Of a stretch of DNA of 64,000 nt, positions 1 through 64,000 are shown piece after piece (within the stretch, counting starts at the first letter, position 1; each line of letters begins with the position of its first letter). The position numbers and the translations under genes are program-made. The DNA comes from Amphiscolops sp. MND2022 (taxonomy: Eukaryota): positions 57,722,001 through 57,786,000 of the forward strand of contig OZ076412.1 in the NCBI GenBank assembly GCA_964187785.1. The letters run 5' to 3'. The notes below the pieces were generated by a model. The model saw nothing but the letters and a program-made list of their open reading frames with translations. It ran no database searches and was not told the DNA's origin.

Positions 1-705
1 TCCGCACTTATAGCATTCGGTGTTTTTCTCTACTGCGAATACCGGTTCTTCTTTGATGTTGGTCGTTTTGATACAAATTGTTTTCTTTTGCTGAGCGCCT
101 TGCTCAAAAGCGACTGCGAAGTTCAACGCCTCATTTGGATTATCTTTGGGCTCCGTGAACAATCTCTCTTGAACCAATGTATTCTTCATATTTGAAACCA
201 AGATATCGTACACTAGCCCAGTGGTTTGTGTACCAAAGTCGCAATTTGCGGCTAGTCCATTTAGGGCGTGCCAAAACTGCTCGAGGCTCTCATCGTCCTT
301 TTGTTTCCTGTTTAGAAATTTATGGCGGTACATGAGCCTGTTTCTTTTCTTCTGAAAGGCATCAGTACACTCTTTTAGTAGATCTTTTATGTTGATAGCC
401 TTTATGTCCATATCTGGCTTTCGGTCAAGTAAGGTTTTTCGTGCTGCTTCGCCAAGGGCAATATACAAAAAACTGACCGCTTTTCTCTGAGCTATTGGTT
501 CTTCTGCACCTCCCATCAGTTCTTTCCTTCTGGGCGTTCCCGCTTCATCTCGGGTTAGCTCTTCTAGCGAGATTGATGATTTTGCCATGAGTGTTGCCTC
601 AAATAGCTCGATCCATCTATTCCACTCTTGTTGGATTTCCGTTGAAGGGTCTTGCCAGAAGACTGGAATTCCTGATATGGGTTGGTTTTCGCTTCGCAGC
701 GCCAT
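1..705 (-). mobile_element. Ty3/gypsy-type gag ORF, 5' part (runs off the window edge; absent from the ORF track)
   Basis: My translation of the minus strand from 705 is open for 235 codons: MALRSENQPISGIPVFWQDPSTEIQQEWNRWIELFEATL...FLNRKQKDDESLEQFWHALNGLAANCDFG...EEPVFAVEKNTECYKCG. This is a retrotransposon gag capsid-like region ending at the start of a CX2C zinc knuckle. PBS-like TGGCGCTGCGAAGC at 704-691 directly follows ...TTACA. Confidence 0.9.
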
Positions 706-1525
706 GTAATAGCTAGCGGTATGAATGTTAAAAAGAGAGTGTGAGTGTAACTGAATGTTAATTCTCTCAGACTTTAATGGTGGTTTTTCATAGGTTTCTT
801 GAACACTGTGTTTTGTTAGCAGGTACTTGTCTAAGTGACAAAGTGACAGCTGCTCTTTTAGCGGAATCTACCACAGTTATGCAGGTTTCATTAAGAAGCC
901 GTTCTAATTTTGAAAGCAACTGAGCCCTAGCCGAGATTGTCTGAACTTTTTACATGCTGCATGGAAACATACAGGCTAATTTTTTTATAAAACTTGGAAG
1001 CCAAAGAAAACAAAGTATGGCTTTTGGGTTAACTATTTTACACGCAATATATTTGAAAAAATTCGCAGTTATTCTTAATCTTGTATAAGACAAGTTTTGA
1101 CTAATGAATCTCTCATGTTTACCACATTGATCAGAAGAATTCGCTGTGGGCAGCCTATGTGTATTCATTGAAACATTTGAACTTTGTAGAAGAAAATGAC
1201 TAAAACCATTTACTTTTCTTAAAAAGTCAAACAGTTGTTCAGAAGATTGTGGCGAATTCATAGAATATTCTATGTTTTCAACAGAGGTTCGAAAGTTTTG
1301 CTTAATACGGGAAGGATGTAGAGCTTCCGCTCAAAGGAAATCTATTTGGTATTTATCACAATTAGCGATCAAGACACAGTCAGTTGCAGCTTGTTTTCCA
1401 TTTCATTTCTTTACTGCGCGAAGTTTGTTGCGATTTGCATGCGTCATTGATATTTTGCATGGTCATGTATTGTGATTTATGAACGGAGATGTAGCATCAA
1501 TAACAGCCACGTAGCCTGGCTAACA
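705..1525 (-). mobile_element. Probable 5' LTR of the edge gypsy element (far boundary uncertain)
   Basis: Minus strand ends ...CTATTACA next to the PBS. Candidate start is TGTTAGCCAGGCT at 1525, preceded by purine-rich GGGAGAG. No second copy in the window to confirm it. Confidence 0.4.
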
Positions 1526-2068
1526 CTCTCCCAGAAGCTATTTTGTTCTGGGTAATTTCACAGAGGGTTGGAATTGTCAAACTGGTTTTAATCTTTGGCA
1601 ATATAATATACGTGTAACATACGAAGTTAGTCTAAATCACGCACGCTTAAGCGTCATTCAATTGAATGAGGTCCATTTTTTTGTGAAATACTTCATAAAT
1701 CAAAGGGAAAGGTTGAATGTACATGATGTAACGTGTTTAGTTGCGAGGACCAATTTGGCATTACGAGAGAAGACCAATTTCAAATGTTTCCCGAGAAGCC
1801 ATAACACTTCAAAAGACAAAAAGCAGTTCAGGGGTCTGATTTGTGGCACTAATTCATTCGAATTCCACATTGAGTTATGATACATTCTTTGCTATTCCTC
1901 TTCTTAATAATATCGAAATTCCGACCCTTATTTTTGTTACATGAGCAGCGCCTTGGTGAAAATCGCCATTCAATTATTAAAGAGCTACATTTAGCCTAGC
2001 AGTTACTGAAAGAAATTCACGACGTTATTTTTTCTAAACTTTCGCTACAAAGTGGACCAAGTTTACGA

Positions 2069-5000
2069 ATGGAAATGCCCATACGTCGTTCAACCTTCAT
2101 CACCCTTGTAAATTATTTTTTCTTGTATTTACTTATATTTATATTTTTATCAAATCTATCGAACGCAGCCACAGCTGAGAAAAATCTCCGTGCCAAACTT
2201 TTTACTGGCAACGACCGATGGGCCAGACCTGTGGCTCATGCCAAAGATGTTGTCAACGTCACCTTTGCGGCAGCCATTTACCAGGGATTATCTTGAACAC
2301 ATTTTCAGTCTTTACGGTAAACTGAAAAGGGTCTGAATGATTTTTAAAATTTTCACATTTTCATTCAGACTTCAGCTGAATAAAAAACCCAAAAAAAACG
2401 ACTCCTTCGAACACTTTTGGCACTGCAATTCTGAGTCTTTTTTGAAATCAGGTCCTTAAGATTCGAAATACAAAGAGCTTTGAGCGGTGTTTGATGTCCC
2501 CGGCTTTTGTTCTAACATCGTTTGGCATACTCTATTTTTATGCCCAAAAACACAGTAAGGTACCAAAAAATTACGAACTTCCAATTTTTTGTAGATTTCT
2601 CAATTTTTTAGCTATCAAAACTAATTTTTGTGAAAATCCATGGTCGGTGTTTGTTTCTCTAACTTTTCCTGATCCAGGCCCTCACTGTGGGTACTCTAAT
2701 GTATTAAACTTGAGTTCACCGCGCTGTTTTTTGCTGTATCAACCCTTAGTTTGATCATGATTGAAAAATTCTCCTATTTTTGTTGAAATGGTATGAAAAA
2801 CAAAGCAACACAGATAGCTCTAGCGTCCTCTGTTCCCCAACGCCAAAACAGTTAAAAAACGTTTCAAAAAAGAATTTTTCACCCTCGAACACTCGAAAAC
2901 CTAGGAATCTTGAATGACAGTTTAAATGATCAATTTTTAGCCGTTGCAAATTATCCTCAGCAAATTAGATTGAGTTACTTCTCAGCCGCTTCTGTAAGGA
3001 AACAAGGGCCTTTAAGTTGGTTTTGACAAGGTTGTCAGACCGAGCCGATGAAATTAAGAAAGTTCAATGCTAATCCTGGGAAGAATTTCTGCTAAATTCA
3101 AAAATTAACGGTAAAATTAGGTGCCATTTTGATGTTTGGAAGTAATGCAACGTTGAAGCTTTTCCAGAAAATGTACCAAAATGCATGCTACATCGAACCT
3201 TTTGTTCAAGTTTTATACATTACTTTGAACTTTTTCATAACGTAAAATCATAACCTGCGTTCGCATTGATAATGTCATAAGAAGTCAAGACAAAAACATT
3301 CCGGGTGCGCAGCGTACCTACAAAATGTACAGTAAATAGAAGAGAAAACCTTTTTTGCGTACCATAAATCACTTAAGCTTTCTCAAATGAAGAACGCAAT
3401 GCGGTCAGCGTAAATAATTCACGTAAAAAAAACAGGAAGTATCTTTTTTTGTACCCGTACTGAGATCCCATCGCAGTTCATCGATGGCCATCGCAGTCCC
3501 ATGGGGCCCATCGATGGCCATCAATGGTCCATCGATGGGCATCGATGAGGTTTTTCTAACGATGATCCCATCGATGGGAATCGAAGTTTTCCATCACAAA
3601 AATTCGTTCGACTTGGCCATGTTCAAAATTTCAACAAAACTCTGGCCATTTACGTTTTTCATTCAGTCTATTTAAACTTTGTTTGAGATTTCGAGGATGC
3701 CCAAATTATTTTATTCGGAAATGAAGTTATACATAGTGTAAGGACTACGGTCGTCTGTGTCTCTTAAATTACACGCGGACCGTGAGTCCTTTTTTGTAAT
3801 TTTAGATATAAACCCGTTAGTTCCTTCTGTATTATCCTGATTATTTGGTGACGAACCGGACTCAGTGTCCTTCTGTCCTGAAGACAGCGTACCCATAATA
3901 TTTTGTATCTCGGGGACCATTTTATCATTGATGGCAGAATTGATCGCTCTAGTTATCTGGACTTGTAGGAAGTTCATAAGTGAATCTGTCACTTGGGATA
4001 ACCTGAGATTCAATTCCTCTGATAACAGTTCCATAGACTCTAAGTGTCTATCTGACCTAGTGGTCTCAATTCTACAGCCAATGTTTCTATTCTCAATTTG
4101 CTGTGAAGGAATTTTGTAAGTAAGAATGGCCTCGGGGTCACCTCGGCCGAGAGAATGATTTAATACAATCTCGAATTTCTTTTCTATATAATTTGAATTG
4201 ATTCCACCAAGCATCATGTCCCTGTCGTTATCAATGGACATCGTGTCCATTTCTCTACAACGTCTAATTCAGTATTTTGTCTTCTTGTTGAAGAAAGTAT
4301 TTGTAGGGAAAGAAGTCAATTACTTCTTTTATGGTAAAATAAAGTGAGTTTGACAATCGGTCTCAATAATAGAGTTACAAATCAACATTGTGTCCTCGGG
4401 ACTAGGAGTCCCGAGTATTTATACTAAAATATGCATGACATACAAAATATAGGGTATCATCAATCTAATTTTAGAGCAAGTGCTCTAAAAATAGCTACAA
4501 AGGACTGCGTGTCCTTACAAACACACAATGACGTAGTTCTAAATATAGCAGCAACATGACGCAGTCAATATATATCTATATATAGTAACAGCGTCAACAA
4601 ATATCCACGTGGCCCTGAAGGCCGTCTAAATGGAACATGTTTAATAACACTACATGTAAAGCATCTTATATTAAACTGCATGTATAGCATGTGGAAATGA
4701 ATGGCAAGTAGACACAAGGGCCGTAACCTATAATAGACGACATAATACTGGCTATTCATGGGAATTAGTTTCCCGTCTGAGATAGCTTCAGAGAAGGGGG
4801 GAGGACTGAAAGTCCAGCATAATTTCGATGAATGAATTTCAACCACGAAAATGTATGTATGTATGTAGCAACAAATTGTTATAGGCCTTAAGGGCCGTAC
4901 AAAACTATTAATTGCATCTTTGTATAATATATTGCACTTTCATTTTTAAATTGGACTGGTAGTCCCACTGCCATAACACCGACAATACAAATAACTGCTA

Positions 5001-8000
5001 TACTAGATGGGAGTGTTCAGCAAGCGTACTGCGCTGTAATTGGTTAATATTTAACCGGACTAGTTGTCCACTAGCCATAAGTGAGAGGTTTATTTAGGTG
5101 GATAGGCGTGAAAGGTCTTTAAATGAAAGTTAACAGCGCTTAAAATCTAAATTGGGACTCAATTTCCAACTGCCGCAAACGTACTGGTTTATTAGTTGAC
5201 AAGCGGTGAACGGCCATCGCGTCCATTAATTAAAAGCACTAAATTAGAGCACTCATACTAATACTGCAATTTGATTGGTCTAAATTCAACCGGACTGGCT
5301 GTCCAAGACGACACAAAGGGACTCAAAACAAAATAAGATCACAGGTGGCAGCCTGCGACACTCCCCCTGGCATAAGGAGAAACGTTCCTGCTGACCCCAC
5401 ACTGACACGGTCCATGTGGTCGTCTTCATCGCTTGATAGATTACTGTGCCGTCCGACTTTGGTTATTAGGACAATAGGTCTCTCGAATGATGTCCGAAAC
5501 ACATTGCAATCCTTTTATATGCTGTAACGAGAATATTTTACATGTATAGAAGCAACAAACTATATAGCCTTCATGTCCACAACATTTTGCAACATCCATA
5601 ATACTTGTGACATGGTTACATAATAATCAGCATGAGTACAAAGGTGGTATTGGTTTATGACCATCATGTCCTTTAATACAGGTGAATGGATAAAATATCG
5701 GGTGGGGACTATTTTACTAATATCAGGGATTGGTGGACTGCCCTTGGCGTTAATGGCCAAGGGACATCAAGGACTGGTTTCAAAGCATCAATAAGCATTG
5801 ATTAAAATACATTTCAACTGCTTCATATTAGCTCAGGAATTGATAAATTAACAGCATCGCTTCAAAAAAAAAGGAAAGCCACAATGGCTGCCCGTCCTAT
5901 TATAACGTAACTAAATACTGCATGGCCTGCGTGGCCTTTAATTCTATTTACTGCGTACAATTAATAAGAGCACAGTGAATGGCGGCATGTGATTGGGTGA
6001 TTTATATTAAGGACCTGTGGTCCGCTACGCCAGGCTGTGTACATTGCATGGCCTCACTCGTCCATTTAACTTAATTGAGCAGGTACACGTATTTAATCAC
6101 AGCAACAATAATATAAAATATATAAGCGCTTCTGATTGATCAGTCTAAATTTGGACCTGTGGTCCACCACGCCAAGCCAAAAATCATTTAAACATTAATA
6201 ATACAGCGCTGGAAACAGTAGCAACATAGTTTTGTAATAATAAGGCCTTGTCGTCCAAGCACCAACTACTGCCTGGCTGTCTACGGCGTATGGCTGTACT
6301 CGGTTTTTCAGGAGATTCCGCTCACAGATTTTGATAAAATCCATAAGTTGACACGTATTTGACATCAAGTCCAAATAACTGTAAATTTGACAATAAATTG
6401 TATAGCCACGAACTCCAATTACTTTATCGACATTGTGTCAGTCTTTGTTACTTTGCCCATTTCTCCACTCAATTCAATATTTTTATTAATCATTCATATT
6501 ACTCAGAATTTAGCCAACGTCGCATTTAGTCTTCTTGTATTTGATCCACAGTCAGTCTTCTAGTCGGTTTTACTTGTGGTCTTCTTTTATATTATCTTCT
6601 TGGGACGTTCTGTGCAATCATCCTTACTCCCGTGGGTTACCTTGGGCTCGCCCCGGATAATCGACATCGAGTCCCCACTTAGCGGTTCTCTGTCAGTTCC
6701 CGTCTTATTCACCTTCTTTGGAAGAAAACACAGTCCTTTGCCTTGCTACTCTTAACTTGCCATCAGAGTGGACTCAAGGTCTCTTTGCCAACTTTCTCTT
6801 GGATTTGCGGACAACACTTTCAGCAGTGACACACAGTCAAATTGTTCTCTTCAGGAATCGCAACCAACAGTCCGAAATTTTCAATTTAGACGCAACAGCC
6901 ATCATTTTCCCAGCAGATATCCATATAGGTGTGTTGTTATGAAGGTTTTCTTTCATTAGTTTCGATTTTTGATTTTGAACTTGAAGAGGCTTGATCAAGG
7001 CCTTCATGTTGTTCAAGTAATTCCTGTCCATATAACACAAGTGTTCACTTGAGTTCGATTCTTTCTACTCCGGAGATTTTATATGCGGTAAATGGACTTT
7101 AATTAAGGAAGGTTCCCGCTTGAATTTATTTCGTTCTATTTAGACATGTCGTCTGAGAACAACTTGAAGAAAATCCAACACAACATTCTGAAAATAATGA
7201 TGTCCAGCAGTTCACTGGATTCCTGGTGACTGAAGATACTGCTGAGTCAAATAAGCGAATTGCTGAGCCAGTTTGCCGTCAAGCGGACATACTGACCCCT
7301 AGTCCATCAACTGAAGATAGTGTTAGCGCGTCATTCGGGGCTACAGAGTCTGTACAGGAAACTGAGCCAAGTTCATCTAAATCCTAAATGTACATAGTGT
7401 ACATTTGTTTCTAATTCATTTCTGTTGTATTTCAAACTGGTTTGTATTTGTTGTATTAATGTGCTTGCAGACTGTTTGTGGCTTTTATTGTATTATTCGC
7501 CACTGAGTCCATTTGTTGTTGTATTTGTCCGAAGATATAATTTGTGCATGAGAAGTCAAAAGATATAGTCAGAGCAGTCCCAAATAAAATACAAGTCCCA
7601 GTGGGCGAATAGAGAAAAGGAGACAAGCAATTTAATTTTCTGGCTAGTGATTGTATTCATGAGGATAGTTGGGGATGGGTTAGATTGAAGATTGTATTTT
7701 CTCCTCTGGGACTCGTATTTTCATCAATTTCTTCATTTTCCGATATTCCGGGCACGGTAATATCTGCGCCTCCGTTCGGAACAATTTCCGCATCGTCTAG
7801 TTCATTTGTGACGTTATATTCCTTTTCCGTCCTACTTGTCGATTTATTCGGTGGGGACGCCGCGTCACGGTTGTTGGCCGGTGTCGGCTGTATTTCATTC
7901 TCGGTGACGTCATTTTCACTCATTTTCTGGCTGCAGCGTTCATCTTCGTGTACGCTGCTGCGTTCAGTTTCAATGACGTAATGGTCCACACCGCCACTTG

Positions 8001-11000
8001 CGTCGTCGTTCAGCAGGCGTGTAGCCACGTCGGTCCAATTTTCTTTTCTCGGCTCAAATACTTTGAAATGAAAGTCTGATTCCCACAAAATTGTATACAA
8101 GTCGTTTTCTGTTCGTCGTGTAGACGTGTTCGGATCATTTTCATTATTTGTAAGTGGATAGTTTCGATAGTATTTGTAACTGGAAAAGACGTAATGTCGT
8201 TCTGACATGGGTTCATTCATTTGGAGTCGTGGCGCAGTTAGTTTTTTGAATTTGGCTTCTGAGAGATAATATGACCTGATGTGGCACTTGACTGTTTGTC
8301 ATTGATATAGGGGGACGCCTCGTCTCCTGGTCTGGGTGATGGTTTTGTTTTTGCTTTATTTCTCTTGGGGCGTAAATTCGCACCTGCGCCTTTCCAACAT
8401 TTTTCGGCTGTGTGGTTTGTTTTACTGCACGTTGGGCATTCAGGGTATGTTGGACGCTGGGGCTTTTTGTCACTTTTGTCCTCCACTTTCCGTTTCTTTT
8501 TCAGTTTTGGACAGTTTTTATAAAAATGGTTTGTCGCCTTGCAATATGCGCATTGAGCTGCTTTATTTGTGTCAAGGCTATTAGACAGCAAACTTTGAAA
8601 AATTTCAAGCATAGTAGTTTCTGGTGTGGGTGGCGTTGTGTCCATTAAGACATTATGGACCGATTCCTGTACTTCAAGGTTCGGGTCCGAGTGGATTCGT
8701 CCAGTCAGGAACTCAGGAATTGATCGCTGGGTGTCGTTAACTCCTGTCACCATGTAAGGACTACGGTCGTCTGTGTCTCTTAAATTACACGCGGACCGTG
8801 AGTCCTTTTTTGTAATTTTAGATATAAACCCGTTAGTTCCTTCTGTATTATCCTGATTATTTGGTGACGAACCGGACTCAGTGTCCTTCTGTCCTGAAGA
8901 CAGCGTACCCATAATATTTTGTATCTCGGGGACCATTTTATCATTGATGGCAGAATTGATCGCTCTAGTTATCTGGACTTGTAGGAAGTTCATAAGTGAA
9001 TCTGTCACTTGGGATAACCTGAGATTCAATTCCTCTGATAACAGTTCCATAGACTCTAAGTGTCTATCTGACCTAGTGGTCTCAATTCTACAGCCAATGT
9101 TTCTATTCTCAATTTGCTGTGAAGGAATTTTGTAAGTAAGAATGGCCTCGGGGTCACCTCGGCCGAGAGAATGATTTAATACAATCTCGAATTTCTTTTC
9201 TATATAATTTGAATTGATTCCACCAAGCATCATGTCCCTGTCGTTATCAATGGACATCGTGTCCATTTCTCTAGAACGTCTAATTCAGTATTTTGTCTTC
9301 TTGTTGAAGAAAGTATTTGTAGGGAAAGAAGTCAATTACTTCTTTTATGGTAAAATAAAGTGAGTTTGACAATCGGTCTCAATAATAGAGTTACAAATCA
9401 ACATTGTGTCCTCGGGGCTAGGAGTCCCGAGTATTTATACTAAAATATGCATGACATACAAAATATAGGGTATCATCAATCTAATTTTAGAGCAAGTGCT
9501 CTAAAAATAGCTACAAAGGACTGCGTGTCCTTACAAACACACAATGACGTAGTTCTAAATATAGCAGCAACATGACGCAGTCAATATATATCTATATATA
9601 GTAACAGCGTCAACAAATATCCACGTGGCCCTGAAGGCCGTCTAAATGGAACATGTTTAATAACACTACATGTAAAGCATCTTATATTAAACTGCATGTA
9701 TAGCATGTGGAAATGAATGGCAAGTAGACACAAGGGCCGTAACCTATAATAGACGACATAATACTGGCTATTCATGGGAATTAGTTTCCCGTCTGAGATA
9801 GCTTCAGAGAAGGGGGGAGGACTGAAAGTCCAGCATAATTTCGATGAATGAATTTCAACCACGAAAATGTATGTATGTATGTAGCAACAAATTGTTATAG
9901 GCCTTAAGGGCCGTACAAAACTATTAATTGCATCTTTGTATAATATATTGCGCTTTCATTTTTAAATTGGACTGGTAGTCCCACTGCCATAACACCGACA
10001 ATACAAATAACTGCTATACTAGATGGGAGTGTTCAGCAAGCGTACTGCGCTGTAATTGGTTAATATTTAACCGGACTAGTTGTCCACTAGCCATAAGTGA
10101 GAGGTTTATTTAGGTGGATAGGCGTGAAAGGTCTTTAAATGAAAGTTAACAGCGCTTAAAATCTAAATTGGGACTCAATGTCCAACTGCCGCAAACGTAC
10201 TGGTTTATTAGTTGACAAGCGGTGAACGGCCATCGCGTCCATTAATTAAAAGCACTAAATTAGAGCACTCATACTAATACTGCAATTTGATTGGTCTAAA
10301 TTCAACCGGACTGGCTGTCCAAGACGACACAAAGGGACTCAAAATAAAATAAGATCACATGTGGCAGCCTGCGACACATAGTTATCCATATTATTTACTT
10401 TTGCCAGGTTTTCCTTTTTTTTCAAACAATTCAAGGACAAGGCTCCGAAATAAGTGACTTTCAGGCTCGAGAAAGCTTACTCAGGCTCAACAGGAAATGA
10501 GAGTAGGTTAAAATTAGATATATTTAACCCTAAAATGCTCCACAAGTGCCCCCATGCGCTGGGCGATAATTCAAATCCCATCGATGCCCATCGGAAAAAG
10601 TTCCCCGTCGGTGGGATTGAATGGAGTCTCAGTACGGTGTACAAAAAACTGCGCCAGCCCAAAGACCCTGATTTAATCTTGAAGTTATTGAATTCTATCG
10701 CTCAACAAGCTGGTAGCAGCATAAATCGTACCTCAAAAAGCACAAACACTTCAAAGCGTCGAGCAATTTTTGAAAACTTTTCACCCTCAAAGTGCCAAAA
10801 AAACCCAAAAATTTTCTCACTGAAAACATCAAATTACCTAAGTGAAAACCCTTTTTTCAGAAAACCTTTTTTGTATAACCAAAATTATCAACAAAACCAG
10901 AGGAGGACACATTCGCCTTATTTTCAAAACCGTAGATTTTTTTGTAGATTTTGCATTTGCAAAAATATATTCACTGTGTATAAACACATTGTTAGGAGCA

Positions 11001-14000
11001 TTGTTGTGTGCTGCCTTAAAATGACCAATGTTTAATATAGATTTCACAAAATTCTTTCATTTTGGACAAAACATAACGTACAAATTTTTGCTGATATGGC
11101 AAATCTTAAATGATCATACGTTAGAAAGCCAAAACAAAGTTCTCTCAAATAGCATCAAGCTACAGGGTGATATGTGCCTTTGTCACACTGCGCAGTTAAC
11201 CTAAATAGCCACGTCTCTGAAATGTGCGAAAATAGGTGCCTCTCTTATTTTTCACACTGAATGATGACAGTGTCCACTTCCGTTTTTCCCGGTCTTCAAT
11301 TCAGAAAAAATGAGTAACAATCAAGCAACATGCATTCTGTGATAATCCTTGGTCTGGCTCAGATTGTAGACTTTGACGCCAAGGCTGAGACCCTCAGCAC
11401 ACTGATGTGGCCCCTGGTTTGCTGGCATGACATCAACATCCATTGGGACCCCACACAGAACGATGGTACTCTTAGTGGAGACAGTATTCACTATTTTTCT
11501 ATTACAAAATCTCGAATAAAATTCAACTAAAAGATGGCAAAAAGAGATACATGTGAAGTTTTTGCAAATTTGACAACGTAAACGTTCGTCAAGAAGGTAC
11601 GAAGGTTCTTTTTTTATTGTATTTTATCGTAATGATTTCGTTTTAAAAACAAGTGACAACTTTTCAAAATGAGCAGGTCTAGTTCTCTTTTGATATTTCC
11701 GAACTGGCTCTAACCATCCATCAATAACAATATCAAATTTAGAAAGTGACGCTTCCTGAATAGATTTTTCTAATAACTACAATCATACATTTGTGTTAAT
11801 ACTTGTCCAACGTCAATGGAATATTAAAATATATATTCCGGAAACACAAATACATTCGAACAAAAAATAAGTATTTTTACTCATTGTCAATTTGATAAAA
11901 TACAATATAGGTTTCTTACATCCTATGTACAGCTAGCTAGTGCGCAATTATCTCCATTGAAGATCATTTCCATTGCAACAAAAAAATTTGAGATGCTCAA
12001 AGTTTTTTCCGATAATGTATGTTCCTATAAAAACCTTTCTTGACATATGGTTTTTGTATTTGCAGGTGGTTTCAAAAAATTGTTCTCATTACAATTCAAA
12101 GACGAATCTAATAGCCCTAGGTTACAAGAGTCACAAATCTTGCAAAATTCTTCCGAAATTCTCGTCAACTTTGCATTTCTCAAAAGAATCTTACAAATTT
12201 GTACAAGAATCGCAAATTTTGCAAAATTGTTACAACGTCGAACATTTTTTACAAGATTCTGATAACATTTTTGCAAAAAATGCATTTTTTTCGTGAAATT
12301 CTTACGAAAAATGTGATGTGTTATTTCGACCAAAATTTCAAAAATCATCAAGTAGCAACAACAGCCACAGTTGCCGTTTACAATGCACAAACTGTCCCAG
12401 GATCCCAGCAAAGGGCCCAAATTGTTAATTTTGAGCTAGAAGAATTTACATGCAATTTTACCCCAAAAATTACTATGAAGTATACCAGCTATGAAACTCC
12501 GGACAAAAATTCCGAGAACTCTTCTGCTAATGATGATAGGAATATGAACATGGTACCAAATGAAAATACATTTCAAGGGATTTACAAGGGTTCTAACGCA
12601 AACCTGCTGTCATCTGCTGTGATGGAGAAAATCAGTACAAAGACGAAACCACCTGAGCAATGTCATATTGAAAACTGTAAAAACCCTGAAAATTGTAGCA
12701 AAATCAACCATCGTTTTCATTTCTTCTCCAGCCCATTTCAGCTAGTCAGGAGACTGTTGAGAATGGAAGATATTGCTCCCTTAGGGGCAATGACACCACG
12801 CTAGGGCTGTAATGTTGTAAGCGAAAGCTTTACAACAATAACATCAAAAAATGCTCATGATACAAATAAGGCATTCCGATAATTTAAGATCTAGATGCTC
12901 TAATATGGGCAATTGTATCATTTTTCGCTTACAGATCGTTTTCTTTTGCAGCCGTTTAATTTTTTGAGGCAGGAAATGCAAAAAAATGTCAGATTTATGC
13001 ATTTTTTGTAACATTCTGAGAGCAGAAATATGCAAATCTTGCAAGATTTTTGCAAGAGTTAGATTCAAAAATTGCATTTTCTTACAAGATCTTACAAGAA
13101 TTCTTGTAAGAATTTTGCAAGAGTTGTGATTTTTGTAACTCAGGGAGACTACGGGCTGTTGTTCGTCACTCATTTCAAAGATGAAAAAGTGATTTGTTGT
13201 TTAAAAAATGCTTTGATAGAGTCTCGTTTGTAGTTATTTCTCACAAATTTATCACAAAAAAGGCTCAAGTAGCTTTATAGTCAATCAAATGTCGGTCAGC
13301 CGTTCAATTCAAGAACTCAATACCAGTAATGAGCGGATCTGTATCAGTTTTAGTTTGACCAAAATTTATAATGCATTTAAACGCGTCCTGTTGAACAATG
13401 GGCCAATTTCACCTCAAACTTTAATGTAGCACAAAACAGCCGACTTGAACGAAATACGAAAAAGTGAGGCTTAGCCCCCAAATCAGGAGTTGAAATATTC
13501 GGTATAGCACAATACACAATGTTGCATTTTCTTTCAAACATTGCTACATTATTTGCGTATTTAATTTTTTCCTTAGTGCTTATTAGTTTTGATCAATACA
13601 CGCACTTGATGCGTAAAGAAACGGTCGACTGTTTTGTACTGTATTCAAAATCGCATATTTTGTTCCGTTTTGAAAATTGTCCCGCTCTCCTTAATCACTG
13701 TTTTAAAAAAGATAAATCGTTTGCAACATTATAAACTTGCATGCAATCTCTCTAGGTGTTGACGTCATCAGAATAAACCAGAATGAAATCTGGATACCTG
13801 ACTTGATTCCCTACAATGATGTGGGTAGCTGGGACACAGAGAAGTACAAAAACCTGATCCCTTTGTTTGCCAGACACGATGGCAAAGTTTGCTGGATGTT
13901 CCCAACTATCATGGAGACCATCTGCACAATGGACGTGTATGATTTTCCCTACGACATGCAAAGGTGTCAGGTCAGAGACCGGTCATGACTAAGTGACGTC

Positions 14001-16999
14001 ACACTGAAAATTTATGCCAAAATTGAGTTATTTGATTTTAAAAATACTTGATTTGTGTAGCTTGGGTTTTTTTAAATAAATTCAAAGCAGTAAATTAAAT
14101 TTGAAGCGGGAATTTTCCACAAAACATAGAAAAATTTTTGAACAAAATCAGACAATCTCGAAAGATGTAAAATACGTCTCTGCCTTTTATGACATGCCAT
14201 AACAGCGCTCTCAACTAAAAAATCAGAGTTGTCACAAGAAAGCATAAATTCTAAAGCAATTATTTTTTGCATTTTTCGAAATCCATTTCAAAAGCAAATG
14301 AATCGAAGTCGATTTGTTTTTCTAATTAGTTTTATCGAAAAATAACACTGTTTCATGAACAATGTCCGGACTTTTTGTCGATGGTTTTCAGGTGCAACTG
14401 GGATCTTGGCAGTACAGCACGGCTGAAGTCCAAACCAGGTGTCTCCACCATGATCTCGACATGAGTGCCTTCACACCAAACTCACACTGGCAACTCACAA
14501 GTAGGAACACTTTTTCATTTCCGGCCTCAATTACAAAGACTTACAAAAAGCATGACCAGACTTTTCAGTCCACCAAAAGATACATTAATATTAAATTTAA
14601 AATAGTGACAATAGAGACAACGAAAAAGAAAAATGAGAGTTCTGGTATGATTCACATGTTAATATAGTCGCCTTGTTTCTCGAATATTTTGACTAATCGA
14701 GAATCTACCGACGACGTCAATTTTTTGATAAATTTTGGGGTAATTCAAGCATGCGCCTGCTTGATGGCGCTCCAGAGGTCATATTGGCACGAACACTGCT
14801 TGCATTCTGCGAAAACTTTGCATTTTATGATTGACCACATATTTTCTATTGGATACGTTGGGTAAAAAACCAGCTTCTAAAAAAATGGCAGCACTCGTGG
14901 AAATTTTCATTGTTTTCATTACAATTCTAAGTCGTCAAAATGATCGGTCACTATATGATTTTATTTTTCCAAGACGGTTGTTCTGGCGCACTTTTTAAAA
15001 ACTCACGTAAAAGTGTCGAAACACTCAAAGGGTACCTTTCGTGCTCAGAAAACGCCTGAAACGTTCAGATATAACTGGGAGTGCTTTTTCCGAACATTGG
15101 TTTCGTCAAAACTGGGATATAACGTGAAAACTTGGATATAGCGCACTAATTTTGATCCTCTGCTTTCTCTTTAGCAAAGTGCAATATACTTTGGATATAA
15201 CGTCAAAAGAGTGTCTTCGGATATGTCTTCGGATATAGTGTGCTGAAATAAATGGCTCAGCTTCCTCATTGGTAAAACGCAATATAGTTCGGAATACGTC
15301 ACAAATTCGGATTTAGCACAATATTTTTGAACCTCCACCTTGTCTTTAGTGAAACGCAATTTTCTTCGTATAAACGTCAAAAATTCGGATGGTATTTAAA
15401 AATATTATCGGTGGATATACACGTGGAGAAAACCTAATATCAGACGGAACATGAGAGTTTCGAAGAGTCTCATAGTGCCGAAATGGGGGCCCTTTGGTGT
15501 TTTTTAAAAATCTATTCCGTTGCAAAATGTCCCAAAAATTGAAAGGGGGACCTTCTGGAGACTTTCAAAAATATTCCAATAGAGTCTCTGTGCCAGACCC
15601 TTTAGTCCTCGTTCGGTTTTGTATGTTACGTTTGAAAAGGAAAAATAAAAAGGGACCCTTCGAACTAACTTAGATGCGTTTCCGCTGGCTGGAATTGGCT
15701 GGTCCATTAGTTTAGTAGTTTTAGTAGTTTCTATAAAAAGTGTCCACTATGCGTACATTGATATCTGACGAAAAAAAACCTGAAATACACCGACTAAAGA
15801 AACTAGGCACTGTAACAGTTGCGTTCATTTTCTACTTAAATGATTATATGTAACAAAAAACCAAAGCGTCACCGTTTACCAAGTTTTGCTTTATTTAGGT
15901 TGTCTTCGACAACTTTTGGTGGAATTTGAAAGAATCACTCTCTTGTCATGAGACGTGAATAAGGAATTTTGACGTGCTAATTCAATGGTCCCCCTTTGGA
16001 ATATTTTATAGTCAGGAACAAAAATAGTTTTACAAGCCTGAAGCGCTTGGAGATTCTTAAACTGATGAATTTTTTCTCCGCAACTGTTTCTGTGCATGTT
16101 TTTAAGATTTCATTCATTGTGAGATCGAAGCAGGCGCCGACTTAAGCCAATCTCACTTATTTCCAATTGATTTCAATATATGTTGCTTCTTGATAAAAAC
16201 AGTAATGTATATTAATAACCTACATAAGTTGCAGCACCGAATATCAAATCTAAATAGCACTTTCGAAGTTTGTTTGTAAACAACTTCCTATCACGAACGT
16301 CTGTTGTTGTTTGGTCGGCGGTGATATGACAGTATGAAACTTTCATTTTTGAGATTGTGAGGCCAAGTCTGTTTAGGGTCGACTTGTGAAGAAAAAGAAG
16401 AGCTGTACTTTGACAGCAGGAAGTACAGTTTCGTTTACTTGAACATCGATTTACAAAGAATGGACAAGTTCTACGTTCAGAACCTCATCCTTCCAACTGG
16501 GATCCTCCTAGCTCTCAGCAGTCTCATATTTTTCCTGCCCTCGGAACTTTCAGACAGAATCGGATATGGGATAACTGTGACGTTGGCTCTTTGTGTTAAC
16601 CTCGTCATTGTGATCGACTTCATTCCCGAAACTTCTAGAACTATTCCCTCACTTTGCACTTACTTTTTAGTCAGTATTTGTCTCTCGGGATTCTCAATTC
16701 TTCTCTCAGCTGTTTCTCTAAACATGGCGTCATCACAAAATCAAAGCGAAGCGAACATCGTCAGCTTAAAACCAATTGAAGCGCATGAGAACGAATTGAA
16801 TGGCGACCAATGTAACGCGATATCTATTCCTTCTCGTTCAGCCAATGAGAGAACAAGCAGTCGCTCCAAACTTGGAAAACTTCTTCAGCACGTTGTACCG
16901 AAGCGAGTTCAAGACCCAATGAAATTTCTGGACAGAGCTGCCGGTTCAATTTACTTCGTGGCCACGACTTTGTACACAATCTACTTTTTGTGGAAGTAA
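2069..16999 (+). CDS. Cys-loop ligand-gated ion channel subunit (nAChR/5-HT3-like, non-alpha), 421 aa; exons 2069-2284, 11363-11465, 13756-13970, 14392-14500, 16377-16999
   Basis: Exons join in frame (1266 nt). Signal peptide, RPV motif, WxD (WHD), IWIPDL, Cys-loop CTMDVYDFPYDMQRC (C-x13-C), GSWQY, M1-M3 with DRIGYGITVTL and a C-terminal M4. Intron 1 needs a GG donor. Confidence 0.93.
3737..5360 (-). repeat. 3' LTR (1624 bp)
   Basis: Direct repeat of 8753-10376, preceded on the minus strand by the PPT. Confidence 0.95.
3777..6256. repeat. Array of GG(A/C)C-N5-G(T/G)CC dyads
   Basis: GGAC-N5-GTCC at 3777, 3858, 4236, 4399, 4502, 4803, 4953, 5057, 5292, 6011, 6153. GGCC variants at 4611, 4884, 5212, 5924, 6244. 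One-mismatch copies at 4710, 5155, 5469. Mirrored in the 5' LTR at +5016. Confidence 0.92.
7657..8220 (-). pseudogene. Low-complexity ORF downstream of gag, possibly the post-integrase tail of a deleted pol
   Basis: 187-aa acidic, N/T/E-rich ORF immediately after gag. No catalytic motifs. Confidence 0.4.
8238..9266 (-). CDS. Gag-like protein (342 aa) with two CCHC zinc knuckles; its first 514 nt lie inside the 5' LTR
   Basis: CAYCKATNHFYKNC and CPTCSKTNHTAEKC (CX2CX4HX4C). The ORF crosses the LTR/PBS junction at SPY-M-VTG. Confidence 0.88.
   Translation of the reverse strand: MDTMSIDNDRDMMLGGINSNYIEKKFEIVLNHSLGRGDPEAILTYKIPSQQIENRNIGCRIETTRSDRHLESMELLSEELNLRLSQVTDSLMNFLQVQITRAINSAINDKMVPEIQNIMGTLSSGQKDTESGSSPNNQDNTEGTNGFISKITKKDSRSACNLRDTDDRSPYMVTGVNDTQRSIPEFLTGRIHSDPNLEVQESVHNVLMDTTPPTPETTMLEIFQSLLSNSLDTNKAAQCAYCKATNHFYKNCPKLKKKRKVEDKSDKKPQRPTYPECPTCSKTNHTAEKCWKGAGANLRPKRNKAKTKPSPRPGDEASPYINDKQSSATSGHIISQKPNSKN
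8753..10376 (-). repeat. 5' LTR (1624 bp)
   Basis: Direct repeat of 3737-5360, followed on the minus strand by the PBS. Confidence 0.95.
12116..13146. mobile_element. Foldback/MITE-like element with long diverged terminal inverted repeats
   Basis: GGTTACAAGAGTCACAAATCTTGCAAAATTCTT at about 12120 mirrors AAGAATTTTGCAAGAGTTGTGATTTTTGTAAC at about 13108-13140. Arms of roughly 190 bp built from CTTGCAAGA-like subrepeats. No clear TSD. Confidence 0.6.
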
Positions 17000-17234
17000 C
17001 AAAATAACATCATCTCCTATTATGCGTTTTTCATTCAGGATACTTCCTATCATACCCCCGAGAAATTAGATAGTCCACATATTTATTTGAACAAAACACC
17101 CGCTAAACACTGGGATATTTTTCGATCTGAACTACATGAGAACTTGTTCAAAACTTTCACAAATGTCGAACAGTTGAACTAAACTTTTCCGCATTTTGAC
17201 TTCTCGGTACTCTCTCCACAAAAGTTTAGAAATC

Positions 17235-17603
17235 GGACCATGTTTCTTATCCCCCCAAGCGGCTTCAGAAAGGGGATTAGGAACAAAGTTCAACTGCCAT
17301 AATGTCAACATCCTTTGCATAAAATAATTGATGTCCACATTAACTTATCTTTTACATTGGTTCACACTTAAAAGTTCCTCATTTTAATTTATGGCGGAGA
17401 AAACTTACATTCAAACAAGGGCTTTTCTACACGATTTTTTGCTTTTCTGTAAGAAAAATATCAAAGTCCGGATAATTTTTTGCTGCAAGTGTGGAAACAA
17501 CTCTAGAGGCAATCCTCTTTTATTCGCCCAAATACATTTTTTTCAATTGTAAAAGTTGTTTTCCTTTTGGGGCTGAATTATTTGGGGATAAGAAGCATGG
17601 TCC
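17235..17603. repeat. Inverted repeat pair, probable MITE remnant
   Basis: GGACCATGTTTCTTATCCCC (17235-17254) matches the reverse complement of 17584-17603 at 19/20 positions. Confidence 0.55.
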
Positions 17604-18639
17604 CAGCTATCTTCATAAACACATATGCTATGAACCTAACGTTTCATGGTTGTAGAGCTGTATTATTTGAGTCTAAAACTAAAATATGGTAAAATTTGTG
17701 AAAAAGACCCAGCTGAGAGATTCACTTTTGTTCTCAAAAAATTGGCTTCTCAAAGGTAAAGAAGAAGAATCTCACGTAAAAATGGGCTGAAAATAGTTTT
17801 TAGGCCGAACTGCTTGAGCAGTGCGACATGATGAGGAACTGAAATTTGATTAATGGTCTGCATTTAGAGGTCAAATGATCGGACTTGAGTTCATTTAAAA
17901 TGGGGCATAATTTTTTGCCTCTGAAAAATATAATGAAATTAGGTGATCAGTAAGTAAATTGAGATCATCATTTACTGTAACTTCAAAGCAAATCGAGAAA
18001 GGTTCTTTTCGTGATTGTTCTACAGAAATTTGAAATCTTTTGCAGCGAATTATACCCTTTTAAACGGTATATCCTATTCAATATTTTCAGCCATTACTGC
18101 TTGTGAGTAAATTTTTCAGAGAAACTGATTTTTCCTCTTCCCAAAAATTAGTTACCTTGTTGGGAACGAAAAGATGGGGTGGAATTGTCGTTGGCAATCA
18201 CAACCGTAGTAAAGTTACAGCTAAATTACAGGAAAAATCAGATGAACAACCGCCTCAGCGGAAGCGCCACTAATGTCCTGAGTTTTCGTTACGTCAGCGA
18301 CGCGGTTTGTAAACATTGAGCGAACGACGTTTTCCGGCATTTGATGTGAAATTAACTGTCTTATGAAACAAAAATCGGACTCAAGGCATTTTTCTTTTAA
18401 TCGTTATCAAGAAACAGTTTTTTTCTAGTTCAATTTAAAAAAATACTGACATTTCGACACCGGTTCTATGCGCACTTCTACCCTGGTGAGCCTATTCTGT
18501 GCAAAATTTCTCCCTAAATTTATTTACTTGAAAAAAAAGAAATCGAGAAAAACCCCTATCATTTTTAATTCAAAATTGAAAAAAATCGCATAGTGTCAGA
18601 AACCTCCAGGTTGAAAAAGATAAATCACATGACGATAAA

Positions 18640-21600
18640 TGTGTCATTCAGATGACTCATAATTTGATTGAATCAACTCATGCATCAAAAAGTCATGAAC
18701 AACCAATGAAACTATTGATTTGATTGGCATTTTGGAAGGATTTTTACTTGTTGCAGTGTGATTAGTTAACTTTTCGATGATTCATTAATCGCGGTAAATA
18801 GAAATTCAGAATTGTGTAACAACCCAATTATTGTTCAGATTTGAGAACAAAAAAGACTTTCGACAAATACCTGCAGCTTCTTCCCCAAGACGTTTTCCCC
18901 ATAGGCGGAACATTCAAATCACAGCATCATGGAAAAAACAGCAAGGGCGTTATCCCTCAGAAATTTCAAAAAAGCATGTATAAGGTATGAGAACTTCTTG
19001 TTAACTTTGATCCCGATTTTGAAAAGCACCAACCAAGAGATGTTCCAAGATGTGTCAAAAACATGGTTCAATGTCCAAAGTGCACATGAACGTTACATGT
19101 TAACAGTTAGTGATGATACATATGAAGCTGAAATTTTGTGGATAGACGAACCTGAATCCAATGAATTAAGATCGAAAAAATGCCAATTCGACAAGACTTT
19201 AAAGGAAAAGACATTGTCTCTAGAAAAAACGAACTTTGAAGAAAATGCTAAAAGAGTTGCCGAAAAGGAGGTAGATTTGAAATGGAATGAGCTTAGAGAA
19301 AGATGTCGCAAATTGAACGACAGATACAATATCGAACTGAATAGACTCAGCAACATTTGCCAATCTTCCGAAAACATTTCAGCGCCGAACGATAAAACTT
19401 TGAAAGCAGTAAAAGGCGACTTTCAAAAACAACTTAAAGAAAATACGGAGCTATCTGAGGCTCTTGCGGAAATAAAAGATTCGGGTGAACTAGAAAAATT
19501 GAACTGAAATGTTTTTACAAAAATCTCTAACAAATTTGATGTTATCTTCTACCAAGCGTCGAATTCTCTTCCGTGCCAAAGTGAGTGCGGTGGGGAGATG
19601 CAGTAGATGCAAAACGAGTGCTAACGCACATGGAAAAAAAATGAAATTTCCCAAGTTTAGCGGTAACTGTAGAGATTGGCCACAGTTCAAAAAAGACTTC
19701 GAAAAACAAGTTTCTTCTGTCATCGTGGATGAGTCAACTGTCTCATATGCCTTACGAAACGCGTTGACTGACAATGCGAAAAGTTTGGTCCGTAATATGA
19801 ACGACAATATCAAAGAAATGTGGACACGGTTAGATGAGAGGTATGACGATGAAGGCAAGATTGTAGAAATTGTTCTCAATGATATTAAACATTTCCGACC
19901 GATAAAAGAAAATGAAGAAAGGCGTCTCCTGGCTTTTATTTACATCATAGAGAAAGCAACTATGGAATTGAAATATCTAGGGCGGGAGCCTGAAATAAAA
20001 AACAGTACAATTATTTCAATAATTGAAGAAAAATTGCCTGACGACTTGAGAACAAAATGGATCGAAAGAATTTACGAGAAAGATAGTGCAATTGACAAAG
20101 GCGATAAGTTTCCCGGTTTTCTAAAATTTTTGTTGGAGAGGTAAATGGTAGTTGAGTATGACTTGAGTTTGTTGAAACGAAATAAAGAAGAAGTAAAGGC
20201 TAATGTTCCACTGAACCTGGTAGGAGATAGTGGACAAAAGCCAGCAACTCCAAAATGTTTTTTGCATCCTGGATCAGAACATCGGACAGATGAATGCAGA
20301 TTATTCCTGGACAAATCTGTTCGCGAGCGATCGAATCTAGTAAAAGGAAGAAGAGCGTGTTTTAATTGTCTCAATATTGGGCCCACATCACGAATATGTA
20401 AAAGCAGGAAGCAATGCCAGCAAAAGGAATGCGGGAGGAACCATCACACACTCTTGCATGATAGTCAATTTCAAAGAGCAACCCAACAGACTAACCTGTT
20501 TCCCTGCGAAGTGTATCATAGCAGGGGAAACGTGTTTGTTTGCAAATCATGCCAATAGAGATTATCACTCCTACCCAGTCGAAGAATATTCTTTCTCTTT
20601 GGGACTCAGCTTCTACAGTGTCTTTAATTTTGATCTCAGTCGCAAACACCTTGAAAATTCCAGGCAAAGCTGTTTCTATTGTGATGGAAACACTCGGCCA
20701 AACAAAAAGAAAGCAAACAAAACTGTTCAAAGTCAATATAGGAGATCGAGACGACAATCTCGTTCTCGTTGAAGCGTATGGTGTTGATCTAATATCGACT
20801 GAGGAATACAGTACAGAACCTCATCGAACAATTTTTCCGACGGAGTTTCAGAATCATCAGGACAAAAGGGAATTTATTTCAATACTTTTGGGTTTGAACG
20901 TTGTACAGTATCACCCTGTACCAGTAAAATGTTGTGGAAATTTTGTCTTGTTTGAAAATGCATTGAAAATGCTGACACTAAAAGAAATTGAAGAGGCATG
21001 GAATTTCATAGTCAAACACGAGCAGAAAGAACTTCAACAAAGTTTTGAAAGCGGAAAATTTGAACGTTTAGGTGCTTTTAAAAACGAGAAAGGTTTGATT
21101 ATGGCTGGCCGGAGGATCAATGAAGTTGTGCCATTATTACCAAAATCATCAAAATTTGTGAAGCTGGCAAAAAAAGAAGCACACCAACCTGGTCACCTAG
21201 GAGAATTAGCAACTGCAACAAAGTTCGTACGAAACTTTGGTCACCGAACCTGCTAAGAATTATAAAATCTGTTTTAAAGTTTTGCACTAGATGTAGACTT
21301 TACAACAAGGAAAGAGCTTCGCAACTTATGGGTTCTTCAACTGAGGAGCGACTAAATCCATCGTTGCCGTTTACTAACCTATGTATTGATTTGTTCGGAC
21401 CATACAACGTGAGGAGCAATTTGAAAAAGACTTCGCATTGTAAAATTTATGCGGCCATTTTCACTTGCCTTTTTTCTCGAGCAGTACATTTGGATATAGT
21501 AATGGATTACTCGAAAAAGGAGTTCCTGCAAACCTTCAGGAGATTTGTTTCACTTCGCGGATTTCCTGAAGTCATTCATTCTGACTCAGGCACTCAACTA

Positions 21601-22648
21601 GTTAGTGCCAACAAAGCACTTCAAGGCAGCTTCAAGATTATGAATGATGATTTCCTCTTTAAGGAATTAAACTTTAAAGGATTGCGGTGGGAATTTGCAC
21701 CCGGCTGTGCTCCATGGCGGCAAGCTTGCGCTGAACCGCTTATCAGCTCAGTAAAAAAATGCTTGTTTTTTGCTATTGGAAATCAAGTCCTATCGTTGAT
21801 GGAAATGCAAACAATATTGTTCGAGGTTGCAAACCTGATTGATCGACCCATTGGAAGACATCCGACTCACGCTGATGATGGGTTCTACTTGTCTCCCAAT
21901 TCTTTGCTACTCGGTCGTACTCAAAACCCAACTGTGCCGTTTCCAACAAACAATGGATATAATTTGACCCTTCAGAACCTAGTAGAAAATGATTTAGACA
22001 GCTTTTGGAAGAAATGGTAAAGAAATTTTTTGCCACAGATGTGTTTCTACTAAAAATAGCGTTAAACTCACAGGAACTTTGAAAAGGATGATGTAGTGTT
22101 AGTGGAAGATCAAAATACAATTAGACGTATTGGAAGTTAGGAAGGAGTCGAGACGTATATCCTGGACGCGATGGATTAGTGAGAGATGTTGAAGTTGAAA
22201 TTGTCGCAAAGAATGGAGTCAAGACTTGTTTGTCCAGGCCAACTTGTGTTGTTTCTTCCTAAAGACGAACAATGATTAACTGGAAAACATTAAACTTGAT
22301 ACGTTGAAGTTGATGAGTTAATTAAACTGTCAAACTGTCCACAGGAATTTGCTCAATCAGGCGATGTGGCGGGAGTGTGTCATTCAGATGACTCATAATT
22401 TGATTGAATCAACTCATACATCAAAAAGTCATGAACAACCAATGAAACTACTGATTTGATTGCCATTTTGGAAGGGTTTTTACTTGTTGCAGTGTGGTTA
22501 GTTAACTTTTCAATGATTCATTAATCGCGGTAAATAGAAAATCAGAATTTTGTAACAAATCAAATGTTGTTCAGATTTGAGAACAAAAAAGACTTTTGAC
22601 AAATACCTGCAGCTTATTCCCCAAGACGTTTTCCCCATAGGCGGAACA
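18640..22648 (+). mobile_element. Bel/Pao LTR retrotransposon, frameshifted, with RT/RNase H deleted
   Basis: 273-bp LTRs at 18640-18912 and 22376-22648 (TG...CA, about 14 differences), TSD ATAAA, PPT GTGGCGGGAG. Gag PKFSGNCRDWPQF (DUF1759-like), zinc knuckles CFLHPGSEHRTDEC and CFNCLNIGPTSRIC, protease LWDSAST, integrase IDLFGP...HSDSGTQL...QACAE. Confidence 0.93.
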
Positions 22649-23535
22649 ATAAATATTTTAAAAAAAACTAAACAGTTAAAAAGCAAAGGTGGGATTCTTT
22701 GATCTGCTCTACTTTTGCATGAACAAACCATATCAGATCCAACATGGAATTAGAACCCAAGTACACAGGCTTCTCAGCCAAAATCACCACGCAGAGACAC
22801 ATGTTTTAATCATTAGACCAAGGAAAATCATGTTCTAGCAAAGTACGCGAGGTATTTTAGGCAGAATCTGTTACAAAAAAAACAATTGCAAAACGACTTC
22901 AACTAACTTTTCGATTTCCACAGAAACCTGCAAAAAGATTGAAAGGCTGGTTTTCTATAATTTTTTGTTTTCATACAACGAAGTCACACAGTGATTGGAA
23001 TTGCAAAAAAAGTTGCATTTATTATGAAAAGTTGATTCTCGTGTTTCGGAATTCAATGAGAGTCAAGCAAAGATGTAGTCCACGCGTTATAACGCCCACA
23101 AAAAACAGATATGCTGAATCTACGGAAGTTTTTTTGTTTTTTTTTGTGGGCCAGCAACGAAACAAACGAAGAGGAAATTGGAATTTAAAAAATCGAACGT
23201 ATTTTTTGCGATTAGATCAAGAAAACAATTACTTTTCTTCAAAGCGACCATTCAACAGTCGTTAGCCGCTCAAAGACGGCAAACAGTTACCTTAGGAAGT
23301 ACGTTTCATTCAATTTTTCCAAAACTATACTAAATGGCTCAGTCATTAATATGTTGTATCAAAAAAGCTACTGAAAATTCAACCTACTCAGCTGAGCAGT
23401 TCCCCCTTTCTTAATTCCCGCGCATCACATTCGCTGTTTTGAATGCAAAGGTTTTATGATCGAAAACAAGACGCCCGCTAAGCACCGGGATATTTTCCTC
23501 CCTTTTCGCCTTCATCACTTGAGCCATCGCTATTT

Positions 23536-23660
23536 TGGGAGGGGAATAGGATCTAAATAATAAGATCTAAAATTAAGTGATTTTACATCTTATTCCCTTT
23601 AGATCTTATTCCCGTCCTGCAATTTTAGATCTTATTCCCTTTAGATCTTAATCCCATTTT
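23536..23660. repeat. Short palindromic AGATCT-rich repeat; related runs at about 34700-34830 and 36130-36270
   Basis: GGGAATAGGATCTAAA faces several TTTAGATCTTATTCCC units. Confidence 0.45.
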
Positions 23661-23949
23661 TACTTTAGATATTATTCCCATCTCAGTATGAAGGCTGAGC
23701 AGGGAGACTGAGTAAGTGGAGTGGAGTTGTACAAAGTGGAGTTTTGGCAGAATTTGGAAAAAAACGCAACACAGATGATGATTTTCCTCCCCCATTGAAA
23801 ATGTGGGTCGGAAAATAACAAGGAACTTTTCAATGAACTGGAAGACGTTTTCATGGCAGATCTGTGCTATGAAAAAGGCATTCGTTCAGAGATCAGATAA
23901 CGAGGGACGGAGCAATGGTGGATGATGTTTTTTTCAATGGAATAGAAAA

Positions 23950-25900
23950 CATGTTATCTGATTGTCTTCCATGATAGTAGTCTGTACTATGTTTGTCTCG
24001 AAATATCAATCTAAGACAGGACAGAATTCCTTTTCACGGATAGTCTGGAGGCACTGAAGAGTGAATCGAGGCCAATCTGGAATCACAAATTGTTGTTGAC
24101 GCCCTAGGATTCGAGCCAGACGAACAGTGCGAAATCATATACATGGAGACTCTTCATGTCACACTCTCCCCTGTGTTCAAACACGGCATCCTTCGCCAAA
24201 GAAACACTACCTCTAGTAAAAGTAATACCGACGGGTGGGATTTCTGTCATTACCAAGAACAACTACTCAGCTCACGCAATACCGGAACAATTTTCAAGAA
24301 TTTGAAATATATAAAAAAAACAAATGCATTCCCGAAACAATATACAAAGATGTCGATGTCAGCCGTTCGAAAAGCAAAACAGGTTGCTGTTTCAACGAAA
24401 TTTTTCACTCAGTTTACTCCACCGAAAAACACATACACGCTGAATGAGAAGCAAAGCCAAAGATCCGTTTCGATGGTTTTCAAAGTTTCAAAAAACACGA
24501 AAAACCTTGAACAAGACTTTGAAAACGAGTAAAAATTGTGTTGGAGTCTGCTTCCATTCAGTTCTTCTCGACTTCTTTTAAAGACGAACCCAGCACATTA
24601 TAATTGCAAACACGAACTCTTGCCAGCTGCAAATTAAAAGCGGAGTACCCAAGTTGTGTTCTGCATTTTCATAAACAATATCCAGAGTCACTGAATTTTA
24701 GCGACCCCTACATTATTGCGGATAGCATTGCTGCTCGTTTGTAGTGGATCATTTGGTTTTGAAACTGAGTCAACTTTACACAAAATTTGCTCAGTCAATA
24801 AGTCCCTCAGTGTGTTCAATTGGAGCATGGCTGTCCGGCCACATTTCAGCTCTGATAAAAGTTCCCAGTTCACAGAAGTAGCATCATCGTCATCAAAGTT
24901 TTGAATTCGTTCAAGTTTTTTGGTTTAGAATAATACATTATATGAACCGTAGGCACCGAAAGCAAAACGTTTCTGAACAAATGATCAGTCATCAAAAGTT
25001 ACATATTGCATCTGAAACGCATTCACAAAAGATGAAAGAGGAAAATAGATAGAACATCTAATAACAAATACGAAACGAGTAATGAATTATATCATCAAAA
25101 TGGATCAATATGGAAAACGTTGCTCTCTTGGGGTTTGTAAGGTCTATCAGATAACGTATTTCAAAAGTGGCTGTGATACTCGTCCCCTGTGTTCAAACAC
25201 GGCATTCTTCGTCAAATAAACACTGCATCTGGTGCAGTGAGTAATAAGACCGTTGGGATTCCTGTCATTATCGAGAATAACTACTCATCTCACAATTTCG
25301 GAACAATCTTCAAGTATTTGATTTATGTCAAATAAGCCAACTGCATTCCTTAAACAATATACAAAAGTGTCGACGTCAGACGTTCGGAAAATGGAACAGC
25401 TTGCTGTTTCAACGGAATTTTTCTATCAGTCTACTCCTTGAAGAAACTATAAACGCTCAATGATAATCGAAGCAAAATATCCGTTTTGGCGATTTTCAAA
25501 GTTTCAAAAAACACGAGAAATTGTCACCAATCTAGATACTGAAAGTGAGTAACAATGGTGTTGGAGTTTGCTTCCACTAAGTTGTTTTCGACTGCTTGTA
25601 AAAACCAACCCAACACGATAGGGTTGCAAACCTGGTCTCTTGTCAGCTGGAAATCACAAGCGGAGTACTTCAAAGGTTCTGTTCTACTTTTTCATGAACA
25701 ATATCTGAGATTCTCTGAAGTTTCGCGATCCCAACATTGTTGCGGATGACTTGAAACTCTTAGCTGGTGCCAAGACAGAAAATGAGATACACTGAGAATT
25801 CAATGGTATCTCAAACTGGTTTGAAACCATTGGAAAGAGTTTAGCACCTGCCAAATGGTATAAACTTGATTTCAGGGAAACTTGATTTCGACAACACTAG
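23950..25900 (+). pseudogene. Decayed LINE (CR1/L2/jockey-like) RT fragments in two diverged tandem copies
   Basis: CCCCTGTGTTCAAACACGGCAT occurs at about 24168 and 25184. RT motif-5-like (F)ADD(L)KL relics at about 24715-24730 and 25738-25760, and a pre-RT IPETIYKD...FNEIFHSVY segment. Confidence 0.6.
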
Positions 25901-26284
25901 TCGGCAACATTAGTATGCGTCTTTCAATCACTAATGGAAACCAGGCGCATGGAAGCACTCTCGACACACATTCCGAATTGACTTGTAGCGCACGCAGACC
26001 CATGAACTGCTAAATTGAGATACCCAGCACGCAGAGAAGTCGCAGTGAATTCTCCTTCAGAAACTGCCAAACTGTGAACAAAGTCATAAATTGATTCAGA
26101 GTAACACCGGTCCCCCTTTGCAAGTTGTGAAACGATCGGCAATCGGAGTTCCTTTGCATCGATGCTCGCGAATTCGGTTGCCAAGATGTCGGGTTGTTTG
26201 ACCGACAAATGTTCCCCATACGAGTGACACCTAATCTCATCAAGCTTGTTAGTTAATGTATCATATCTATTTTGTGTCGACCGA

Positions 26285-27700
26285 TTATTTATTGTTATTG
26301 CGAAAGGCTGAAATTAAGTTATTGCAACAAATGAACTGAAACAGTCGCTTTCGTTCAGGCCTTACAACATACTTACTTTGCCAAGCTAAGAGATCTCTTC
26401 GCAATATCCGAAAGGACCCTATCAAAATTTCTTCAAACGTTGGACCGCTCTGAAGCCAGCACAGCTTCAGCGAGTGAATTCGAATTCGATGGCGTTTCTG
26501 TAACCTAACAAACATCAGCAATTCCAGAAAGTGCATTCTTTTCAACCTCTTTTATCTCTTCTCGCTTCAAGGATTTTAATATTCTCTTTTCAAAATTTTG
26601 TGGATTTTCCGATTTGTGAATCGGTGCTCAAATACTTGACTTCACTGAAAAACTCTTGAACTAATGCGTCGAACAGATATCGCAAGTCTAGCAAACTTAC
26701 TGAACTTTCTTGCGCTTTCATTGTCACAGATTGAACACTTTTTAGGCTTTTAAAACGTTCTGATAAAACGACGAGTTGGCTTGGAATTTTTTTTGGATAA
26801 ATTGAGAGCAACTTAATCTCATAAAAGCGCGATATCATCCCAAAGTTGAAGACCATTAACTTTTGTTCCTAATAACTGCACTCAGCTCTGTTTTCTTTCG
26901 TAAATGTGATTATTTGTTCAATGTATCCAATTTTCTCGTTAGTAAAAGAATTTTGGCAAGTATTGGTTCAAACTCTTGGAAAAATATGTTCACTACAATG
27001 ATGATTCGGAGTGACGCAGAGTGCCAAAAAGGGCTGCGAAAGAATATCAGATTTTTAATTTTGTATTGCCAATGTCTCCAACAATAAAAGTAAAGGACAC
27101 GAGTCAAAATGTCGATAGTCTAAATTTCGATAAATGACCTCAAACATGACAACCTTGCATACCAAAGTGACGTCCTTGGTTGCTTGGTTGTTTTTGTAAA
27201 TTTCCAGCGTCCGAACAATGAAATCGGCATGACTTTCAGGATCCAGTTTCCTCATACATCTAGGGAGAAAACGCCAAAAATGGCTGTGGCAAATTCCATT
27301 TTTATCAGGGTATCACGCAAATCGCGCAATACAATGATCTGAATGTGTTGACCAACAATCTGAAAGGGTGCCAAATTTAGACGGCAAGTCGGCGGATACG
27401 TTTTGCTCCACTTGTTTCACAACTTTTTGAAGTTTGCTCACAAAAGTTTGACATGTAATTGGCAACATATTTGTATTCTGACGCGTTGTTTGCGCTTCTA
27501 CGAAAGAAAATGGTAAATTGCACTGAACAACCCCCTGGAGATAATTTAAAAATTTTGCCTCTTTTTTAACACTAGAAAGACTATCATTTTTGTAGAACCT
27601 CAGTACTGCATGACGGGTGTGTAGATACGATATGCTGATAGATGTTCTGATTTCCACAACCGTGGGTCTGAACACGTTCAACGTCCCCCTAAACATTAAG
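26285..27700 (-). pseudogene. Decayed hAT-superfamily transposase
   Basis: Fragments VVQCNLPFSFVE, LPSKFGTLSDCWS (catalytic-D region), VSLLDLRYLFDAL and a degenerate PT-x-E dimerisation-like segment, in colinear order with stops and frameshifts. Confidence 0.65.
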
Positions 27701-30226
27701 ATTACCGTCGCCTATTTTATTGAAAGAACTTTGAACGCCTTCTTTAGTCGGACCAGACATAACGACCTGCAAAAGCTAGAAATTAAATGCAAAAAGAAAC
27801 TTAGTGTGAATGATGCCAATCGCATAAATAACAACAGGCAACTGACAGCAAAGAGATCGTATATATAAGGCGAATACATCGATTCTGAGAAATAACAGCA
27901 ACATCTGAGAAAAAACGGCAAGGAACTAACAACAGCAAGTCTGAGAAATACCAGCATGCGATAATTTGAAATTATTGGTTTTGTCACGCCGCAACAATAA
28001 ATCTTTGCAATAATTTTTGTTTTCCGCACATATTCCATAATGAGAATTTATTCATCAATCATGTGACAAATGTTATAAGTAAACACGTGCAAAAACAAAT
28101 AGGTGAATAAAATATGCACGAATGGGTAAAATCTAATGGTAACAAAAATAAACTTTTGCTTCACTTTCTCAATTGGAGAATCGTAAAAGACAAAAAAGTA
28201 ACAGCTCAAAAAATGATCTTCAACTAACTTGACATCGTAAAAGAAATTGCAACGACAATCGTTGGAGGTCAGATTCCACCTGAAACAAGCAGTCTTGAGA
28301 CGAATTTCGTGACGTAGTTCATTGTTGCAAAGGTATGCACCGAGGTATTCAAAAGGGTTGACAAATTCGATCGCTTGTCACATGGGAAAGAAAAATATTC
28401 AAATCGTTTTTTTACCAAACTTGCCATGTTCCAAAATTTTATTCAAATTCAAGGGTGTCACCTATAGAATTTGATTAACATAAATTTAGCTTCGTACGAT
28501 AAGTTCTTGAAGAGATTTTTAGACTTTTTGGGATTCAAAAAAAACGACCCCATAACGACCCAACACGACTCCGAAAATTACAACAAGGCGAAAACTTCCA
28601 GCTTTCAAACGTTTTATGCAATTGTTGTCAAACTTCCGATGGACATCGTGCAATCGTCATGATAACACCGTCTGGGCGTTTGCCATCAGTTCGGTACAGC
28701 CCTTGCGGTTCGAGCACTGAAGGCAAGTCGAGAGATCCCAACGTCTGCTTTATGAGAGAATTTTGAGTAGCATGACGTGAGAAGCGACTAACACTATTGG
28801 TGCAAGCAAGACCGTGTAAACCGTCTCGTTCAACTCTTTTAACACTGGCACGTATACGCAACACAGATGTTCTTTCCGAGACACAAACCAATCGAAATGC
28901 GAAGATGCTTATCATCAAGTTTCTTGCAAGGAACAAAATTCAGCTACTGAAACCCGAAATGACCTAGATGAATGCTGAAAACTTTCCAACATTTGTCATC
29001 CATGCTAGAAATTAAATCTTGGCTGTTTCGACTTAGATAGGTTGAATCTAACCTTTCTGGGTGTCATCGAGAGGCTTTCCGAATTCATTCGTCAAATTCA
29101 ACCGTTTCTCAAGCTTTTTTCGTGAACGGAACGTCGACCGTTTCCGGCAAAAATGTCATGAGAAAGTCATTCGCACCAGATGCAGAGACCAAAATGCAAG
29201 AATTGCTAATAAATATCCAAGTTAATCACCAAAAACGCCACTTTCAGCGGGCAGAGAGCTTGCTAAGTACTCAAAAAATCGCCACATTTCACTTTAGACG
29301 CATGAGAGAGCCCGTGAAGTACGTTTTTGCCATACTTTTCCAAGAGAAGTACAACAACTTTGAAGCACATTGAAGCAATTTTTCAACACAAAAAAACCTT
29401 AAAGAGCATCCATTTTCTCATCAATTCTGTAACTTCTGACCAGTTCATCAATTTACATTTTCATTAAGTCCGCCTGTGATTTCGGACCCGGGCTTTGAAA
29501 GAAGAATGATGAGTTCATCTTTCGTTGGTGTTTTCATCCCAGGTTAAAATTTTAGAAAAGATGCTAAAACTGTCGATTGTCGCTTTTTAGTGATATAACC
29601 AAGAAAAAATCTTCACATTTCGTGGGTCTGTTTTTGATTTCAACGATTTTACATCTTTAATAATTTTTCCGGATTCTAAATTTCCAGAATCGAGGTACCA
29701 TTCTTTTCTTTTCGACTCAAACTGTCAATCAAATCCTGAAGGGAATCTGAGAAAATGAAGCTGGTGACTCAGGTTCTCCTTGGTGGGTCCCTTCACAAGA
29801 TTTGATTGCTGAATCAGCGTAAAAAAGAAACTTGGCTGACTTGTAAACTTCCTGGTGGATTTCATTGTTTTATCGAGCATGAACTGTTGGATTATTGAGT
29901 TGAAAGCCTCTTCAATTCTCAATACTACGTTTTGTTTGAGCTGGTGGTTTTCTATCGGAGAACGGAAAACATGTGAGGCCAATTCAGCGCTCCTTTTGGT
30001 GCCGACACCTATTTTTCGGCTTCGGTACCTTGTTCAACGTGAAAATCCAATTGTTTTAGAATAAACGGATGACAATATTTATATACAATATTATTTTAAA
30101 AATATAAAATTGCCCCCCCCCCTGTTATTGCAAATAATTGACATGGCAATAATTGATTGAGGACCCCTAGCTCCGATTGCCACGAGGGACATCTGCTTTC
30201 AGTCCGCGTTGTCGCTTTCGTAATTG

Positions 30227-33200
30227 TCAGTTGAAAAGTAGAGTTTCATGTTATTGAGTACTTTTCGCAAATTTTGAGCGATTCTCAGATTTCATTCCAA
30301 GATAACTGTGCTTCAAACTGTATGATACACCACTGCCCGAAGTGGTAGGACTATCTTGTGCCTTCATTACAAACGGCTTGCGGCAATAAAGTCGAATTTT
30401 GACACGTCGAAAGAAAAATCTAGATTTATAACGTCAAATAAATAGCGTAGAATTTAGTCGAACAGATTTGAGTCGAATTCTTGTCGAACTTGGTCGAATT
30501 AAAATTTTAGGTTCAGAAAATATTTAGGATACTTTTTCCCATCTAATATGTGGTCATATACTGTGCATGCACGCTCACCCTCACCGTCGTAAAGACCAGC
30601 TCCCACTACGATTGCTTCACGATCTCCGTTCCCGCTTGGTGTTTGATCCTGTTCGACCTCGCTTAGCAAGCTGGGAACATAAGCTGGCCCAAAGGGCCAC
30701 AGGGCACTAGAGGAACTGGTGCATATGCGACGGCCAAAACATTGTTTGACCATTTTACATTTGCAATGACATCGACGCAATTACTTTGACGAAAGTCCGT
30801 CGACGATGGTACTTCGACGCTAGTTATACGGTTCAAATTCGACTTTAGTCGTTCGACTTTATTGCTGGACATTACAAATGACTACAGTTTGATGAGACTG
30901 GTTTTTGTAATAACCTAAATCACAGCCGTAGTCTTTTGATTCGCGTGCGAAGTCTCATTTGCTCTTTAAATGCTTTCATGAAACTGAGCCCACCCTCTTG
31001 AAATAATAAAGTTTTTTAAATCTCTATAAGATATCACGGATCTTCGTCATCAATCAAGTGCCATGTGTATCATCATGTTGAGGAAAAAAGACACACACCC
31101 GTGGTCTGCAACGAAATTAGGGAACCCCATACCAGCCACTATCCTTCTAGACAAGTAACAAAAAACAACCATCAAACTACTCATACCAGCCACTGTCCCA
31201 TTCGACCGGTAGAAAATTGTTTTGAAGCTGCAATGGTATAGAGGTTTGAAAAAAGCTATGTCTAATGAACTTCTTCGAACACAGCTCCGTCGCTCACAGT
31301 TCCTGGAGCACAGGTCGCATTGCCCATCTGAACAGCCATTGAAATCCGTTGCTTCAAAATACTGCCAGTTCGTTGATCGTCGTGCGAACGACAGAGCATT
31401 TTACAGAGACGCGTGATGAAAATTTCACTGCTCTCCCCTAAAGAACCCTGTACTTCCAGGCCTCCGGTTGAAAATGGTATCCACTGTCCATTAATTCGCA
31501 ATACTTCTAAGACTAGATTTACGCGCTTCAGCCTCGATGGCGGTGGTTCCCGGGTTGCATAAAAAGACTTGATTCAGACGGCTGGGTGCAAGAGCATCCA
31601 CAACCGTGACATCCCACACCAGCTGTTTACCCATTTGCCAAAGAATCATGATAACACCGTCTGGGCGTTTGTCATCAATTCGGTACAGTCCATGTGACTC
31701 GGGCACTGAAGGCAACTCGAGAGTTCCAACGTCTGCTTTATGAGAGAATTTTGAGTAGCATGACGTGAGAAGCGACAAACACGCTTGGTGCAAGCAAGAC
31801 TGTGTAAACCGTCTCGTTCAACTCTTTTAACACTGGCACATACACGCAATTTCTTCACACTGATCGGACTTCCGAAGTTTAACAAGTGAGTTGAAAGTGA
31901 ACTAGAGAAGAAATATGACAAATAAATAGTTCCTTTTTTGGTCTTTGTCTCCGTTAGAAAACTCAGACTACAGCAATGACATTCTTCAGGAGACGCTAAC
32001 TGAGAAAATTTCAAACTTTTCCATGAAGACACAGATGTTACACTTTGTGGCCTAGTTGTTAGAGAGTTGACTGGAAAATAAAAAGTACGCGGTTAATGTA
32101 CTCAGTACCGAAATGTCAGTTGAAAAGTAGACTTTCATGTTATTGAGTACTTTTCGCAAATTTTGAGCGATTCTCAGATTTCATTCCAAGATAACTGTTC
32201 TTCAAACTGTATGATACACCACTGCCCGAAGTGGTAGGACTATCTTGTGCCTTCATTACAAACGGCTTGCGGCTATAAAGTCGAATTTTGACACGGCGAA
32301 AGAAAAATCTAGATTTATAACGTCAAATAAATAGCGTAGAATTTAGTCGAACAGATTTGAGTCGAATTCTTGTCGAACTTGGTCGAATTAAAATTTTAGG
32401 TTCAGAAAATATTTAGGATACTTTTTCCCATCTAATATGTGGTCATATACTGTGCATGCACGCTCACCCTCACCGTCGTAAAGACCAGCTCCCACTACGA
32501 TTGCTTCACGATCTCCGTTCCCGCTTGGTGTTTGATCCTGTTCGACCTCGCTTAGCAAGCTGGGAACATAAGCTGGCCCAAGGGGCCACAGGGCACTAGA
32601 GGAACTGGGGCATATACGACGGCCAAAACATTGTTTGACCATTTTACATTTGCAATGACATGGACGCAATTACTTTGACGAAAGTCCGTCGACGATGGTA
32701 CTTCGACGCTAGTTATACGGTTCAAATTCGACTTTAGTCGTTCGACTTTATTGCTGGACATTACAAATGACTACAGTTTGATGAGACTGGTTTTTGTAAT
32801 AACCTAAATCACAGCCTTAGTCTTTTGATTCGCGTGCGAAGTCTCATTTGCTCTTTAAATGCTTTCATGAAACTGAGCCCACCCTCTTGAAATAATAAAG
32901 TTTTTTAAATCTCTATAAGATATCACGGATCTTCGTCATCAATCAAGTGCCATGTGTATCATCATGTTGAGGAAAAAAGACACACACCCGTGGTCTGCAA
33001 CGAAATTAGGGAACCCCATACCAGCCACTATCCTTCTAGACAAGTAACAAAAAACAACCATCAAACTACTCATACCAGCCACTGTCCCATTCGACCGGTA
33101 GAAAATTGTTTTGAAGCTGCAATGGTATAGAGGTTTGAAAAAAGCTATGTCTAATGAACTTCTTCGAACACAGCTCCGTCGCTCACAGTTCCTGGAGCAC

Positions 33201-33738
33201 AGGTCGCATTGCCCATCTGAACAGCCATTGAAATCCGTTGCTTCAAAATACTGCCAGTTCGTTGATCGTCGTGCGAACGACAGAGCATTTTACAGAGACG
33301 CGTGATGAAAATTTCACTGCTCTCCCCTAAAGAACCCTGTACTTCCAGGCCTCCGGTTGAAAATGGTATCCACTGTCCATTAATTCGCAATACTTCTAAG
33401 ACTAGATTTACGCGCTTCAGCCTCGATGGCGGTGGTTCCCGGGTTGCATAAAAAGACTTGATTCAGACGGCTGGGTGCAAGAGCATCCACAACCGTGACA
33501 TCCCACACCAGCTGTTTACCCATTTGCCAAAGAATCATGATAACACCGTCTGGGCGTTTGTCATCAATTCGGTACAGTCCATGTGACTCGGGCACTGAAG
33601 GCAACTCGAGAGTTCCAACGTCTGCTTTATGAGAGAATTTTGAGTAGCATGACGTGAGAAGCGACAAACACGCTTGGTGCAAGCAAGACTGTGTAAACCG
33701 TCTCGTTCAACTCTTTTAACACTGGCACGTACACGCAA
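30227..33738. repeat. Near-identical direct duplication, period 1889 bp (30227-31849 vs 32116-33738)
   Basis: Paired ORFs offset by 1889 (30499/32388, 31222/33111, 31491/33380). Only scattered substitutions seen. Confidence 0.9.
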
Positions 33739-35588
33739 CAGAGATGTTGGCTCCGAGACACAAACCAATCGAAATTGCGAAGACGCTTATCATCAATTTT
33801 CTTGCAAGGAACAAAATTCAGCCACTGAAACCCGAATTGACCTAGATGAATGTTGAAAACTTTCCAACATTTGTCATTCATGCTAGAAATTGAATCTTGG
33901 GCAGTTTCGACTTAGATAGGTTAAACCTATTTTTTCTGGCTGTCATCGAGAGGCTTTCCAATTCATTCGTCAAATTCTACCGTTTCTCAAGCTTTTTTTG
34001 TGAACGGAACGTCGACTGTTTCCGGCAAAAATGTCATGAGAAAGTCATTCGCGCCAGAATCTGAGACCAAAGTGCAAGAATTGCTAAAAATTATGCAAGT
34101 TAATCACCAAAAACGCCACTTTCAGCGGGCAGAGAGCTTGCTAAGTACTCAAGAAATCGCCACAGTTCATTTTAAACGCATAAGAAAGCCCGTGACGTAC
34201 GTGTTTGCCATAGTTTTCCAAGAGAAGTACAACAACTTTGGCACACTGAAGCAATTTTTCAACACAAAAAAACCTTAAAGAGCATCCAGTTTCTCATCAA
34301 TTCCGTAACTTCTGACAAGTTCATCGTTTTACATTTTCAGTAAGTCTGCCTGTGATTTCGGACCCGGGCTTTGAAAGAAGAATGATGAGTTCACCTTTCG
34401 TTGGTGTTTTCATCCCTGGTTAGAAATTTAGAAAAGATGCTACAACTGTCGATCGTTGCTTTTTAGTGATATAACCAAGGAAAAATCTTCACAATTCGTG
34501 GGTCTGTTTTTGATTTCGGCAATTTCACATCTTCATTAATTTTTCCGGAAACTAAATTTCCAGCATCGAGGTACCATTCTTTTTTTCCGACACAAACTGT
34601 CAATCAAATCCTGAATGGAATCTGAAAATGAAGCTGGTGCCTCAGGATCTCCTTGCTGGGTCCCTTCACAAGATTTGATTGCTGATTTGGAGTGTACGCC
34701 TTTGATCTAATTCATTAGGTCTAATGGAATTTGATCTAAATTTCAGATCTATGTCAGGTCTAACTTTAGGTCAAACTTTCAGATCTACTTTTATCTGAAA
34801 AACTTAGTCTAACCCCTTTATGATCTAATATGTGTTCTGAAAGCAAAAGTATAATGTGGGGCAAGTGCGATGTATGCACGCTCACCCTCACTGTCGCAAA
34901 TACCAGCTCCCACTACGATCGCTTTGCGATCTCCGTTCCCGCTAGGTCTTTGCTCTTGTTCGATCTCGCTTAGCAAGATGGGAATATAGGCGGCCCCAAG
35001 GGGCCGCGGGGCACTAGAGGAAATGGGGTCATATCCGAGGCACTGTAACGGCAACTGCCCATAACGAAATTTTCGATGCAAAAATTCGTTCAAGATCTGA
35101 CGTGGCACCCAAACATGTTAAAGGTGAAAGACCTGTCAGAAATCGTACGGCAAAAAGCAGAAAGCGCCGCCCGCGAAAAACGAGCACAAGAGACGACTGC
35201 ATAGACGTCTATTCCTTCTGCAGAACACGGTATTGTGCCCATCCCTGGGAGATTGACATTGCTTTAGTAGCAGAAACCAGTATTCCAGATGCTTGCCTAA
35301 ATATCCCTGCGGTGTCCTGTGTGGCGACTAGCGCTAGCGCTGGGAAGCCGAGGTCAATTTCCATCAAATGACTGACTCGAACTCTTGATTTTATGATGTT
35401 TTTCCTTGCAGTAAATCGATATGCTCGAGAGCTGCCCCTTAACATCTGTATTTACCCATTTAGGCGATGTCGATTTTATCAGATTCTCCAATACTATGGT
35501 TCAACCTTCTCTAATTTTCAGCCCCCTTTTTAGAAGCTAGTCGAGCAGTGGTCTTGAGTTATGCAAGATGCCTGTTGCTTTTAGCAAT

Positions 35589-35933
35589 GGGTGGGCGGAA
35601 GTAGGTCGAAGGAACGGGATCGAAAATCAGAGTCAGTCCTCAGGTCGACATACCAAATTTTTTGCATGGGATCGAAACAACTCGGATCGAAATTTTTATA
35701 ACGTAGTCAGATTTGTTCACATACACCTAGTGCCCTGAATGCAGAAGCGAAGCGGAGCGACGTGCCATATGGCCATGTCTCAATGTTGCTACTTGGCGAA
35801 GGGAGCGAAGCGACCGAGCCATACAACAAATACGATAAAATTCGACCGCATTCCATTCGATCCCTGCAATTCGATCAAAAGGTTCGACCTCTGTCCTTTC
35901 GACCAGAAAAATTCGACCTATTTACAGCCACCC
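35589..35933 (+). mobile_element. MITE (345 bp), Mutator-like, 8-bp TSD TTAGCAAT
   Basis: TIR GGGTGGGCGGAAGTAGGTCGAA ... TTCGACCTATTTACAGCCACCC. TTAGCAAT at 35581-35588 and 35934-35941. Confidence 0.85.
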
Positions 35934-36383
35934 TTAGCAATTACAGACTAGGACCAGGCCAGAGAGTTTCTTACCATACTGTTCCCCCACCTTGGGACTG
36001 GCTCCTTCGGAGGGAAAATGAGCTAGGGCCGCGGAGATCTAGGTCCCGGATCCTATACGCTGCTTTGGTTCCTCCATCCTAAGTTGCGATTCAAGCGCCA
36101 GCGCTTATCGTTACACACGTTTTATACTTTATATCACTTTTTAGTTTTAGATCCTCATTGACTTATTGTTTTTCTCAAATTAGAAAAGATTTTCAGACCT
36201 GATTATTTAGATCAATTTATTTAGATCTCAGTTTTGCCCCCTCTCTTAGATCTATTTCATTAGACCTGATTCCACGCACCTGCTGATTTTTAGGTTTTGA
36301 TATCCCTGATTGAAACCCGAATTTGCTTTGATGAGCGTTAAAATTTTTCGAACGTTCGTCATCCATTCTAGAAATCAAATCTT

Positions 36384-36733
36384 GGGTGGCTGTAAATAGG
36401 TCGAATTTTTCTGGTCGAAAGGACTGAGGTCGAACCTTTTGATCGAATTACAGGGATCGAATGGAATGCGGTCGAATTTTATCGTATTTGTTGTATGGCT
36501 CGGTCGCTTCGCTCCCTTCGCCAAGTAGCAACATTGAGGCATGGCCATATGGCACGTCGCTCCGCTTCGCTTCGCTCCTGCATTCAGGGCACTAGGGGTA
36601 TGTGAACATATCTGACTACGTTATAAAAATTTCGATCCGAGTTGTTTCGATCCCATTCAAAAATTTGGTATTGTCGACCTGAGGACTAACTCTGATTTTC
36701 GATCCCGTTCCTTCGACCTATTTCCGCCCACCC
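36384..36733 (-). mobile_element. Second copy of the same MITE, inverted, 9-bp TSD TCAAATCTT
   Basis: Reverse complement of 35589-35933. TCAAATCTT at 36375-36383 and 36734-36742. Interrupts a CRE-like segment. Confidence 0.85.
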
Positions 36734-37970
36734 TCAAATCTTGAGCGGTTTTGACCTGGACAGATTGTGTCCAATTTTTCTGAGTTCCATCGAGAGGACT
36801 TTCCTTTTCATTCGTCAAACTCAACCATTTCTCAAGCGCTTTTGTAAATGAAACATCATCGAATGTTTCCGAGAAAATCGTCGTGAGAAAGTTACTCGCA
36901 CCAAAAGCTGGGGCCAGAATGGCAGGAAGTGCTAATAATAATGCGGATGAAATCGCAAGACCTCCCATCTCAGCGGAGCTAGCTGTGTACTCGGAATATC
37001 GTCGAAGTTCGTTACACACTTTGGAAAGCCCGCCGCGAACGGTTTTGTCATATTTTTCCAAGAGATCTCGATGATTAAAACATGTACTGGTTCTCAGGAA
37101 GTACAACTTTGGCAGACTGAAGCAATTTTTCAACATGAAAAATTCATAGTGCGCATCTAGTTTTTCAACAATTCCATTAACTTTTTCCAGTTCATTAATT
37201 TTTTTTCCAATAAGTCTGCTTGTGATTTCATTAAATATCCGTTGACCAAAAACAGTGTACGATTAATTTTTGGACTGATGGAATGAACGTTTAGAACAAC
37301 ACCTCATTGGTCGACTTCCCATACCACGATGATAACGAACATAACGGTAACGGAAATAAAATGGTGAATGTGAGCCAGTCCCCATCAAATTGCCTCATGA
37401 GAGTGTTGGCCAACATAGTCCAACTTACCAAAGCCACACCATCCGCTTGACCATTATAGCCCGACTCAGTTGGAAATTGCGCATTTATGTTGACAAATTC
37501 CAACAACTTCTTGCCTACAATGCTGATCGGCAAAAAAGCAATTCCTTTGCTTAAATTACCAAAATTTAAATCCAAGTATCTCATCATTTTCTTGAATACT
37601 GTATATCTCAAATACTGTCAAACAGTTTGGCTGAGAAGTTCCTCGGAATCTTTTCTACTTAACAAAAAAGTTTGTTGCAAGTGTCTACGGCTTGTTTTGC
37701 AGAAATTGGAATTTGCTTGATCGATTTTTGCTTGCGGAAAGTTGATTGATTTTTTTCACAATGCCGATGAAAGTTCACTAAAACCAAAAAGGGCGATGAT
37801 GTTTAAATATGTTGAAGGGGCTTGTCACCAATTGGATATGGATGTTGATACGCTGCAAAGCTTCCTTGCACTTGTCAGTAATGCTAAATTCGGAACCTCG
37901 GCAAGTGGAGGATTTCTTAGATTAGTTTTTGCTGTGTACTTGTAGCATGTCAACAATTCACTTCAGATAG

Positions 37971-40900
37971 ATGAGCTTGAAAAGAGAAGTATTCGCTCTT
38001 TTGGAAAGTGGAGAGGCTGTAGAAATTTTCACTTTGACTACCGAGTCAATCAGCGTTTCTCTTATCACTTTTGGTGCCTGCATAACTAATTTTGAGTTGC
38101 TTTCAAAGAATTTAGACGTCGCGCTCGCTTACCGATCTGAAGCTTTAGATGGATATGTTGAAAATCCATACAAAGTTGGTGCAACAGTCGGAAGAGTTGC
38201 TAATCGAATCCGGAATGGACAGTTTCAAGTGGACGGTAAAACTTATAAAGTCGATAAAAATTTACAAGGAAAACACTCACATCACGGTGGGCATAAATGT
38301 TTCTCACACTACAATTGGAAAGTAAAAGAGGATGCTTTGACCGACAATTCTGTGACTTTCTTTCACATCAGCCCTGATGGTGATATGGGATACCCTGGCG
38401 AAGTGAACATTGAAGCTACGTATTCAGTGAGAGTAAGTATTCAGTGGTATATCCAAGTTATATACATGACATTCCTAAGGAGAACTTTCCATTGTTGCAT
38501 ATTATATCAAACTTTGAATCACGAATCTCATACCTTTGCTTGTTTCATTTTCGTTCTAATTGTTGTTTAAGAATTAACATCCGAAGCACCAACGAGCCAC
38601 AAAACGTATCTTCAAGTCAGGACTCGTTAACGAGCGAAGTCGATGACCTCGACAATGCTAATCCAGATCCACAACTTCGAACCAGATACGTCCTTGAGTA
38701 AATTTCGTAAAGAACCACAACTGTTTGATGAGTTGAGTACATTGATAAGTCCTCCTACGGCGACGCCCCGAGCAGGTCGACAAAAAAACCAGCACCCTCT
38801 GAGCGTCACTCTCAGTCGCATCCTCGATGCCCCATCCTCAGTTCACTGAATTTCGTAACATTGCAAGCGCTAAGTCATAATTTCCAAAAATTTTGAGCAT
38901 TCCCGGATGTGAACGACTGATAGCAAGTCAAACAGCGACGGTGGTACCTTTGTCGCCTCAGACAACTCGCTTCCTACCACAGCCGATCAGAAGATCTACA
39001 AAATCTCAGGAGCTCATAACTCCCCATTTTTGAAGAAATTACCGGTCGGAAAATTACTTCACAAGGTTCCTCACTGGAGCTCCCTTTCGGCTCTTGCAAC
39101 TCCCTTACGGATGACCTTTCAAAAGGATACTTGTTTTCCTGCCGTAACAAAAGCTTTGGTATGCTATTTCAAAACGCCTTTTCTGGCGACTACGCTCTGA
39201 AGCTATACTTTCGCCTCAAAAACTTCATGCAAAAGCAGTTCGGGAACACTTTATTCTCCGCCTCCTTTCTCCCTCTGTCTCTTGGAGCAACGGGGTCAAT
39301 CAGAAGGCATTTGCCGCTTCAGCCTCGCCTTGAAAGAGGCATATCGGCTGGAAAAGTCTCCAAAATCTGGCGTTTACTTGCATGAAATCGGTGATGAAAT
39401 CAACGTTGAGCACTGGTTCACAGTTAAACATCCCATACTCTGTAGAATATACTGCTTGACATAGGAAGGCTTTACCTTGGAGACAGCTGTTTTGCCCATG
39501 CACATACCTTAGGCTCTCCCTCCGTCGGAGTATTGCCAAAACAGAATGTCCAAGCCAAGGTACATTGCCATCCCTAACATCTACGGATGACATTGAAATT
39601 GTAACATCAAGATTTGTTTGCACATGTGAGCAAATAGTGTCACACTAATGCTACTTCCTAACTCATTTCATCCCATTACAAATTTCAAATTCGTTGGGTT
39701 CATACTGCACCTCTTTCCTGCAAAGCTCATGACACGTCCAGCTGCTTTACGGAGCTGTTTACAGTCAGTTTTGGGACGAGTACGATCTGAAAAAAAAATA
39801 TTCAAACTTCGCTTCAACAGTACAAATTACTTTTTTTAAGTCTACCAATGCGCAACCAGGTACCGACCTGACTTCTTACACACACGATGATAGTATGATA
39901 GTATATTGTGGAGAAGAGACAATCCACTGCGACCACAGCATTGTCAGACTTCACTTCACTTGAATGTCCATAGGTTGACAGGCCACTATTACGCCTTCTC
40001 TACTTTCAAACCCGGTCATTAATTTGAACGTAGAATCAAGTTATTGGCACCACCTTTTTCTTTGTGCAGCGGGAAGCCAGTAAATTTCTGTGAATGAAGG
40101 CGATCATCCTTTTCCCAAAAGCACTCGGGAGATCCGCGCAAAAACCTCAACACATGTAGAATTAACTTTTGTTCACGTCCTTTAAAAACAAGGTACAAGA
40201 ACTAACTCTTTAATAGCGATGTCGCATCCGCCTGTAACCTCGAGGAGGACGTATCCCTCATCCATAGTGCTTTCCGCATCTGTGTTTTGTTTAATATATG
40301 CTCGCCCTGTTCGTTGATTTGTTCCATCCTTGAAACCATCAACTTTTCCGAGGAAATACAAGGAGCCATCGTTTTTAGATTGATTTAGGTGGAGCCTGTT
40401 CTTGAGATTGACGTATTTTTGAAAATCTTTTCTGAAAGGCTTCCAACAATTCGCCTCGCGATTAATTAAAAGGCTTGCGATCTATTCCTTTTAATAGCAG
40501 TCAAAATTTTAACCAACAGTTTCTGCCTTAAACGCTCAAGTGTTTGTTTGCAAATCAGACCAGGGGGTCCCCTGGTTTTCTCTGGGCACGTGGAAAAAGA
40601 ATTAAGTCTATTTTAAGCCTAAAATAATGGGTTCCAAACGTCTCCCTTTCCAATCTTTGACATCTCTAACCATCTCTCTATCCTCCTTGTTTTTTTTTCG
40701 GTCGGCACTGTGTGACTTTTATTTTGCTTCAGTGGAGAGTATGGTCTCCCTTTTTGTTTTGATGTTTTGAATTATTATAACGTGTTTTTCGAGTCCAGGG
40801 GTTTTTAGAGCCTTTTATGGTTATTTCGCCACGCTGTGACTTCGAATCAAAAATATTCACTAAAAGAAGTTATTCATTATTACCTCCGATTTTTTTAGTC

Positions 40901-43745
40901 AGCGTTTTCGAAGAGAATCTCGACTCTTACAGTGGCTAGTTTTTTTTTCGTCAGTTCAACGCGTAACGTCCACTTTTTGTGCATTAATGCAATTAATGCA
41001 CATTTACCAACTTTTACCATATGTACTTAGTACTTCATTTTCAACGCATCCAAAGCGTCTAACATGAGATAAAAAGCGTCCCCCTTTTACATTTTCCGGC
41101 ACTATGCGACTTACCGGAAACTTCGAAAAAAAATCGGAATTTTTTCTCAATTTTTAGTTTTTTGAGAGCTTTTGTTGTCTCCAGTTGTAGAAAAAGTGGT
41201 TTTCGAGTCTTTTTGAGCCTTAGATATGGCGCCGACTTGGGCCGTTCCCGGCTTGTTTATGTTTAGTCAGGGAAACTCTTTGTTTGTTCCTGAAAGGTCT
41301 CCCTTTTAGTTTTTCAACTTTTTCGAAATAGTTTCGAACCATATAGTCCCCCAAGACAGAAATTCGCATTTAACTAGTTTTTTTTTCAAATTGAGCAATC
41401 ATGTCACCGTTTTTGCGTATAAAGTTTTTTTTCGATGACGCTTGTACCATCCTGGAAACTTCGAAATGCAAATATTCATTTCGATTTTAGACGCTCACCC
41501 ATGCACTATTGTAGGAGTGCAAGCGATTGGTTTAAGATGGGAAACGCTTCCCTCGGATTTTGACGTTTTGCGAACTCTTGTGTTCGAAATTAAGGGAGTA
41601 GTAGGACCTTCCCCTCTTTGTTATTTTAAAATTTATGCACCACATCAAATTTTCGGATAGGTTTTTTCCAGAGGTCTTAATGTTTTTAACAACCATTTTC
41701 GAACTTAGGGTGAAGAATTAGTTGTGGAATATAGAGCTACTTGTGACGCTCCAACGCCGATCAACATAACGAATCATTGCTATTTCAATCTGGCAGGACA
41801 CAGTGCGGGAAAGTCGGAGCTGAAAGACCACGTGTTCCAAATTTATGCTGATGAGTTTCTAACCACAGACGAAGACACTTTGCCAGTGGCGAAAGAAAAG
41901 GTCGATGGAACTGTTATGAATCTTCGCCACCCCAAACGTTTGGGCGATGTTTTGGACAGCGGTTGTTAAATTTGGTAAAGTTAAGACACTAGCCGACAGT
42001 GTTGTAAAGAAAACTCCTGAATAAGATTTTCAGACAATATTACATAGCATAGCTTTTTCTCGAAATATTAACTTGATGTCTCTGAAATCAAGAAACCAGT
42101 ACCAATAATCGAAAAAACTGCAGATTTTCGGTTTTTCCCGTTTCCGTTTGTGGCCACTTTATCCCATTCGAGTCAAAGTTATATCGCAGCGACACCAATT
42201 TTTTGGATGGTTTGGTAAATTTCCTCGTCCATTTTGGGTTTAAAATAAAATTAAGCGTTATTATTAAACAGGCTGGGACCAGCTTCAGTCGGGGTTCCGC
42301 TAAAGGTTCAAAAAGATCAAAATGTTTGGAATATTTGAGGGACTACTACTGTTAATTTTTTCAATTATCATAGTGCCGAAAAATATCCAAAAGGTTAGTA
42401 CATTTGGGACTCGTTAAATGTTGTTTTTCTAAACCGGAAAAAACTGAAGGCTTACCGTTTGATGAAATAGAAGTTTTTCAAAAAGTTGCACAGCGCTGAA
42501 AAAACCAAATGGGGGACACTTGAGTCTCCTTTACTTTTGCGAAAATCAGAAAACAATAACCATTCTCGGATTCAAACTCACGCTCTCTTGCTTTATACCT
42601 ACGCACTCATCCAGCGCACCAAGTGGTCGTGTCGTTCTGAAGTTGTACTGGCAGCACCTTTTAGAAATGTTTATTGGCTGAAAAAGCCACAACTATAGTC
42701 GGGTTTTTATCTGTTTTTATCAAGTGTTTATCTGTTTGAGTTGAATTTAAACAACCTGGTTCTGGGCTAAGTGAATAATGGTATCGGCTTTGACAATTAC
42801 TACTGCTTCTCTGAATTCGGAAATGCCGAAGTTGTGCGAGCCCGGGCAACGTACAAAGACGTGACTCTGGAACTGTCGTGTAACCAACCCGGGGTGGCCT
42901 TTTACACAGGGTACTACACGGATGTGAAGGAGGGCGGCAAAGGAGGAGCCACTTATGGAAGACATGAAATGTTTGCGTTCGAGGCAAGGCTGTTAACTTG
43001 TTACTTTTTACTGCACTGCTTATGGCATAAGCTACAAAGTTATAGTCCAAGATTTGTATAATAAGGTGTGTCCAAGATTTTTAGTCAACTAAACGTACTT
43101 CAGGAATGATTTGAGAAATCTGCATGGACATAAAAAGTTAACTCAGCATATAATATTTTAACCCAAAAATGTGAAAATGAATGATTTACTTTTTGAAAAT
43201 AACTTGGAGTTGTAGAAATTTTTCTGAGCTCTCTAATATCAGCTGATTTTTTTTCAACATGCGAACAACGTTTGAATTCTAAATTGCTCAACGCTGTTTT
43301 TAAAGTATTCAAAACATACTGAAAACGTCTCCGAAAAAGTATACTTCACCCTAAAAGCTGAGATTCGACAAATGTTTTCCTGGGTATAGCGTCTTCCGGC
43401 CAGTTCGCTCGCGGCACTTCACAATGCTCATTATAATGCGAAAAGCCGGTAAAGTTGCGTTTGTTTTTAGACTGATCACGGAATTTAATTTCAAATTGTA
43501 TTCTGAGTCTGTGATTTTGTATTTTTTTCAAGTTTCAATATTTTCCGATGAAAGGCCATCGAATTTTTGAATATAAACCATCTTGTTTAATAATGTGTTG
43601 TTTTTTAATGTTTGGAAAATAACATCCTTGGTTTGAGGCCCATGGGTATCCAGACGCTGTCAATCATCCCGAGTTCCCGGACATTGTCCTTAGACCCGGA
43701 CAGGAGTACTGCAACAAGATAGTGTTCAAGTTGTATGCCAAGTAG
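37971..43745 (+). CDS. GALM: Galactose mutarotase (aldose 1-epimerase), 344 aa; exons 37971-38432, 41709-41961, 42772-42983, 43638-43745
   Basis: Exons join in frame (1035 nt). GATVGRVANRI, HGG, GYPG, NITNHCYFNLAGH, GFDN, QPGVAFYTG, FAFEAHGYPDAVNHPEFP and LRPGQEY motifs. Intron 3 is GC-AG. Confidence 0.96.
38570..40560. pseudogene. Probable decayed LTR-retrotransposon fragments in GALM intron 1
   Basis: Coding-like composition with broken ORFs (38444-38849 and 39131-39385 on +). A minus-strand stretch at about 40100-40460 resembles a degenerate pre-protease/protease region. No intact motif. Confidence 0.3.
40891..41257 (+). mobile_element. HINE/DINE-like non-autonomous Helentron-type element
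   Basis: Starts TTTTAGTCAGCG and ends GGCGCCGACT-TGG-GCCGTTCCCGGC-TTGTT (subterminal inverted repeat plus 3' stem-loop). Confidence 0.65.
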
Positions 43746-44199
43746 AAACTGATTGGTTTGGTAGACATTATCTTGGTAGAAAGTTATTCAGGTTGATTCA
43801 TCCCCTAGACGTGAAATGGGTTCATTTTGAAGTGTAGTCTCTGTGACCACAAGTTCTATTGTTTAATTAGCTGACAAATATATGGAATGAGTTTTTGGTT
43901 TGAGTTAACAAATTAATCATTTGAGTCTACACCAATCAAGAAAATAGTTGAACCGAATAATAGTTGAAGATAACCGATAAGTTAACCAGTAAGATTTCTC
44001 AATTACCAAAGATAGAATGAATAATGTTGCGATAACCTATATGATTACAATTCATGCGAACTTCCATCAAGCCCTAAATAGATTCTGTTTTTTTTTTTAA
44101 AAAAAACTCACAACCTAGAAGGGTCCAAAAATTCGTTATAAAACAACACTAGTAACATGTTTGTGTTTCTCGTGTAGAACTCGTTATATTTTTAGTCGA

Positions 44200-44400
44200 A
44201 GCTTTTCTACTGAAAAGTGCCCGACTATTACAGTGGCTAGTTTTTAGTCCGCGCTTTTCTAGTGAAAAGAGCCCGACTATTACAGTGGCTAGTTTTTAGT
44301 CCGCGCTTTTCTAGTGAAAAGTACCCGACTATTACAGTGGCTAGTTTTTAGTCGGTGCTTTTCTAGTGAAAAGAGCCCGACTATTGCAGTGGCTAGTTTT
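44200..44400. repeat. 52-bp minisatellite, about 4 copies (duplicated at about 45790-45990)
   Basis: Unit CTTTTCTAGTGAAAAGAGCCCGACTATTACAGTGGCTAGTTTTTAGTCCGCG. Confidence 0.85.
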
Positions 44401-45226
44401 TTTTCGTCAGACTACAATCTCACTCTGATTGGGCCACTTCTTACAATCGAAACTACTAAAACTACTACCATAAGTCCAAGTCCGGTCAGCGGAAATTAGT
44501 GCAAAAGGGTCCCCCCTTTCATTTTTTAGTCGGCGCCTTTTCCCTTAAGGAAAAAAGCCCGACTCTTACAGTGAGTAGTTTTTTAAATTTTTTTTCAGTT
44601 GACAATCTCACTCTGACTGGTCCACTTTTCTTACAATTTGTTCATCTTTCATATTTGTTCATCTTCGACTAAGCCGGAGAGCGTGTGTTCGATTCTCGCA
44701 CTAAACCATAAATTTTTTAATGCTTCCAAAAGTACAGGTGAGACCAAAGGGTCCCCCCTTTGGGCTTTTTTCGGCACTATGCGACTTATTTTTCGAAAAT
44801 TTTCGAATTTTATCAAAGGGTACCCCCTTGCATTTTTTTGAAGTTTTCGGTTTGTAGAAAACGTTTAATGAGCCTAAATGACCTCTTTTTAAAGTATTCA
44901 AAACATACTGAAAACGTCTCCGAAAAAGTATACTTCACCCTAAAAGCTGAGATTCGACAAATGTTTTCCTGGGTATAGCGTCTTCCGGCCAGTTCGCTCG
45001 CGGCACTTCACAATGCTCATTATAATGCGAAAAGCCGGTAAAGTTGCGTTTGTTTTTAGACTGATCACGGAATTTAATTTCAAATTGTATTCTGAGTCTG
45101 TGATTTTGTATTTTTTTCAAGTTTCAATATTTTCCGATGAAAGGCCATCGAATTTTTGAATATAAACCATCTTGTTTAATAATGTGTTGTTTTTTAATGT
45201 TTGGAAAATAACATCCTTGGTTTGAG

Positions 45227-45334
45227 GCCCATGGGTATCCAGACGCTGTCAATCATCCCGAGTTCCCGGACATTGTCCTTAGACCCGGACAGGAGTACTG
45301 CAACAAGATAGTGTTCAAGTTGTATGCCAAGTAG
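45227..45334 (+). CDS. GALM: Duplicate GALM terminal exon (AHGYPDAVNHPEFPDIVLRPGQEYCNKIVFKLYAK*)
   Basis: Identical to 43638-43745, with the same upstream acceptor context. Confidence 0.75.
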   Translation, partial: AHGYPDAVNHPEFPDIVLRPGQEYCNKIVFKLYAK

Positions 45335-46111
45335 AAACTGATTGGTTTGGTAGACATTATCTTGGTAGAAAGTTATTCAGGTTGATTCATCCCCTAGACG
45401 TGAAATGGGTTCATTTTGAAGTGTAGTCTCTGTGACCACAAGTTCTATTGTTTAATTAGCTGACAAATATATGGAATGAGTTTTTGGTTTGAGTTAACAA
45501 ATTAATCATTTGAGTCTACACCAATCAAGAAAATAGTTGAACCGAATAATAGTTGAAGATAACCGATAAGTTAACCAGTAAGATTTCTCAATTACCAAAG
45601 ATAGAATGAATAATGTTGCGATAACCTATATGATTACAATTCATGCGAACTTCCATCAAGCCCTAAATAGATTCTGTTTTTTTTTTTTAAAAAAAACTCA
45701 CAACCTAGAAGGGTCCAAAAATTCGTTATAAAACAACACTAGTAACATGTTTGTGTTTCTCGTGTAGAACTCGTTATATTTTTAGTCGAAGCTTTTCTAC
45801 TGAAAAGTGCCCGACTATTACAGTGGCTAGTTTTTAGTCCGCGCTTTTCTAGTGAAAAGAGCCCGACTATTACAGTGGCTAGTTTTTAGTCCGCGCTTTT
45901 CTAGTGAAAAGTACCCGACTATTACAGTGGCTAGTTTTTAGTCGGTGCTTTTCTAGTGAAAAGAGCCCGACTATTGCAGTGGCTAGTTTTTTTTCGTCAG
46001 ACTACAATCTCACTCTGATTGGGCCACTTCTTACAATCGAAACTACTAAAACTACTACCATAAGTCCAAGTCCGGTCAGCGGAAATTAGTGCAAAAGGGT
46101 CCCCCCTTTCA

Positions 46112-46602
46112 TTTTTTAGTCGGCGCCTTTTCCCTTAAGGAAAAAAGCCCGACTCTTACAGTGAGTAGTTTTTTAAATTTTTTTTCAGTTGACAATCTCA
46201 CTCTGACTGGTCCACTTTTCTTACAATTTGTTCATCTTTCATATTTGTTCATCTTCGACTAAGCCGGAGAGCGTGTGTTCGATTCTCGCACTAAACCATA
46301 AATTTTTTAATGCTTCCAAAAGTACAGGTGAGACCAAAGGGTCCCCCCTTTGGGCTTTTTTCGGCACTATGCGACTTATTTTTCGAAAATTTTCGAATTT
46401 TATCAAAGGGTACCCCCTTGCATTTTTTTGAAGTTTTCGGTTTGTAGAAAACGTTTAATGAGCCTAAATGACCTCTTTTTAGGTTTTTCGGCATTGTTCG
46501 ACTTTTTTACCAAATACTTTTTTTGAAATAATTTCCAATAGTTGTTCCTTGAATACTTTGAGCCTAAGATATGGCGCCGACTTGGGACGTTCCCGTCTTG
46601 TT
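46112..46602 (+). mobile_element. HINE/DINE-like element
   Basis: TTTTAGTCGGCGCC ... GGCGCCGACT with the variant hairpin GACG-TTCC-CGTC. Confidence 0.65.
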
Positions 46603-47448
46603 ACTTTTTTAACGTAACCTACAAACCCGGACGAGACTAAAGGGTCCCCCTTTTCGATTTTTTTTCGGCATTGTGCGACTTTTTTCGAAAATTTTTTTAT
46701 GTCTCAAAAGAGTCCCCCTTTCGAGTTTTTTGATATTTTGCAACAGAATATATGTTAATAAAGCCCAAAGGGCCCCCCTTTTACATTTTTCGGCACTATG
46801 CGACATTTTCTGAAAGAAAAAATCAAAAATTTCAAGTTTTTTTCGAAAAAAAAGTTTTGCGCTTAGATATAGCGCCGACTTTAGACGTTCCCGTCTTTTT
46901 TTTCGTCAGACTATTCACTCATCGCGTATGTACCACTTTTTGTGGATTATTCACTTTTACCAAAAGTACTCAGTACTTGATTTTGAACGCATCCAAAGGC
47001 CTCTACCTTGAAATGCAAAACCCAGAAGGGTCCCCTTCCAATTTTTCGGCGCTATGACACTTTCCCCGCCCCCTTTTCGGCTTTGTGAGACTTTTTTTCG
47101 AAATTTTTTCAAGTCTTCAAAGGCCCCCCTTCTATTTTTTTGTGTTTTGCAACTGAATGGCTGTTGAAAAAGCCTATAGGGCCCCCTTTCACATTTTTCG
47201 GCACAATGAGGCTGTTAAAAATTCTCATTTTTCATTTTTTTTTAAAAATGTTTTAATGTATCCGAAGGGTCGCTCCTTCATTTTTTTTGATGTTTTGCAA
47301 CAAACTGGATTTTCTAAAAGCCCAAAGAGTCCCCCCTTTTACAATTTTTGCACATGACGAAGTCAATGTGCATTGCAGTCCAGCTAAGAAAGTTTTTTTT
47401 CCACTATAGTCAACTTCATAATGAGCGCTTTTTAGAATAAAGCCAAAA

Positions 47449-47516
47449 CCCCAGAGAGATTCGAACCTGCAGCCTCCCGATTGCACGGCATAAGTGTTGA
47501 CCACTGTGCCATAGGG
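47449..47516 (-). mobile_element. tRNA-derived SINE head or tRNA pseudogene
   Basis: Minus strand has A box TGGCACAGTGG and B box GGTTCGAATC with tRNA-like spacing. D and anticodon stems do not pair. Confidence 0.6.
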
Positions 47517-47943
47517 ACGTTATTGAACAAAGTTGAACTGTTGAATATATACGCATGCGATTAAAATAATATATATACGCATATTAAAATAGTCGATGTC
47601 TTCGTCATGTGTTGCGAAGCACCGCTTCGCCTATGTGTAAAAACTTTGCGCTTTTTGAGCCTTGGATATAGGGTCGACTTTAGACGTTCCAGTCTTGTTT
47701 ACCCATGTGAAGGGCATCTACTATAGTCCTCGGGGCTCCAGTCCTACTTCCTCACGTCCGTTCCGTTAATCGATTACCTGGTTAACAATTTTTTAACCAA
47801 TTAACTAATCCAGGCTCTATCGATCACATTATTAGTATTTCTGCGAAAACGAATTTTATTCTCTAACATTTGTGGAATTGATAGATATACGTCTTGAAAC
47901 TTTTTGCAGTTGCAGAAATATTAATGAGCCTATAAGGAGTCGT

Positions 47944-48338
47944 TTTTTACTTGGCGCCTTTTCCCTTAAGGAAAAAAAGCCCGACTATTACAGTTGGTAG
48001 TTTTTTTTACCTGACAATCTCACTCTGTGTGGTCCACTTTTCATACAATTTTCATCTTGCATACAAGCTTGCAACGTATTTTACATCGTCTAAGAAACTC
48101 AACGGGACCAAAGGGTACTCGGATATAACGTTTTCAAAGTTCCGATATAGCGTTTTCAAAGTTTTGATGTAACGTTTTCAAAGTTATGATGTGACGTTTT
48201 CAAAGTTCGGATATAACGTTTTCAAAGTTCGGATATAACGTTTTCAAAGTTCGCATATAACGTTTTCATTTTCCCCAAAAATTTCACACAATTTGTTGAG
48301 CTTTATATATGGCGCCGACTTGGGCCGTTCCCGGCTTG
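47944..48338 (+). mobile_element. HINE/DINE-like element containing a 22-bp minisatellite (48118-48268)
   Basis: Same termini as other copies. About 7 units of CGGATATAACGTTTTCAAAGTT. Confidence 0.6.
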
Positions 48339-48783
48339 GTATACCTCCATATATACTCTCCATATTTGCAATTACTTAGGACAGTGGCCTGTAGTTTCTG
48401 CGAGATAACGAAATGAAGGTCTGACTGTTCAAGCATGAAATCTAGTGATGTAGTAGTATTTATTTGTTGACAGAGTGAAAGAAGAGCAATCCGTGTCCGA
48501 TCTGTTAAACTTGAACTATTCCATGCAAATGTCTGCAATACGCATGATCCCTCATCAAAATTAATGCACGAAACTGTGACTTAATTTCAAAGGCTCATTT
48601 TCAACTAAATTGGTACTATTCCAACTTCCGTAACATAGGTAAAGCATCGATAACTCACGTGCGAACTTGAATATGATTGGATTTGAAATCAAAAGATTCC
48701 CCTCCAACATACATAAATTATATATTTCTCCAGAAGTGTTTTATCGGTTCCCACTCGGTACTGACTGATTTTCAGATTGAGCA

Positions 48784-49638
48784 ATGCGGCAGCTGAACGA
48801 GCAAGAAATGAAAACAGTTTTGGAGAAACTGATGAAGTTCATTGGTGACAATGTGTGCAAGCTCATGGATAGAACAGATCATGCTTACTGCTTCAGATTA
48901 CACTCAGACAGAGTCTATTACGCCCGGCAGGACCTGGTTACGTGGTCCATGTATGTTCCTCGCTCCAAACTGGTCTCTGTTGGAACTTGCATAGGAAAGT
49001 TCACAAAAACCGGCAAATTTAAGCTTCTCGTAACAGCTCTTCCCATTTTGGCACCTTATGCACAACATAAAATGTGGCTCAGGTTGGGGCTGTCAAAGTT
49101 ATTGACAAACACTCATGGAAAGATGAAGTCAACTAATATAAAATTCCAAATACAGCAATCGAACCAGGTGCATCCATATATAGAAAATAGAAACGTGCCA
49201 AAAATTACAGACAGAATGATTTCGTAGTTAGACTGCAGTCCTATTTTGTTCTGTAAGATCCGCTTAAAACTAAACGTTAGTAATTTTGCAACTTTTTAAA
49301 GATCGTGAAAGTTGAGCTACCGGAAGTATTTGTTCAAGATGAAGAAAAAGTTTTCAGCAATGTTTTCATCTTTGACAACCCCTTATCTCAGGCCCAATTC
49401 GGAACAATCATTTTTGTACGGCAACCACGTGACTAAAGCTGGCTTGGGAAGGATATCTGAGAATACCCCAGCATACGCAGGTGTTGTGGTTTACTCTATG
49501 AACGAAACTCCATTAGGGTTTGGTGTAGCCGCTCGCTCAACGGCAGACTGCAGAAGAGCTCAGCCAATCACAAACGTCCTTTTGCACCAAAGTGACGTGG
49601 GAGAGTTCATCCGGTCTGAAATGGACTTGCTGTCTTGA
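48784..49638 (+). CDS. NIP7: 60S ribosome subunit biogenesis protein NIP7, 181 aa; exons 48784-49082, 49392-49638
   Basis: Joined ORF is 546 nt: [16 protein letters not shown]...[11 protein letters not shown]...[13 protein letters not shown]...HKMWLR|[42 protein letters not shown]...[10 protein letters not shown] (PUA domain). Confidence 0.97.
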
Positions 49639-50466
49639 TACCAGATGACGGCTTTTTCTAATGTTTTTTTTCTAATGCAACGAGTACTGTGACGAAGATT
49701 ATTTGTGTTGGCTGTAGAGAGATATGGCTCTAGAAGCTGGAGAATTAGCAATTTTGAGTGTGGACATTTTGAATTTTTGGTCTTTAGTAATTCAACTACT
49801 GAATTCGCAAGAAATTGAGTTTCTCATATGACTCTTTTTCCCGAGATAAATTGTGGAGTAATGATCGTCAGTTTTTTTCTGCCCATATTTCATATGAACG
49901 GAGAAATCTATCAGCATGTATGATTTTTTTCCAATTTCGGTACTTTATACCCAAAAGAGGGGTTCTTACATAGAATTCAACGACGAACCAATTAGATTCA
50001 TAGCATAAGTGTTTGTGGAGATATTTGGACCTTTTTAAAAGTGCAAATATTGAAAGTGCCAAAATGCACCGAGAAGTTCGGAAAAAGTGAATTTTTATTT
50101 TTTGACCTGTCACGAGACTTTTGCAGAACCATATTTTTCGTCTTCTTGGATATCCGCAAAGTTCATCGACAAAACTAATTCCCTAGCATGCGTTGTAAAG
50201 AAAGTGAAGAAAAATAGTGCCTACAGCAATCTAAAGCGTCAATTTTTGAACGTTTTCGTTTGTTGATCTCGCTGGAGCCTTGAAATAAGTTGTTACTGAA
50301 ACATTTCGTTGGAAAATATCCCGGTGCTCTGTGGGCGTCGTATAACTACTATAGTTCTCCAAATTGCCTCTCGATCAGTGAATTAGGGCGCTTGTAAGCG
50401 AAAGCGCAAAAGAAGCGAAAGCGGCGTAATATCTGAATAAGCGCCGACAGTGAAAGCGACGACTGA

Positions 50467-50583
50467 AATAAGAGATTTTCTGATTGGTCAGAAATGTTTG
50501 CTATTTTGGTAACAAAAATGCCCACTGGGCATTTTTGTTACCAAAATAGCAAACATTTCCGACCAATCAGAAAATCTCTTATT
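50467..50583. repeat. Near-perfect 117-bp palindrome
   Basis: 58-nt arms at 50467-50524 and 50526-50583, 1-nt spacer, one mismatch. Confidence 0.95.
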
Positions 50584-50867
50584 GGCATCTCTTACAGTGG
50601 CAAGCTTTTTGTACCGGGCGTTGCACCTGTCACCAATATGCAGTTTCGATTTCCTAATTTTTTGTCTTTCAAATTTAGTCCAGATTATTCGAAAATCCGA
50701 ATTATCCGGGTATGACTGTATTTTGGTGCCGCTACTTTTTTCCCCTTAAGGTTTTCCAAATTTGAATTCCAAATACTGTCAAAACTAGACGAGACCAAGG
50801 GCCCCTTTTGATTTTGACTTTTGCTCGAGATTCAAAAGTTTTTTACAGAAGTTTGCTACTATATGGA

Positions 50868-51217
50868 ACACGCCGGGACCGGCCCAAGTCGGCGCCATAT
50901 CTAAGGCTCAAAAATAGCAAAAGGACTTCAAAATGTCAAAGTATTGGTGAATCGGGGACCTTTTTGGGAAAAAAATGAAAAAAGTCGCAATGCCGAAAAA
51001 AGGGAGACCCTTTGGCCTCGTCCGGTATTGTATGTTACGCGGGAAACATTCTTGGTTCAGTTCCTTGGGTCAACGGGTACAATTTGGCGTCTTCTTAAAA
51101 TTTTGTAGAACTTTTGGGGTAGAACTATTTTGGTCACTTCAGGCGTATCGAAAAAAACACTGACGAAAAGCCATGACTATAGGTGCCTTTTTTCTCTAGA
51201 AAAGCGCCGACTAAAAA
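50868..51217 (-). mobile_element. HINE/DINE-like element, reverse orientation
   Basis: GCCGGGACCGGCCCAAGTCGGCGCC at 50872-50896 and GCGCCGACTAAAAA at 51204-51217. Confidence 0.65.
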
Positions 51218-51936
51218 GAGTCCAAGGACCTTTTAGACTCCAAGGCTGTCAGGTTTGTTATGCAATTTAGTTTTCAAACTTCTGTCTTTACTCAACCAAC
51301 AATTCTCGTCAACTACTGCTGTATATGTTTAAACCGTTTCCTTAGAGTTCCGGTATTTGTATTTCTTCGGTTTTGTTTAAAAAGTGCTGAAATTAGACGA
51401 ACACTTTTTGTTTCTTAGGACTTGAAAATTTAGAACATACTTTTGTCGACGTACTTTAATTCAACATTGTGCCGCCTTAGGTTTGGATGCCTCAACTCGA
51501 GGCGTTGTGAGACTTCATGATTTTTCAACCATGATTGTACTTCCAGTGTTGCTCTGCTATTTGCCAACGTGTTTTGCACCCTTTACTACCTGAGTTTAAC
51601 TAGCACCAAATACTGTCTGCAGAATTTCAGTTGTTTTATTCTATGAATGATTCCAGTTAGCAAATTCAATTAGTGATTACTTTTTTGAAAGACATAAAAC
51701 AAACACCAAATTTCGATTATATCCCGAAGTTTTCCATGTATTTAAGTATCATTCAAATAGTTCTAGATGTTATTCCATCTGTGATTCCACCAAATGAAAG
51801 TGATTGTTTAATATAATTGGTGTTAATTGAAAATCCCATTTTCGTCAAATTTATGAATGCTAATTCATGAAAAGTTATTGCTCGCCTATTTATTTTCCCT
51901 TATCTTATTTAAGATTAATGAAACAACTGGGCCGAA

Positions 51937-52623
51937 ATGTCTATGTACTGCTGTGTTAATCTAGCCAGCGAGAACGAACGTTTGTCCCGTAAAGTGTGTC
52001 GTCTGAAAGAAAAGCTAGAACATGCAAAAGATCGTCTGTATGAACTTCAATCTAATGCCCCCAGTGGAACAACAGACGAGTGTAAAACTGGGTCCAAGGA
52101 AAGCTCGAATAATTCTGAGCTGACGGAAGCTGGGAAATCGCGCGTTGAAGAACTAGAAGAGAAGTTTGAAGCTTCAAAGTCGCGACTGCTAGCAATGCAC
52201 AACAAAACAACGAGACTGTATCATTCGGAAATGCAACAAAAGCAAGAATTCAAAGACCAAGTTCAGCAGCTGAGAACTGAAAATGACCTTTTGCAGATCA
52301 AAAGCAACCAAGACAGACAGAAAATATTAACTCTAGAAAGACGAGTAGCAGAATTAGAAAAACTGGAACTCGAAAGAAACGCAGAGACCTCCAAAAAATT
52401 GAAGGAATTGACAACCAAGAGTGATAAGTTGTATACCGAAAATATTTTACTGCGTAGAGAACTAAGTGCTTTTGATCCGGAATTCTTCGAAGAGTTAGAA
52501 GACCTGAAGTATTCGCTAAAGAAAAGTCAGGATTTGAATGTGGAGTACGAGAAAAGTCTCGACAGATTATGTCGACACTATAAACTCCCGTTTGTAAAAC
52601 CCTGCGTTGAAAAGGATAGCTGA
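51937..52623 (+). CDS. Coiled-coil protein (228 aa) ending in a CEP290 C-terminal-like motif; 5' end uncertain
   Basis: Heptad-rich E/K/L sequence. ELSAFDPEFFEELEDLKY resembles the FDPSFFEEIEDLKY motif near the CEP290 C-terminus. Confidence 0.7.
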   Translation: MSMYCCVNLASENERLSRKVCRLKEKLEHAKDRLYELQSNAPSGTTDECKTGSKESSNNSELTEAGKSRVEELEEKFEASKSRLLAMHNKTTRLYHSEMQQKQEFKDQVQQLRTENDLLQIKSNQDRQKILTLERRVAELEKLELERNAETSKKLKELTTKSDKLYTENILLRRELSAFDPEFFEELEDLKYSLKKSQDLNVEYEKSLDRLCRHYKLPFVKPCVEKDS

Positions 52624-53539
52624 CCCGAAACTGCAGATTCGTATCTTTGTTTCATTTTGAACTGCTTTCCTATTTTTTTCTCTATCGATTTTTATATTTT
52701 TATTGTAGTTAGAATGTCAGTAGTTATATTTTCATACGGAATTTGTGTACAGCTGTTTATATTGTGAATAGTTAAAATTTAGTCTTTGTGCCAAAAAGAT
52801 TCTCTCAAAAATTCCGATCAATGGAGAGTAGTTGTAATAGATGGTGGAGAATCATTCGGCACTTTTAAATAGCTAAGTTGTCTTTTTAGAATTTTTTAGT
52901 TTGAAAGTTCGATATCTATATGGTACCATGTTTCAAACTCTTTGCATTCAAAATTTCCTCACTAAACAAGTTTAATAGATTTTTGCTGACCTATATTGTC
53001 CCCTTGAATGTCAATCTATATGTTGATAACAGTCCATTTTTTACCTGCCAAGTTCCTCGAAAAACTGAGTAAGGACAGTATGAAGAACAGAATTAGGACA
53101 GTATTAACTGAATAAGCGCAGTAAAACTGAATAAGGGCAGTAAAACTGGTACTGTGGGAATGGCGAAGGCTTCTTCAATAATTGGTCTCAAGCATATAGA
53201 AGACCATCGTCTTTCTTTCGGCACTGTGTGACTTCCAATTTACTTCACTAGTCGCTCGTTCCGTTTCTTTGATGTTTTCATTTGGGAAAATGCGTTTTTC
53301 GGACCTAAAGGATTACACCTTTCGGCAGTTTCGAAAAATCAAACATGTCTCGAGCTTCTGTATTGTTTCAAATTGAACTACGATAACACCAATTTGTTAT
53401 ATTTATATCGATGAAAAAAGCGCTATATCTGAGTTGCTGACTTCTTCCCCCAATTCCTTTTTTGATAGGAATAAATTGGGGTTCGAGCTTATTGGTTTTC
53501 AAAATGAACTGTATTAAAATTGTTTTATGACGTTAATTA

Positions 53540-54240
53540 TACAGTGACAAAGATGCGGTGTTTCCAAAATGTTGAATTTTTCCGAATTAGATTTTGGTAC
53601 AGTTGGTCAGTCAGAAAAACATCCTTGAATACGTAAGATTTCCAATATCTGGTGAAAGATTCTTTTTGAGGTGCTCGGGTGTAAAAAGTGGTATTCTCGG
53701 CAAAATCTTCCCTATTTTTGATTGAAGCAGGTTTCGGTAAGCTGAACTTTTGCTCATCAGACGGCCAGTTTTCCCTCGAAACCGATGCGCAATTTGCTGA
53801 CTTGAAAAATTGGTATTCTTAAGAGCTATGCCGGCTAATCGTAGGCGGTCTGAACCCGAAAATTTACGCGGTCTGCCACTTCCTTCCGTTCTGGATAACG
53901 ATCCACCACTTTTCAAAATTCCAAAACACCTCGCAAATGTTCGTTTGGGCATGTCTGACAAAAGAAATAACTTTTCTCGTTCTTTGGTTACTTTCCGGTA
54001 GAGAGATTCAAGTCGATCTCGTTTTTCTTGAAAACTCATTTTCGTAAATGGTTCGAGTGTTTTGAGTTGATATTTTATTCAATTGACAGGTAGCAATTGA
54101 TTCAAAATTTCATCTTCATTGTCTGACATTTCAAATTTGTCTTTTGACCGAAACTGTAAAATCAATTGCCTGAAAGTTAACGTTTTTCGAAGAGACTTAA
54201 TTTCATCGACAACCGCCACTTTTTTAGTCTAAGCTCTAGT
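53540..54240 (-). pseudogene. Truncated Tc1/mariner transposase (N-terminal DNA-binding part)
   Basis: GSGRPRK linker plus a second HTH (SSQQIA...MSKSSAYRNL) in ORF 53611-54039. TA-CAGTG at 53540 may be a TIR end. Confidence 0.7.
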
Positions 54241-55884
54241 AAGTTTTTATTTCAATTAACAGCTTTTAGTCCAACATTTTTGATGCTTTGGACTGCAAGA
54301 TTTGATACAAATTCACGTGGAACTTTCTGAATTACTGAGTTTACACTTTCGCAGTTTTGATTGAAAGTTGTTTGGAATTCAAAGTTTAATTCATTCATCA
54401 ATTTTTGTTATTTCTCCGATAGCAGGAACAATATTAAAACCAACTAGTCAACTTTTTTTCAGAACAATTTTGTCGTGATTTCGAGTACCTGCTGAAAAAA
54501 TTTCTATATAATTTGTTAGGCAGTGAGCGGTAAGCGTGAGAATTAAATCCTCAAGCTGCCGACAACACTTTGTTTCTCGTGCGATAGAACGAGCGAGTGG
54601 TAATGGTGCATTGGTACGCCGAATTCATTGAGATGAAGATATGCTTCTATTATTAAACATGAAATCCAAAAAGCAGAAATTATACTGTGCCCCACAGGGG
54701 CCTATTTTCATAAATTGATTTTGTCCCAAACAAAATTATGAAAGTGTTAGATGAATTTTTTGCTTTTGCTGTTAACGAAATTTTGCAGAGCCCGTAAGAG
54801 GCCAATTTTTCAATGGGGTATAGCTGAATTCAGAAAAGTACGCTAAATACTTTGTACAGAAATAGCATTCCATTCATCTTGAATTTGTAATGACTATCAA
54901 GTTCTCAAATGAACATGGAAACCTTAATGTTTGGTATTTCAGTTTGTTATTCTCTCAAATTATCTATAGCCAGCAGAATTTTATAGGATTAGTATAATCT
55001 GTCAAGCTAATTGTGTCCCCCGGTCATATCCATAACTACATTCATATTGGAACCCTGTGTGGCTAAGAATATCCTTTGACCAAGTTTAGTAAACATCAAA
55101 AAGATAAACTTTCTCCCACACTTAACTGGAATTTAACCAGATTTACCCAGTTAAATAGTACCACTCAACTACCAGTCATTCCTGTATGTTTTCCCGGTAA
55201 TTCCGTCGTACATTGGGAACCTCCACTTTCTCTAAGTGCGTCACAGCTCCTTTAAACCACCGTCCTTTAATATAACAAGAGTATAAGGAATGCTTCTTTT
55301 ACGGTAAATATTTGTTATCACCGTGTTAAACTTGCCATACTTTCATTGCTGAATTCTTTAACTTTCATTTCATTACATTGCGCAATCTTGTGCTTCTTTG
55401 TGCCAGCGACTGGCTTTTGAAAGCCAAACTTTTGGTTTTGGCTTGTTAAACAATTGACAGGTACGTGTCGCGATGAGACCTTTACCGGAGACCAGTGTTG
55501 TACTTATAAATATTCATGAAAGAATTTTTACAAAGAAAAACGTTGGTTTTTCAGTATCATTTGAACTGTTCGAAATATTTTGACACTTCACAAGAAATTG
55601 AAATCTGTGTTTTCTAGACAAATCAGTTCTCGAAAGTAATGAATCAGGTACCTGACGAATAACGATTGGCATAGTTTTGGTTATTGCCATTTTAACACTA
55701 CGGATGGCAGCACCTTTTGTTCACTTTCGTGTCTGGTAATCTTTTTAAATTGAAATTCCTAAAACTAGTGGACTTCATTGGTCGGAATTGAATTGTCTTT
55801 TAAATTATCATCGAATTGTACAACATTGTCTGGGACTTAAGCCATTATTTTTGATCAATTGTCGTCACCCCAGTGTCACCCTAG

Positions 55885-58800
55885 ATGACTCTCCCCCACT
55901 GCGAGGTGACCACACACCAGCCGTGCCACGGCGTCGATTTTTGGGGCGAAGGTTTGATTCCCGCCGCACTCAACTGTGAGAAGTTTCTGAGTGGCTCCGA
56001 ATTCGGGAATCTCACCGACGTCTCCATAGTTTCGGCCCAATTTCACGGCAATTGGACTTTCTACAGGTACCTCCCCGAGTGCTGGAAGGTTTTGGAGTCC
56101 GGACTATGTTCGCTTCTGTTTGCCCCCTGTCGCAGCAAAAATAATCAAGGCCAGGAGTTTTACCACGTGAGAAAAATTCGTAATCAACTGTGTTTAAAGA
56201 TTACAGACAACTGCCCTTACTTGGATTACGTATTCCAAACACATCCTAGTGAGTATATCCAGTTTTTCTTTTGAAATTTGGAATTTGTTTTCTCGTTTTC
56301 CGAGCGAACCAAAGGTGTAGTATTTCATTATGGGATCATTGAAGAATATAAATCTAAGTGGTTTTGGTTCTCATCATCCACAATGTATTTCATCCTTTGT
56401 GACACTTTGGAGTGACGTTTCATTCCAATCCAATTACTTTTCTATCGAAAAAAACTGGAAATAAAGAACAAAGGTTCAGTTTCAATTTGCAAAAGCATTA
56501 TCAATCTGTAGTGTCTAATAGCTTGCTGGAAAATTGAGCTTTTGTGCTGCTTTGTTAGAATTTCCTGAAAACAAATCTGAGTTTTTGTTTTTCTGTATTT
56601 GTGAAATCTGCACGAAGAGACTTAACGTAACCTCTTTTATGAATGGCGGAGTCGAAGACATTACCACGTTCTGTAGGGAGTGCTTAAAATCCAGTATTTC
56701 ATGTGACCATGGTACTCTGCCGTTCCTACTAAGGAGTCACAACCCTCCCCCTCTCGTACTCTGAGACCCAAAATTGGTGACTTTCCTTCAATAAAGGCCC
56801 CTATTGTTGATAATCCGAAATCGAAAAAATGGTGCTTGATCGAATATATTTCCCAATTCGTCGACAAACGTCAGTCATGAAAATTTCATCTTATGGTAAA
56901 TTGAATCACCAAGAGTGAAAAATAGAGTGAGTTATAGTTTGTTCAAGGTTGCTACTTTTTCAGGCTTCCTCTTCTGCGACAGTAGTATTTACTCCTCTGT
57001 TAATTGCGGACAAACGGGAGTCTACTTACCCACAAACGTCCAAACATTTCAGTGTTTGGCGCCCGCAGTCGTGACAACAAATTCAGATTTATGGATCCCT
57101 AAAACTGATTATTGTGGCCTTCCGTGTGATACGTTTCATTCCACCAACATTTCTCTGATATCATCTTTGCGTTCTGTGGAGCTCTTTATCCATGTACTAC
57201 TGTTTCTGCTTCTGCATTTAGCTTCAAAGACTTTGGTGGCTCCTGATTTCAAATTTCTGCGGGGTTCCGCGGCTGTTAATATCATGCTATGCTTGAGTAG
57301 TATCCTTGTACCTTTCTTTGATAACAGTTTTTGGTGTGATCAAAAAACCCAATTGATCATAGTTCAAATGGCCCCCAAATGGACTGCAACTTTTGCTTTT
57401 GCGACTCTCATATCCTGTTCGCAGTACGTTTTACTAATGCTTCACCTGTTTTGGCTTTTACTCAGATTGAAGTACTTCCCTATGTCGAAATGTGTAGCAT
57501 TCGGAGATAAGGAATACCAATCATTGTTGAAGCCGGGTAAACGAAAAACCATGAATTTCCTAACAATCAGCTTTTTGGGAATAGTCGTTTTCCTTCTTCT
57601 GACCACTGGAGTTATCCACCCAGACGTGATTTCCAAACTGCCCGTGATTGAAATGGAAAATGAGTTGTTGATACATTTTAAGTTCTCTGTCGAAACAATC
57701 TTGGCTCTTCTTTTGGTTGCAACTTTGGTCAGCGACTCCTTACAGCATAAATCCTTTAAAAGAAAATATGCTTTGATATGTTTAGTGGTCGTCATTTCCA
57801 GTTTTGCTCGTTTTTACATCCACAAGATGTTCAGAGAATCTATGTCTTATTCGCGCAACTTTTTCTTTGAAAAAATGTGGAAATGTAATCTCATTGGCTC
57901 TGACGAATGCCCGGACACGTTACCTTCAGTACCAAGTTTTTGGCCCTCGGCATCGGTGATTTTACTAAATATTTGTGACTACATCGTCATTTTGTGCATC
58001 GTATTTTTGATGGTACCGTCATTGAAAAATGCAATGGATTTGCAGAGCAGAATGACAAGTTCCTTTGTCAAGCTTAAGCAGTTGCCTTCAAGGTTGTTTT
58101 CAGGAGACAATACAAAGGTTACTATTCTCATCTCGAACCAAAGCTGTGACGGGAAGATTGAGACATTTTATTCGCCCTCTCCTTCGATGAATAATATTAA
58201 GGATATACAGATCGTACGATCTGATAAACAATGTGATGAAGTGTTCAGAAAGGAGAAAATTATTTTCGGAGAAACGAAACCTACTTTTGATACTTTAGTC
58301 AGAGCTGAAATACCTGACGTCACGAGTCATTCGTTGAAGAAGGACCACAAACCGGGCGAAAACAACGGAGATCATCAATTGGCCAATTGCCCTGAATGCG
58401 CAAAAAGTATTCGTGTTGCAACATGGGTCAATTACTTACCCCAACCAGTTCCAAAACGCAAAAGTTTCCTACCTCTAGACTTCTCTGGATCTGTTAAACC
58501 TAGAAATTATACCTGCAGTTGCTCGCCATCGAGTAGCAATACGATGAACCCAATTTTCCAGACTCCCTATTCAATGGCCATCCGAAACTCAATTGATCAG
58601 CAGCAGTATAGCCGACACAACTCTTCGGCGACTCCTTACGATGGTCAACCTCGAAGTGTGCCCGCGTCCCCCAAGCTTTCAGCACGTTCCCATTCTGTCG
58701 GCAGTGCTTCGCAAAATCACAACGCATCCAAAGACCCATATATAACTTTCACAGCCAATCAGGCCCCGCTGTTGGAATCGCATCGTCGAATCCTGAGCCA

Positions 58801-59089
58801 ATACAATGCGAGTCCTGTGACTCAACGGCGAAAACCATTGTCTCCCTTGGTTACAGGAAACAGAACCGAAGTCGGGTTTCCTACCGGCACTCAGAGTAAC
58901 CCGACGACGCTTCGCGTACCGAAGAACCACGAAGAGAATCGAACTCCTTCGGCAGAATTTGAAGCCACCATTGGGGGCACCTCTAGATTATCGTGTTCTA
59001 CGACATCTAATGAACCGACAGACAGTGATTCATTTGATTCGGAAGAGGAGACTAGAACCGAGATTGGCCTTTGCACATCTATTCTGTGA
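55885..59089 (+). CDS. SMO: Smoothened-like class F GPCR, about 829 aa; exons 55885-56248, 56964-59089 (5' exon or signal peptide unresolved)
   Basis: CRD with W..YRYLPECW...LCSLLFAPC...LC..ITDNC (Smo pattern W..L...PRCW...LC..Y.P.C). Linker QCLAPAVVTTNSDLWIPKTDYCGLPC resembles Smo [26 protein letters not shown]. About seven hydrophobic segments, ECL3 cysteines and a long S/P-rich tail. The gtgagt...tttttcag intron joins in frame (2490 nt). Confidence 0.8.
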
Positions 59090-59924
59090 ATGTATCCGTC
59101 GAATGTTATGACATTAGATCATATACAGTAGTGATATTATTAAAAGCAACAAAGCACGCGGAAAGAGTGCAAATAAACAAATCTCATTGGCTAAATAACG
59201 TCTCACGCGCTCATTTCATTGGTCGAGAGCGATTTCCAAAACATCATTATCTAGTTTTTTTTGCATTTTTGACCCACTTACAATTTTTTGATTTCAAAAC
59301 AATTTTGACAGAAAAATTCTCCAAAACATTTTGAGAATCTGACAATATAATTTTTTCTCGAATTTTTCAAAAATCGCTGCTGTTTCAAAGATATTCGATT
59401 TTGAGATTTGCCTTTTGTTGTTTTTAATAATATCACTACTGTAGACATTAATAAATTATACTAAACTGATGCTAGAACTTAACTTTTGACGCTTTTAAGG
59501 CACTAACCATACCCTTAAAAACAGCTCATGTTCATGGGCCAGTACTAGTTTAGTGATTGTTATGATGACTAGTAGAATAAACCATAAAATATCTCAAGCC
59601 AAATGTTTTCGAAAATCTTGGCAGAAATAGAATTCGAAGATAGGTTTGAAATCAATTATTATCATTTTCGTTTTAATGTTTCTGCGTAAGCTGGAATATT
59701 ATTGAAATACTTAACCTTAAATTTTTTGGAAAACAGTGTTTAGACGACTACAGCTATCATGTAAGTTCGCGAAAATGCACGACTCTTACAGTGGCTAGTT
59801 TCTTTTCGTCAGTTCAACTCGATCGGTCCACTTTTTGTGTACTATGCATTTTTACCATAAGTAATTAATACCTTCCATTTTTTTCTCACTGAGACGTCCC
59901 CGGGCCCCCTTTCAGCTTTGTAAG

Positions 59925-60332
59925 CAGGGTCGGCACAAATGAAAAAAAAAACGTTTCAAACACGGCTGAAAAAACATGTTTCAAACACACGAAAAAAACA
60001 CATGTTTTTTTCATTGCCTGTTTTTTATCAGTAATTTATTGCTTATGCGTTTTATTCAACATTCAACAAGGTTCAAAGCGACAAGTGCCTGCTAGGAGAT
60101 GTGTTTGCGAAATCTGGCGAGATTTAAAAAACGCCACTTCTCGACAATGGGGATGACATATGGAACGCTGCGATCACGACTTGGAGTGGACAAAGCACGA
60201 AAACTGTCATTCTTATATTTGTCAATTGAATAAGTAATTGATGGTTTTGTAAGAAAATCGAAAAGAAAATTTTTTGGGAAAAAAACAAAACTTGTTTAAT
60301 TCACGAAAAAAAAAACATTTTGCCCAACCCTG
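59925..60332. mobile_element. hAT-type MITE (408 bp), 8-bp TSD TTTGTAAG
   Basis: TIR CAGGGTCGGCACAAATG ... CATTTTGCCCAACCCTG. TSD at 59917-59924 and 60333-60340. Sits inside a HINE-family copy. Confidence 0.85.
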
Positions 60333-60799
60333 TTTGTAAGACTTTCTTTCGAAACTTTTTAATGTCTCCGAAGTGTCTCCCTTTCAATTTTTCACCGAAT
60401 GGATGTTGACAAAGCCCAAAGGGTCTCCCCTTTTACATTTTTCGGCACTATGAGACTGTTCAAAATTCTTTTTTTCTCTGATATTAGGTTTTCTCAATAC
60501 ATATCCACCAATACTTTTTTTCAATACTATCCGAATTTTTTAAGACCGGCGTTTTTTCGGTACTATGAGACCTTTTTCTCTCGAAGCCTCAATTTTCATC
60601 AAAAACCAAAAATTTTGCGTGCATAGAGGACTCCTTGGGGTTTTCGGAACTATGCGACTTACCGGAGACATTTTTTTGAGATTTTCCGGAGACATTTTCA
60701 CTCAATTCCTCGTTTTTTAGAGGTTTCAGTTGATCAATTTTTTTGCTGTTTCCTATCGGGAAAAACGTGATTTTCGAGTCATGCGTATCCCTTTGGGTA

Positions 60800-61380
60800 T
60801 TTTTAGTCGGCGCGTTTTCCTTTTAAGGAAAAATGCCCGACTATAGCAGTGACCTTTTTTTTCTTCAGACTACAATCCTCACACTGATTGGTCCACTTTT
60901 CTTACAATTCTTACAATCTTAAAATTTTACAATTCTTACTTAGCAAATTTAAATAAAATACTTTAAAAGCTTGCGAAGTAGTATTTTTACATCATCTAAG
61001 AAACTCAAAGGGACTGTATTTTCGGCTCTGTGAGACTTTTTTTTCGAAAAAAAAATTTTTTCCCAAAGGGTCCCCTTTTCAATTTTTTTTGGAGTTTTCC
61101 GACAGAACGGATGTTGAAAAATCCCAAAGGGTACCCCTTTCAGTTTTTTCGGCATTGTGAGACTTTTTTTGAAAAAAAAATTTTCACCAAAAGTGCCCCT
61201 CCAATTTTTTTTGATGATTTGCGACAGAATGGATGAAAAATTTCAAAGTGTCGCCTCTGGTGTGCCAATTCGGTTCAACTTTTGTGTTTTTCCGGTACCG
61301 TAGAAGAGAATACTTGGAAGTCCTTTTGCTGTTTTTGAGCCTTAGATATGGCGCCGACTTGGGCCGTTCCCGGCTTGTTT
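60800..61380 (+). mobile_element. HINE/DINE-like element
   Basis: TTTTAGTCGGCGC (60801-60813) ... GGCGCCGACT (61350-61359), hairpin 61363-61374, then TTGTTT. Confidence 0.65.
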
Positions 61381-62379
61381 TGCACTATAAAATTGATAAA
61401 ATTTTTGACAATAGTGTCCTTTTGCTTTTTTAAAAAACTTAACTTTTTTGAACCTTGAGCGTGGTGCCGACTTGGGCCGTTCCCCGATTGTTTACTGCTA
61501 TCATGTCATACTGTTATTCAATATTCACGTGAACAGATGCAATGCTGCTTAACCGAATAAACAGTTGTTTTGAACAATTAATCGATTAAGCTGAAATTTC
61601 AACTGGTCCAGGCTCTGGTGTACAGGGTTATTGTTTCTCATTGAAGTAACAAGATCTCAGTTTTAGGTTGGATATCATGAGTGAAACTCATTGTTTAACA
61701 TTTGTGCAAAAATCGTGAATTATAAATGCTTTTAGTTGAAAGATTTAGATTGGTTTTACCTTTAAAAACTGGTTTTTCCTCGGCTGAAATATTGCCGAGC
61801 CCTCATAGCGGTGGATGTTATAACATATTTACGCGGGACATCTATCTCTATTTCATGTGTTGACTCGTCTTGATTCGTTGGAATTTTTTGTCCTTTCTAA
61901 TAATTTTTACAGAAAAAGGTTTGGAGATCCCAGTTTACACCGAGCGCTTTAGCTGGCCAATGGTAACAAAATCAGTCCATTCAGAAAACTCATATCTGAT
62001 TTTAGTCGGTGGTTTATGCGATGAAACGCGATTATTATACACTATGGTACTAAAAAGCTGAGTGCAGCTGAAACATCTGATTTTTCTCAAGTCAGAGAAA
62101 AATGAAAGTCTTTGTGAACAATTTAAATCATTTACCGGAAGTTGTGCTTCGAAAATGGTCGAACCTCTTGATTCATTTTTACTTCGCAGAATCGTCATCT
62201 TTACGAGATTGGTTTATCTTACAATAAAGTCATTGAGAAATAGGGTTTAAAATCACGTTCAACGGCACACTCAACTTTCAAGTGTTTTTTGAAAACCAGT
62301 TCTTCTTCACAAAATTCACCAGGAAAATACCGAAAATCTTAGCGAAAAAGACAAAAGATAAATTATAAGAAGCGTCAAA

Positions 62380-63170
62380 ACGATCACGAAACTACTTTAC
62401 AGCGAATCAGAGTGAAGTACAATTCTTTTGCAACCTCAAAAAGTATCTAAATTTACCATGAGGTGAGTTCTGATATATGGGCTAGTTTCTAGAGTAGCAG
62501 CTGAAAAATTTCAGCTTAGTAAAGAATAACGAAAAAATAGTGCTTGCGAATTTCCAGGGAGTCTTTTGGTTCAATATTCAGTCTTGCATTGAAAAAGTAA
62601 ACTAGTGAAAAAATTCGATGCCAAAAATGACTGGATGGAAAAGGGTTCTGGGAAAAGGGTCGTTTTCACTGATGAAACCCGTGTGCGTCTGAGCAGTGAC
62701 GGTATTGAGAGTTTTCCGGAAAACGTATTGCGTTTCCACTCAAAACATTCAAGGGCAAAACACATAAATGATCGATCATGTTCTGGGCAGCTAATTGATC
62801 CGATGGTAGAAAGATGCTAGTTAGATGCCCGAAAACGACAGCGGCGGCTATGTCGAAATAAAGTATTATAGAAGTTTTCACCTACCGGACATTATATTCC
62901 AGCTCTATAATGCTCCAATTCATGGGAGCATAGAGGTTTCCAACTCTAGCAGGTGAAAAGCAGTAGGAAGTGCTCGAATGGTTTCCATAAAGTCCTGCTT
63001 TGAACCCCATAAAATGCTTGTAGTATACTGAACAAAAGCCTGCAAGGACAAACTCTGACAGGAAAATTTGGACGAAATCGTATTTGATATTTGGAACAAA
63101 ATCAGTCCCGGAGATATCCGAAAGTTGTACGCATCATGTGAGGGTCGCCTCGTAAAAACTTAAAAAAAAA
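62380..63170 (+). pseudogene. Decayed Tc1-like DDE transposase
   Basis: RVVFTDETRV (first D), a DIIFQ..NAPIH relic (second D), a WFP*SPALNPI relic (WP.SPDLNPIE motif) and WNKIS..IRKLY..C..RL. Contains frameshifts. Confidence 0.75.
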
Positions 63171-64000
63171 CAATGAAAATATCATTGGTTATTAGTGTCT
63201 TTCCGAATTTGATTGAACTTTTTTGTTTGAATTTCATTTTACCCTGGTTTTTTAAAAAAATTCAACAGATTTACGTTGTTTTCTGGTCCCATAGTGTAGT
63301 AATTTCCCGTTGTTTTTTTTTCATTCCGGTCGAAGTGACCCTGGATATTGTATAAAAATTCTAAATTCATTTTTAGAGTTCATAAATCCATTCATATTTT
63401 CACATACATATTCCAATTAAAGGGGAAATTGGGTGTTATTCTCAATACTGCGACTCTTTTCCGAAGAATTTTCAATTTTGCAGAATTGCCCCCTTCGGCT
63501 TTTTTGGTCCTTTTTAGTTTTAATAAAAGTCTTTTCAAAATCAAAGATCCCTATGGATTTTTTTGACAGTGTGACTTGTTTTGGGCGCCGATTTACGCCT
63601 TTCTCAGTTTGTTTGGAATATGATGCTTTATTATAGCGTAATTAAACATCCTTTGGCTGAGTTTTGTCATTATCCGACGAACGAAATGGTTATTTTCCCA
63701 TAGATTAATTCAGTTTATACTCCAACGAGTCGGAACCGGTCCCCTCAAGGTTCAGAAGATTGAAGTTTTTTACAATGCAAAAGGACGTATCTTTTTTACA
63801 GTGCCAAAAAATACCCGAAATGATACCCATAAGACTCGGAATTCACTTTTTTCCCGACTGGAAACAACAAAAAACATTTTTAAAATGAAAATTCCAAAGT
63901 CGGCGCTATATTTAAGGGTCAAATAACACTAAGATTTCAAAATATGCCCATAGCGTGTTTATGAAAATCCCAGAAAACAGTTTCGAGACGACCAAAGGGT

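Follow-up and report, generated by a model that had tools for sequence, protein, structure and literature searches.

What reads a dense series of short palindromes in a single mobile element, or what process left them there, is the question raised by this locus. The window, the whole 64,000-nucleotide stretch analysed, contains 30 matches to GGMC-N5-GKCC, a strict 13-bp palindrome with eight core bases and a 5-nt centre (full form GG(A/C)C-N5-G(T/G)CC). The expected number is 0.9 (shuffles: mean 0.88, maximum 4), and 28 of the 30 matches fall within one 6.6-kb element. Two readings were put forward in the first-pass annotation. The first, clustered sites for a dimeric DNA-binding protein, is favoured here, whereas RNA hairpins read by Gag are disfavoured.

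Geometry of the dyads

The 16 exact dyads annotated between 3777 and 6256 were reproduced at exactly the same coordinates. Eleven are GGAC..GTCC and five carry a GGCC half-site (starts 4611, 4884, 5212, 5924 and 6244); the twin LTR adds 12 further exact dyads (8793-10320). Recurrence every 57-109 bp from 4399 to 5292 holds if the one-mismatch sites 4710 and 5155 are included. Such one-mismatch copies exist but had been undercounted, with ten rather than three in 3700-6400, several of them probably chance matches. The further claim that no exact copy lies outside the element stands for the strict GGAC type in the window and fails for the GGCC type, found at 30686 and 32575.

Spacing and orientation are both strict. 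When the centre was varied from 0 to 12 nt within the element, N5 gave 28 sites and each other spacing 0-1. When all 4-mer inverted repeats are scanned de novo, GGAC/N5 ranks first, and among GC-containing inverted 4-mers only GGAC and GGCC stand out, both at N5. At this spacing the inverted half-site order alone is enriched; everted and direct arrangements are not.

A young non-autonomous gypsy element

The dyads lie in an element on the minus strand, bounded by a 1624-bp LTR pair that is 99.63% identical and has TG..CA ends. Its main features are as follows.

3732..3736: target-site duplication CATAG, left copy; identical 5 bp at both element ends
3737..5360, minus strand: 3′ LTR, 1624 bp, TG..CA, 12 exact dyads
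3777..3870: dyads at 3777-3789 and 3858-3870, both in the U5 portion of the LTR that codes for Gag
4236..4248: dyad on the Gag start codon, ATG-GAC-N5-GTCC on the minus strand; working copy at 9252-9264 in the 5′ LTR
4399..4411: TATA-proximal dyad, inside a 21-bp perfect palindrome; twin 9415-9427 broken by the change at 9417
4416..4423, minus strand: TATAAATA box, 4 nt upstream of the TATA-proximal dyad
4399..5304: U3 array of nine exact dyads plus the one-mismatch sites 4710 and 5155
5361..5370, minus strand: polypurine tract (PPT), ..CCAGGGGGAG / ..GGGGGAG on the minus strand, adjoining the 3′ LTR
5924..6256: four dyads upstream of the PPT, in untranslated 3′ internal sequence, of the module type seen in the U3 units
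6956..7156, plus strand: 200-bp exon remnant of the partner's antisense gene, 80% identical to family AU1
7657..8220, minus strand: 187-aa ORF, leftover of the pol 3′ end (integrase C-terminus)
8238..9266, minus strand: truncated Gag ORF of 342 aa with two CCHC knuckles; its start lies 514 nt within the 5′ LTR
8741..8752, minus strand: predicted primer-binding site (PBS) TGGTGACAGGAG, translated in frame as part of Gag
8753..10376, minus strand: 5′ LTR, 12 exact dyads at 8793-10320
10377..10381: target-site duplication CATAG, right copy

Sequence homology traces the element to a 15.5-kb Ty3/gypsy family with an antisense zinc-finger gene; deletions have made it a non-autonomous derivative. Paired TG..CA LTRs with a target-site duplication, a PBS adjoining the 5′ LTR and a PPT adjoining the 3′ LTR identify its type. 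Collinear homology to AU1 covers the LTR end, both ends of Gag, the pol 3′ end, the antisense exon and the PPT. No Pfam domain was found in the element, and reverse transcriptase (RT), RNase H and integrase domains are absent, while the autonomous partner has RVT_1, RNase H and rve domains; the collinearity and the missing domains support the earlier suggestion of an RT-less parasite. Its Gag lacks about 222 central residues of the partner's and evolves under mild constraint (dN/dS 0.52 against family NA2). The element is young and its family abundant.

The roughly six differences annotated between the LTRs are exactly six in 1624 positions, and two fall in motif cores. One is A at 4401 and G at 9417 (GGAC to GGGC), so that dyad 4399 is intact and its twin 9415 broken; the other is T at 5164 and G at 10180 (GTCC to TTCC), with dyad 5155 broken and its twin 10171 intact. 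The inserting copy therefore carried 10 strict GGAC..GTCC sites per LTR, and comparison of the pair confirms that number. Several dyads of the U3 array belong to a repeated module, GGCNGNN-dyad-AATTTAGA-CCAAT, which couples them with CCAAT boxes. Related modules surround about half of the non-coding sites in families NA1 and NA2, which indicates that the array grew by duplication.

Spread through the lineage

The motif is not special to the window LTR and occurs throughout an entire gypsy lineage, in coding regions as well. It fills nine of the ten related families that could be read (NA1, NA2, NA3, AU1, L031 and F56-F59): 107 kb contain 111 N5 sites, where local half-site counts predict about 8, and other spacings, pooled over the ten families, yield 1-12 sites each. 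In 104 kb of control DNA taken from this genome there are 4 sites, and no N5 site was found in one unrelated gypsy element or in one relative with 41% Gag identity. Among the motif-bearing families Gag identity falls to 52%, and the U3 regions are mostly unalignable. Besides 4-6 dyads per LTR, these families have a small number in the stretch from the antisense gene to the 3′ LTR, and dispersed sites in gag, pol and the antisense gene. Some dyads overlap as GGAC-N5-GGCC-N5-GTCC triplets, in which the self-complementary GGCC is common to both dyads. The window element has about 14 non-coding sites and its partner about 4, a roughly threefold difference.

The positions of three dyads are fixed across families: one adjoins the TATA box, one overlaps the Gag ATG and one is close to the LTR end. 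The arrangement of the TATAAATA box, 4 nt and a dyad is kept in four families (that of the window element, NA2, F57 and F58) despite different centres, and this dyad lies between the TATA box and the likely, predicted transcription start. Placement on the Gag ATG is kept in NA2, AU1 and F57, and L031 has the same 13-mer as AU1. The position at the LTR end is kept in NA2, AU2, F57 and F58.

Parts of this distribution count against the binding-site reading. A classical U3 enhancer would not need sites in coding regions or upstream of the PPT. The pol-gene sites of AU1 are not kept in its sister families, and AU2 has almost lost the N5 form while the antisense gene is present.

Selection on the cores and half-site variation

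The dyad cores are under purifying selection. Between NA1 and NA2, cores are retained at 11/16 and 11/14 sites, against null values of 0.35 and 0.28 (p = 0.006 and 0.0001), far above neutral drift (dS = 0.215), while the centres drift: the 5-nt centres of retained sites are only 76% identical. Comparing motif decay with that of neighbouring sequence, as the first-pass annotation had proposed, gives a divided answer. Cores outlast their neighbours between subfamilies, whereas after insertion they decay equally fast (singleton variants 0.177 per site in cores and 0.138 in surroundings).

The two half-sites vary almost independently. Among 81 distinct sites the combinations A/T, C/T, A/G and C/G number 44, 15, 13 and 9; in pooled counts without deduplication, matched half-sites are slightly over-represented (about p = 0.02). 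Mixed sites (GGAC..GGCC and GGCC..GTCC) make up 35% of the distinct set, and some are mixed in both NA1 and NA2. One orthologous site changed from A to C on one side only, and compensatory changes are absent. C4 and G10 tolerate no variant, and the variants show no G-U wobble pattern. The centre is strand-symmetric (symmetry tests p = 0.19 and 0.31), and flanking bases are complementary in only 27-38%, so that symmetry stays at 4 bp.

A proposed symmetric reader of DNA

Independent half-sites, symmetry of at most 4 bp and the lack of wobble fit double-stranded DNA and a symmetric dimer rather than an RNA stem. By established principles of DNA readout, substituting A/C on one strand and T/G on the other would preserve the central amino/keto pattern of the major groove. 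One fixed spacing, inverted order, independent half-sites, strand symmetry and cores conserved above their surroundings together form the pattern of a dimer site. On this evidence we give rather better than even credence to the view that a sequence-specific homodimer with two-fold symmetry binds the dyads on double-stranded DNA. Its two subunits would read one GGMC half-site each, and since the half-site starts lie 9 bp apart, both proposed subunits would sit on one face of the helix. From the same pattern we infer protein binding, the dimeric state and an effect on transcription or chromatin.

In the gypsy lineage at large, the sites may serve as a lineage-wide cis-element. The window element, now without RT, has amplified its dyad-plus-CCAAT modules, both in U3 and in the neighbouring 3′ untranslated sequence. 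Most likely, the multiplied modules would draw more of the same putative factor, driving or protecting the element's transcription. The candidate binders are a host factor and the antisense zinc-finger protein of the lineage itself.

The antisense gene encodes a 126-aa block with a CxxC-x16-H-x5-H signature that is 60-85% identical across families; no other part of this fast-evolving protein is strongly conserved. In Pfam the protein gives only sub-threshold zinc-finger matches, no solved structural relative was found, and its predicted model reaches a pLDDT of 54. Among the elements compared, which include the unrelated gypsy element, the 41%-Gag relative and AU2, all N5-rich families belong to, or derive from, the lineage with this gene. 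A dimer of the finger block might read GGMC-N5-GKCC along the element's DNA, with activation, insulation or marking of the element as the effect; non-autonomous elements would have lost the gene while amplifying the sites, capturing the protein in trans. That the dyads are recognition sites of this spliced antisense product is a tentative proposal, and we think it rather unlikely.

Less likely readings: hairpins and repeat relics

The dyads may instead act in RNA, as hairpins with a 4-bp stem and a 5-nt loop, recognised by Gag or its zinc-knuckle nucleocapsid and serving packaging, export or stability, and the RT-less element would multiply them in its 3′ UTR while competing for the partner's particles. 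Every site lies inside the full-length transcript, and the array continues unbroken across the PPT/U3 border as one continuous 3′ UTR; because genomic RNA contains all sites, their positions are compatible with such a role. Scattering through the partner's coding regions also agrees with it, as do the conservation of Gag across motif-sharing families, the zinc knuckles kept under some constraint in the non-autonomous element, and the folding of isolated 17-mers at about -5 kcal/mol. However, in the 35% of distinct sites that are mixed, including those kept mixed in both subfamilies, the third of the only four pairs of an RNA stem would be an A-G or C-U mismatch. The one-sided A to C change, the missing compensatory and wobble substitutions and a stem that never extends argue against retained pairing. 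Furthermore, the stem sequence is fixed and not free to vary while the loop is free, and known protein-binding RNA hairpins show the reverse pattern. No Rfam match was found. We consider the RNA reading improbable.

A decayed tandem repeat or duplicated filler, with the dyad as the best-preserved part of an old unit and no present function, would account for the related modules around about half of the NA1/NA2 non-coding sites and for the rapid decay of cores after insertion. Tandem Repeats Finder, however, reports no array in 3777-6256, and apart from the LTRs there is no direct-repeat family, only weak common flanks. Spacing is strict at every site, and the same eight bases recur at non-homologous places, coding sequence included, in families whose LTRs mostly cannot be aligned. 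Core retention above the neutral rate, with drifting centres and flanks, together with the breadth of the lineage and the control comparison, already largely refutes this very unlikely reading, as the first-pass annotation had anticipated. Equally remote are DNA hairpins or cruciforms that act without a sequence-specific protein, for example in the single-stranded cDNA made in reverse transcription, or as signals for pausing or strand transfer: the sites are palindromic all along the element and one lies about 40 nt upstream of the PBS, but a structure-only signal would neither fix the stem sequence nor bar other 4-mers, would not tolerate mismatched mixed sites and would not stay at 4 bp.

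Implications

Repeated factor-binding sites are ordinary in LTRs. Here one strict palindrome marks a whole diversified retrotransposon lineage and persists while the surrounding LTR sequence is replaced. It stands at fixed landmarks (TATA box, Gag ATG, LTR end) and even within coding sequence, and a parasitic derivative has multiplied it about threefold. The 13-bp motif is a sharply defined probe for the putative factor behind a very abundant family. If that factor is the antisense zinc-finger protein, the odd gene would be explained, and a retrotransposon with a self-encoded DNA-binding regulator and dispersed sites would represent a new kind of retrotransposon self-regulation, comparable to papillomavirus E2. 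Should a host factor be involved instead, its site has probably been dispersed by the family, in many copies, across the 1-Gb genome.

Comparison with known systems

To our knowledge, the motif matches no transcription-factor consensus. In agreement with the annotation, a literature search for GGACN5GTCC found no described LTR family with this motif; its one match was bacterial. In mycoplasma restriction-modification systems, GGACN5GTCC is the predicted operator of a dimeric helix-turn-helix controller protein, a variant not tested experimentally there (PMC5282649). The site form is the same and suits a symmetric dimer, but the systems are unrelated by descent.

An insulator array of the Su(Hw) type was considered and rejected: the window array lies in U3 and the 3′ UTR, its site is palindromic, and Gag reads straight through the PBS, leaving no 5′ UTR between PBS and gag. 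The Drosophila gypsy insulator comprises 12 asymmetric 12-bp sites in the 5′ untranslated region, between PBS and gag, bound by a multi-finger monomer. Both are gypsy-type elements with dense (here putative) sites for one DNA-binding protein and unrelated spacers; in the present case the palindromic sites are also scattered elsewhere.

Homotypic clusters in U3 include the hormone-response elements of the MMTV LTR, the 72/75-bp repeats of MLV and the heat-shock elements of ONSEN. They share copies of a short, partly palindromic site upstream of a TATA box, module duplication and subfamily turnover. Unlike them, the present motif also occurs in gag, pol, the antisense gene and the internal 3′ region, and is kept across mostly unalignable LTRs. 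The element itself resembles non-autonomous LTR parasites (ETn/MusD, Dasheng/RIRE2, BARE-2, LARDs), which are abundant, young, devoid of RT, RNase H and integrase, and retain LTRs, PBS, PPT and some partner sequence. It differs in keeping a shortened Gag under mild constraint and in multiplying one cis-motif about threefold.

Retroviral transactivators with LTR targets, such as foamy virus Tas and HTLV-1 Tax with its 21-bp repeats and the spliced antisense gene HBZ, also combine an accessory gene (here antisense and spliced) with repeated elements in U3 and inside the element. Their response elements are not strict palindromes, and here a regulatory role of the antisense protein is hypothetical. 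The closest match in possible mode of action is papillomavirus E2, a virus-encoded dimer that binds ACC-N6-GGT. Its sequence and host are unrelated, and E2 is known to bind its own sites, whereas the link to the antisense zinc-finger gene is a hypothesis. In both systems, nevertheless, short half-sites of fixed sequence flank a spacer whose length is strict and whose sequence is free, and the sites are numerous in the control region and also occur elsewhere.

NA1 and its autonomous relatives

The RT-less LTR element of the window, termed NA1, occupies 3737-10376 of the minus strand and comprises the following features:

3737-5360 and 8753-10376, minus strand: paired LTRs of 1624 bp each, differing at 6 positions, with TG..CA ends
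Both flanks of NA1: CATAG duplication
8741-8752, minus strand: primer-binding site, beginning TGG and abutting 8753
Abutting 5360, minus strand: purine tract ending GGGGGAG
9266 to 8238, minus strand: Gag ORF of 342 aa with two CCHC knuckles

No RT is present, as the first-pass annotation had claimed. The Gag ORF opens 514 nt into the 5′ LTR, and its frame crosses the primer-binding site (8741-8752), which is translated in frame within Gag (..SPY-MVTGV..); partner families are built likewise. The relatives of NA1 Gag are 560-aa Gags from Ty3/gypsy elements of 15.5-16 kb, in which Gag also starts within an LTR of ~1.6 kb and a multi-exon opposite-strand gene (hereafter the antisense gene) lies between pol and the 3′ LTR, its ORFs being seen in every autonomous copy. 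NA1 is collinear with one such partner, AU1, of which it keeps the LTR end, the PPT and both Gag ends (~222 central Gag residues are missing), together with a 730-nt segment from the 3′ terminus of pol (7376-8108) and a 200-nt piece of an antisense exon (6956-7156). Additional cis-acting sequence may reside in the latter two segments. The 1.07-Gb genome contains at least 40 copies of the NA1 LTR, at 96-100% identity, and a sister subfamily, NA2, encodes an intact Gag of 336 aa (NA1 versus NA2 dN/dS 0.52, dS 0.215).

Elsewhere in the window, a different LTR element survives as a remnant at 18929-22020 (plus strand), with an integrase core, a DUF1759 Gag and zero dyads. Host-gene exons lie at 16439-16999, encoding the transmembrane region of a ligand-gated ion channel, and at 37971-38570, encoding an aldose 1-epimerase domain.

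A dyad of fixed spacing

The 64-kb window contains 30 matches to the dyad GGMC-N5-GKCC, whereas dinucleotide-preserving shuffles average 0.88 and never exceed 4. Sixteen matches fall within 3777-6256, so the array first noticed there is real; 12 more lie within 8793-10320 and 2 elsewhere. The accompanying statement that no exact copy exists outside the element needs amending for these last two, at 30686 (GGCCCAAAGGGCC) and 32575 (GGCCCAAGGGGCC), both of the GGCC type. They are similar to each other, lie 1.9 kb apart and may be part of another repeat.

The spacing is strict. In NA1, N5 accounts for 28 sites and every other spacing from 0 to 12 for 0-1. When GGAC and GTCC alone are counted, the inverted order gives 37 at N5 versus at most 3 at any other spacing in that range, and everted and direct arrangements show no enrichment. 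When every inverted 4-mer with a spacer of 2-9 is tallied without bias, GGAC/N5 ranks first. Tandem Repeats Finder did not detect the array, and Rfam at a permissive threshold returned zero matches.

Distribution across the lineage

The motif is a property of the lineage, not of NA1's LTR.

N5 dyads in relatives of NA1
AU1: 21 sites in 15.5 kb, 5 per LTR and 11 in gag, pol, the antisense gene and the 3′ region
NA2: 25 sites
F56, F57, F58 and F59: 14, 20, 19 and 17 sites per locus, with at most 3 at any other spacing

The four F loci were obtained via divergent antisense proteins, and their identity to AU1 falls to 52% in Gag and 33% in antisense exons. Pooling ten families (107 kb, each LTR counted once) yields 111 N5 sites versus ~8 expected from local half-site counts, and 104 kb of non-family DNA of the same genome, taken from the flanks of the loci examined, holds 4. 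Two negative controls have zero N5 sites: an unrelated short-LTR gypsy element, and a relative whose Gag is 41% identical, the stretch covered in the latter being gag plus several kb upstream of it. A 5-kb contig of another sample (L060, ERZ1742291), whose Gag is 37% identical to that of AU1 and has no pol downstream, carries 3 N5 and 2 N6 dyads and only one at any other spacing; the motif may therefore extend beyond the Amphiscolops genome.

A second class, GGCCG-N4-CGGCC (equivalent to GGCC-N6-GGCC), is also enriched, with 29 pooled sites at N6 versus ~5 at other spacings.

N6 dyads in relatives of NA1
L031: 13928, 14075
AU2, element: 7650, 7848
AU2, U3: 330, 483, 681
L057/L058: 7286, 7316, 7460 (reverse strand)
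NA2 and NA3 (a further family with the motif): internal regions

Two N6 sites ~150-200 bp apart mark the pol 3′ end in L031, AU2 and F58, and one does so in F57. The U3 of AU2 bears the N6 form in place of the N5 form.

Several N5 dyads hold fixed positions. The arrangement TATAAATA, 4 nt and a dyad is common to NA1, NA2, F57 and F58, with differing centres. A dyad overlapping the Gag start (..gagaaATG-GAC-N5-GTCC) is found in NA1, NA2, AU1 and F57; L031 has the same 13-mer as AU1 at the aligned position, and at the AU2 Gag start the Asp codon is GAT and the dyad is lost. Another lies ~40 nt before the LTR end, over Asp-Ser-Arg-Ser codons, in NA1, NA2, AU2, F57 and F58. About half of the U3 dyads of NA1 and NA2 are housed in related modules that run GGCNGNN, dyad, AATTTAGA and a CCAAT box, the last overlapping the dyad or 26 nt downstream. 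The TATA-proximal dyad of NA1 is a 21-bp perfect palindrome (4399-4419). Its counterpart in the 5′ LTR, the working promoter, has GGAC changed to GGGC (9417 versus 4401), one of only six LTR differences. Non-coding dyads number ~14 in NA1 versus ~4 in AU1.

Retention and decay of the cores

Between subfamilies, 11/16 NA1 sites are retained in NA2 (null 0.35, p = 0.006) and 11/14 NA2 sites in NA1 (null 0.28, p = 0.0001), the null being all 13-mers of the same alignment under the same mask; the central five bases of the retained sites are only 76% identical. Certain dyads are private to one subfamily, which indicates turnover about a roughly constant site number. After insertion, the cores decay much as the adjoining sequence does: singletons in a set of 35 LTR sequences occur at 0.177 per site in cores versus 0.138 elsewhere. 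Variants common to two or more LTRs are older than insertion, and these stand at 0.052 in cores versus 0.102 elsewhere, a difference that is not significant (p = 0.15). The majority state at each position of the LTR alignment served only to assign motif-core columns. Coding-region dyads come and go, since the pol sites of AU1 are mostly missing in sister families.

Double-stranded DNA site or RNA stem

The first-pass annotation had proposed either DNA sites for a dimeric protein or RNA hairpins read by Gag. Bases 3 and 11 of the 81 distinct 13-mers form the combinations A/T 44, C/T 15, A/G 13 and C/G 9, close to independence. Raw counts give weak covariation of the half-sites at these variable positions (p about 0.02), which vanishes once duplicates are removed. 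Mixed dyads, which in a 4-bp stem would give an A-G or C-U mismatch, make up 35% of the distinct set, and some of them stay mixed in NA1 and NA2 alike; one orthologous dyad of the two is altered on one side only. Single-base variants display no wobble pattern, C4 and G10 tolerating nothing and the outermost bases being loosest. Core-flanking bases are complementary in just 27-38% of dyads, hence the symmetry never extends past the core. The center is strand-symmetric and essentially free in sequence, and in overlapping triplets the self-complementary GGCC is the half-site common to both dyads. An A/C choice that is mirrored by T/G leaves the amino/keto pattern in the middle of the major groove unchanged. 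Taken together, these features are the mark that a symmetric dimer reading double-stranded DNA would be expected to leave. Isolated dyad hairpins would nonetheless fold, at about -5 kcal/mol, and all dyads lie inside the transcript, so that action in RNA is retained as an improbable alternative.

Candidate binders

The N5-rich families all belong to the antisense-gene lineage or derive from it, a co-occurrence that could equally be explained by shared ancestry. The antisense protein combines ~400 hypervariable N-terminal residues with a block of 126 aa that shows 60-85% identity across seven families and bears a CxxC-x16-H-x5-H signature. This block is predicted to form a beta-hairpin followed by a helix; the model has a pLDDT of 54, not good enough for a fold search. 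For a specific finger type, sequence searches of Pfam and PDB gave sub-threshold hits or none. AU2 has the antisense gene yet carries 3 N5 versus 11 N6 sites, and its finger block is ordinary, with 5 private changes versus 7 in the more distant F59. For these reasons the antisense protein is only a tentative candidate for a self-encoded binder of the dyads, and a host factor would be an equally tentative one. L057 and L058 are 99.5% identical in Gag and only 38% identical in antisense-gene exons, which suggests that the antisense gene may be swapped between elements as a module. Nothing relevant emerged from a literature search for antisense genes carried by gypsy elements.

Comparison with known sites

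Several familiar classes of site were dropped as identities for the dyad. The half-site register misfits the NFI consensus, TGGC-N5-GCCA; p53 quarter-sites and steroid-receptor IR3 sites require A..T at the central bases, which the dyad lacks; and the Mad/Medea silencer element is not known to be palindromic. A literature search on the motif found no eukaryotic description, and its sole match was in mycoplasmas, where the site is predicted to be the operator of a dimeric controller protein (PMC5282649).

What the first reader, a model, noticed from the sequence alone, without database searches (positions are those of the whole stretch)
2280..11362. 9-kb GG-AG intron whose non-canonical donor is base-paired to the intron 3' end
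Homology (IYQ|IVDFDAKAE, compare LIQIIDVDEKNQ in nAChRs) forces a phase-0 junction at 2284/11363, giving donor GG. No junction slide yields GT. The unusual +2 G pairs with a C in GATAATCC at 11341-11348, so it is supported by the stem and is less likely to be a base-call error. The stem also bridges a 6.6-kb antisense LTR insertion.
Basis: partly seen in the sequence, partly recalled or inferred. Interest (0 to 1): 0.72.

Follow-up and report, generated by a model that had tools for sequence, protein, structure and literature searches.

The report
Conserved GG-start intron with paired ends
An intact nicotinic-receptor-like ion-channel gene of an unidentified invertebrate can only be read if a 9-kb intron starting with GG instead of GT is removed; the GG, and a short helix joining the intron's two ends, recur in a sister gene and in another species, so the oddity is real and maintained, although no RNA data could confirm the splice.

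Summary
Exon 1 (2069-2284) ends IYQ and exon 2 (11363-11465) starts IVDFD. Seven homologues without an intron here read IYQ-IVDFD continuously, so the junction is 2284/11363 and the donor is GG. The other four exons give an intact 421-aa Cys-loop receptor, and introns 2-4 are GT-AG.

DNA contigs from two samples run unbroken through G2286, and no GT allele appears.

- **Stem:** it is longer than reported, 13 bp (2280-2292 with 11341-11353, one G.U). It covers the last 5 exon bases. P is about 0.001 against shuffles.
- **Tandem paralogue:** 95 kb upstream, the same site carries a GA-AG intron of 889 bp with the same two 8-mers, GGATTATC and GATAATCC. Synonymous sites between the two genes are saturated.
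- **Another species:** a homologue reads CAG|GGATTATC.
- **Insertion:** the 6.6-kb LTR element sits at 3737-10376.

The best reading is a real spliceosomal intron with a tolerated non-GT donor. It is probably descended from an inserted element with inverted ends, and the terminal helix is now conserved. No source repeat family was found.

No RNA runs exist for this organism, so splicing is inferred from conservation and not observed. Earlier notes of this scan report similar GG/GA/GC introns with paired ends elsewhere in this genome.

The parts
2069..2284 (+). Exon 1 of a Cys-loop (nicotinic-receptor-like) gene: signal peptide and first beta strand, ending ...VVNVTFAAAIYQ
   Evidence: Translation. 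It aligns with the paralogues. The last 9 codons differ from the paralogue only at synonymous third positions.
2285..2286 (+). Non-canonical GG donor dinucleotide
   Evidence: Confirmed in DNA contigs of two samples, with no alternative letter. The same GG occurs in homologue L024; the tandem paralogue has GA.
2280..2292 (+). 5' arm of the terminal helix (ACCAG|GGATTATC); the core GGATTATC is conserved in the paralogue and in L024
2285..11362 (+). Intron 1 (9078 nt, GG-AG, phase 0)
   Evidence: Junction fixed by homology. Outside the inserted repeats the ends are unique in the genome.
3737..10376 (-). Young LTR retrotransposon inserted in intron 1. LTRs lie at 3737-5360 and 8753-10376 and are 99.6% identical. 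The 5-bp target duplication CATAG lies at 3732-3736 and 10377-10381.
   Evidence: The ORFs of 179-342 aa lie on the minus strand and have no Pfam hit.
11341..11353 (+). 3' arm of the terminal helix (GATAATCCTTGGT), ending 9 nt before the acceptor. The core GATAATCC is conserved in the paralogue. It may contain the branch site (inference).
11361..11362 (+). Canonical AG acceptor (…GGCTCAG|ATT)
11363..11465 (+). Exon 2 (IVDFDAKAETLSTLMWPLVCWHDINIHWDPTQND-G), donor G|GTACTC
13756..13970 (+). Exon 3 (Cys-loop region), acceptor CTCTAG|, donor CAG|GTCAGA
14392..14500 (+). Exon 4, acceptor TTTTCAG|, donor CAA|GTAGGA
16377..16999 (+). Exon 5 (TM1-TM4, stop at 16997-16999), acceptor TGTTTAG|
   Evidence: It matches PF02932-type proteins.

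Best explanation
This is a genuine spliceosomal intron, most likely U2-type, in a functional Cys-loop receptor gene. Its 5' splice site is CAG|GG rather than CAG|GT.

Shown:
- The junction and the G at +2.
- An intact five-exon reading frame.
- Purifying selection on the gene, including the last codons of exon 1.
- An intron at the same site in the tandem paralogue (GA-AG) and in a homologue of another species (GG).
- Conservation of GGATTATC at the intron's start and its exact complement GATAATCC 14-18 nt before the acceptor, while the rest of the intron has diverged beyond alignment.

Inferred:
- The spliceosome of this lineage tolerates G or A at +2.
- The two conserved 8-mers pair in the pre-mRNA. 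In this gene the pairing extends to 13 bp, including the last 5 exon bases. It loops out the intron, now 9 kb after an LTR insertion, and holds the weak donor next to the branch/acceptor region. This would compensate for poor U1 recognition until helicases open the helix.
- The helix and the 3-nt CAG repeat at both borders are the remains of an element with inverted ends that inserted into a formerly continuous exon.
For: - **Junction and frame.** Paralogue and cross-species alignments force IYQ|IVDFD. The spliced CDS is 421 aa without a stop, and introns 2-4 are GT-AG.
- **Base call.** G2286 lies in unbroken DNA contigs of two samples.
- **Paralogue.** It reads ..TACCAG|GAAAGGATTATCC ... AGATAATCCTCGATCAACTGCTGTCAG|ATT and encodes an intact 420 aa.
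- **Other species.** L024 reads ..TACCAG|GGATTATCAAAT. Beyond the 8-mer its intron aligns only loosely with the window's, mostly within the first ~40 nt.
- **Selection.** pN is 0.14-0.22 against pS of about 0.8, which is saturated. The five differences in the last 9 codons of exon 1 between window and paralogue are all synonymous.
- **Helix.** 13 bp, P=0.001; the paralogue has 9 bp, P=0.07. Pair probabilities are 0.86-1.0.
- **Lineage-specific position.** Eight homologues in two species lack the intron: L001-L005, L022, L023, L048.
- **Local frequency.** Non-GT donors make up 3 of the 11 introns I mapped in three genes of this family.
Against: - **No RNA.** The only public runs holding this stretch are DNA, and the spliced junction was not found in JGI metagenome contigs.
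- **No covariation.** The helix core is invariant, so pairing is supported only by the complementarity of two conserved blocks.
- **The helix covers the 5' splice site** and would have to be opened for U1/U6 to bind.
- **U1 is unchanged.** U1 snRNA has the canonical 5' end ATACTTACCTG, so the tolerance is not explained by an altered U1 sequence.
- **Stems do not track non-GT donors.** They are absent from the GC-AG intron 2 of the paralogue (7 bp, not significant) and present in a GT-AG intron (16 bp).
- **No source repeat family.** The intron ends are unique in the genome, and the 15-fold excess of CAGGGATTATC comes mainly from three unrelated repeat families that carry it internally.
Confidence: 0.6

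Rival explanations
1. The intron is real and spliced at GG, but the helix does nothing. The spliceosome of this lineage simply tolerates non-GT donors, and the complementary ends are a decaying relic of the inverted ends of the inserted element, or chance.
For: Terminal helices also occur on a GT-AG intron (par_i5, 16 bp), and none is found on the GC-AG intron of the paralogue. GG/GA donors without any structural requirement make up about 12% of introns in the copepod Eurytemora affinis (PMC5714493). Earlier notes of this scan (s1-193540) reached this reading for other genes.
Against: The two 8-mers are unchanged between genes whose synonymous sites are saturated. They are also unchanged between species whose intron sequence is otherwise only loosely alignable. 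A neutral relic should have decayed like its surroundings.
Confidence: 0.25
2. The two conserved 8-mers are DNA elements, not RNA arms. WGATAATCC combines a GATA-type and a TAATCC homeodomain-type site, and it is the same double-stranded site in either orientation. It would be conserved as a transcriptional control element at both ends of the intron.
For: The motif reads (T/A)GATAATCC in 4 of the 5 copies. Conservation without covariation fits a protein-binding site equally well. That these are GATA and K50-homeodomain cores rests on my own knowledge and was not tested.
Against: It does not explain why the sites abut the splice sites, or why in this gene complementarity extends 5 more bases into the exon. 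No expression or binding data exist.
Confidence: 0.06
3. The gene is not productively spliced here. It would be a recently disabled or unspliced allele, or exon 1 would use the upstream in-frame GT at 2258 (AAC|GTCACC), deleting nine residues.
For: No RNA evidence exists. A GT lies at 2258 in phase 0. A young LTR element sits in the intron.
Against: The nine codons after 2258 are conserved as protein with only synonymous changes in the paralogue and L024. The non-GT state is shared by three genes or species that all keep open frames. pN/pS is far below 1. GTCACC is a poor donor.
Confidence: 0.05
4. The intron is removed by another machinery: the minor (U12) spliceosome, a tRNA-type endonuclease acting on a bulge-helix-bulge, or IRE1-type cleavage.
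For: The ends contain ATCC/TCCTT-like strings and a helix next to both cut sites.
Against: The U12 donor RTATCCTT and branch TCCTTAAC are not matched; the observed strings are GGATTATC and TCCTTGG. Any U12-like register breaks the frame, and in the paralogue by 7 nt. Cut site 1 lies inside a continuous 13-bp helix, and cut site 2 lies 9 nt outside it. This is neither bulge-helix-bulge geometry nor the CNG|NNGN loops of IRE1. These consensus comparisons rest on my own knowledge.
Confidence: 0.02

Closest known systems
GA and GG donor introns of the copepod Eurytemora affinis (Robertson 2017, PMC5714493); similar GA/GG/GC donors in the tunicate Oikopleura (my own knowledge)
   Same: Animal nuclear introns with G+1, a non-T at +2 and a normal AG acceptor, following an exonic AG. 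They were found in ion-channel genes by homology-forced junctions.
   Different: No terminal helix or conserved intron-end motif is described there. Here the same donor block and its complement are conserved across paralogues and species. This organism is not that copepod; its genome has 1.07 Gb with at least 13 large scaffolds.
Introner elements of the dinoflagellate Amoebophrya (PMC7789003)
   Same: Non-canonical introns with 8-20 nt inverted repeats pairing the 5' and 3' ends, plus 3-5 nt direct repeats overlapping the borders. Here the inverted repeat is 8-13 nt and the direct repeat is CAG. The hairpin is proposed to bring the exon borders together.
   Different: Those are repeated families in a protist with highly variable borders. 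This intron is single-copy, old, in an animal, and keeps G+1 and AG.
Transposon-generated introns (introners) of Micromonas/Aureococcus and other eukaryotes (PMC9860276, PMC12130899; Huff et al. 2016, my own knowledge)
   Same: The intron is specific to one lineage, sits in a formerly continuous exon, and has inverted ends and a short border repeat that could be a target-site duplication supplying the acceptor AG.
   Different: The defining multi-copy family was sought here and not found. Those introners use GT-AG.
Intron-end pairing that shortens the donor-to-branch distance in yeast introns, and nonconventional introns of Euglena (PMC12501133; my own knowledge)
   Same: Complementary segments near the donor and near the branch/acceptor loop out the intron.
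   Different: The yeast stems lie downstream of a canonical GT and do not cover it. Euglena introns lack both GT and AG, and their machinery is unknown.

Membership tests
Cys-loop ligand-gated ion channel gene (PF02931 + PF02932) | Ligand-binding domain with the Cys-loop, followed by four transmembrane helices in one open frame | tested here: met
   PF02931 matches at window 13755-14087. The spliced 421-aa protein has a CxxxxxxxxxxxxxC loop and TM1-TM4. The homologues' ORFs carry PF02931 and PF02932.
Spliceosomal intron with non-canonical GG donor | Intron position forced by collinear homologues, with no GT available in any register | tested here: met
   Slides give GG..CA, AG..TC or CA..CT.
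Spliceosomal intron with non-canonical GG donor | The donor base is real and not an assembly error or rare allele | tested here: met
   Unbroken DNA contigs in two samples. The same GG occurs in L024 of another species.
Spliceosomal intron with non-canonical GG donor | The spliced junction is observed in RNA | not testable with these tools
   Only four runs hold the stretch, and all carry the intron contiguous with the exon. No annotated or transcript-derived protein of this gene is in the protein collections.
Spliceosomal intron with non-canonical GG donor | The host gene is maintained by selection while carrying the intron | tested here: met
   Window, paralogue and L022 have intact ORFs, with pN 0.14-0.22 against saturated pS of about 0.8.
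Transposon-derived intron (introner) | Terminal inverted repeats at the intron ends | tested here: met
   13-bp helix, P=0.001; 9 bp in the paralogue.
Transposon-derived intron (introner) | Direct repeat or target-site duplication at the borders | tested here: inconclusive
   Only CAG is shared between the exon-1 end and the intron end. TTTACCAG against TGGCTCAG gives 4 of 8, and 3 of those are constrained by the acceptor.
Transposon-derived intron (introner) | Many similar copies elsewhere in the genome | tested here: not met
   The intron ends of the window and the paralogue are single-copy. Of 20 genomic copies of CAGGGATTATC inspected, 16 are internal to three unrelated repeat families. 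Only 2 elements share a longer end. No 30-60 nt spaced inverted pair exists.
Transposon-derived intron (introner) | Lineage-specific presence in an exon that is continuous in relatives | tested here: met
   Absent from L001-L005, L022, L023 and L048. Gain versus double loss is not resolved.
U12-type (minor spliceosome) intron | Donor RTATCCTT and branch TCCTTAAC 10-20 nt before the acceptor | tested here: not met
   The donor is GGATTATC or GAAAGGATTATCC, and the 3' region is ATCCTTGG or ATCCTCGAT. A U12-like register breaks the frame.

The most novel reading that the evidence does not exclude
In this animal lineage a class of introns is recognised mainly by base-pairing between their own two ends rather than by U1 pairing to a GT donor. 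The terminal helix defines the splice sites, which frees the +2 base to be G, A or C. That would be an animal counterpart of the structure-defined nonconventional introns of euglenids, and the helix would be kept by selection long after the founding insertion has decayed.
Probability: 0.15. Interest if true: 0.85.

Novelty: new variant of a known kind. Interest (0 to 1): 0.55.

Why it matters
GT at the start of introns is close to invariant in animals, and annotation pipelines assume it. Here a non-GT donor has been kept in two long-diverged paralogues and in a second species, together with a matching pair of intron-end motifs. This shows three things.

- Gene models in this genome will be wrong wherever GT is enforced.
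- Tolerance of G or A at +2 is an old property of the lineage, not a mutation in one gene.
- The locus is a compact natural test of whether intron-end pairing can stand in for donor recognition: the GG, GA and 13-bp or 9-bp helix variants could go into minigenes.

It also documents intron turnover inside a family whose other members have an uninterrupted ligand-binding exon.

Tried and rejected
- **RNA evidence.** The look-up of sequencing runs returned only four runs, all carrying the intron. The spliced junction and the donor motif were absent from JGI metagenome contigs. Protein searches found only ORF fragments from genomic contigs and no transcript-derived protein.
- **Source transposon family.**
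  - The paralogue's intron and the window's intron start are single-copy.
  - CAGGGATTATC is 15-fold enriched (1026 hits against 67 for the control). In 16 of 20 inspected copies it is internal to three repeat families.
  - A longer shared end occurs only twice, and no short inverted pair exists.
- **Tandem-duplication origin.** The intron start resembles the exon-2 start and the intron end resembles the exon-1 end. I saw this by eye only and did not test it statistically, so I make no claim.
- **Gene conversion between the paralogues.** This would explain the shared intron, but third-position identities per exon give no clear signal.
- **U12-type, bulge-helix-bulge and IRE1-type splicing.** Rejected on motif and geometry.
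- **Alternative GT donors.** Those at 2308 and 2317 lie behind an in-frame TGA. Those at 2249, 2252 and 2258 would delete residues that are conserved as protein.
- **Organism identity.** COX1 was found with TGA codons, but it cannot be named with these tools, and the Atlas search gave no taxon. Other agents of this scan guess an acoel worm; I did not test that.
Full report
**Observation**

The window holds a five-exon Cys-loop (nicotinic-receptor-like) gene: exons 2069-2284, 11363-11465, 13756-13970, 14392-14500 and 16377-16999. Joined, they give a 421-aa protein without a stop, with a signal peptide, a Cys-loop and four transmembrane helices. Pfam PF02931 matches the window in a six-frame search of the whole genome, which holds at least 150 such matches.

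Introns 2-4 are GT-AG. Intron 1 is not. Exon 1 ends ...ATT TAC CAG and is followed by GGATTATC. The intron ends ...GGCTCAG before ATT GTA GAC.

Five paralogues of the same genome (L001-L005), and two genes of another species (L022, L023), read ...(I/L)YQ(I/L)xxFD... without interruption. The junction must therefore lie between 2284 and 11363. The shared CAG allows slides of 1-3 nt, and none gives GT or AG.

GT donors downstream, at 2308 and 2317, lie behind an in-frame TGA. Those upstream, at 2249, 2252 and 2258, would remove residues that are conserved as protein. The nine codons after 2258 differ between this gene and its paralogue at five positions, all synonymous.

**The base is real**

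The only public runs holding the stretch are four DNA data sets from two samples. Their contigs run unbroken through 1500-3477 with no difference in the first sample. In the second sample they run through 1500-2436, with differences at 1702, 2390 and 2403 but none at 2285/2286. No GT allele is seen. Contigs can miss rare variants, so this is not a population survey.

**The stem**

GGATTATC (2285-2292) is the exact complement of GATAATCC (11341-11348). ACCAGGGATTATC (2280-2292) pairs with GATAATCCTTGGT (11341-11353), 13 bp with one G.U. It includes the last five exon bases and ends 9 nt before the acceptor.

A helix this long appears in 1 of 1000 dinucleotide shuffles of the 3' piece, and the duplex energy is -21.7 kcal/mol (z = -2.5). 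In a cofold of 140 nt from each end, every pair has probability 0.98 or more.

The helix spans an LTR retrotransposon at 3737-10376. Its LTRs are 1624 bp and 99.6% identical, and the target duplication is CATAG. The element's ORFs are on the minus strand and have no Pfam match.

**Comparative evidence**

The closest paralogue lies 95 kb upstream on the same chromosome. It has an 889-bp intron at exactly the same codon boundary. Its borders read ...ATTTACCAG|GAAAGGATTATCCAC... and ...AAAGATAATCCTCGATCAACTGCTGTCAG|ATTGTT. This is a GA-AG intron with the same two 8-mers, forming a 9-bp helix (P=0.07; pair probabilities 0.86-0.97).

That gene is also intact at 420 aa. Its introns are GA-AG, GC-AG (21 kb, displaced 12 nt from this gene's intron 2), GT-AG, GT-AG and an extra 29-kb GT-AG intron. 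The two genes are old: pS is about 0.8, which is saturated, and pN is 0.22. Their introns do not align except at the ends.

A 580-bp contig from another ENA sample (L024) encodes an exon 1 that is 39/42 identical in the mature part. It reads ...GTATACCAG|GGATTATCAAATAATTC. Third-codon positions there are only 53% identical. Beyond the 8-mer the intron aligns only loosely, mostly within the first ~40 nt.

The GG donor and its 8-mer are therefore conserved between species, and the non-GT state is shared by three genes. This excludes a private mutation or a dead allele, and it argues that the two 8-mers are under selection.

**History**

A second species (ENA ERZ26859043) has two genes of this clade, L022 and L048, both with an uninterrupted ligand-binding exon. 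L022 groups with the window gene (support 96/96), and a window+paralogue clade is rejected (AU p=0.014). So the duplication predates that species split.

Two histories remain. The intron may be older than the duplication and lost twice in the other species. Or it may have been gained or transferred in both paralogues later. I could not decide between them, and per-exon third-position identities show no clear gene conversion. Because all more distant paralogues lack the intron, it is in either case a gain within this clade.

**Origin**

The architecture is inverted ends plus a 3-nt CAG repeat at both borders, in a formerly continuous exon. This is the architecture of transposon-born introns, such as the Amoebophrya introner elements with 8-20 nt inverted repeats and 3-5 nt direct repeats (PMC7789003). 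The start CAGGG also resembles hAT-type ends (my own knowledge), a lead given by earlier notes of this scan.

I could not find a source family. The intron ends are single-copy. The 15-fold genomic excess of CAGGGATTATC is due mainly to three repeat families that carry it internally. Further pattern searches were negative.

The paralogue-only 29-kb GT-AG intron has a 16-bp terminal helix (P<0.001) and a TTCCAG/TTCCAAAG border repeat, and its ends are also unique. Terminal helices therefore mark lineage-specific introns here, whatever the donor.

**Mechanism**

The intron is most likely removed by the major spliceosome. It has G+1, AG, an exonic CAG before the donor, and a plausible branch region (GATAAT) 17-21 nt before the acceptor. 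U1 snRNA has the canonical 5' end ATACTTACCTG, so G at +2 is a mismatch that must be tolerated, as in Eurytemora affinis, where GA and GG donors make up about 12% of introns (PMC5714493).

In my small sample, 3 of 11 introns in three genes of this family are non-GT. I infer that the conserved helix holds the weak donor next to the branch/acceptor region across the long intron, and is then opened. This step is not shown. There is no covariation, and the helix covers the donor itself, which could equally inhibit splicing.

The rivals are a functionless relic, a DNA-level protein-binding site, and no productive splicing; they are scored in their own section. U12-type, tRNA-endonuclease-type and IRE1-type mechanisms do not fit the motifs or the geometry.

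**Verdict**

This is a new variant of known phenomena: non-GT donors in a few animal lineages, and introns with paired ends born from insertions.

Earlier notes of this scan describe the same phenomenon elsewhere in this genome (s1-193562, s1-191874, s1-193540, s1-184706, s1-151678). This locus adds long-term conservation across paralogues and species. RNA evidence is the missing piece.

Noticed in passing
C4:57653326-57682285 (L013:6326 to L017:5285), tandem paralogue: A paralogue-only 29-kb GT-AG intron splits TM3. Its ends form a 16-bp helix (AGAGACGAAAGTAATG / TGTTACTTTCGTTTTT, P<0.001), and its borders repeat TTCCAG / TTCCAAAG like a target-site duplication. Both ends are single-copy in the genome.
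   Followed up: partly
C4:57630309-57651543 (paralogue intron 2) versus window 11466-13755: Intron 2 of the paralogue is GC-AG (CCAG|GCATGC) and lies 12 nt (4 codons) upstream of this gene's GT-AG intron 2. Both are phase 1. This means either intron sliding or independent gains.
   Followed up: partly
window 13963-13975 and 14380-14396; paralogue equivalents: Intron 3 is shared by both paralogues and absent in the other species. The exon end GGTGTCAG and the intron end GGTTTTCAG are near-identical, which looks like an 8-bp target-site duplication.
   Followed up: no
C4:57625671 (about 3.4 kb upstream of the paralogue's exon 1): The paralogue's promoter region and the first ~100 nt of its exon 1 (MHLFSSTFASSFSFTVISCLLFMK...) are duplicated in tandem upstream of the real exon 1.
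   Followed up: no
genome-wide; e.g. C1:4747328(-)/4761807(+), C1:30801085(-)/30815626(+): CAGGGATTATC occurs 1026 times against 67 for the reversed control. Many copies come as inverted pairs about 14.0-14.6 kb apart with identical flanks, which suggests a family of ~14.5-kb elements with long inverted ends.
   Followed up: partly
window 18929-22020: A BEL/Pao-like retroelement is present: DUF1759/gag-like (19509-20144) and integrase core (21328-22020), on the plus strand downstream of the receptor gene.
   Followed up: partly
window 3443-3500: Word depth in the DNA runs jumps about 2000-fold at ~3452, and many contigs end there. This marks the boundary of a very high-copy repeat just upstream of the LTR element.
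   Followed up: no
window 11330-11527: The frame of exon 2 is open from an ATG 33 nt upstream of the acceptor (MHSVIILGLAQ-IVDFD...). The intronic ILGLAQ resembles the xLxLxQ end of exon 1. I did not test whether this is chance or a remnant of duplication.
   Followed up: no
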